A DNA stretch of 64,000 nucleotides from Ylistrum balloti (taxonomy: Eukaryota): contig NW_026782535.1 of NCBI RefSeq assembly GCF_031769215.1, positions 1 through 64,000 of the forward strand, read 5' to 3'. The translations under genes were made by a program, and so were the position numbers. Numbering within the stretch: position 1 is the stretch's first letter; the number at the start of each line of letters is the position of its first letter. The notes beneath the pieces are model-generated. The model was not told where the DNA came from. It saw only the letters and a program-made list of their open reading frames with translations, and did not search any database. Positions 1 through 64,000 of the stretch are shown piece after piece.

Positions 1-60
1 AAGTATGTGCTGTGCTGTGCTTTTCATCACGAACGAATGTGGTTTAAATATATATACACG

Positions 61-172
61 TGTAGCGGAATTTGACGAGGTCGATCCTCAGCGACCAGTT
101 AGCTTAGTAGGTAGAGCATCCGTCTAGAGTTCGAACCCCGGTCTGGCTGCGCATTTCCCCGCTCCTGTTACA
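61..172 (+). mobile_element. Solo-LTR-like element containing a tRNA-derived Pol III promoter (Helenus-type TRIM candidate)
   Basis: The 112-bp unit starts TGTAGCGG and ends CCTGTTACA (TG...CA, short inverted termini). It contains an A-box-like TAGCTTAGTAGG (~100-111) and a B-box GTTCGAACC (129-137). The flanking 4-mers CACG (57-60) and CATG (173-176) form an imperfect TSD. It is too short and internally deleted to be a functional tRNA. Confidence 0.6.
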
Positions 173-190
173 CATGTTTGTCTTATGTCA

Positions 191-1502
191 CACAGGCACT
201 CGAGGCCAGGATATTATTTTTTAAACATTGATTTTTGTTTTAGCACTCATAACTGACGTTATTTAAACGAAATATCAGCAGAATTCAAGTTTATGTGCCG
301 GTTGACAAATCCGAGGTCCACGGTCATTAAAAATACACAAGGCAAGCAACTCCAGATTTTAAAAAATCGACCCCTCGCTTGGAAACTGGCTCAAAAAAGT
401 AGTTATGATAAGTTCCTTGTAAAACAATATGTATCCGTAGGTAGTGTGTATATTTACCTTTTATTTGGTGCATAACATTACAGGCAACGAGAAATTCACA
501 ATACGTACATGAGATTAACATCTCAATAACCGGAGATTTTATCGTCCATGTAATTATCTTTGACGGAAGTAACATGCCATTTCAAGGGCGGTCACTCCGA
601 CTTTTTGGGAGAGGAGTTCCGGATAGCACTATACCAGTGAACAGGTAAGAAAGGCTCCGATGTCATTACGCGCGTAACTTCAAAATAGATATTTTTATTT
701 CTACAAATACATTTGCGGGGATGGAAAAATAATGGCTGGGCAAAGAAAGTCCACATTTGCCAACTCGGATACAATATCATGGTAAGGGATTATACAGAAT
801 GCATCAACTTTCAATCAAGCTGGCGGTAATGAGAATTTTTTTTTCAAAAAAAAAAATAATAAGAAAAAAATCATGCAGATAATGAAAAAAAGGGCGCAAT
901 TTATGAAAAATATCGTGGGGGAAATATATTAACTTAGAAATTGGAAATTAAATGATTTTTTCCATAGTGATTTTTGTCAAGTTATTGAGAATATTTAAAA
1001 TATCTATTTTGAAGTTACGCGCGTAATGACATCGGAACCTTTCTTACCTGTTCACTGGTATAGTGCTATCCGGAACTCCTCTCCCAAAAAGTCGGAGTGA
1101 CCGCCCTTGAAATGGCATGTTACTTCCGTCAAAGATAATTACATGGACGATAAAATCTCCGGTTATTGAGATGTTAATCTCATGTACGTATTGTGAATTT
1201 CTCGTTGCCTGTAATGTTATGCACCAAATAAAAGGTAAATATACACACTACCTACGGATACATATTGTTTTACAAGGAACTTATCATAACTACTTTTTTT
1301 GAGCCAGTTTCCAAGCGAGGGGTCGATTTTTTAAAATCTGGAGTTGCTTGCCTTGTGTATTTTTAATGACCGTGGACCTCGGATTTGTCAACCGGCACAT
1401 AAACTTGAATTCTGCTGATATTTCGTTTAAATAACGTCAGTCATGAGTGCTAAAACAAAAATCAATGTTTAAAAAATAATATCCTGGCCTCGAGTGCCTG
1501 TG
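191..1502. mobile_element. Non-autonomous foldback DNA transposon with ~505-bp terminal inverted repeats; termini and TSD fit the P superfamily
   Basis: It begins CACAGGCACTCGAGGCCAGG and ends CCTGGCCTCGAGTGCCTGTG. The arms ~191-695 and ~997-1502 are near-perfect reverse complements (ORFs 327..575- and 1117..1302+ translate identically). There is a perfect 8-bp TSD TTATGTCA at 183-190 and 1503-1510. The CACAG terminus matches the CANRG consensus of P elements. No transposase is present. Confidence 0.85.
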
Positions 1503-1754
1503 TTATGTCACACATGACTGCCTTTAAGATTTGAATCTTTCAAGTGTTAACACTAAGGTCTGACAGGACAACAGATCAGTATATCACTTCCACGTGTATG
1601 TAAATATTGTCAATCATTCATTACCATGACACTTATATGATATATATTGCAAAGACTTCAAGACACGAAGAAATTTGATTGAAACCTGTGGTAAGTTGGT
1701 GTCCTAGGTAAAAGATGTTAAGCTTACGTAATAATCTTTCTCCTTGGGTTGTAG

Positions 1755-2431
1755 TCCACCTATATCTCACCTCCAAAGGGATAAAGGATTCAATTAGGTC
1801 GGCTCGCAAGGGAGGTAAGTAGATATTCGGATTGAACTCAAGTCGTGTTCCACTCATTTGAAACAAAATACTTAAATCATGTCTCCTTTCCATATACATG
1901 TACTTTCCTCTGGCGTCTACATCATAAAGTTTGGAAGTTTTGGTCACTAGCTTTATGTAGTTCACTTCTTTATGTGTCAATTTTCGGTTATGGAAATGTA
2001 TTTAAGTCTCCGACTGTACATACAATGTGTGTTAAGTGGGCGAGTCTCTTACTGTCCTCTCCCACACATATTGTATTGGAGACTTACATACTGATATATC
2101 AAAACATGGCTATATATGATGTCCTCCGTTGTTATTTTTATACAAGAACCAGGCTTGTTATCTGTGACTGTCCTATATGTTACCTGTGACTGTCCTATAT
2201 GTTACCTGTGACTGTCCTATATGTTATATGTGACTGTCCTAAATGTTGCCGGTGGCTGTCCTATATGTTACATGTGTCTGTCCTATATGTTATATGTGAC
2301 TGTCCTAAATGTTGCCTGTGGCTGTCCTATATGTTACATGTGTCTGTCTTACAGCTGATTCACTTATCGGAGTCACTTATGAGACAGCTAAGTTTAGACG
2401 AGATATTCTTGATCTCTCTCTATTGTCCTAA
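1755..2431 (+). CDS. Possible last two coding exons of an unidentified gene entering from the left
   Basis: Exon 1755-1814 has a pyrimidine-rich ...TTGTAG acceptor and a consensus GAG|GTAAGT donor. Exon 2355-2431 has a ...TCTTACAG acceptor and a TAA stop. The two are phase-compatible and read HLYLTSKGIKDSIRSARKG-A-DSLIGVTYETAKFRRDILDLSLLS*. I do not recognise the family. Confidence 0.4.
2155..2350. repeat. ~21-bp minisatellite (CTGTGACTGTCCTATATGTTA-like)
   Basis: About 9 degenerate tandem units are visible directly. Confidence 0.85.
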
Positions 2432-2827
2432 TTTGGACACACAAAAACATCGTAAACTAAGTATACAAGAACATGGTCCCGTTTCAAAACTGCAGGATTT
2501 ATAAACACTTGTTTTACATACAGTTAAATTGATACACCATTTGTTTAACAGAATGAAAAAAAAGTACAAACAACACATGATGATGATGATGGACTTGTTT
2601 ATTCTGTATAAAAATGGGTGCAACTTTATAATCAAGTCCCTGAGGAACAAAAGTAAACATCAGTAATATTTGAGCTCTGGCTACAAGTACAATCGGAAAC
2701 CAGTTTTACTCTAAGTATGTATAAAACAACTGGATAACTTGTGAAATTGAAGAGCTGCATGGTATTGAGCAAATTGTTATAACGGGTTATTCATGCCTAT
2801 TTACTGAGGACCATCTTCACTACGTTA

Positions 2828-3985
2828 CTGTGTGTGACAGGAGACAAACTCATGTTCAGTAATAAGACCATACCTTTCCTGTGTGTGACAGGAGACAAAC
2901 TCATATTCAGTAATAAGCCCATACCTTTCCTGTGTCTGACAGGAGACAAACTTGTATTCAGTAATAAGACTATACCTTTCCTGTGTGTGACAGGAGACAA
3001 ACTCATATTCAGTAATAAGCCCATACCTTTCCTGTGTGCGACAGGAGACAAACTCATATTCAGTAATAAGCCCATACCTTTCCTGTGTGTGACAGAAGAC
3101 AAATACATATTCAGTAATAAGACCATACCTTTCCTGTGTGTGACAGGAGACAAATTTATATTCAGTAATAAGACTATACCTTTCCTGTGTGTGACAGGAG
3201 ACAAACTTGTATTCAGTAATAAGCCCATACCTTTCCTGTGTGTGACAGGAGACAAACTCATATTCAGTAATAAGCCTATACCATGCCTGTGTGTGAAAGG
3301 AGACAAACTCATATTCAGTAATAAGCCCATACCATGCCTGTGTGTGACAGGAGACAAACTCATATTCAGTAATAAGACCATACCTTTCCTGTGTGTGACA
3401 GGAGACAAACTCGTATTCAGTAATAAGACTATACCTTTCCTGTGTGTGACAGGAGACAAACTCATGTTCAGTTATAAGACCATGCTTTTCCTGTGTGTGA
3501 CAGAAGACAAACTCATATTCAGTAATAAGACCATACCTTTCCTGTGTGTGACAGGAGACAAACTCATATTCAGTAATAAGACTATACCTTTCCTGTGTGT
3601 GACAGGAGACAAACTTGTATTCAGTAATAAGACCATACCTTTGCTGTGTGTCACAGCAGACAAACTTATATTCAGTAATAAGCCTATACCGTTCCTGTGT
3701 GTGACAGGAGACAAACTCATATTCAGTAATAAGACTATACCTTTCCTGTGTGTGACAGAAGACAAATACATATTCAGTAATAAGACCATACCTTTCCTGT
3801 GTGTGACAGGAGACAAATTTATATTCAGTAATAAGCCCATACCTTTCCTGTGTGTGACAGGAGACAAACTTGTATTCAGTAATAAGACCATACCTTTCCT
3901 GTGTGTGACAGGAGACAAACTTGTATTCAGTAATAAGACTACCTTTCCTGTGTGTAACAAGAGACAAACTTATTTTGGTAATAAG
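2828..3985. repeat. 51-bp minisatellite, ~22 copies
   Basis: Unit TGTGTGTGACAGGAGACAAACTCATATTCAGTAATAAGACCATACCTTTCC. It produces 17-aa periodic ORFs on both strands. Confidence 0.95.
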
Positions 3986-4914
3986 TCTATCTCTTGTTAA
4001 TGTATTTGACAGGATATCATTCCATGTTTAGATAATAAGCCCATCCTGTATTACAACATACATGACCAAAGATAAATTAATTTCCAGTAATAAGACAATC
4101 CTTTGTTAACATAATACATTTGATATGAGATAAACCAAAGTCTGGCAATAAATGCCTTCTAGCTTTTCACTGTCTATGACAAGTAAACACAAATAATGCA
4201 CACAAGTTGGTTGATAAGTTCACCATCTTGTAAGTCATGTTTGGTAATAAGCCCACTTCCTTCTTACTCCATGTAAACGGAGATCAATCCTGTTGAGTAT
4301 TCGGTTTTATCATATAAGGCTGACTTTATATCTATTCATAGAATATAAAAAGTGAATATCCTTCATATAACAATGAAATCAAATCTAACATCTGGGACTT
4401 TGTACATATAAAATTTCATTAAACAGGAATAAGTGAATAAGTGAGAAACATGCTACTGAGTCTGTGACGTCTCTTCTGTCCCTAACCAGTTTCCCCAGGC
4501 CTGTTGAACGTGCCCATGGTACCGTCGGCCAAAGACACTGGATTCGTCTTGGGTTGTCGTCAGTAGTATGCTCATCGCCCTACATCATCAGCATGGTGCT
4601 CACCGTCATAGATATTTCGGGCCTTATCCATGTATATCTGAACAATGAACATCTTCAAATAATTCAATAACCATATACTTGAGATAAATGGGACATTAAA
4701 TATACTACATGTAGTGGTAGTCTTACTTAAGTCCCCATATTTCTTATGGAGGGGCATCAGCTTTATTTCAAGGACCTGATTAAACACCTGATTCATATAC
4801 TTTGTAAATAAAGATCAAATAAAGGAAACTGTACACCAAGCAAAATGACATCCTACAATCAGCAGTTAATTAACATACCCGATTATCAATCAAAATTTTG
4901 GAACAACAAAAGCA

Positions 4915-5330
4915 AACACCTACACATTCTTGCCACATTCATAATATATATATCTACCTACACATACTTACCACATTCATAATATATATATCTACCTACA
5001 CATACTTACCACATTCATAATATATATAATATATATATCTACCTACACATACTTACCACATTCATAATATATATATCTACCTACACATTCATAATATATA
5101 TATCTACCACATTCATAATATATATATCTACCTACACATTCTCACCACATTCATAATATATATATCTACCTACACATACTTACCACATTCATAATATATA
5201 TATCTACCTACACATACTTACCACATTCATAATATATATATCTACCTACACATACTTACCACATTCATAATATATATATCTACCTACACATACTTACCAC
5301 ATTCATAATATATATATCTACCTACACATT
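4915..5330. repeat. 38-bp minisatellite, ~11 copies
   Basis: Unit TACACATACTTACCACATTCATAATATATATATCTACC. Confidence 0.9.
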
Positions 5331-7556
5331 TGCACTTAATGCCTCTGAACAATTGATATCCTGATCAATATTATAATAGTATTCACAACATCTATGATAA
5401 AGTACCAAACAGCAAAAAATGACACTTCCTTATACTGCCACACTCATACAGCTTGTTAAACACACTACAACTATTAGATAATTATCATACACTTTCACTA
5501 TCTACACTAAACCATATTACACTGTCGCCATTACATATAGAACTGTGAATCTAAAACAGCATTGCCTCCAGTGACATCACATTTTTTAAAGGAGAGAACA
5601 GGGATTGGATAAAGTGCAGGTCTAAGGGATAGTGTCAAGAAGACATTTATGTCTGTTTGGTATACTGCCACTGCCAGACAGTAAAACTTTATTACACTGT
5701 TATACAGTAAAACCTTGTTATAATGCCAACACTGTGCAGTAAAACCTTGTTATTGCAGTAAAACCTATTTATATACAGCTACTGCCAACATTTTATTCTT
5801 AACTTCCATGACTAACATTTTCCAAAATGTATTATGATATAACAACAATAACTTAAACCAGAGCTTGATTTACTAGGATACTCCTAATACTGTAATAATT
5901 TAAGTTTCAATCAGACTGGGTATCACAAAACAGTTTCAGCAATATGCATAGCCCGTTTTACAAAGAAATTTGTAAGATATCAGGAAAACAGGACAATAAA
6001 GTCCCAGAATAAAATAAAAGCAATATGATATGGTTTACATCACCTGACAAACTAAAATTTCAGGTCAATTTCAATATCAGATCAAAAACTCTTTCAATCT
6101 ATTCAACTACAATATGTATTCACAATTATCAATTTTATTTACAACTTTTGTTATTTTGAAAAAGAAATTACAAAAATCATCTTTTTTCTCCGTTTCAAAT
6201 AAAAATAACACTAAATGCCTTACAAAATGAGGTATGAGAAAAAAATCTTAATTTTGTAAGAGTTTACAAAGGATAATGGCGACCTATCAGACATTCCTAT
6301 TTTTATCAGCTGGAAAAATACCCGGGTAGTACCAAAGTTACCAGGTGGGTGTGTCCTTCAGTGGGCCACTGTATGTGAATTTGGATACCTAAAAAGCTTA
6401 GGAATAACGAAATATATAAATAAAAGAGAAGGTGAAGTTCGATACTGAGTCCTTATTTAAACATTAAAAAAATAAATAGCATCCAGAATTACTGTACATC
6501 AAAACCTTACACATCAGCTTATAATCTACCTTTATTGCACCAACAAGCACGAGAGTTATATTTTTGAGAAAGTCTTGACATATACCATGTATTATGCAAG
6601 CTAGTGCCTTAGAATGCCTAAATACTGTGTTTCCTAACCTACCTATACATGTATATAGAAAGTTCTACCTCTAGTAATCTACAAAACAGGGTATATGTTA
6701 AGTTTTTCATCACCAGATCACTGATACTTGTTGATGAGAAAATCTAAAGGGACAGGAAAAATCAAGGAGACAAAAAACTTAAAGTGTAAGTAAAAAAAAT
6801 TCTGGGTTTTGCTCTGAAGTATTAAGCATTTCGCAGCAGCATTTAAGATAGACATGCTGACTGGCTTTGGGCTGGTTATGGCCTAACCTAGGATGGCATT
6901 CGGTCAAGTCCCAACTCCTGTAAATTACATCAGGAATTTGAAATATCACACATAAACAGTTACCTTAGGTCACAAATGACAAACTGACCTTATCTAAATA
7001 ATTGAAATCTAAATAATTGCAATCTGAATGTAATTTGCCCAGAGTCCATGAGTTTCACACTCAATATATCGAAACACTCTATCTATACTTGAAATATATC
7101 ATGACAAAATCAACGACTTGAAAATGATAAAGAGTTAGGTATTTTAGAATCTTCCTTACCCTTGATCTCTTTGAAGCAGAATAAAAGGAACCCCAGAGAA
7201 GAATTACTGAAAACTGATTGATTGCCTTTCATTCAGATGTAACTATTTATCCATTTTCATGCCATAAATACCTGCCTAGTAACTGTTCAGATTTTATACC
7301 AGAAAGCAATCATCAAATAACCCATCATTAGATTTCAATTCCGTCATGACATAATCTTAAGGCAATTAGTTTTGTTTTATAAAAGTAGAATCCTTTGAAT
7401 TTCAATGATATTGTAAATGTAAATCTAAATATATATATGTGTAGGTAACAGAACATGTAAAACAAAAAAATATTGGAAACATATCAATGTAACAATGAAA
7501 TAAGAATAAACACTACTGCAATCTTTTGCTTGTAGTTGCGATGATATGTACTGAAG

Positions 7557-10500
7557 CTACATGCGTTTCAGTTTTGATGTGTAGTTTTTTATACACAGGA
7601 GACAAGCTAGTCCGGTGTTTTCTGGTTCCATATTAATGCTTTGTATAATGCCATCTTCCACTACTAAAGAATATCTGAAATGAAAATGATGTTCAATTGT
7701 AAAATTTCAGAGACTGTATTAAAGACCCACAATGAATAGAGCCTTTTAAGGCAAATTTAGAGTTAGATACAGTAGAGTCAAACAATGAATTTAACTACAG
7801 TTATTTCAATGTTATTTGTTAAAAGAATTAGAAAATGATGCTAAAACATGAACGACTGAACTCTCTCTAAGTTAGTTGATGCTCTATAAACAGTGACTGT
7901 GACCGTCAAACAATGTCCCATCCTTGATATCGGGTCCCAGTTTTACGAATACTCCACAACTTAAGGAAATCTTAACTACCATAGAATAGTATAACATAAG
8001 TTTAGGAAAAATTCAAATTTAAGGTCTCCTACATCTCCCATCTCTCCATCAGATACCCAAGGCACTAATAAATGTTTAAAAAATGAAAGCAGAAACATTC
8101 ATACACATTCATAAAAAGTTTCATCAATTCTTACCGTTTAGATCTTGTATTTCCCATAACCTTTCGACAGTCAAGCTCCATATTTAGAGCCCTTGTGAAT
8201 TCTGCCTGAGTGTCAGCCAACATACGAATCTGAAAGGTTTTCAAAAGTTTGGTTGAAATCAGAAATACCAAGATTTCACCAGGTTTTCCTGTGTAAACAT
8301 GAAGCAGCATAAATTTATCAAATTTGATTTTTAAATTCTAGCAGGTATAAATATATTTGTTTCATGAATAGCACATCAATCTTCCAGGAATGTTGACTGG
8401 TTTGTTTTATTTTTATAGAGTTTAATGTTCTTTTAATAGCCAAGGTCATATGACCATGGGTGCCACTATCAACAGCACTTAGAGGAACATCAGAGATTAG
8501 AGAATAAAACACTGAGCTGACAGGAAACAATTTTCTTCTTGAAAAATAAGATTCCAAGTGTTAAAATGAAGGCAGAAGATCTACTTCAGGCTCTTCAATG
8601 TCCTGTTGGTATCAGGTAGAATGATATCTAATGTTACAATTATAAAGTCAACAATTGGATCATGGCATCTCTATAACTATGAATGTCATAAGATTTTGCC
8701 AGAATTATACATTGGCATAATCATACAAAAAAATACAAAGATTTAAACTGTTACCTTTCCTTCAGCCTTAACATGTTTTCCCCAAGCGGACATGACAAAT
8801 GGGTCATTGACAGCTACACAGCATATCAGGTCATAACCTTCATTCTGTACAACAAGTAAAGCTAGGTTTGGCACAAAACAGAAAACCAGTTACTCACTTA
8901 AATACAAGATAATATTGAAAAGTAAGACACAAAAATGTAGACTGGCTTTTTCTATCTTTTCTTACTGACTGGAATATTTATTGAAACATCTTTCAGATAT
9001 ACTAACAAGATATCGAGATTCTTTACAGGGTATTATCATAGATTTTTTTCCTGGTTATGCCCCATGTTCAGTCATCAGATCAAGTTACAAATGCTTTTTT
9101 ATTGAAGTCTTGCATGTTCTTAATCTTTTATTTAATTCATTTTCAACCAAAGAGAAATGAAACAAGCATACATACTTTAAATTTTTCATAATGGTCAAGG
9201 TAGTCTGGGAGATGAACCTAAGGAGAAAATAACAACATTGTATGATCAATGTTACAAACATTTCAAGAAAAATAAATCCTTATATTCTGCCACATACACA
9301 TTACTTTCTTGTATAACATGAAATACTTATTGTGCACAAACTTCTTCTGTTTGCATTCATGACTGTAGATCTAAATAGATCTAGATCAAATACAATAACT
9401 ATAAACTAATCTCTTTGGTCTTAACCCAACTCAAAGTCCTCACACATCATTATATATTCTACATTGGCATCAAAACCATTTGTAAGCTGGAATTTTTGAA
9501 AATTACATTTTGTCTCCTAAGAAATTTCTTTGATATGATTCTTGAAAATGCTGCCAAGGTTCACGAGGACAGGCACAATGTATACAATACGGGAATATCA
9601 ACAGAAGAAAAGCTTTGACAAGTATACTTGTTGCAGCAGCTAGATGACTAACTCACTGAACATCTTGAGGGAGGACCACAGCAAGTAAGATTATCCAGAG
9701 CACTTGGGATAAATCAAAGTGTCATGCTAAAGGAAGTGCCAAAAGACAGGACAGTACGATTTAACCCCTCAGAAACACAAACTGCCTAAAACTTGGTGGG
9801 ATCATGGACTTAGATGTGCTGAACCATGCAAGCATACATCTTAGACCTTACATTTACTGAGGTTTTTAAAATTTTCTTCATGTAACCATGTCCAAAAGGT
9901 TCTAAATATATACAATTGTATCCACAGTTTCATTTTTTTGTCTTTGTACATGCTATCCAGTGTTGTACCCTACATTTTGTAGCTACATACAGATGTACAT
10001 GTAATTGTATAGCGCTCTTAAATACATTTGTCTTGCAAATACATATACCTCTGTACATCCCGGGGTGAAGGCGCCGACCACAGAAAATAGCACTCCTTTC
10101 TTCCCCTTGAATGCGTCTCTGATGTTTACAGCATTATCAGGAGTATCCTCATACAGGTTTACTGAAGGAATTTCATTTCCAATCTGAAAGGAGAAAATAA
10201 ACGTGATATGTCCATATCTGAAACACGAAAAACACTCTCCAGTAAATGATGCGTGGTAATCAATACTTGTGCAGTAGCTCACCTTACTTTTACCACAAAT
10301 TGATATCATTTTAAGATCGAAACCATCGGCAAATGCATTAAACTCAAACGATGTTACAACCTTCCAAGACTAGCCGAGATCCGTCAAAACTGGTGTCGAC
10401 ACAGTCAATCTTTGTTCAGTGTCAGCTTTTACGTTGACATGATAAACTTTCAAATTACTCATTTAATTCTACCTTAAGTGATCTTGTTTGTCCAGTAATA

Positions 10501-10568
10501 ATTCCAGCTGAAAGGTGTCTTGAGAGTAAATTGCTTTTGTTAACAACACATCGAGCAATCAAAGACAT
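7557..10568 (-). CDS. PRDX5: Peroxiredoxin-5-like (atypical 2-Cys Prx), 191 aa, with N-terminal mitochondrial-type leader
   Basis: Six GT-AG exons in consistent phase: 10473-10568 ([32 protein letters not shown]), 10049-10183 ([12 protein letters not shown]...[16 protein letters not shown]), 9176-9217 ([14 protein letters not shown]), 8755-8844 ([30 protein letters not shown]), 8135-8229 ([31 protein letters not shown]) and 7557-7674 ([39 protein letters not shown]). The GAFTPGC, VNDPFVM.AWG and LAD motifs are typical of Prx5. It may be a paralog rather than the ortholog. Confidence 0.92.
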
Positions 10569-11318
10569 CGTGCATAAAGCACTTAATTGATCACGATTGT
10601 CCAAAGAGACGCTTGACTTTCTTTTTCTAAAAATAGATACCTAATGTGAATAAGTAGAATAGTTTCGACGCTCACCAATCACAAAAATGAAAGACGTTTG
10701 ATATTTTTCGACAATTATTGTTTTTGCATTAAATATTCTAGAAAACACAGTTACCTTCACTCTAATTTGATAAACCGCTTAATGATTTCATATAAAAAAT
10801 AGTCCATATCCATCTCAAACAAAGTAAATCACATCATCTTTAATTTACATATACAAAGTTTACATTAAAGTGTTACTTTTTCATTTTAGAAATCAATGTC
10901 ACTACGAAGTATCCATGCTTGTTCATTATCTCATTAAGACATTGCCCACCACTATGAGCATAATGAGCATGCTTATTATGTCCTGTGTCTGTATGGTTAA
11001 CAGTGCAACTTGCAACTAGTTGTTACTTATAAGTGTTGATGCAATGACCAATTATGTGTATCTATAACAGCCAAATGTGCATCATTTATCACAGTACATT
11101 CGTTTTAAGGCAATACTTATTTCATATAGTACTGGATACCAGCCTCAGTAGCTTATAAAATACTGCATGTGTAAATGTATACATTCTTCCTAACAGCCAC
11201 CATGATCTATGTGTAGTCTCTCAAATACCTGGTATACATCAGTTCTATTCCTGTGGTTTAAAAGCATTTATATCAAGCTTGTCTCCTTGTTTTGTCCACA
11301 AGGTGTCACACATGGCAC

Positions 11319-11384
11319 CTTCAATTTTACCATGAGATGTTTCAGGGGTGCAAAGAGCAAAAGTGATTGTAACCCTTGGAATAT
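11319..11384 (+). mobile_element. Terminal fragment of a dispersed MITE-like family
   Basis: CTTCAATTTTACCATGAGATGTTTCAGGGGTGCAAAGAGCAAAAGTGATTGTAACCCTTGGAATAT aligns by eye with 31003-31068 (+), 15103-15157 (-) and the 54-bp unit at 26687-27166 (-). Confidence 0.6.
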
Positions 11385-13268
11385 TGAGGACAGAACGTCT
11401 ATTGGTTTTGATGAGGTTTCCTCATAGAGTGAGATGAAGGGCTTTCATTTTTCCGTTTTGTGGGCTGGAGTATAGTGGTGCTTTTAATTTGTCTATCTAC
11501 TTATTCTTATGTATATAATGCAGTTAAAAAACTATTTCATTACTTCTTAAGAAAGTTATGAATGACATGAGAATGATATTAACTGGGTTCAAATATGTTA
11601 AAAGTGGCAAACTACCTTTTTTTGAACATATAGAACTATTACTATAGAACCTGATGATGAGAAGGGTCGTCTAGTCCTGATTAAATGAAAATGACCTGTC
11701 TCCATGATAACCTGGGTTGAATATGCTGGAAATTGAAACCAGAATAATCAGTTGCTATGTTTTGCATTAAAATACATTGTATATTTGGCGTTTAATAGCA
11801 ATTTGTTGACTTTGAGTGAACAACTTTCACAGTCAATTTGAATTTGTAATATTTTAGCAACTTCTTTCAATTAATCCCTGACACACCAGTATTGTAACTT
11901 CTATATTAAGATAAGCTGAAACACATGAATCAGGACACAAAATTCTGAATTGTATCTATGACCTATATATACTCTGAATATAAATGGGGGTCAAACAATG
12001 GAAAAAGAAGCCCTCAGGCCTGTACTGTCATCAGACTACAACCAACTAACTGGATTGTAAGAAGCGATGAGAATTATACATACAAAGCCTGCCAAGTTTG
12101 AAAGAGATCTGACTAAAACTGGGAGATGAAGTCTCTGCACAAAAATATTACTTAAAAAATAACAAGGGGCTGCAACTCTTCTAAAAATAGTGAAATCAAA
12201 ATTCTTTTCATGAAAATTTAACATCAATTTGGAAATTCAAGTCACGATATAAACATGTAACACTCTAAATATTTTATTTGAGAAGTATTTACATGAAGAG
12301 TTTAGTAGATGACACAGTATGGATGGACATACCCCTGACACAGTAACATAGAGGGTGACAGAGTGCAAACAAATCACTCCTCCATTAAAATACCAAAGGC
12401 CAATCAATAACTTTACTCTTGATCCAAGTTTAAGGTTACAGATGTATTCAACTGCATCAAAAGCATATGTTTAATATATAACAGCTGAAAGGCTTTGCTC
12501 CTCTTAACAAAAAAGAATAAAACAAGACGAGACATTCAATTAGACTGAACAATTTTTATTTTTATTTACATTTCATCTCACACCAGATGTTTATCCGTGC
12601 ATATATGACTGAATCCACAAGCTTATATATTTAACATTGATTTCTAAACCAATGTACTTTCAATGTCTATTTAATTTCAGAGCTTTTGTACAAAGAAAAT
12701 GTTTAGAAATATTTTCATTTAAATCATACACGTATACATCACAGTCAGAATAATGTACATTTGAGAAGGAATGGAGGAATTACAAATATTCCTGAAGTTA
12801 CATCACTGAACAAAATTCTCATCATTTTTCCAACCAGTCCTTATCCAATAGGCCTTACAATATCGCGGGGAAAAATAATGAAAACATCAATTATAATAAA
12901 TTGACATTGTAGCGACACCTTCATTCAGTATCGGTTACAATGAAAGTCATAAAATGTTCATACTGCATTCCCAACCACTGTTGATAAGGGATTGATAAAT
13001 GAATGAGACGAATTCTTGGATCTGACTCTTTTATCTCCATAACCTGAAATCAAACTTATGTAATTTTGCACAAGTTGACTGAACAACTTAAACAACAGAA
13101 AGCATATGTGTTTACACTGTGGTCAGTTGCTCCATACCCTGGTGTAACAGAGAATACAAACATATGTGAACTATTCATTTATAGCCAGCTGATCAATGAA
13201 AGTCACTTTGCAAGCCTTAAGGTCTTCCTTTTATTAATATAATTTTCCTTTTTATTCTTAAAGTTCAC

Positions 13269-16200
13269 TCAGTTTCGTTTAGCCAGCAGAGAAGGCTTGA
13301 TCTGATCAGGGGTCAACCCTCGTACACTGTACAGTCTCTCGGCACGTTGCTGTAGTGTCCCCCCACATTTCATTCCTCTGGCCATCAACTCCTTCTTCAA
13401 CTTGTCCAGACTTAAAGCCTCAAGCTCCTGAACAGATGAAATACTGTCAAGATCCAATGGTTCGTCCTGCAAAGCAGAAATAAAGGCAGGTCACTTAAAC
13501 AGAAAGTATCAGAAAGTTTAAATACCATCTCTAGATCAGCAACCATAAAAAATCACCATCTTCAAAACACTCTTTTCAAATGTACTTCATTTTTCTTGTT
13601 ATGAACAGACTTTTTCATCCACTGTTTACTGCATAAAGGGAGATAACTCAGGCATTTTGCAAACAAACCTACTTAATCAGAAAAATAAGAAATGAAACAT
13701 TTTCCCTCCAATAAAGTTTGTCAGTCATGATTGAGAAAATATATGGAACATCTTTTAATAATAAGATTTTACACCTCCTTTTCCATACATATAAATTTCA
13801 TATTTCTTGATTGAAATTAAAAGAAAAATATGTGTGTATCACAAATATCAATTTTGATAAAATTCAAAGATTTAGCATTCTCACTTGCTCTGATTCCTTC
13901 TCCTGCTGCAATGCTTCTTTGTGTTTTGGTGGAACTTCCCCTAATGCTTTTAGCAGGCTGTTTTTACTGCTACTTGAATTACTGTCTTTTACTGTGTCAG
14001 TCTTTCCGGTGTTTGAATCCTCTGAATTCTTGTTTGTGTCATTTTCTGTACAGTTAAAATCACTTTCAGGTGAGTGCTTTATAGCATCTGTTTCCTGTTC
14101 ACCATTGTCTTTACATTGTGTATCACTGTTGTTTGATCTGGAATCTTGGGACACCTTTCTTGACATTGTACAAGACATATCATCTCCATCTGGATCACTA
14201 TCACTCAGATCTTCCATGTCAATACCAAGCCTGAAAAATAGTCACTAGTTTTACCAAAATTCTGTAAGGTGCTATAGAAGTGTTTTACATAAATACTCTG
14301 ATTTTCTCTCTATGAAATGTTCTGTTGTAAAATCTATGATCAGTTTAATATCCACTTTCAAAGGACTAATTCATGTAAAAGAAAAAAATATATTAACCCT
14401 CCAAACACTGCTTTAAAGAAAACTTTGGTTTGAATATTCATTTCGAAAGATTTAGTTCTTACTTTCCATGCAATGCTTTGTTCCATTCTTTCTAACCATT
14501 TACCTATAAGACAAGTAATTAAACTGCTCAATTACTACAATGACTTACAAAAGGATCATTTAAACATATGAATATGCATGATTAAATATGCATGAGGTGT
14601 GGAAATTTGTAATGTTTGTCTTTCTAAATGTATATGAAATGTCTATGACATTTCTATACATCAAACCTACCACTCTGTGGCTTTTTTCACTTTAGCCGAT
14701 TTGTGTGGATGTGATTCTGCCGTCCTTTTCCGACACCCAGAGGAACTGGAGGAAACTGGGGCTGCTCCAAGACTGTGTGATGGACCTGACAAAGTTTGTG
14801 CCTTTTGCAACCCTGTTAAATAAATTGTAACGTTAAAAAAAAAAAAAACAAAATAAAAAACAAAATAAAAACAAAAAACAACAGGGAATGCTGGAAATGG
14901 TTGACCATGTACACAGATTATATAAATCGCAAAAGTCCTTTTTAATCACACAACAAAACAGACAGAATTACAGTACGTATTCATCTTTCACTGAGATTGA
15001 AATGAAAGGAATAGATATGAAGAATGGAAATGGAAACCATGACACAACACATGCTTCAACAAATCTTCCTGACAAAAATATGTGTTGTCAAAATCATCCT
15101 CAATACTCCAGGTGTTGTGCTCTCTCACCCCTGGAACATTTAATGGCAAAATTGAAGTTTCCATACATATCAAATAAATTTTGTGGCCAAATAACAGTAT
15201 GATGTAGTGGCTTTGAAGTTGTGTGTCACTCCTTTGTAATCTTCAAAGATATGAATCAGGCTGTGATTGGTCAGTTTTTCTTTACTGAAACTCACTCTAG
15301 ACCAATCAAATTACTTCTCTTGTGCATTCAACTTCGTGGTGAAATGTTTCAGGGGTGCAGAGTGTGATAGTGAGTGTGACCTCAGAGGTAATGAAAATGT
15401 ATCAACATATAATATAATTCCAATGACTTAAAATACATCAGAACCACTGTTAACATGTATTCTGTTTTCTCAATTATCACAATTTCACCAAAAACGACTA
15501 AAGTTTTACCTTTTTGCAGAGCATTCTCTAAATTTTCAGCAACCAGATTTTTTTGTTGATCGTACTGTGGATCATCAAATTTATGATTCGGCATAGCTCG
15601 TCTTTTGGCCAGTCTCTCCTGTCTTTTTTCTTCCTCTTCCTTCTCCTTTTGAGCTTTCTTTCCAATCCATTCCTTTAACCTTAGATCAAGAAAATCATAA
15701 AAACACTGTACCAATATGAGTATTTTAATTAACTATATGTGATATTGTTTGTGAAGTTCAAAACATGATTTAAAAACATTATGGTTCAGAAACTTCTGTT
15801 ACATATATTGAGAACTGCAAATATTTTCAATACCAAGTGATGCAATCAACTAGATCACATGAGCTTCTTCATCACATGATTTCATAAGTATACACATGAA
15901 TTGTACAAAATCATATATCACCAAAGAGACATGTTACATATCAGTGTGATACAATTCATTTCTGCCAGTTTTTGTCAGTGATTTTTTCCCTTACTGTTTT
16001 TCGTTATTAACATCTCTCATACGCCTTCCACTCAAGTCTCGACATGCTTCGTGGTTGGTGGTTTTCTCAATCTGGGCTCCAATGGCACGCAGCATGGAAC
16101 CAAACCCTGTGAAAAGATAAATTTAATAATACACATCTTTACATCAGTTATAATGATATAATACAGGGCTCTCACATCCCATTTTGGGACTGGGGCCTGG

Positions 16201-17349
16201 GGCCCTTAGAATTGGGAAAAATAATGGTGTTTTCCTTAGAATTGGGAAAACTTGGGGTCTAAATTGGGTAAAAAAGATACTATTTTGCATTGGGATTCGG
16301 CCCCAAATCTGGCAGATTGAGAGCCCTGAAATATTCTAAATTAGATTTAAAAGAATACTTAAAATTCTGATAAAAATTAAGCAAAATCATTCACTAAAAA
16401 TCTTTTATCAGATAAAACTTTAAAAATCTAGTTTTATGATGAGAAATAAATATGGCACAACATATTGTATCTAAGTTCACATAACTGGTAGACCACTTCC
16501 ATTTACTCAAAATAAAAAGTTTTAAACCATGTTTCCAGTCTAGCATTTTAACATTCTCAGTGATATATACTGTAGCTGTGTGATATAGAATACCTCCTTT
16601 GCCCCCCAGTAGCCTTGGGATGACATGGTACACTCTACCAGATTGTAGAATATCATCAAAATGGATCACTTTTCCATTACTTGTCAAATAAACATCATCT
16701 TCTGGAAAGTCCTGAAAACAAATGTGTATATTGTTAATTATTTCTGATATTATTGTTCAATAAAATAACGTACATGTGTGAGTTAAGCATGGAAAATTGG
16801 CAACAGTCTTCACATATATGTATCTAGCTAAACATTTCATCAGCAAGATATACATAACTCAAAAAAAACTACGAGAAGGAATAAAATGTGTCACCAAAAT
16901 CATGAAACATATCCCGAATCAGAGAACATTCAATGCTGTACTACTGAGATATTTATCGTGTCACTGAACAGCCTGCAGGGTTCGCTTTCTTGGATTGGTG
17001 GACACGTGTGCGACATATTTTGATACTAAAATCGACTGGGGTGAGCAATCCTGTTATTCATTACAGATATACTCAGTGTAGACGTGATAACCTAGTCGGT
17101 AAATCTGCTCATTATAGATATGTATATTGATGTGACATGCTAAACAAGTAGCTTCAGCTAAGCATCGGTACCTGCGCTCAGCTACTCTATCAGAATTTAC
17201 ACCAAATAAGATATTTAAATTACCGGTTTAGAAGAACAGAACGATTTAGATAAATTACGAAACGTAATGTTTCCATCCTGGACAAGGAAATAAGTACAGT
17301 TATTCCCAAATAAATGATCTATGATACAAATATTGCTGTTCATTTTCAT
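13269..17349 (-). CDS. SDE2: SDE2 (ubiquitin-fold-activated splicing/replication-stress regulator)
   Basis: Seven exons in consistent phase: 17224-17349, 16594-16711 (...[10 protein letters not shown]), 15995-16106 ([37 protein letters not shown]), 15510-15679, 14671-14812, 13885-14230 (acidic linker) and 13269-13466 ([38 protein letters not shown]-terminal SAP-like domain). The [12 protein letters not shown] signature is diagnostic. Confidence 0.95.
15103..15391. mobile_element. ~290-bp MITE with degenerate inverted termini in an SDE2 intron (same family as 11319 and 31003)
   Basis: The left end ATACTCCAGGTGTTGTGCTCTCTCACCCCTGGAACATTT is inverted relative to the right end AAATGTTTCAGGGGTGCAGAGTGTG.... 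The internal CTAGACCAATCAAATTACTTC is shared with 30985-31006. Confidence 0.55.
16164..16328. mobile_element. hAT-like MITE in an SDE2 intron
   Basis: It has an 11-bp perfect TIR CAGGGCTCTCA...TGAGAGCCCTG and a GC-richer interior. The 8-bp flanks ATATAATA and AAATATTC match only 5/8, so the TSD is degenerate. Confidence 0.6.
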
Positions 17350-17895
17350 TCAGAAGTCGTCGATTTCGAAAACAGGATATAAAACATTTGTTGTAACAAG
17401 CAAGTAGGACACGGGACCAGTGATCCGGATCTTAAAGCAGTCGTCCATGATTTGTTGAAGAAAACGCTCATTTGAGTATCTTATGTACTTAATCAATTAT
17501 TTTGTACGGATTTTCAGACCTAAAAAGGCTTACTTCCCAACTATTTGGGCATAGATATTGAATTTTTTCCGGGAGAAAATCTTAAAAAGAAGTAAATTAC
17601 CAATAACAGCAACAGAGAGCACGATAAGATGAACCAAAATGTAATTTTTACAACAATGAAGCAATGTCTTAGTCAGTCAGTAATTTCAAATTTCTTTCAA
17701 AACTGGTCAGGATTTTTTTTTTTTTTTTTTCGGTCTGGTCCGGAATGATTTTTTTATTTTAAGTTTTTCTGTTTATTTTCCCTCCCGGCATGCATTGCGG
17801 TATAGTGAACGTTCCGGGAAATTATGAAGAGGCAGGAGGTGATACGCATTCCACTGCAGCATCGGTAGCACATACATTCCGATTGAACTTTTAAC
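17350..17895. promoter_or_regulatory. Probable shared (bidirectional) promoter/5' UTR region between SDE2 and the ADAM gene
   Basis: The divergent start codons are only 546 bp apart. This is inferred from geometry; no TSS data are available. Confidence 0.45.
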
Positions 17896-20388
17896 ATGTT
17901 TTCATATCTTCTCATCTTCACTGTATCATTAGCGTTTATAAATGATATATCAAATGTCGATTGCTTTCATAACGAGTACAAATCTAACTCCGCATTTTTG
18001 TGGAAACAAACTGTTTCTCATGGAAAGGAAATGAACAATGAGAGAACAGACGAGAATATTCGAGCTTTCGTAAAAGACTACAAAACTGTTGTGCTGAATA
18101 TTTCAGACCACAAGCCATCGTCAACTAAAACGGACCATACTTATGCCGATAAGATAATCAGATTCACTGCATACGAGAAGAATTTTACTTTGATTCTGAA
18201 TCGAGACAGAAGTGTCTTGTCGCCTGTTTTGACTGTAACTATGGGAGGGTCGGTGTGGTTTGGCAGTCAGCTCTCAGCTATGGGAATAGCTTCAGTGTTA
18301 TCTGGGAGAGTCGAGGGAGTAAAAAGCTCGTACGTATTTGGAAAAATACACGGAGGGTCATTTGACGGTATTGTACAGATTGAAGGCGAAGTGTTTTATA
18401 TAGAACCTATGTCTAAGTATATCTCGGATATCCTGATAGAAAACAGTTCTTATGAAATATGTATCATTTATAAGAAAGTGGATTTGGTGGACCAAAAAGA
18501 TTCTGTTCAATTTAAACAAAAGAAACATTGTCAAACTATGAACAGCACAGAAATTCAAGCGCCGAGGGTTTTGACCAGTGCTCGAAACAAAAGTTCCAGA
18601 GCAAAACGATCAGCGATTTTCTCGTATTCATGTTCACTCCATGTAGTCGTTGATCATACATTCTTTATCAACGTGGGCCAGTCCTCGCGTTTTCAAACTA
18701 TCGCTGAAATACTGTACCTTGTGGGAAGTGCAGATCATATTTTCAGAAGTACTGACTTTGACGGAGATAGTAAAGGCGACAATGTGGGTTTTACTATCAC
18801 AGCAATCACAATATACACTAACGAAACGGAGAAAGATTACAGAATGGCTGAAAACACTGACGTCTATGAATACCTCAACCAATTTTCTAAATATAATTTC
18901 GACGATTTCTGCCTCGGCGTAGCGTTCACGTTCCGCGACTTTGAAGACGGAATTGTTGGCCTCGCGTGGATTGGAAATTCTGATGTCTTTGGACCTCCTG
19001 GTGGAATATGTCAGACACGAATTAGTTTGTCTGGGGAAATATTCAACTTTAATACAGCTCTTGTAACCATGTTAAGTTACGGAAGTAGAGTACCGAGCTA
19101 CCGAGCAGCCCTGACGCTAGCGCATGAATTTGGACATAGTTTCGGTAGCAATCATGACGATGCGACGAACTTGATTTGTGCACCAGGGAACCAGATGGGG
19201 AACTATATAATGTATCCTTATGCAGCTGATGGTTCCAAACCAAATAACAATCAGTTTTCAAGTTGTAGTTTAAGTCAAATCTATCCGGTCATTGTAAACA
19301 AGGGTACCTGTCTGCGAACTGAAGTTGGACCAGTTTGTGGCAACGGTATGGTAGAGGCAGGGGAAGAGTGTGATTGCGGCAGTTCCAGAATATGTGCTTT
19401 CTATAGTGATTTGTGCTGCGTCCCTTCTGATGTCACAAATGAAGTCGATAGGCCGTGCACTTTGCGGAGAGATCAGGGTAGAATTTGCTCTTGGACACTC
19501 TCTCCATGTTGCAATAAGAATTGCACCTATATTCCAGCAGCTAAAAGGCACAAATGTTCTGAGGCATCTCAGTGTAAAGAAGAGTCGTTCTGCGATGGAA
19601 CCAGCGAAGATTGTCCCGACGTGTCGTTTTCACTAGATGGCGCTACCTGTGACGATGGAAAGAAAACGTGCAAGGATGGTTCATGTGTTAGAAGTATATG
19701 CGAGTCGAGAGGCATGTTCGCATGTCATTGTACTGAAGATGACGAAAGCATGTGTATGCTGTGTTGTCGTTCCAACAACTCTACAAAATGCCATCCCGCA
19801 CATAATTTTGGTCTTCTAGGGACTTCCGGTGAGATCCTTTTCAAAGATGCTGGTGAAACATGCTACAGCAATACCGGCGTTTGTAACAAAGATCACCAAT
19901 GTATCCTTAATAACCCTAACGATGTCATAAAACGACTTGGAAAAATGTTTAACGATGATAGTTTAGAGGATATCAAAACTTGGTTAACAAATTACTGGTA
20001 TTACATTGTGATTTCTGTAGTAGGTCTCGCTATTTTGGTCATGATTTCCATTTTGACGAAGAAGAAACTTGATAATACTCATATCGACGCTTATCGTATG
20101 GGTAGATTATTGCGAGTCACCGAACAAGCCAACATGGAGAAAGAGCGACAGAAACGACAATTTGAGGAACTTGAGGAAAAATTTAATGAGAAAATACGGA
20201 AGGTTAAGGAATGTGTTGTTCAGCGAGAGTTTACCGAGGCCGTGTCTAGACTTGTAAACTTATTCCCAACGGCGGAAACCGGAACTATAGCTGATATATG
20301 CCGGAAGTGTACTTCGGAAGATGTAGCCGTCAGACTCCTCCTCATGAAGGGTTATCCAATCAGACGAATGGTTGCATCTCACCAATGA
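17896..20388 (+). CDS. ADAM10: Intronless ADAM10-like disintegrin metalloprotease (830 aa) with an atypical cytoplasmic tail
   Basis: A single ORF encodes a signal peptide, an ADAM10-like prodomain (GSFDGIVQIEGEVFYIEP), a furin site RAKR, DDFCLGVAFTFRDFEDGIVGLAWIG, the zinc motif HEFGHSFGSNHD, the Met-turn GNYIMYPYA, a disintegrin domain (CGNGMVEAGEECDCG), a Cys-rich/membrane-proximal CMLCC and a TM helix WYYIVISVVGLAILVMISIL. Orthology versus paralogy is not established. Confidence 0.93.
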   Translation: MFSYLLIFTVSLAFINDISNVDCFHNEYKSNSAFLWKQTVSHGKEMNNERTDENIRAFVKDYKTVVLNISDHKPSSTKTDHTYADKIIRFTAYEKNFTLILNRDRSVLSPVLTVTMGGSVWFGSQLSAMGIASVLSGRVEGVKSSYVFGKIHGGSFDGIVQIEGEVFYIEPMSKYISDILIENSSYEICIIYKKVDLVDQKDSVQFKQKKHCQTMNSTEIQAPRVLTSARNKSSRAKRSAIFSYSCSLHVVVDHTFFINVGQSSRFQTIAEILYLVGSADHIFRSTDFDGDSKGDNVGFTITAITIYTNETEKDYRMAENTDVYEYLNQFSKYNFDDFCLGVAFTFRDFEDGIVGLAWIGNSDVFGPPGGICQTRISLSGEIFNFNTALVTMLSYGSRVPSYRAALTLAHEFGHSFGSNHDDATNLICAPGNQMGNYIMYPYAADGSKPNNNQFSSCSLSQIYPVIVNKGTCLRTEVGPVCGNGMVEAGEECDCGSSRICAFYSDLCCVPSDVTNEVDRPCTLRRDQGRICSWTLSPCCNKNCTYIPAAKRHKCSEASQCKEESFCDGTSEDCPDVSFSLDGATCDDGKKTCKDGSCVRSICESRGMFACHCTEDDESMCMLCCRSNNSTKCHPAHNFGLLGTSGEILFKDAGETCYSNTGVCNKDHQCILNNPNDVIKRLGKMFNDDSLEDIKTWLTNYWYYIVISVVGLAILVMISILTKKKLDNTHIDAYRMGRLLRVTEQANMEKERQKRQFEELEEKFNEKIRKVKECVVQREFTEAVSRLVNLFPTAETGTIADICRKCTSEDVAVRLLLMKGYPIRRMVASHQ

Positions 20389-20656
20389 ACGGTCATATGT
20401 GAAAACAATCTGTCGCTAGCAGATTTTCATTTAGCAACCTCATATAACGTGGCTTAATTTGTGTTTCGTTTGACGTCGAGTCAGGGAAAAACGCGTCTGT
20501 CTTATGGAATCAATTGACCTTGATTAATATTGAGTTTGAAGTTAGACAATTAAATATCCACAAGTTTGTTTGATCACATGGCAATTTGTGCTGGATGTTT
20601 TTGGTTTTTCATTAAAACAACCACTGTCATAGTTAGGAGTGTTAACTTTTCTGGTA

Positions 20657-20959
20657 TTTTTATGCCGCTGATGTGTTATATTTAGGAAGGCAGGATATAG
20701 TGTGTTACTTATGTCCGTCCGTCCGCTCCGTTCCGTCACCGTCACCCGTCGTGTCTCGTTCTGGATCAATGTAATTTCTTAAAATCTCTCAATATATATA
20801 ATTTGGTTGATAACCACCCTTTGGTATCATAATATCAAGTTCTACAATTCATCATATCAAGGAGGTCATCGGTCACTGTTGAAGAGTCAAAGGTCACAAT
20901 GAACAACTTATGCAAACAGTCTGGAACGGGGGCATTCGTATCTTATAAACACTTGTTTT
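20657..20959 (+). mobile_element. Helentron-associated non-autonomous element (HINE/DINE-1-like)
   Basis: T-rich start TTTTTATGCCGC, internal (GTCC)n microsatellite, and a 3' subterminal GGGGGCATTC followed by a CTTGTTTT end. This is the layout I recall for bivalve HINEs. Confidence 0.5.
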
Positions 20960-22039
20960 CCTACAGATATTATGGGTTCAAACAAATTTTATAAATATTT
21001 CACTTCCATTTCAGGAGTAAAATCTAATGACGTACTTACAATTCATTATTGATAAGAAAGCATTTCTTGAAAGACGACATCAAACAAGCATACCATGAAC
21101 TTTAACGAGGATTTACTGACAACAGCCTGAAGGATGAGTGGAATTTGTGGTTGGTTTGTCTGGAGTGGTCTAACGAGTTTTTAAAGATGACCTAATGTAT
21201 TACTCGACGTTTAAAGTACAGAGAAATTCCTACCGATGTTGAGATATATAGCACTATCTACTACAGTTTAACAAAGTGTTCTTCGGTGACGAGCATTCGA
21301 TAAGAAATTCGTTGTGGATATCTGTTTTTAACGGAATATTTTTCTGAAGTGAGAATGAGATTTTTGAGACAAAAAAAAAACTTCGTTCTATAAGAACAAT
21401 TTTACACTCTATGTGTTCTGTTTTCATGTCACAGTTTATATCAAAAATGCATATTTAATGTTTAGGCCGTTAATCTGCTAATCGAGGGACGATTCTCAAT
21501 CAAGCACACCGCTACGCGATGTGTTTCGAGACGACCCCTCTACAGCTAAAAGGAAGTTGAAGGTACAAGTTAAAAACGGATCTGTAATTTTTGGTATTAA
21601 ATGGAATCGGCAGGTATAGTTGAGGCAATTGATTTAATTGCAGATCACAAAGTGTTGATTTCGACAGTTGTCGGATCAGGTAAGCTTGCTCGGTTATTAT
21701 TTAAACACTATGGCACAAGAATCAAACACTAGAATTAAACCCAACTGGACTCTGAGCGTAACCTCTGCATGCATGATTGCCTACACATGGGTTGGCTCGA
21801 TTTATATTTCGCCAAGTTGAATCCGCAGGATTGCTAATCGATCGGAGTAAAAATTTTGCCGCTGCACTCTGATTGGTGACCTCGGCAACAGACTAATTGA
21901 TAAAATTGGGAGGTGCAAATAAGCAGAGAAAAACGTCATTATAAGTGTTATTATGTCAGTAAAATTTGTATGAATATCGACGATAGAAAACATGAGTCAT
22001 CGACAGAGTTCAATTTTAACATATTTGGAAACAAATATA

Positions 22040-22108
22040 GAACATTGCTGTGTGCCTTTCGATGACCATATGGGTATACCTGGAAACGAAACTGTAAAAC
22101 GAGCAAAA
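22040..22108 (+). mobile_element. Retroelement RNase H relic
   Basis: Translates to CVPFDDHMGIPGNETVKRAK, resembling the WVPxHxGIPGNExADxLAK RNase H motif. The upstream frame is broken. Confidence 0.4.
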
Positions 22109-22620
22109 TAAATTATATACTAAGTTCTGGATGTTTAACATAAAATATGTGCAGTTATGAACCCTTACGAACTAAAATTTTAACACATTGATTTGTCGTG
22201 TTAATGTCACGCGGCTATGTTATAAATATCGTAAGACACACGTATAATGACACTACTGTGACGTCATAGATAAGTCACATTTTGATAACATCTTATAATG
22301 GTCTCGATACTGAAAAAAAAACGTACCGTCCGCGTTGAAATAAATATATACAATTGTTCTATAGGGAAACTGATCTGTAAGCTTTCGATTATTTCCCGGA
22401 AGTGCGGGCAATGTGACAAACAGAACGTTATATATGTAATTTATCAGTTTGTTATATAATTGTATATGTCACTTGCTGGAATGCTCGTAACATGTCAAAT
22501 TATTGAACTCGTTTAATTAATCTTAATATATCGACGCTCCTGAATTCCCTTTATGTCTGAAATGATCTATTTTAACAGTAATATCAATCGATGTTTAATT
22601 TATTGTATATTCATATATAA

Positions 22621-34389: not shown

Positions 34390-36482
34390 ATTAGCGATGG
34401 CTACTAATGGTCTTCGCCGTGGTACCGTGGATTGATGCGGTCACTGTTTTTGTGAATCCGACCCCAATTCTAAGTGTTCCCGATTCGTGCTCAGAGGAAA
34501 GGCACCGTGATGTTTGTTTACTGGGCTCTCCCTCTGGAAGTTCGGCGGCTACATGTAGGCGCCCTTTTCTTGGGCCGGAAGATTAAATCTTCCAGCCGAG
34601 ATAAGGGCAAACGCAAGCTTACCTTTGGGTTGTCCAAGGACGTTGCCCGTGAGGATCTTGTGCCTGGCCCATCCTTCGCCGTTTTGGAGGCGTCGGTTGG
34701 TAGCCAGGGGATGGCCCCTCCCTCCTATACTCGGTCTGGTATTTGGGAGGAGCAGCTCGGATCAGAGTGGGCCCTATCTCATGCCGGATCGGCTGTGACC
34801 CCACGTACGTCCTTCCAGAGCATGCCTTCTGGCGGCCATCCGTTGCTCAATCCCTGTCACTGTGACCCGGATTTATCGGTTTCCTGGAACCCAGTGTCTG
34901 CCCGGGCAACAGGGTGGTTGAGCAGTCGGGCATTTTCCTCCCGATGTCTTCCCCTATTCCTGAGGTTAACTTTGTGTTTTCTTAGGGATTCTTGGGACAA
35001 CCAAACCAGCCTGTGAGTGGTTTGGAGGCTCAGAATCCCAGTAGTTACGGTCACAAACCGTACATGCCTGGATCTGCTTCCGGAGGGAGTGGCGGTTTTC
35101 CTTTGCCCTTTGGTCAAGGATTCCAGCCCCAGTCTCATGTAGGCCAGTTTGGCCAAACCTGGGGTCACTAATAGCCCTTGGGTCCTACCCTAACCTCAGG
35201 GGTTTGGATTTGGGTTTGGATTTAGGCCCTTTCCGTTCCCTCATTGGAATCCTTGGAGTTTTTGTCCCCTCTCAGCATAGATACGATGGTTTGTTGGTTC
35301 CCCCTACCCAACAATCCTCCCGTTCGTGGGCCTTATCGGCCGGCACTACCATGCGACACCAGGCTATAGTGCTTCCGCTCCTATGGCGGTCCCTTCTGCT
35401 AAGTCCAAGGGGCTTGGTGCATCTAGATTTTTTCGCGCCCTATGGTCAAGATGGGTTTACGTTCTGGTAAACGTCCCCATCGACAATCCACACAGCTCAG
35501 ACTGGAGGTGACTCCAATGCCTTCCCGTTCTGTTCCTAAGGCATTCCTCCCTCGGGATGTGGATACCACAGAACCTATGGACTGTGAGTGATCAGGCACA
35601 ACAGAGTGTGACGTTCTCGATCTTTCGATTAAGTGCTCCGAGGTTGATGATCTGCAATCAGAAGCCCCATCTTTCCATGGTGCTCCTTTTGAGTCCCAGT
35701 CGTCAGACTAAGCTGAGGATGAGATAGTCGCGAGTCCCATTCTAGCCTCTAGATGGATCTGTGTGGTGATCCGCTTTGCTTACAACCACTCCCATGCGGG
35801 GATCCGTGGGCGGTTCAAGGTTGGAGCTAGTGAGGTCAGGTCTCTTGATACATCTTGTCAGCCGCCTTCTGGCGAGGACAGACCACCTTTACTGACTTTT
35901 ACTTGAGATCTCAGTTTCTGGTGACGTTTTTTCTTAGTCCTTTGGTTGTGGCACAGTCAGTGGCTGTTCCTCCGTCTGTTATTCAGTAGTAAGCGTCGGA
36001 TCCCACGTCATCTGTCGACGGGCGGTTTTTTTGGTGTTCGAATTTTCCCCTTGGTTATTATATCTGCCCTTCTTAATGCCCTGCATTAGATTTGGCGCTG
36101 GGATGTGAGAGTCTCCACTACGGTAAGACGAATTCGCGTACAAAAGTTACAGTTATTAATAATTAAGTGAAATTGGGGTTTTTCTTGTAAAACCAATTTT
36201 CATGGCATAATACTTGCCATAACTTTATTGAGTCCCTCCCTCTTTTTGTTTAAAAATTCTTGCCTCCCCTTTCCTTTCCATCATGCGCTTTCATCTGTGA
36301 AGAAGAACGTTTTTGTCATGAGTATACGTAGGTACGACTGACAGGTGGAGAGGCACCCTAAAGGGAATTTATTTGGCTATCTACGTTTATATGATATGCA
36401 AATGAATAGGAACTCATGGAAATGTGCATACTAAAGTTATGGTGAGAATAACGTCATGGAAACTGGTTTTAGAAAAAAAAAC
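34390..36482 (+). mobile_element. Degenerate, internally deleted DIRS1-like (tyrosine-recombinase retrotransposon) element
   Basis: A GC-rich island. The frameshifted N-terminus reads CGHCFCESDPNSKCSR/SCSEERHRDVCL, like the Cys/His-rich DIRS Gag start. A ~50-bp inverted pair at 36178-36227 and 36432-36482 (~75-80% identity by eye) resembles the ICR/terminal repeat layout. No intact RT, RNase H or YR ORF is seen. Confidence 0.55.
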
Positions 36483-36552
36483 ATCAATATTGTTAAATAT
36501 TCACATGAAAGTGAATATGGACTAGACGTTCATGCGACATTCCGAATCCAAG

Positions 36553-36709
36553 NNNNNNNNNNNNNNNNNNNNNNNNNNNNNNNNNNNNNNNNNNNNNNNN
36601 NNNNNNNNNNNNNNNNNNNNNNNNNNNNNNNNNNNNNNNNNNNNNNNNNNNNNNNNNNNNNNNNNNNNNNNNNNNNNNNNNNNNNNNNNNNNNNNNNNNN
36701 NNNNNNNNN
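36553..36709. other. Assembly gap (157 N)
   Basis: A run of N between the DIRS-like end and the LINE 3' tail. Confidence 1.
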
Positions 36710-39660
36710 TGAATTGAATTGAATATCTTTATTTCCTCCAATGCATGAAGATTAATTCAACAGATAATGTAAAGAAAGAATTTAAATATACATTGACATT
36801 GTTTTAGATGTCATTATCTTTTTTTTAAGTTGCAGATAGAAAGGATATTTTCCTATGACAATTAACTGTTCATTTCTTAGAGTTCATAAATTTTACAATA
36901 TGTGTTAAATATGGCTGAATTACACTACAGGCGGTGCAGCCAATGCACTAGCGCTGGTTTCATTTTATTGAATGTCTTTGCGGATTCCACCATTAGCATC
37001 TTCCACTGTTCGGGACTAACTTCCAACATATCATCATCATCCCCTCCAAGAAGGAAGTTTATAAGCCTGTCATCATCATTCAAAATACTGACACTCTGTA
37101 CAACCGGAAGTAGATTCACAATAGTTGTTTGTAATCTGTCTCTTTCGTCAATATATATACAACAGTCAATTACTAAATGTTTCACAATATCATCCGCATT
37201 TTGCTTCCACGAGTCACAGATACACTTTGTTATAGGTAGTGCTCCAAGTTTCACAAGAAATCCAAATTCTCTGCACATGTTCTGTAAGTCCAAACACAGT
37301 AACCACAGTTTGTGCGGAGCGATTCTTGGATGTATGGTTTGGAAACGAGTAAGATCTGGACGCCTTAGTATACGCTGTTTCCATTCAAGTTCAGACGTCT
37401 CTGATACTGCATTGTTTACAATATATTTCCAAGCGATTTTAGCAGGAAAGCAGTCGTATTTAATAAAACTATTCAGATATTCTTCAAGACCATATTTATA
37501 AACCGTAGTAATCAGTGTTCGAAAGATGTCCGTGCATTCGAATGATCCAAAAATGAGAAACATTCCTATGTTGAAATTAAACAAGTGTTTGTGTATTTTG
37601 GTGATATCTGTCAAACACAGTCTTCCAAAAAACAGTAATCGGTAATTATCTATGTAGTGTGTCAACCTACAAATTCCAATAGTTTCAATGGTACTCTCTG
37701 ACGGGGAATTTTTGTCAAATCCTTGAAGGATTCGACAGCACTTCTGTTGGGTTACCTCAAGTTTGTCCAAACTTCTCTCGCGCGCTACTCCCCACGTCTC
37801 ACACGCATACATGCCGGCGGGTAAAATGACACGTTTCCAGATAAGAGAAGACGCTATCGGAGTAATTTCTCCAAATCGAAGACCGATATCTCGAAGAGAA
37901 TGAAATGATCTTTGTAGTTTTTGGCAAGCCCTGTCCAGGCATTTATTTACAGGATTAATGTTGGATATGACAGTTCCTGCGTATATCACACTTTCCTTTT
38001 GAAGGCATACATTCTTGATGTTTCAATTAAGTTTCGTAAGATATCAGACAGGTGTCATCAGCAAGTAAAATACCAGGTATATGTCTATCCACAATGTTTA
38101 TGCCACATTTTGTTTCATATATAGCCTTCATCAATCCGTCAATATACAGATTAAATATAAAAGCGCTGAGAACTTTTCCCTGACCGACACCGCGCGCCAC
38201 GTGTACGAAGTTGCTTAGTTCTCCCTTTAGTCGAATACATACTTTTGTGTACATGTAAGAGTTGAAGATAATTTTCCGCATCCGGCCGCGTATACCAAGT
38301 TCATACATTTTATAAAAGAGACCATTCATCCATACCCTATCAAACGTCTTCTCGTTATCTAAAAAAGCGATGTAAAGCGAAGATTTCCTTTCGGTATAGA
38401 AGGACACTATTTCTTTTAACATGAAGATAGCTGGGATCGCTCCCATATTTCTTCTAAATCCAAACTGTAGAGAATGTGGAAAATCAACCTTGTTCTGCAT
38501 AATCCATTTCTCTATCCTTTCTAGTAGTACTTTTTCAAATAACTTTGGAAGATGTCAGTGTTATTCCGCGATAACTAGCTGGGTCGGAAGGATTTTTATT
38601 CCCACCTTTGAAAATTGGTATCACTATTCCTTCCTTAAACCTCTGTGGAACATATTCACTTGAAATTATAATACTGAAAATAATGCACAGTGATTTGACA
38701 AAGGGTTCTTCCGCCATATTTTATATGTTCATTGTAGATTCCATCAAGCCCTGGGGACTTACCAATTTTCAGTTTTCTTATTTGAAATTGCAGTTCATCT
38801 TCTGATATTTCCCCTTCAAGCACACTATCTACAATGGTAGAAGTTTTTGAACATAAAAGCTCTTGAATTTTGTTATTAACCTCGGCTTTAAAGTGCGTGT
38901 CAATTAACTCCCCTGTATCCGCTGACAATAAATTTCCGTAATACTGAGCCCATAAACTACACTTTGTCCGATCATCTGTGGCCACCGTGTCTTTGTAGAT
39001 GAGAGATTTATCAATAGGCGTCTTGCCACGTTGTTTTCTTACAGTTTTATGAAACTCCTGAATATCTATTTCAGCCGAATTCAATAGTTCATCTTGTTTT
39101 TCCTTGTTCCATTTCTTTGTCGCGTAGCGTTCTTGTTTTCTAAATTCTCGTTTCCTGTCTTTATATATTTGGTACATCACATTTGATTCCGTCCTTGGTT
39201 TTCCGTCCGCTATCCATAAGCGTCTCGCTGCCCGCATATTATAATGGTGATAGTTAAGTTGATACTTGTACCAGTACGGTTTTAAACACATTTTAAATTT
39301 CCCGACAGGAATGTTCTCTTCAGATGCCGACATCATAATGTTTATTATAATGGTGATAGTTAAGTTGATACTTGTACCAGTACGGTTTTAAACACATCTT
39401 AAATTTCCCGACAGGAATGTTCTCTTCAGATGCCGACATCATAATGTTTATTATAATGGTGATAGTTAAGTTGATACTTGTACCAGTACGGTTTTAAACA
39501 CATTTTAAATTTCCCGACAGGAATGTTCTCTTCAGATGCCGACTTCATAATGTTTATTGTATTTTCAAGACATTTTTCTAAGGACATACATTTGATTGAA
39601 GACAAATCCAGTTGAAGAATGGTGAGCGACTCTTCCACTTGGGTTGAATACATACCAAGT
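36710..39660 (-). mobile_element. 5'-truncated, frameshifted non-LTR retrotransposon (L2/CR1/RTE-X-like; clade unresolved)
   Basis: ORF fragments 38656-39336 (KSPGLDGIYNEHIK), 38535-38717 (IPIFKGG...SYRGITLTS), 38027-38500 (QFGFR...GVGQG...LLADD) and 36925-37989 (C-terminal C-x-C...H...C). There is a (TTCAA)n-like 3' tail at ~36710-36723 on the minus strand. Confidence 0.9.
39237..39560. repeat. 106-bp tandem triplication inside the LINE
   Basis: ATAATGGTGATAGTTAAG... starts at 39241, 39347 and 39453. Confidence 0.9.
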
Positions 39661-39777
39661 TGAAAGCAAGATGCTTTATTCCACTTAGGGAATCCATTTG
39701 CCCTTTGTTTCTCTTTTCTAGGGAATACGGTTTCATCTATCGAGACGAGTATTGGAAGATGGTCAGAAATTTTTCAA

Positions 39778-39950
39778 TGTTTGTATGTATGTATCGATGT
39801 ATGTATGAATGTATGTATGTATGTATGTATGTATGTATGTAGTGTGTATGTAGTGGCTGTGTATGTATGTATGTATGTATGTAGTGTGTATGTATGTATG
39901 TTTGTTTGTATGCAAGGGTGTGTGTGTGTGTGTGTGGGTGGGTGGGTGTG
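39778..39950. repeat. (TATG)n/(TG)n microsatellite
   Basis: Directly visible. Confidence 0.95.
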
Positions 39951-40409
39951 GCTCTACTGTATCTAACTTATTGAGGGACTATTTAGCATGTGGGACGTTT
40001 GAAAACTCAGGAACATCGCTTTCATTTACATATTCTGATATATGTTATCCGATATATTTTTAAGTAGTGTATGTTCATTAATTTCTTATCGATTGTTTGT
40101 GTTATAGTATTTTACTACAAAGTACATCAACAAAAGATTAAACAATCTAATTTCTGATCAGGTGTGTTTTATCCTGTACATAGATAACTGCTAATGATTT
40201 CTGACATGGTGTGATAGTACAACGTTAAAATAACGCGAGCCAGTGGTACATTCAGTGACCTACATATCCCCGACGGATTGACTATGTTTATTACTAGAAG
40301 ATAAAACAGTCTGCATAGCCAGGGCATATTCATTATCATGATATCCTAGTTTTAAGTCACTATCGCAAGCTTCGATACAAACAACAGTCAACATTTCTTC
40401 AACAAAAAC

Positions 40410-43400
40410 ATGACGACGTGCGGGAAGTTGAAAGGCGGACTGGGTTTATTAACTGCATATTCCCGGCGCTACCCGACCATTTATACTCCGATGAGAATAG
40501 CCGCTCTCGCCAAAGTATCAACAACAAAACAGTTATGTCACAGAGAGTTCTCCTGTACAACTACCTGCAATGTGATTCATAAAAGTCCATTCCCGGATAT
40601 TCACATCAAGGAAGAATCTATCTCGGAATATCTTTTACCAAAATTTGAGAGATTTGGAAACAGGACGGCACTTGTAAGTGAAATGCTTTATAGAGAGGAT
40701 TAGATGGATACGTTACCGAATCATAACGTCACTATGTGAACAGAAAATCAACCTTCCTATAATTCTACTGTAATCGTGTTACAAACGAATTGTTTTTAAG
40801 ATAATTAATTCCTAAAATAGACCTTATTCGATATATTTAAACTTGCTCGTTATTTCCACCAAGTAAATAAATTTTATGTATTATTGTTTGTCTTACAAAG
40901 CACGTGAAGGGATCAACATTTTCATTTTTCTTTTTTGTTTTATTGGGTTTTTTTTTTTAATTTTGGACTAAAAACTCAAAATTTATATGTACATTTCCTA
41001 GGTTGATGGCATTTCCGGGAAATCGTACACATATGTTGAGATGTATGATGCAGTAATAAAGGTAGCTAGTGGCTTGTACAGGCTGGGGTACAGAAAAGGT
41101 GACGTGATCTGCATGTGCTCCTCAAACAGTACCGAGTTTGCCCTCCTCATACTGGCGTGTGTGACCTCGGGGATCGTACTCACTACCACAAATCCGACCT
41201 ACACATCCGGTATGTAGAAAATGTCAGTGTGATGAACTCATTAATTGTAGATAACATAGACATCCATCGCGTATTGCTTTGTTTTTATAAGGGTAAAATA
41301 TCAGCTATCAGATCTGTGATTGGTAAAATTTCCCTATTTTTTCCATTGCAAAGGTATATTTATATCAGTCAACAGTGAAAGGCTGCAAGAGAATCAAAGT
41401 TATATGATAAACAGAATCTTGTATTTGTTTCCATTTCTTTTTTCTTTGCTCTATCAAATGAAAAAGTCTCAGGCTCCTTTCATCAATTTTACGAGCATGG
41501 AGGCCTTTTTAACGTCCTCTGTTCGCGTTTTCCTTTCAGTTTTGAAGTTCAAGGTGACCTTTGTATTAATCAAAGAGAATAAGTTAGTATTATAAGATAT
41601 AAGATATTTTATTATTTACATGAATAGCAAGAAAATTATAAATATCAATTGACATATAAACAATCTTTTATTCAATCAACTTGTTTACAGCCGAGCTCGC
41701 ACGCCATCTCGGTGATTCTGGAGCCATCGGTATGGTCGTCATGGCAACCCTATTGCCGAAGGTCAAGGAGGCTCTTGCAAGTGACAATAGTTTAAAAACA
41801 ATGATCAGGGTGAGTTTTGAAATAGAATATACTGATATTTTAAATATAATAAACAAAATACTATATCCCTTTTAATGAAAACAATTAGAACTATATACAA
41901 AACTAACAGCACAAACGGACAAAATCATTTGTCACGTCGTTAACAATCCAAAAGATAAAAATAAGTAATAAAGATATTTATAAAAGATATTTATCATTTA
42001 AAACTTATTCCAAAATATAGAGTAAAAAAAGTTTCTCTTCATAAAAAAATCCAGCAAATTTGAAATGTCTCACCGTATGAAATTTGAATTTGGATTTTCT
42101 CCTACAGAACATTATAGTGGTAGGAGAGGCTGAAGGATATCGTTCGTTCTCAGACCTACTCAACGATGACGGTTCGTGCTTCCCTGAGAACCTCACAATT
42201 AATCCCAAAGAAGATGTTGCACTGTTGCCGTACTCCAGTGGAACTACTGGATTCCCTAAAGGAGTCATGTTGACACATCTGAATATTGTATCAAATCTTC
42301 AACAGATAAGGTACTAACACCTATTATATCACATTATTTCTGGTTAAGCACTCATGCATGTATTTTAAGATATGTCTGTTCGAATAATAGGCGCCGAAGG
42401 CGTTTTCTGTATCGTCAAAATGACTAGAGATATTATATAACTGTACCACACTAAATTTTCACAACAATTCTTTGGACAAAAGAGACACTGAAAGATGGAT
42501 AAAAAAATGCCAAAATCGGTACGTCCTTTTCCTAAAACTTTTCTTCCATAGAAATACAAATTTCATAACGAAGAATTCGGCATTGCTTAATGATGTTCAT
42601 AAATATGAAATCGATAATATAAAAACAGATCAAAGACGAAAACAAGAAGTCTTTGGAATGTTGTAAAATTACATGATATCAGAATACGTAACGATCAATA
42701 ATGAAGGTTTAAAAGTATTGGTCAACATAAGATTCAAAATTCATGCGTAAAGACTTTTTCAAAACAAAAGACAAGTAGATAAAGGTGAATATGATGAAAT
42801 ATATAAAAGATTGCAGAATTTTCACCCTTTCATATCAATAAGAATGAAATCAAAGCTCTGTGTAAAATACACACACACTATCACCCTCACACACACTGTC
42901 ACCCTCAAACACACTGTCACCCTCACACATACTGTCACCCTCACACACACTGTAATCCTCACACACACTATCACCCTCACACACACTGTCACCCTCACAC
43001 ACACTGTCACCCTCACACACACTGTCACCCTCTCACACACTGTCACCCTCACACACACTATCACCCTCACACACACTGTCACCCTCTCACACTGTCACCC
43101 TCACACCCTCACACACACTGTCACCCTCACACACACTGTCACCCTCACACACACTGTCACCCTCACACACACTTAGTCACCCTCACACACACTTAGTCAC
43201 CCTCACACACACTGTCACCCTTACACACTTTCACTCTTACACACTGTCACCCTTACAAACACTGTCACCCTCACACACACTGTCACCCTCACACACTGTC
43301 ACCCTCACACACAGTCATCCTCACACACACTGTCACCCTTACACACTGTCACTCTTACACACTGTCACCCTTACAAACACTGTCACCCTCACACACACTG

Positions 43401-46400
43401 TCACCCTCACACACAGTCACCCTCACACACACTGTCGCCCTCACCCTCATACACACTGTCACCCTCACACACACTGTCACCCTCACACACACTGTCACCC
43501 TTACACACACTTAGTCACCCTCACACACACTGTCACCCTCACACACACTGTCACCCTTACACACTGTCACTCTTACACACTGTCACCCTTACAAACACTG
43601 TCACCCTTACACACACTGTCACCCTCAAACACACTGTCACCCTCACACGTACTGTCACCCTCACACACACTGTAATCCTCACACACACTATTACTCTCAC
43701 ACACACTGTCACCCTCACACATACTGTCACCCTTACACACTGTCATCCTTACAAACACTGTCACCCTTACACACACTGTCACCCTCACACACATAGTCAC
43801 CCTCACACACAGTCACCCTCACACACACTGTCACCCTTACACACACTGTCACCATCACACACACTGTCACACACACACTTTCACCCTCACATACTGTCAC
43901 CCTTACACACACAGTCACCCTCACACACACTGTCACCCTCACACACACTGTCACTCTTACACACACTGTCACCCTCACACACACTGTCACCCTTACACAC
44001 TGTCACCCTCACATATACTGTCACCCTCACATACTGTCACCCTTACACACAGTCACCCTCACACACACTGTCACCCTCACACACACTGTCACCCATACAC
44101 ATACTTTCACCCTTACACACACTGTCACCCTCACACACACTCACACACACACTTTCACCCTTACACACACTGTCAACCTGACACACACTGTCACCCTTAC
44201 ACACACTGTTACCGTAACACACACTGTCATCCTCACACACTCTGTTACCGTTACACACACTGTCACCCTCACACTCACTGTCACCCTCACACACTGTCAT
44301 CTTCACACACACTGTTACTGTAACACACACTGTCACCCTCACACACACTGTCATCCTCACACACACTGTTACCCTCACACTCACTTTCACCCTCACACAC
44401 ACTGTCACCCTTACACACACTGTCACCCTAACACACACTGTTACCCTTATACACTGTCACCCTCACACTCAGTCAGCCTCACACACACTGTTACCCTTAC
44501 ACACACTGTCACTCTCACACACACTGTCACCCTTACACACACTGTCACCCTCATACACACTATTATCCTCACACACACTGTCAACCTCACACATACTGTC
44601 ACCCTCTCACACACTGTCACCCTCACACACACTGTCACCCTCACACACACTGTCACCCTCTCACACACTGTCACCCTCTCACACACTGTCACCCTCACAC
44701 ACACTTGTAATCCATTACTAAAAGCTATGGCAGAAAACCAGTTTATATTCTAGGCAAAGGAAATGTAATAATATATTTCTGAAAAGTATTCTGCATAAAA
44801 TATTTATTTTGCTATTACGTCAGTCCGTTAACCAATGCCATGATAGCTCATTCGACACTACCTACCTGTGTTGGTTTGTTTCTTAGGAAAATGAGAAACG
44901 GACCGGTCCGTACTGAATTAGTTGAGTCCTTATACAAGACATTTTACAATTTTATATGGGTTACGTGTGGCGGGCCTCCCGTATGCTGTTCAGTAAGGTA
45001 GTCACTAGATACTGTAATGAGACCCAGCGTCAGAATCTATGTTCAATGCATTAATTCGATGTTAATCCGAATTGTATTCATCGGCATGTAGAAACATTAG
45101 AGATCATACAACAGTACTGTGGAATCGTTTCACCGCCATGTTGATCTACGTCAACACTTTGCACATCGCCCTAAATAACACACATTATATCTTTACATTA
45201 GTCATTCATATTCAGATTTTCAGGAAACTCTTCCAATAAATAAATATAAATATAACAGACCATTTATAATTTGATTAAATATCTAAATTGTACATATGAT
45301 TATCACCAGATTGCATTTATTGCCAGTCCTACGAACGTTCACTGATTAAGTTAATGTGATTATAATCCTTTCAGCAACAGTTATCTTTTTTATATTAACG
45401 TTTGAGCATTGCATACTTTAGTCTTCCCCCACTCCAGGGCACAACTTCCTCTCACCGCAGACGACACCAATATGTGTCTACTTCCGATGTTTCACGTGGC
45501 AGGCTTGCTTGTTATTTTATTTGGAACCTTACAAGATGGCGGCAAAATAGTCATACTACCTCAGTTTGAACCGGAGTCCTTCCTCACAACGATCCAGCAA
45601 CACAAGGTAATCTATACCAGCTGTATTATCAAACTCATAAGCATAAAGACGAACGCCCGAACTGTGGCGACGTTATCTACCTTTTACAAACAAACTTCTC
45701 TATTTTTTTTATTTTGTCTATTACATAACCGCTTGTTTGTGCTAACATGTTGACCTTCGTTTTGAAAGGTGACCTTGCTGTATATGGTTCCTCCAATCGC
45801 GTTATTTCTGGCCAGACATCCAATCGTTGACAAGTTTGACATTTCAAGCGCACGACTACACGTATGTGCTGCAGCTCCCCTGGGAGAGTTTCTATGTAAG
45901 GAATATGAGAACAGAATGAAGAAACCAATATTACAAGGTAATTCTTTTAATTTTTTCCACAATGTAATTTTTTAATTGAAATATTATTTTTATTTCATTT
46001 ATCTGGATGCATAGAATTTTTAACTACCCTCTTGAACTCGTTTTCATTCAATTTTTATTCATTTGCTTGTACTATCGATTGATACGTTCCTTCTGACTAG
46101 TATCGGCTTTACAATCAGTAGTTTTTGCATAATATCTCCAACCTGAATTATGTCATGACTTCAAGTATCTTTCTAAATAAATATCAACATTTGGGTTGAA
46201 TTGGAACGGTGTCCACCTAAAACTCCACGAGTCACACTGTCGTTCTAGGGTATGGGATGACAGAATTGAGTCCTTTTGCTACACTGGACACTAAACCACC
46301 TCATCACTTTGGAACAGTGGGGTTACTTGTACCGAATTCCAGGGCTAAGGTAACCGATCTCGTAAAGAGGTAATATTAGAGAACAGTGTTTTTCGTCGGC

Positions 46401-49400
46401 AGTCTACTGTAAGACATACCAGCCAGTAATGAATTTTGCAGTTTTACTATATTTGAATAGCCATTTTAGATAAATACATAATTCATGAAAAATATTAATA
46501 AGGTATTTTTTTGTTTGTTAGTCCATAATCATTTATCATATTCATGATAATATTGTAATGTAGCAATGTTAGCCATTTTAAGAAACCGCGTTGGTTGAGT
46601 GGTTACGGTGTCTGACCGTCTGTATCACTCTGGGTCGCGGGTTCGAGACCTACATTGGACAGTCACCAGGTGCTGACCGCAGGTCGGAGGTTTATCTACG
46701 GGATCTCCGGCTTATCTCCATCACCAAAACCTGACTCGTCCTTAAATGACCCTGGCTGTTGATAGGACGTAATTTCGATTGTATTTCAATTAGGTCTCTT
46801 ATTAATTTTAAAGAAATAGAAATATCGTTATTTTCGTTGTGGTTCCACCATCAATAGCCTTAAATATCTGTATCATAATATTGTGTTGTATATATATATA
46901 TGTTTTTTTTCGGCAATCATCAGATCGTATGTCCAGAGACAGGGGGTACTCTCGGACCTGGGGAAACAGGGGAGATTTGTATACAGGGACCACATGTTAT
47001 GAAGGGCTATCTGAATAACGAGGAAGCTACTAGGGACACTATCAGGGAAGGCTGGCTTCATACAGGTACGATACACCAGAGAGTAACTCAATTTTAACGC
47101 AAATTTATTTATCATGGTATAGGCTTTGGAAATATTTATAAAAGACATTTGGAAATATACAAAATGATGAGGAAGGGAGGGTTTCTTCTTTATTAAGGAT
47201 ATTAACAAGGTTCGTGTCAAATTGAATTATTTCGGTATTTTTTTATTAATTAGGAATCCGGTTCATCTTTCTTTTTAAGACTTTAGATTTGAGATTTTTA
47301 TGTGTATAGTGGTGTGGTATATTCAATGTTATCACGCTTAAATACAAGTACGCCCTTAAATATACTGAAAAATTGAAATCATTTGATGTACCGTGTCTAC
47401 ATTGTGTGTTCGTAAATCATTTGATGTACCGTGTCTACATTGTGTGTTCGTAAATCATTTGATGTACCGTGTCTACATTGTGTGTTCGTAAATCATTTGA
47501 TGTACCATTGTGTGTCTACATTGTGTGTTCGTAAATCATTTGATGTACCGTGTCTACATTGTGTGTTCGTAAATCATTTGATGTACCGTGTCTACATTGT
47601 GTGTTCGTAAATCATTTGATGTACCGTGTCTACATTGTGTGTTCGTAAATCATTTGATGTACCGTGTCTACATTGTGTGTTCGTAAATCATTTGATGTAC
47701 CGTGTCTACATTGTGTGTTCGTAAATCATTTGATGTACCGTGTCTACATTGTGTGTTCGTAAATCATTTGATGTACCGTGTCTACATTGTGTGTGTCATT
47801 TGTATGTAATCATTTGTGTGTTACGTAAATCATTTGTGTACCGTGTCTACATTGTGTGTTCGTAAATCATTTGATGTACCGTATCTACATTGTGTGTTCG
47901 TAAATCATTTGATGTACCGTATCTACATTGTGTGTTCGTAAATCATTTGATGTACCGTATCTACATTGTGTGTTCGTAAATCATTTGATGTACCGTATCT
48001 ACATTGTGTGTTCGTAAATCATTTGATGTACCGTATCTACATTGTGTGTTCGTAAATCATTTGATGTACCGTATCTACATTGTGTGTTCGTAAATCATTT
48101 GATGTACCGTATCTACATTGTGTGTTCGTAAATCATTTGATGTACCGTATCTACATTGTGTGTTCGTAAATCATTTGATGTACCGTATCTACATTGTGTG
48201 TTCGTAAATCATTTGATGTACCGTATCTACATTGTGTGTTCGTAAATCATTTGATGTACCGTATCTACATTGTGTGTTCGTAAATCATTTGATGTACCGT
48301 ATCTACATTGTGTGTTCGTAAATCATTTGATGTACCGTATCTACATTGTGTGTTCGTAAATCATTTGATGTACCGTATCTACATTGTGTGTTCGTAAATC
48401 ATTTGATGTACCGTATACATTGTGTGTTCGTAAATCATTTGATGTGTATCTACATTGTGTGTTCGTAAATCATTTGATGTACCGTATCTACATTGTGTGT
48501 TCGTAAATCATTTGATGTACCGTATCTACATTGTGTGTTCGTAAATCATTTGATGTACCGTATCTACATTGTGTGTTCGTAAATCATTTGATGTACCGTA
48601 TCTACATTGTGTGTTCGTAAATCATTTGATGTACCGTGTCTACATTGTGTGTTCGTAAATCATTTGATGTACCGTGTCTACATTGTGTGTTCGTAAATCA
48701 TTTGATGTACCGTGTCTACATTGTGTGTTCGTAAATCATTTGATGTACCGTGTCTACATTGTGTGTTCGTAAATCATTTGATGTACCGTGTCTACATTGT
48801 GTGTTCGTAAATCATTTGATGTACCGTGTCTACATTGTGTGTTCGTAAATCATTTGATGTACCGTGTCTACATTGTGTGTTCGTTAATCATTTGATGTAC
48901 CGTGTCTACATTGTGTGTTCGTAAATCATTTGATGTACCGTGTCTACATTGTGTGTTCGTAAATCATTTGATGTACCGTGTCTACATTGTGTGTTCGTAA
49001 ATCATTTGATGTACCGTGTCTACATTGTGTGTTCGTAAATCATTTGATGTACCGTGTCTACATTGTGTGTTCGTAAATCATTTGATGTACCGTGTCTACA
49101 TTGTGTGTTCGTAAATCATTTGATGTACCGTGTCTACATTGTGTGTTCGTAAATCATTTGATGTACCGTGTCTACATTGTGTGTTCGTAAATCATTTGAT
49201 GTACCGTGTCTACATTGTGTGTTCGTAAATCATTTGATGTACCGTGTCTACATTGTGTGTTCGTAAATCATTTGATGTACCGTGTCTACATTGTGTGTTC
49301 GTAAATCATTTGATGTACCGTGTCTACATTGTGTGTTCGTAAATCATTTGATGTACCGTGTCTACATTGTGTGTTCGTAAATCATTTGATGTGTGTCTAC

Positions 49401-52400
49401 ATTGTGTGTTCGTAAATCATTTGATGTACCGTGTCTACATTGTGTGTTCGTAAATCATTTGATGTACCGTGTCTACATTGTGTGTTCGTAAATCATTTGA
49501 TGTACCGTGTCTACATTGTGTGTTCGTAAATCATTTGATGTACCGTGTCTACATTGTGTGTTCGTAAATCATTTGATGTACCGTATCTACATTGTGTGTT
49601 CGTAAATCATTTGATGTACCGTATCTACATTGTGTGTTCGTAAATCATTTGATGTACCGTATCTACATTGTGTGTTCGTAAATCATTTGATGTACCGTAT
49701 CTACATTGTGTGTTCGTAAATCATTTGATGTACCGTAAATCATCTACATTGTGTGTTCGTAAATCATTTGATGTACCGTATCTACATTGTGTGATCGGAA
49801 ATCCTTTGATGTACCGTATCTACATTGTGTGTTCGTAAATCATTTGATGTACCGTATCTACATTGTGTGTTCGTAAATCATTTGATGTACCGTGTTCTAC
49901 ATTGTGTGTTCGTAAATCATTTGTGTGTATCTACATTGTGTGTTCGTAAATCATTTGATGTACCGTATCTACATTGTGTGTTCGTAAATCATTTGATGTA
50001 CCGTATCTACATTGTGTGTTCGTAAATCATTTGATGTACCGTGTCTACATTGTGTGTTCGTAAATCATTTGATGTACCGTGTCTACATTGTGTGTTCGTA
50101 AATCATTTGATGTACCGTGTCTACATTGTGTGTTCGTAAATCATTTGATGTACCGTGTCTACATTGTGTGTTCGTAAATCATTTGATGTACCGTGTCTAC
50201 ATTGTGTGTTCGTAAATCATTTGATGTACCGTGTCTACATTGTGTGTTCGTAAATCATTTGATGTACCGTGTCTACATTGTGTGTTCGTAAATCATTTGT
50301 TGTACCGTGTCTACATTGTGTGTTCGTAAATCATTTGTTGTACCGTGTCTACATTGTGTGTTCGTAAATCATTTGATGTACCGTGTCTACATTGTGTGTT
50401 CGTAAATCATTTGATGTACCGTGTCTACATTGTGTGTTCGTAAATCATTTGATGTACCGTGTCTACATTGTGTGTTCGTAAATCATTTGATGTACCGTGT
50501 CTACATTGTGTGTTCGTAAATCATTTGATGTACCGTGTCTACATTGTGTGTTCGTAAATCATTTGATGTACCGTGTCTACATTGTGTGTTCGTAAATCAT
50601 TTGATGTACCGTGTCTACATTGTGTGTTCGTAAATCATTTGATGTACCGTGTCTACATTGTGTGTTCGTAAATCATTTGATGTACCGTGTCTACATTGTG
50701 TGTTCGTAAATCATTTGATGTACCGTGTCTACATTGTGTGTTCGTAAATCATTTGATGTACCGTGTCTACATTGTGTGTTCGTAAATCATTTGATGTACC
50801 GTGTCTACATTGTGTGTTCGTAAATCATTTGATGTACCGTATCTACATTGTGTGTTCGTAAATCATTTGATGTACCGTATCTACATTGTGTGTTCGTAAA
50901 TCATTTGATGTACCGTATCTACATTGTGTGTTCGTAAATCATTTGATGTATGTCCATTGTGTGTTCGTAAATCATTTGATGTACGTATCTACATTGTGTG
51001 TGTGTTCGTAAATCATTTGATGTACCGTTTCTACATTGTGTGTTCGTAAATCATTTGATGTACCGTATCTACATTGTGTGTTCGTAAATCATTTGATGTA
51101 CCGTATCTACATTGTGTGTTCGTAAATCATTTGATGTACCGTATCTACATTGTGTGTTCGTAAATCATTTGATGTACCGTATCTACATTGTGTGTTCGTA
51201 AATCATTTGTTGTACCGTGTCTACATTGTGTGTTCGTAAATCATTTGATGTACCGTATCTACATTGTGTGTTCGTAAATCATTTGATGTACCGTATCTAC
51301 ATTGTGTGTTCGTAAATCATTTGATGTACCGTATCTACATTGTGTGTTCGTAAATCATTTGATGTACCGTATCTACATTGTGTGTTCGTAAATCATTTGA
51401 TGTACCGTGTCTACATTGTGTGTTCGTAAATCATTTGATGTACCGTGTCTACATTGTGTGTTCGTAAATCATTTGATGTGTGTCTACATTGTGTGTTCGT
51501 AAATCATTTGATGTACCGTGTCTACATTGTGTGTTCGTAAATCATTTGATGTACCGTGTCTACATTGTGTGTTCGTAAATCATTTGATGTACCGTGTCTA
51601 CATTGTGTGTTCGTAAATCATTTGATGTACCGTGTCTACATTGTGTGTTCGTAAATCATTTGATGTACCGTGTCTACATTGTGTGTTCGTAAATCATTCT
51701 ACATTGTGTGTTCGTAAATCATTTGATGTACCGTGTCTACATTGTGTGTTCGTAAATCATTTGATGTACCGTGTCTACATTGTGTGTTCGTAAATCATTT
51801 GATGTACCGTGTCTACATTGTGTGTTAGTAAATCATTTGATGTACCGTGTCTACATTGTGTGTTCGTAAATCATTTGATGTACCGTGTCTACATTGTGTG
51901 TTCGTAAATCATTTGATGTACCGTGTCTACATTGTGTGTTCGTAAATCATTTGATGTACCGTATCTACATTGTGTGTTCGTAAATCATTTGATGTACCGT
52001 ATCTACATTGTGTGTTCGTAAATCATTTGATGTACCGTGTCTACATTGTGTGTTCGTAAATCATTTGATGTACCGTGTCTACATTGTGTGTTCGTAAATC
52101 ATTTGATGTACCGTATCTACATTGTGTGTTCGTAAATCATTCTACATTGTGTGTTCGTAAATCACTTGATGTACCGTATTGTGTGTTCTAAATCATTTGT
52201 GTGTTCGTAAATCATTTGATGTGTGTGTGTGTTCGTAAATCATTTGATGTACCGTATCTACATTGTGTGTTCGTAAATCATTTCTAAATCATTGTGTGTT
52301 CGTAAATCATGTTGATGTACCGTATCTACATTGTGTGTTCGTAAATCATTTGATGTACCGTATCTACATTGTGTGTTCGTAAATCAATCATGTGTGTTGT

Positions 52401-55400
52401 AAATCATTTGATGTACCGTATCTACATTGTGTGTTCGTAAATCATTTGATGTACCGTATCTACATTGTGTGTTCGTAAATCATTTGATGTACCGTATCTA
52501 CATTGTGTGTTCGTAAATCATTTGATGTACCGTATCTACATTGTGTGTTCGTAAATCATTTGATGTACCGTATCTACATTGTGTGTTCGTAAATCATGTG
52601 TACCGTGTACATTGTGTGTTCGTAAATCATGTGTGTACATTGTGTGTTCGTAAATCATTTGATGTACCGTATCTACATTGTGTGTTCGTAAATCAACATT
52701 GTGTGTTCGTAAATCATTTCATTGTGTGTTCGTAAATCATTTGATGTACCGTGTCTACATTGTGTGTTCGTAAATCATTTGATGTACCGTGTCTACATTG
52801 TGTGTTCGTAAATCATTTGATGTACCGTGTCTACATTGTGTGTTCGTAAATCATTTGATGTACCGTATCTACATTGTGTGTTCGTAAATCGTAAATTGTG
52901 TGTTCGTAAATCATTTGATGTACCGTGTCTACATTGTGTGTTCGTAAATCATTTGATGTACCGTGTCTACATTGTGTGTTCGTAAATCATTTGATGTACC
53001 GTGTCTACATTGTGTGTTCGTAAATCATTTGATGTACCGTGTCTACATTGTGTGTTCGTAAATCATTTGATGTGTGTTACATTGTGTGTTCGTAAATCAT
53101 TTGATGTACCGTGTCTACATTGTGTGTTCGTAAATCAAATCATTGTGTGTTGTAAATCATGTACCGTGTCTACATTGTGTGTTCGTAAATCATTTGATGT
53201 ACACGTAAATCATTTGATGTGTATCTACATTGTGTGTTCGTAAATCATTTGATGTACCGTATCTACATTGTGTGTTCGTAAATCATTTGATGTACCGTAT
53301 CTACATTGTGTGTTCGTAAATCATTTGATGTACCGTATCTACATTGTGTGTTCGTAAATCATTTGAAATCATTGTGTGTTGTGTACCGTATCTACATTGT
53401 GTGTTCGTAAATCATTTGATGTACCGTATCTACATTGTGTGTTCGTAAATCATTTGATGTACCGTATCTACATTGTGTGTTCGTAAATCATTTGATGTAC
53501 CGTATCTACATTGTGTGTTCGTAAATCATTTGATGTACCGTATCTACATTGTGTGTTCGTAAATCATTTGATGTACCGTATCTACATTGTGTGTTCGTAA
53601 ATCATTTGATGTACCGTATCTACATTGTGTGTTCGTAAATCATTTGATGTACCGTATCTACATTGTGTGTTCGTAAATCATTTGATGTACCGTATCTACA
53701 TTGTGTGTTCGTAAATCATTTTGATGTACGTAAATCATTTGATGTATCTACATTGTGTGTTCGTAAATCATTTGATGTACCGTATCTACATTGTGTGTTC
53801 GTAAATCATTTGATGTACCGTATCTACATTGTGTGTTCGTAAATCATTTGATGTACCGTATCTACATTGTGTGTTCGTAAATCATTTGATGTACCGTATC
53901 TACATTGTGTGTTCGTAAATCATTTGATGTACCGTATTGTGTGTTCTACATTGTGTGTTCGTAAATCATTTGATGTACCGTATCTACATTGTGTGTTCGT
54001 AAATCATTTGATGTACCGTATCTACATTGTGTGTTCGTAAATCATTTGATGTACCGTATCTACATTGTGTGTTCGTAAATCATTTGATGTACCGTATCTA
54101 CATTGTGTGTTCGTAAATCATTTGATGTACCGTATCTACATTGTGTGTTCGTAAATCATTTGATGTACCGTATCTACATTGTGTGTTCGTAAATCATTGT
54201 GTGTTCGTAAATCATTTGATGTACCGTATCTACATTGTGTGTTCGTAAATCATTTGATGTACCGTATCTACATTGTGTGTTCGTAAATCATTTGATGTAC
54301 CGTATCTACATTGTGTGTTCGTAAATCATTTGATGTACCGTATCTACATTGTGTGTTCGTAAATCATTTGATGTACCGTATCTACATTGTGTGTTCGTAA
54401 ATCATTTGATGTACCGTATCTACATTGTGTGTTCGTAAATCATTTGATGTACCGTATCTACATTGTGTGTTCGTAAATCATTTGATGTACCGTATCTACA
54501 TTGTGTGTTCGTAAATCATTTGATGTACCGTATCTACATTGTGTGTTCGTAAATCATTTGATGTACCGTATCTACATTGTGTGTTCGTAAATCATTTGAT
54601 GTACCGTATCTACATTGTGTGTTCGTAAATCATTTGATGTACCGTATCTACATTGTGTGTTCGTACTTTGGCAGAGTCACTGTATCGCTTGTTTTCTTGA
54701 TTAAACTATATTAACAGCTATTTCCCCGTCATACACCTTGTTTTTTTTCCACATCAGGAGATTTGGGACTCGTGCGAGACGACGGTTGTTTTATCATCGC
54801 CGACAGATTGAAGGAACTCATCAAATACAAAGGGCTTCAGGTGCGTTCTTCGATGTGGAATAATTTGTACCTTGTATCATACTGTAATGTGCAACCCTAT
54901 CAACTATTTGTTATGGGGGTCAGAAACGTGAGCAAGCCTCAGATTACCTTGTTGGGAATCTATTTGAATTAGCTTGACGAATTTAGGGACTGCTGACGAA
55001 GCAAAATATATACAGATATGCATATGACTGGAACACACTATATACAAACGGATTACACTACGTACAGGTTAAGGGGACTAAGAATCATCAATGAATGAAC
55101 TCTGATCCTGGATACGCTTATTTAGCGTTATTAAAGCAATTACTCCGGTTACGCGGGGTTTCCTACTCTTATGGTTTATAACTGCATGGATATTCAGTGC
55201 AAGCCAAACCGAGTTGCATGAAGGGACTTCTTTAGTTTGAACTAGGCCAAGCAAACTATTGGGTTGAGCAACTAATCTCACTGTCGCCTCGAACTAATCT
55301 ACACGTAGTTCGAACTAGGCCTAACGAACCAATTCACAGGATCCATATAGCGACTATCTCACTAACGCAACTTTAATGACATCGGATGAGGCAATCTTTC

Positions 55401-58400
55401 AGGCCTGTCACCAGTAAACCCTATCAGTCCTCTGCTATATTGCATGCACGCTATACTGCTACTCATACCTTCTCTAGTCGTCACCTGGTGGCCGATAAGA
55501 ACATAAAATACCAGAATTTTTCTTTCTTTTTTGGAGGTTAGAAGTCCTTGTTCCGGTTATAACCGAGCCTATGACACTAAGGGGGGAAAGGGGCTGGTAA
55601 AGCCGAGGCATAAAGGTATGCAATTTACCAAAGCACTGCAGCTTGCGCTTTATAAAGAACTGGATCATCCCACCTGTAGTTCTCGAGGGGAATTGACTGA
55701 GTTTTGGACTCGTCATGATATTCCGGTCTTTCGTGCGTTTGAAAGATACGATCAGACGTACTTTCACTTTACCATATCAAAGCATGTATTTGGCATCGAT
55801 CAGAGCTATAAACACAGATGTAAGTGGAAAATAAAATCATTACAATACTAAAACTTATAGTGTTCGCGGTTCTGTAGTCATTCCACACTTCGTTCATGGT
55901 GTTTAAGTTCTGTAGTCATTCCACACTTCGTTCATGGTGTTTAAGTTCTGTAGTCATTCCACACCTCGTTCATGGTGTTTAAGATCTGTAGTCATTCCAC
56001 ACTTCGTTCATGGTGTTTAAGAACTGTAGTCATTCCACACCTCGTTCATTGTTTAAGTTCTGTAGTCATTCCACACCTCGTTCATGGTGTTTAAGATCTG
56101 AAGTCATTCCACACCTCGTTCATGGTGTTTAAGATCTGTAGTCATTCCACACTTCGTTCATGCTGTTTAAGATCTGTAGACACTCCCCACCTCTTTCATA
56201 GTGTTTAAGATCTGTAGTCATTCCACACCTCGTTCATGGTGTTTAAGATCTGTAGTCATTCCACACCTCGTTCATGGTGTTGAAGATCTGTAGTCATTCC
56301 ACACCTCGTTCATGGTGTTTAAGATCTGTAGACACTTCACACCTCTTTCACGGTGTTTAAGATCTGTAGACACTTCACACCTCTTTCATGATGTTGAAGA
56401 TCTCTAGACACTTCCCACCTCCTTCATGCTGTTTAAGATCTGTAGACACTCCCCACCTCTTTCATAGTGTTTAAAATCTGTAGACACTTCACATCTCTTT
56501 CACGGTGTTTAAGATCTGTAGACGCTTCCCATTTTTTTTTCATGGTGTTTAAGGTCTCTAGACACTTACCACCTCTTTCATGGTGTTTAAGATCTCTAGA
56601 CACTTACCACCTCTTTCATAGTGTTTAAGATATCTAGACACTTCACACCTCTTTCATGGTGTTTAAGATCTCTAGACACTTACCACCTCTTTCATGGTGT
56701 TTAAGATATCTAGACACTTCACACCTTATCATGGTGTTTAAGATCTGTAGACACTTAACATCTCTTTCTGTGTTTAAGATCTGTAGACACTTCACACCTC
56801 TTTCATGGTGTTTAAGATCTGTAGACACTTCCCATCTTTTTCATGATGTTTAAGATCTGTAGAAACTTCCCACCTCTTTCATGGTGTTTAAGATCTCTAG
56901 ACACTTACCACCTCTTTCATGGTGTTTAAGATCATGGTGTTTAAGATCTGTAGACACTTAACATCTCTTTCTGTGTTTAAGATCTGTAGACACTTCACAC
57001 CTCTTTCATGGTGTTTAAGATCTGTAGACACTTCCCATCTTTTTCATGATGTTTAAGATCTGTAGAAACTTCCCACCTCTTTCATGGTGTTTAAGATCTC
57101 TAGACACTTACCACCTCTTTCATGGTGTTTAAGATATCTAGACACTTCACACCTTATCATGGTGTTTAAGATCTGTAGACACTTAACATCTCTTTCTGTG
57201 TTTAAGATATGTAGACACTTCACACCTCTTTCATGGTGTTTAAGATCTGTAGACACTTCCCACCTCTTTCATGGTGTTTAAGATCTGTAGACACTTCCCA
57301 CCTCTTTCATGGTGTTTAAGATTTGTAGAAACTTCCCACCTCTTTCATGGTGTTTAAGATCTGTAGACACTTCCCATCTTTTTCATGATGTTTAAGATCT
57401 GTAGACACTTATCACCTCTTTCATGGTGTTTAAGATCTGTAGACACTTCCCATCTTTTTCATGATGTTTAAGATCTGTAGACACTTCACACCTCTTTCAT
57501 GGTGTTTAAGATCTGTAGACACTTCCCACCTCTTTCATGGTGTTTAAGATCTGTAGACACTTACCACCTCTTTCATGGTGTTTAAGATCTGTAGACACTT
57601 CAAACCTCTTTCATGGTGGTTAAGATCTGTAGACACTTCCCATCTTTTTCATGGTGTTTAAGATCTGTAGACACTTCCCACCTCTTTCATGGTGTTTAAG
57701 ATCTGTAGACACTTCCCACCTCTTTCATGGTGTTTAAGATCTGTAGACACTTACCACCTCTTTCATGGTGTTTAAGATCTGTAGACACTTCAAACCTCTT
57801 TCATGGTGTTTAAGATCTGTAGACACTTCCCACCTCTTTTATGGTGTTTAAGATCTGTAGACACTTCCCACATCTTTCATGGTGTTTAAGATCTGTAGAC
57901 AATTCCAATCTTTTTCATGATGTTTAAGATCTGTAGACACTTCACACCTCTTTCATGGTGTTTAAAATCTGTAGACACTTCACACCTCTTTCATGGTGTT
58001 TAAGATCTGTGGACACTTCACACCTCTTTCATGGTGTTTAAGATCTGTAGACACTTCCCATCTTTTTCATGATGTCTAAGATCTGTGGACACTTCACACC
58101 TCTTTCATGGTGTTTGATCTGTAGAAACTTCCCATCTTTTTCATGGTGTTTAAGACTGTAGAAACTTCCCATCTTTTTCATGGTGGTGAAACTTCCCATC
58201 TTTTTCATGATGTTTAAGATCTGTAGACACTTCACACCTCTTTCATGGTGTTTAAGATCTGTAGAAACTTCACATCTCTTTCATGGTGTTTAAGATCTGT
58301 AGACACTTCCCACATCTTTCATGGTGTTGAAGATCTGTAGACACTTCCAATCTTTTTCAGGGTGTTTAAGATCTGTAGACACTTCACACCTCTTTCATGG

Positions 58401-60334
58401 TGTTTAAGATCTGTAGACACTTCCTATCTTTTTCATGGTGTTTAAGATCTGTAGACACTTCCCACCTCTTTCATGGTGTTTAAGATCTGTAGACACTTCC
58501 CACCTCTTTCATGGTGTTTAAGATCTGTAGACACTTACCACCTCTTTCATGGTGTTTAAGATCTGTAGACACTTCAAACCTCTTTCATGGTGTTTAAGAT
58601 CTGTAGACACTTCCCACCTCTTTTATGGTGTTTAAGATCTGTAGACACTTCCCACATCTTTCACTTAGACAATTCCAATCTTTTTCATGATGTTTAAGAT
58701 CTGTAGACACTTCACACCTCTTTCATGGTGTTTAAAATCTGTAGACACTTCACACCTCTTTCATGGTGTTTAAGATCTGTGGACACTTCACACCTCTTTC
58801 ATGGTGTTTAAGATCTGTAGACACTTCCCATCTTTTTCATGATGTTTAAGATCTGTGGACACTTCACACCTCTTTCATGGTGTTTAAGATCTGTAGAAAC
58901 TTCCCATCTTTTTCATGGTGTTTAAGATCTGTAGAAACTTCCCATCTTTTTCATGGTGTTTAAGATCTGTAGAAACTTCCCATCTTTTTCATGATGTTTA
59001 AGATCTGTAGACACTTCACACCTCTTTCATGGTGTTTAAGATTTGTAGAAACTTCCCACCTCTTTCATGGTGTTTAAGATTTGTAGACACTTCCCACCTC
59101 TTTCATGGTGTTTAAGATCTGTAGAAACTTCCCATCTTTTTCATGATGTTTAAGATCTGTAGACACTTCACACCTCTTTCATGGTGTTTAAGATCTGTAG
59201 AAACTTCCCATCTTTTTCATGATGTTTAAGATCTGTAGACACTTCACACCTCTTTCATGGTGTTTAAGATTTGTAGAAACTTCCCACCTCTTTCATGGTG
59301 TTTAAGATTTGTAGACACTTCCCACCTCTTTCATGGTGTTTAAGATCTGTAGACACTTCCCATCTTTTTCATGGTGTTGAAGATCTGTAGACACTTCACA
59401 CCTCTTTCATGGTGTTGAAGATATGTAGACACTTCCCATCTTTTTCATGATATTTAAGATCTCTAGACACTTCCTATCTTTTTCATGATGTTGAAGATCT
59501 TAATGTTCACGTTGTAAGACCTATAGACACATCACGCCTTTTTCACCGATCATTGTTATAAATTTAGACATTGTTGAAGAGTTTTTATACTGGTGTGTCA
59601 CACAGGTTGCTCCTGCAGAACTTGAGGATCTGCTACTAAGACACCCCGGAGTACAGGACGCCGCTGTGGTAGGAGTACCAGACGAGAGGGCTGGAGAAAT
59701 ACCTCGTGCCTATATAGTACCTAAACCAAACAGCAAAGTCACTCCTGAAGACGTATCCAGATTTGTTGAAGGTAGGACTTTTATATCAGAACCATACAAG
59801 TTCAAAAGCTACTTGTCAATATCACTGTGTGTATTTATCAATATTTGCGCATTTTAATTACGTTTGCGCATACAAGTGGGTCTAATCCTTACTTTTACCG
59901 ATTGAAAAAACACGATGTTTACTTGCATTCCTTAAACTTTATATACTTGTAGTTTAAATAGGAAGATATATATGTAGCTGCCATGAGACCTGATATCTAT
60001 ATTTGCAAAAAAAGTATACGAAAAAAAATCACTTGAATTATTTGCTCTTGAAACCATTTTGTTGTCAAGGCGTCGTCAACAACACCCAAGTGGCGCCACC
60101 TCGTGTACAGGAAATGATAATAATAAAACAAAGCCCTAATCACAAGATAAACGTAGGAAATGTATATAATTGACTTGTATTGGAAGAAATGCATGTTAGT
60201 TAATAGTTTCTATTTATTTGACAGAGCGTGTTGCTCCGTTCAAGACACTGACAGGAGGAGTAGAGTTCCTCAAAGAAATACCAAAGTCACCCTCAGGAAA
60301 AATTCTCAGACGAATTCTACGGGACATGTCATGA
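40410..60334 (+). CDS. 4-coumarate-CoA ligase-like / luciferase-like acyl-CoA synthetase (ANL superfamily), 577 aa
   Basis: Eleven exons in consistent phase: 40410-40673, 41002-41209, 41691-41809, 42108-42310 ([12 protein letters not shown]), 45438-45606 (LPMFHVAG), 45769-45937 (CAAAPL), 46249-46349 (GYGMTE), 46924-47065 ([14 protein letters not shown]...GWLHT), 54758-54840 (GDLG...[13 protein letters not shown]), 59606-59771 (VAPAELE...GEIPRA) and 60225-60334 ([14 protein letters not shown]). Confidence 0.95.
42869..44704. repeat. 18-bp minisatellite (ACACACACTGTCACCCTC)n, ~100 degenerate copies, intron 4 of the ligase gene
   Basis: Directly visible; gives THTVTL/VRVTVC periodic ORFs. Confidence 0.95.
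46586..46772 (+). mobile_element. tRNA-derived SINE with V/Meta-like core, intron 7 of the ligase gene
   Basis: A-box TGGTTGAGTGG, B-box GGTTCGAGACC, core GGTTTATCTACGGGATCTCCGGCTTATCTCC (similar to GGTTTTCTCCGGGTACTCCGGTTTCCTCC), and tail CCTTAAATGACCCTGGCTGTTGATAGGACGT. Confidence 0.75.
47376..54665. repeat. 39-bp satellite array, ~187 copies, filling intron 8 of the ligase gene
   Basis: Unit TGATGTACCGT(G/A)TCTACATTGTGTGTTCGTAAATCATTT, head-to-tail with no spacers. Confidence 0.98.
55870..59500. repeat. 38-bp minisatellite, ~95 copies, intron 9 of the ligase gene
   Basis: Unit TGTTTAAGATCTGTAGACACTTCCCACCTCTTTCATGG (period confirmed at 57501/57539). Confidence 0.96.
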
Positions 60335-61870
60335 ACTATCTGTCACATGAAAAGGACAAAAATCAGCAAAACTATTTCCCCCGTGTCCGTAGTTTAAAGG
60401 AACCACTTGAATTTACTTACAAAAAAAATGGAACCATATACATTGTAATACATATTAAAGCAAATCACGAGCGAGTCTCTGCCTTTGTGAGGACAAAACT
60501 GTACCATACTTACTTATTGTTTTTCAGATAGACTAGTATATATTGCTTGTACAACACATCTTTATTCATACAACGGAACAAATAGAAGTAACCAAAATAA
60601 GAATATGACAATTGTCTCTCATTTCTTGTTAACATATATAATCTTATTTGTTATTACTACACTCATAATATATTCAATTTACTTACCAAAAAATTAATAA
60701 AATAGTAGATTAACAATCACATGTATAGCGAGATTCCGCGTAGTGGCAGCAATTGTAAACATGCTCGAAAGTTGTCGATGAAAATGAGTGGAGATACATG
60801 GCACATTTAATTTCTCTGACACATATGCAAATTAATCAGAAAAAAAGTTTTATCTTTCCATCGATGTATGATTTATCGCACTGTAAGAAACTGTATAAAA
60901 GAAGGCCCGAGTGTCGACCCTTGTTGAGGTTGTAAGTATTTGGTGTTTTTACATAGGGAGGAAGGAGTTCTGACTATCGTCCGTGACCAAGACAAAAATA
61001 AATCGCAGATAGTCGGAACCCTTCGGAGTTACTACATCCGGTGTACCGATTATAGACGGTGTATGCAGGCTATTTCAAATTTCAAGATCTTTGATTAACG
61101 GTTAAACATAGACGGGTAGTCGGCTAAAATGAAAGAATTTTGGACTGAAGATTGAGCATGTATGGATGATTGTATGCGTCAAATGAATGCGAAATACTTA
61201 AAGTGATGTATATGTTATAACAACTGTATATATTGTTTTCAGATTTGAGTATAGATTAAGCACACGGACATATTTTCAGGCTGTACTAACAAAAACAAAT
61301 TGAATATCATATTTTAATACAAATTTAGAATTGGATACAGCAGAGCCAAACAATGAATTAAACTAGATTTTGTCCGTGATGCTAAGGGCCTAAATTTTCA
61401 AGTTTGGGAGGCGACTATGGATGATCAAAAGGATAAAAATAACAGTCAAAATCGAGACGTGGAAGTACGGCGGCCCCATAGTAAAATCAACTTCGTCATT
61501 TTCGTACATCAGATAATGTTAGAACAACGCCAAGCACATGTGTACGAATTAAAACGTGGCATGCAGATTACAACAAATCTCGGGGACTAAAAAACCGCCA
61601 GCAGTGTCTACCATCTATTATCTCAAAGATTGTACACACAAATAAATAACATCTGTTGATACAATTTAACATCTACTGCACGCTACGTTTTACTTCATTT
61701 GCGTATCTCATTTCTTTTGAAATGGTTTATCATAGGAAATTGTGAAATTTAGTTATTTTTGAATTAGAAAATTTAGCTCCTCGTCAAAATTTTTGACGAT
61801 TTAATCGCTAATTATTTTCCATACTCGCCTCCTAGCTCTCAACAATTAAACCCTTAACATCACTGATGAG

Positions 61871-63307
61871 TCCTAGAAAGACAGAACTGCTATATTTTGC
61901 AGTTAGATTAATCATTTTGCGCCCTAGAAAGACAGAACTGCTATATTTTGCAGTTGAATTCATAATTTTGCGTCCTAGAAAGACAGAACTACTATATTTT
62001 GCAGTTAAATTAATCATTTTGCGTCCTAGAAAGACAGAACTGCTATATTTTGCAGTTAGATTAATCATTTTGCGTCCTAGAAAGACAGAACTGCTACATT
62101 TTGCAGTTAAATTAATCATTTTGCGTCCTAGAAAGACAGAACTGCTACATTTTGCAGTTAAATTAATCATTTTTCGTCCTAGAAAGACAGAACTGCTATA
62201 TTTTGCAGTTGAATTCATAATTTTGCGTCCTAGAAAGACAGAACTGCTATATTTTGCAGTTAAATTAATCATTTTGCGTCCTAGAAAGACAGAACTGCTA
62301 TATTTTGCAGTTAAATTAATCATTTTGCGTCCTAGAACGACAGAACTGCTATATTTTGCAGTGAAATTAATCATTTTGCGTCCTAGAACGACAGAACTGC
62401 TATATTTTGCAGTTGAATTCATAATTTTGCGTCCTAGAAAGACAGAACTACTATATTTTGCAGTTGAGTTCATCATTTTGCGTCCTAGAAAGACAGAACT
62501 GCTATATTTTGCAGCTAAATTAATCATTTTGCGTCCTAGAAAAACAGAACTGCTATATTTTGCAGTTGAATTCATAATTTTGCGTCCTAGAAAGACAGAA
62601 CTACTATATTTTGCAGTTGAGTTCATCATTTTGCGTTCTAGAAGGACAGAACTGCTATATTTTGTAGTTGAGTTCATCATTTTGCGTCCTAGAAAGACAG
62701 AACTGCTATATTTTGCAGTTAAATTAATCATTTTGCGTCCTAGAACGACAGAACTGCTATATTTTGCAGTTAAATTAATCATTTTGCGTCCTAGAAAGAC
62801 AGAACTGCTATATTTTGCAGTTAAATTAATCATTTTGCGTCCTAGAAAGACAGAACTGCTATATTTTGCAGTTAAATTAATCATTTTGCGTCCTAGAAAA
62901 ACAGAACTGCTATATTTTGCAGTTAAATTAATAATTTTGCGTCCTAGAAAGACAGAACTGACAGAACTGCTATATTTTGTAGTTGAGTTCATCATTTTGC
63001 GTCCTAGAAAGACAGAACTGCTATATTTTGCAGTTAAATTAATCATTTTGCGTCCTAGAAAAACAGAACTGCTATATTTTGCAGTTAAATTAATCATTTT
63101 GCGTCCTAGAAAGACAGAACTGCTATATTTTGCAGTTGAGTTCATCATTTTGCGTCCTAGAAAGACAGAACTGCTATATTTTGCAGCTGAATTAATAATT
63201 TTGCGTCCTAGAAAGACAGAACTGCTATATTTTGCAGTTAAATTAATCATTTTGCGTCCTAGAACGACAGAACTGCTATATTTTGCAGTTGAATTCATCA
63301 TTTTGCG
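61871..63307. repeat. 51-bp minisatellite, ~28 copies
   Basis: Unit CCTAGAAAGACAGAACTGCTATATTTTGCAGTTAAATTAATCATTTTGCGT. Confidence 0.96.
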
Positions 63308-63741
63308 CTTTCTAACTTTAAACATGTACTGAAATGATGCCATTTACTTGTGTGTCCTTCGTGAATCTTTGTAAACACTAAGTAGATTACACGAATGTAT
63401 AAGTGTTTTGTATCCCACGTTTGGACATGTTTATATTTTGACCTGTACTGTTGGCCTTCACTCCAAGCAAGTATCATTATCATTCCGCACACACACACCC
63501 ACACTTGTTTTCCCTGTACACATCTACACAAGTTGTTTACAAACATCACCATCGGATGACCTAGATATTACAGGTTATGCGCCAATGGTTTCTATACATC
63601 GACTGCTGGGGTACAACACACCGTGCTGGCGAAAACTCTACAACCTAAAAATCTGTGTTATAATATTTTCGAAAACAACATCATTTGTATATTGAAATAC
63701 TTATCCATATTCAGTGAACTGAATATTGTCTCTATTTCAAC

Positions 63742-64000
63742 ATGACAACGTACATGAAATTCACGTGCAGAATGAGAGTCCTAATTGGCACGTATTCCCG
63801 ACGTTATTTAACAAACGGGAATCTAAGGAAAAGAATCTCGTCTACGGTTTTAACCCCTACAAGACAGCTAGGTACCAGGAAGTTATTCTCCAGTACTACA
63901 GCCCAGTGTGTGATTTATACCAGTCCTCTTCCAGATTTAAACATCAAAGAAGAATCACTTCCGGAATATCTTTTACCAAAATTTGAGATTTTCGGAAACA
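63742..64000 (+). CDS. Exon 1 (runs off window) of a tandem paralog of the 4CL-like ligase
   Basis: An open frame from ATG 63742 reads [86 protein letters not shown]. It aligns with exon 1 of 40410 (MTT...AYSRRY...[26 protein letters not shown]). It is missing from the ORF track because no stop occurs before the edge. Confidence 0.88.
   Translation, partial: MTTYMKFTCRMRVLIGTYSRRYLTNGNLRKRISSTVLTPTRQLGTRKLFSSTTAQCVIYTSPLPDLNIKEESLPEYLLPKFEIFGN

What the first reader, a model, noticed from the sequence alone, without database searches (positions are those of the whole stretch)
20056..20388. ADAM10-like sheddase whose cytoplasmic tail is a coiled coil plus a CUE-like ubiquitin-binding motif
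Seen: after the TM helix the tail reads ...RLLRVTEQANMEKERQKRQFEELEEKFNEKIRKVKE (charged, helical) and then EAVSRLVNLFPTAETGTIADICRKCTSEDVAVRLLLMKG (~20236-20352). Known: CUE domains (e.g. Vps9, TOLLIP) are ~40-aa three-helix bundles with an (M/L)FP motif and a downstream di-leucine. Canonical ADAM10 tails are Pro-rich SH3 ligands with no folded domain. Inference: this intact protease (HExxHxxGxxHD, Met-turn, furin site) may be recruited to, or trafficked by, ubiquitinated membrane proteins. I do not know this ADAM-CUE architecture from any described protein, but I cannot search for it.
Basis: partly seen in the sequence, partly recalled or inferred. Interest (0 to 1): 0.8.

Follow-up and report, generated by a model that had tools for sequence, protein, structure and literature searches.

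The report
ADAM10-like sheddase with CUE-like tail
A scallop membrane protease of the ADAM10 family carries, at the end of its cytoplasmic tail, a small three-helix domain of the CUE (ubiquitin-binding) type. The same unannotated combination turns up in other molluscs, a scorpion and choanoflagellates, so it is an old and apparently undescribed way of wiring a sheddase.

Summary
Window 17896..20388 (+) is one uninterrupted 830-aa ORF for an intact ADAM10-family metalloprotease, identical to a Ylistrum balloti "ADAM10-like" protein apart from that model's start and C-terminal end.

After the membrane helix, AlphaFold2 predicts one long helix (pLDDT 88). It runs straight into a three-helix bundle at residues 776-826.

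- **Fold:** Foldseek, VIA-align and the ESM Atlas all place this bundle nearest to CUE domains (SMARCAD1 CUE1 Z 8.1; Tollip, Vps9, gp78), then UBA domains.
- **Sequence link:** The window sequence gives no Pfam hit. A profile of the module finds 137 protein clusters, including a genuine WW+CUE protein (hhalign 94.5%). 19 of 149 family members touch Pfam CUE, one above threshold.
- **Conserved motifs:** The [L/F]-F-P loop and the L-L pair in helix 3 are near-invariant.
- **Selection:** dN/dS of the module is 0.08, as low as in the catalytic domain.
- **Distribution:** The architecture occurs in bivalves, gastropods, a scorpion and seven choanoflagellate species. It is absent from the canonical scallop ADAM10 and from human ADAM10 and ADAM17.

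Ubiquitin binding is inferred, not shown. The "coiled coil" is only weakly supported. I found no paper describing this architecture.

The parts
17896..20388 (+). Complete intronless ORF (830 aa plus stop) of an ADAM10-family type-I membrane metalloprotease
   Evidence: Best solved relative is human ADAM10 (270 bits), then ADAM17 (211 bits).
17896..17964 (+). Hydrophobic N-terminus (residues 1-23), probable signal peptide. The public Ylistrum model starts at M48 and lacks it.
   Evidence: Reading it as a signal peptide is inference from the sequence.
18598..18609 (+). RAKR (residues 235-238), a proprotein-convertase-type site at the prodomain/catalytic boundary
   Evidence: R235, K237 (R in Mizuhopecten) and R238 are kept in five pectinid sequences.
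18628..19290 (+). M12B catalytic domain (residues about 245-465), with the zinc motif HEFGHSFGSNHD at 19123-19158
   Evidence: Reprolysin_2 6e-29, Reprolysin_5 2e-28
19354..19965 (+). Disintegrin plus ADAM10-type cysteine-rich region (residues about 487-690)
   Evidence: Disintegrin, 32.9 bits, below the curated cutoff of 35.1. PF21299 is recorded for the Mizuhopecten orthologue..
19993..20055 (+). Transmembrane helix (residues about 700-720, YWYYIVISVVGLAILVMISIL)
20059..20220 (+). Cytoplasmic helical linker of fixed length (residues 722-775). It has a conserved juxtamembrane motif (H729, A732, Y733, R734, G736, R737, L738) and a charged amphipathic stretch with a short heptad seam (752, 756, 759, 763, 767, 770).
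   Evidence: dN/dS 0.10-0.13.
20221..20373 (+). CUE-like three-helix bundle (residues 776-826). Helix 1 is the end of the long helix, helix 2 is about 795-804, and helix 3 about 808-817.
   Evidence: dN/dS 0.075-0.087.
20260..20268 (+). L789-F790-P791, the counterpart of the CUE Met-Phe-Pro loop between helices 1 and 2
   Evidence: FP aligns with the FP of Tollip CUE and of the WW+CUE protein P0185.
20335..20343 (+). L814-L815-L816 in helix 3, the counterpart of the CUE di-leucine
20350..20370 (+). Family-specific C-terminal extension G-[YF]-P-[ML]-[RK]-x-hydrophobic (residues 819-825), not part of canonical CUE
   Evidence: pLDDT is lower here.
29194..29265 (+). Possible alternative last exon (CAKDTLVNSSDKTIKNCRYCRAK plus stop), joined to V826 in the public Ylistrum balloti gene model. 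It does not touch the CUE-like domain.

Best explanation
The gene encodes an intact paralogue of ADAM10, a type-I membrane sheddase, from an old lineage distinct from canonical ADAM10/Kuzbanian. In the AF2 model its membrane helix continues as one rigid cytoplasmic helix about 55 residues long and of conserved length (predicted). That helix ends as helix 1 of a divergent CUE-type three-helix bundle (shown at the level of predicted fold and remote homology). The bundle keeps the two motifs that CUE domains use to grip the Ile44 patch of ubiquitin: the [M/L/F]-F-P loop and the L-L pair in helix 3. The most likely working model (inferred) is that the domain binds mono-ubiquitin, or short chains, about 8 nm below the membrane. 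That would couple the protease to ubiquitin-marked membrane proteins or sorting adaptors. Alternatively it would promote the protease's own ubiquitination and endosomal sorting, as described for other CUE proteins. The amphipathic linker may also pair two protease molecules (weakly supported).
For: The protease is intact and ADAM10-like. AF2 of the module gives pLDDT 85 with three helices and FP in the loop. AF2 of the membrane helix plus tail gives pLDDT 88 with one helix over residues 689-789. In Foldseek PDB, 12 of the first 13 rows are CUE domains, top probability 0.99, rmsd 0.8 A. An unbiased VIA scan of 48,161 chains puts SMARCAD1 CUE1 in the top three (Z 8.1, 7.1, 6.9), followed by many UBA and CUE domains including Cue2-Ub at Z 5.5. 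ESM Atlas neighbours are clusters carrying PF02845 (WW-CUE, VPS9-CUE, AMFR, Smr-CUE). The module profile finds a WW+CUE protein (Pfam CUE 30.7 bits, above GA 21.1) at E 7e-5 among 1.84 billion proteins; hhalign gives 94.5%, E 8e-8. 19 of 149 family members hit Pfam CUE, against at most 7 for any other family. One fragment whose parent protein is unknown passes the threshold (23.0 bits). An ADAM10 homologue with an MFP loop reaches 20.2 bits over CUE positions 5-41 of 42. The best PDB sequence match of the family profile is Tollip CUE, with FP on FP and LL on LL. F790, P791, L815 and L816 are near-invariant. dN/dS is 0.08. The role of Met-Phe-Pro in contacting the L8/I44/V70 patch, and the weak binding of Cue1 with Leu-Ala-Pro, are stated in PMC7432864.
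Against: The window sequence itself gives no Pfam CUE hit, even at E 10. PDB sequence hits are above E 0.05. Small three-helix bundles give middling Z-scores easily (note). The Met of MFP is Leu or Phe in 142 of 149 members. The nearest structure, SMARCAD1 CUE1, is solved bound to KAP1, not to ubiquitin. The family has its own invariant residues (R785, E808, the GYPMR extension) that canonical CUE lacks, which may indicate a different partner. No binding, expression or localisation data could be obtained.
Confidence: 0.5

Rival explanations
1. The domain has the CUE/UBA-like fold but binds something other than ubiquitin. Candidates are a specific cytosolic adaptor, a kinase or E3, a trafficking coat or a cytoskeletal protein. 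It would then serve as a family-specific docking or regulatory module for the protease.
For: The top structural match, SMARCAD1 CUE1, is solved in complex with KAP1. Other close folds (NXF/TAP UBA, HBS1-like, the EF-Ts N-terminal domain) bind non-ubiquitin ligands. Family-specific invariant residues R785 and E808, and the conserved G-Y-P-M-R extension, are not CUE hallmarks. The Met of MFP is replaced in most members.
Against: Both ubiquitin-contact motifs (FP and LL) are the most conserved hydrophobic surface features of the family. The sequence-level neighbours are ubiquitin-binding CUEs such as Tollip.
Confidence: 0.35
2. The tail acts mainly as a structural or dimerising stalk. The long helix forms a coiled coil that pairs two protease molecules, and the terminal bundle only caps or stabilises it, or acts as an autoinhibitory clamp like the UBA-like AID of AMPK.
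For: The linker is continuous, of fixed length and almost gapless across molluscs, and AF2 predicts a single helix. There is a heptad seam over 749-772. One member gave a weak hit to the AMPK AID family.
Against: The heptad pattern is not significant over the whole linker. The bundle, not the linker, is the most conserved part. In choanoflagellates and in P0181 the linker differs while the bundle is kept.
Confidence: 0.1
3. There is no real domain: LFP and LL are chance motifs in a helical, charged tail.
For: No significant Pfam or PDB sequence hit for the window sequence alone.
Against: 137 clusters share the module at E <= 1e-3 and 33 at <= 1e-10. Positions are near-invariant across 149 sequences, dN/dS is 0.08, and the fold is confidently predicted.
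Confidence: 0.02

Closest known systems
CUE domains (Pfam PF02845; e.g. Tollip, Vps9, Cue2, gp78/AMFR, SMARCAD1 CUE1)
   Same: About 45-residue three-helix bundle. It has a hydrophobic-Phe-Pro loop after helix 1 and a Leu-Leu pair in helix 3. It gives the best fold matches and the best remote sequence matches.
   Different: Most members, this one included, fall below the Pfam threshold. Met is usually Leu or Phe. There are extra invariant Arg (helix 1) and Glu (start of helix 3) residues and a conserved G-Y-P-M-R tail. Helix 1 is the end of a roughly 100-residue helix that begins in the membrane.
Membrane-anchored CUE proteins of ERAD (Cue1p, gp78/AMFR, AUP1)
   Same: A CUE-type domain held close to a membrane by a transmembrane segment of the same polypeptide (own knowledge; PMC7432864 for Cue1 and gp78 CUE).
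   Different: Those are ER proteins that assist E2/E3 enzymes. Here the carrier is a secretory-pathway, cell-surface-type protease with a luminal/extracellular catalytic domain. No G2BR, U7BR or RING element was detected.
Canonical ADAM10 / Kuzbanian
   Same: Same ectodomain plan and closest solved relative: prodomain, M12B catalytic domain with HExxHxxGxxHD, disintegrin, ADAM10-type Cys-rich region and a single membrane helix.
   Different: Canonical tails are short and Pro-rich, as in scallop P0044. Human ADAM10 and ADAM17 chains are not matched by the module profile. In a quick tree the CUE-tail proteins fall on one side of a split (SH-aLRT 97) from canonical ADAM10 of scallop, Daphnia, springtail and tick. 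The gene is intronless in three scallops.
ADAM17 / TACE
   Same: Same ADAM10/17 subfamily. Full-length match of 211 bits.
   Different: Less similar than ADAM10. The full-length human ADAM17 chain is not hit by the module profile.

Membership tests
ADAM10/17 subfamily of M12B metalloproteases | M12B catalytic domain with the zinc motif HExxHxxGxxHD and a following Met-turn | tested here: met
   Reprolysin_2 and Reprolysin_5 at E about 1e-29. HEFGHSFGSNHD at residues 410-421 and I-M-Y at 438-440, read. Invariant in pectinid orthologues.
ADAM10/17 subfamily of M12B metalloproteases | Disintegrin-like plus ADAM10-type cysteine-rich region, a single membrane helix, and closest similarity to ADAM10 or ADAM17 | tested here: met
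   Disintegrin at E 1e-7 but 32.9 bits, below the curated cutoff of 35.1. PF21299 is recorded for orthologues. Human ADAM10 270 bits over residues 240-717 and ADAM17 211 bits.
ADAM10/17 subfamily of M12B metalloproteases | Orthology to canonical ADAM10 (Kuzbanian) | tested here: not met
   The quick ML tree separates it from canonical ADAM10 of Mizuhopecten, Daphnia, Orchesella and a tick (SH-aLRT 97). The careful tree was not finished and no ADAM17 outgroup was included.
CUE domain (PF02845, UBA-like clan) | Scores above Pfam's gathering threshold (21.1 bits) | tested here: not met
   The window module gives no hit at E <= 10. Within the family, 19 of 149 hit at E <= 1. One 68-aa fragment of unknown parent protein reaches 23.0 bits, and the ADAM10 homologue P0181 reaches 20.2 bits.
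CUE domain (PF02845, UBA-like clan) | Compact three-helix bundle of about 40-45 residues | tested here: met
   AF2 pLDDT 85, helices at module residues 2-19, 25-34 and 38-47. CUE domains top Foldseek, VIA and the Atlas. This is a prediction, not an experimental structure.
CUE domain (PF02845, UBA-like clan) | Met-Phe-Pro motif at the end of helix 1 | tested here: inconclusive
   Phe-Pro is near-invariant (148 and 149 of 149). The first position is Phe 73, Leu 69 and Met only 3. FP aligns with the FP of Tollip and P0185.
CUE domain (PF02845, UBA-like clan) | Conserved di-leucine in helix 3 | tested here: met
   L815 133/149 and L816 129/149. They align with the LL of Tollip CUE.
CUE domain (PF02845, UBA-like clan) | Detectable homology to bona fide CUE domains | tested here: met
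   The profile finds the WW+CUE protein P0185 at E 7e-5 among 1.84 billion proteins. hhalign gives 94.5%, E 8e-8, over 37 columns.
CUE domain (PF02845, UBA-like clan) | Binds the Ile44 patch of ubiquitin | not testable with these tools
   Needs a binding experiment.
Coiled coil | Extended heptad a/d hydrophobic repeat | tested here: inconclusive
   Over residues 749-772, a/d positions hold 57% of the conserved hydrophobicity (56 of 5000 shuffles reach it). Over 729-790 there is no excess. AF2 run as a monomer shows one long helix.

The most novel reading that the evidence does not exclude
A pre-metazoan lineage of ADAM10-type sheddases, present in choanoflagellates, molluscs and chelicerates and absent from the human ADAM10 and ADAM17 chains tested, reads ubiquitin directly through a built-in membrane-tethered CUE domain. 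Ectodomain shedding and ubiquitin-dependent sorting of membrane proteins would then have been physically coupled before animals arose.
Probability: 0.35. Interest if true: 0.75.

Novelty: new variant of a known kind. Interest (0 to 1): 0.62.

Why it matters
ADAM10 and ADAM17 control Notch, growth-factor and adhesion signalling. How they are steered to substrates and removed from the surface is understood mainly through partner proteins (TspanC8 tetraspanins, iRhoms) and short linear motifs in disordered tails.

A folded ubiquitin-receptor-type domain built into the tail of an ancient ADAM10 sister lineage would be a different regulatory logic. Its presence in choanoflagellates would place that logic at or before the origin of animals.

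The idea is directly testable with a roughly 60-residue recombinant domain. The family signature found here, A-x-x-R-L-x-x-[FL]-F-P-T...E-E-x-A-V-x-x-L-L-x-x-G-[YF]-P-[ML], could be turned into a new profile. That profile would annotate more than a hundred proteins currently labelled only 'ADAM10-like' or 'hypothetical'.

Tried and rejected
- **Single-sequence searches:** Pfam and PDB searches with the tail alone gave only chance-level hits such as PRTRC_E and mtRF1-like.
- **ESM Atlas by features:** the search on residues 770-830 gave no usable hit.
- **Expression evidence:** the only public run holding the stretch behaves like a DNA run, and its contigs leave the ORF uncovered, possibly because of the tool's filter. 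Nothing can be said about transcription or about the proposed 3' splice.
- **Extra copies:** there is none in the window.
- **Taxonomy of unnamed hits:** look-ups of P0036, P0039, P0040, P0055 and others returned no names.
- **Tree:** the careful maximum-likelihood tree did not finish in the time allowed, so only the quick tree is reported.
- **Heptad test:** the test over the whole linker was negative.
- **Literature:** four searches for ADAM plus CUE, ADAM10-like in molluscs, and ADAMs of choanoflagellates found no description of this architecture. This is a limited library, so it does not prove absence.
- **Earlier notes of this scan:** they held only the same first-reader note.
- **Chance-motif reading:** rejected on conservation.
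Full report
**1. What is there**

Window 17896..20388 (+) is a single open reading frame of 830 codons.
- Pfam finds the M12B catalytic domain (Reprolysin_2 6e-29, Reprolysin_5 2e-28) and a disintegrin domain, the latter just below its curated cutoff.
- The zinc motif HEFGHSFGSNHD (residues 410-421), the I-M-Y Met-turn, the RAKR convertase-type site (235-238) and a hydrophobic N-terminus are all present.
- The closest solved proteins are human ADAM10 (270 bits) and then ADAM17 (211 bits).
- The protein is identical to a Ylistrum balloti 'ADAM10-like' entry apart from that model's start and last exon. The window is therefore scallop DNA.

**2. The tail is conserved, and far beyond scallops**

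- Among five pectinid sequences, nearly every residue from the membrane helix to about residue 826 is invariant.
- A word search on residues 240-830 returned 55 ADAM10-like proteins. 35 of them carry the same C-terminal module. They include Pecten, Mizuhopecten, Saccostrea, Mytilus, Haliotis, Aplysia, Biomphalaria and five Gigantopelta paralogues.
- Between the membrane helix and the Phe-Pro motif the alignment is almost gapless, so the linker length is fixed.
- An exhaustive HMMER search with the 35-sequence profile found 137 clusters (50%-identity representatives) at E <= 1e-3 and 33 at <= 1e-10.
- 63 of the 122 new hits have a recognisable ADAM ectodomain. Most of the rest are short C-terminal fragments.
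- Named members include seven choanoflagellate species (Monosiga brevicollis XP_001750336.1, Salpingoeca urceolata, S. infusionum, S. macrocollata, Barroeca, Didymoeca, Helgoeca). They also include the scorpion Centruroides and the whelk Nucella.
- All ten full-length members I scanned are M12B proteases.
- Across 149 aligned modules, P791 is invariant and F790, E808, R785, V812, L815, L816 and G819 are near-invariant.

**3. Selection**

The Pecten maximus and Mizuhopecten orthologues are also single-exon. They sit head-to-head with SDE2, as in the window.

| Region | dN/dS (codon alignments, dS about 0.7-1.0) |
|---|---|
| CUE-like module | 0.075-0.087 |
| Linker | 0.10-0.13 |
| Catalytic domain | 0.085-0.13 |
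| Prodomain | 0.2-0.33 |

The module is as constrained as the active site.

**4. Fold**

- AlphaFold2 on the module alignment gives pLDDT 85 and three helices, with Phe-Pro in the first loop.
- On the membrane helix plus tail it gives pLDDT 88. A single uninterrupted helix runs from the membrane segment to residue 789 and doubles as helix 1 of the bundle.
- In Foldseek against the PDB, 12 of the first 13 rows are CUE domains: SMARCAD1 CUE1, Tollip, gp78, Vps9, CUEDC1 and two RIKEN CUE structures. UBA domains follow. E-values are weak, as expected for 45 residues, but the top probability is 0.99 with rmsd 0.8 A.
- A Foldseek-independent scan of 48,161 chains puts SMARCAD1 CUE1 first (Z 8.1, 7.1, 6.9). 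Most of the next rows are UBA-like domains.
- ESM Atlas neighbours are clusters annotated with PF02845: WW-CUE, VPS9-CUE, AMFR and Smr-CUE.

**5. Sequence link to CUE**

- The window module alone does not hit Pfam.
- The family profile reaches a WW+CUE protein (P0185, Pfam CUE 30.7 bits against a threshold of 21.1) at E 7e-5 in the 1.84-billion-protein library.
- hhalign of the profile against that CUE region gives 94.5% probability, E 8e-8, with FP on FP.
- Of 149 members scanned singly, 19 hit CUE at E <= 1. The next families reach 7 (GP68), then 3 (UBA, DMA, FBPase_C); UBA and DMA belong to the same clan as CUE.
- One 68-aa fragment of unknown parent protein passes the threshold (23.0 bits). 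An ADAM10 homologue with a true M-F-P loop (P0181) reaches 20.2 bits over CUE positions 5-41 of 42.
- The best PDB sequence match of the wide profile is Tollip CUE, with FP on FP and LL on LL, at E 0.076.
- I conclude that this is a divergent branch of the CUE family. It is CUE-like rather than a member by Pfam's cut-off.

**6. Function**

- CUE domains contact the L8/I44/V70 patch of ubiquitin with the Met-Phe-Pro stretch. Cue1, with Leu-Ala-Pro, binds weakly (PMC7432864).
- Here Phe-Pro and Leu-Leu are kept, and the Met position is Leu or Phe.
- This makes ubiquitin binding the most economical reading. I put it at about one in two.
- The nearest structure is a CUE solved in complex with KAP1. 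The family also has its own invariant Arg, Glu and G-Y-P-M-R extension, so a non-ubiquitin partner is a serious rival (about one in three).
- The 'coiled coil' is an amphipathic helix. A heptad seam is significant only over three heptads, so dimerisation remains an open inference.

**7. Relation to known ADAMs**

- Scallops also have a canonical ADAM10 with a short Pro-rich tail (P0044).
- In a quick tree, that protein and arthropod ADAM10s fall on the other side of a split (SH-aLRT 97) from the CUE-tail proteins.
- Human ADAM10 and full-length ADAM17 chains in the PDB are not matched by the module profile.
- I found no paper describing an ADAM with a CUE or UBA-like tail.

**8. Verdict**

- The structural interpretation is supported.
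- The functional interpretation is plausible but untested.
- The architecture is not a scallop oddity. It is an ancient, widespread and unannotated variant of two known kinds: an ADAM10-family protease and a CUE-type domain.

Noticed in passing
window 20371-20388 and 29194-29265: The public Ylistrum balloti model joins V826 to a 23-codon exon 8.8 kb downstream (CAKDTLVNSS...). The junction looks like GTT|GC...AG|TGT, an unusual GC-AG intron. Oyster orthologues read ...MVCAKDFMIS in one ORF, so the spliced end may be the authentic one. The read-through ORF ends ...MVASHQ.
   Followed up: partly
window about 15590-17420 (- strand): Exons of an SDE2-like gene lie head-to-head with the ADAM gene, about 0.5 kb between the starts. 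The same arrangement is seen in Pecten maximus (L003) and Mizuhopecten (L004). SDE2 itself carries a ubiquitin-like domain (own knowledge), which is probably a coincidence.
   Followed up: partly
window 17896-20388; L003 3001-5463; L004 3001-5451; L001 6001-7797; L002 177-2570: Members of this ADAM lineage are encoded by single uninterrupted ORFs in three scallops and on two unnamed metagenome contigs. Animal ADAM10 genes are normally multi-exon (own knowledge).
   Followed up: partly
P0122 (Salpingoeca urceolata, 1407 aa), residues 872-929 and 1008-1275: In this choanoflagellate transcript model the CUE-like module is followed by an Exo_endo_phos2 domain (E 2e-56), the family that includes inositol 5-phosphatases (own knowledge). 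If this is not an assembly fusion, it links the tail to phosphoinositide and endocytic chemistry.
   Followed up: no
P0095, P0105, P0106 (Nucella), P0130, P0136, P0142: A subgroup has the module followed by 300-650 further residues with no Pfam match. Some of these models lack the catalytic domain.
   Followed up: no
window 16200-16400: A short stretch recruits hundreds of contigs at very high depth in the one public run laid on it. It is probably a dispersed repeat.
   Followed up: no
L001 2071-4089: Exo_endo_phos_2 and RVT_1 ORFs, the remnant of a LINE-type retroelement, lie just upstream of the intronless ADAM10-like gene on an unnamed metagenome contig.
   Followed up: no
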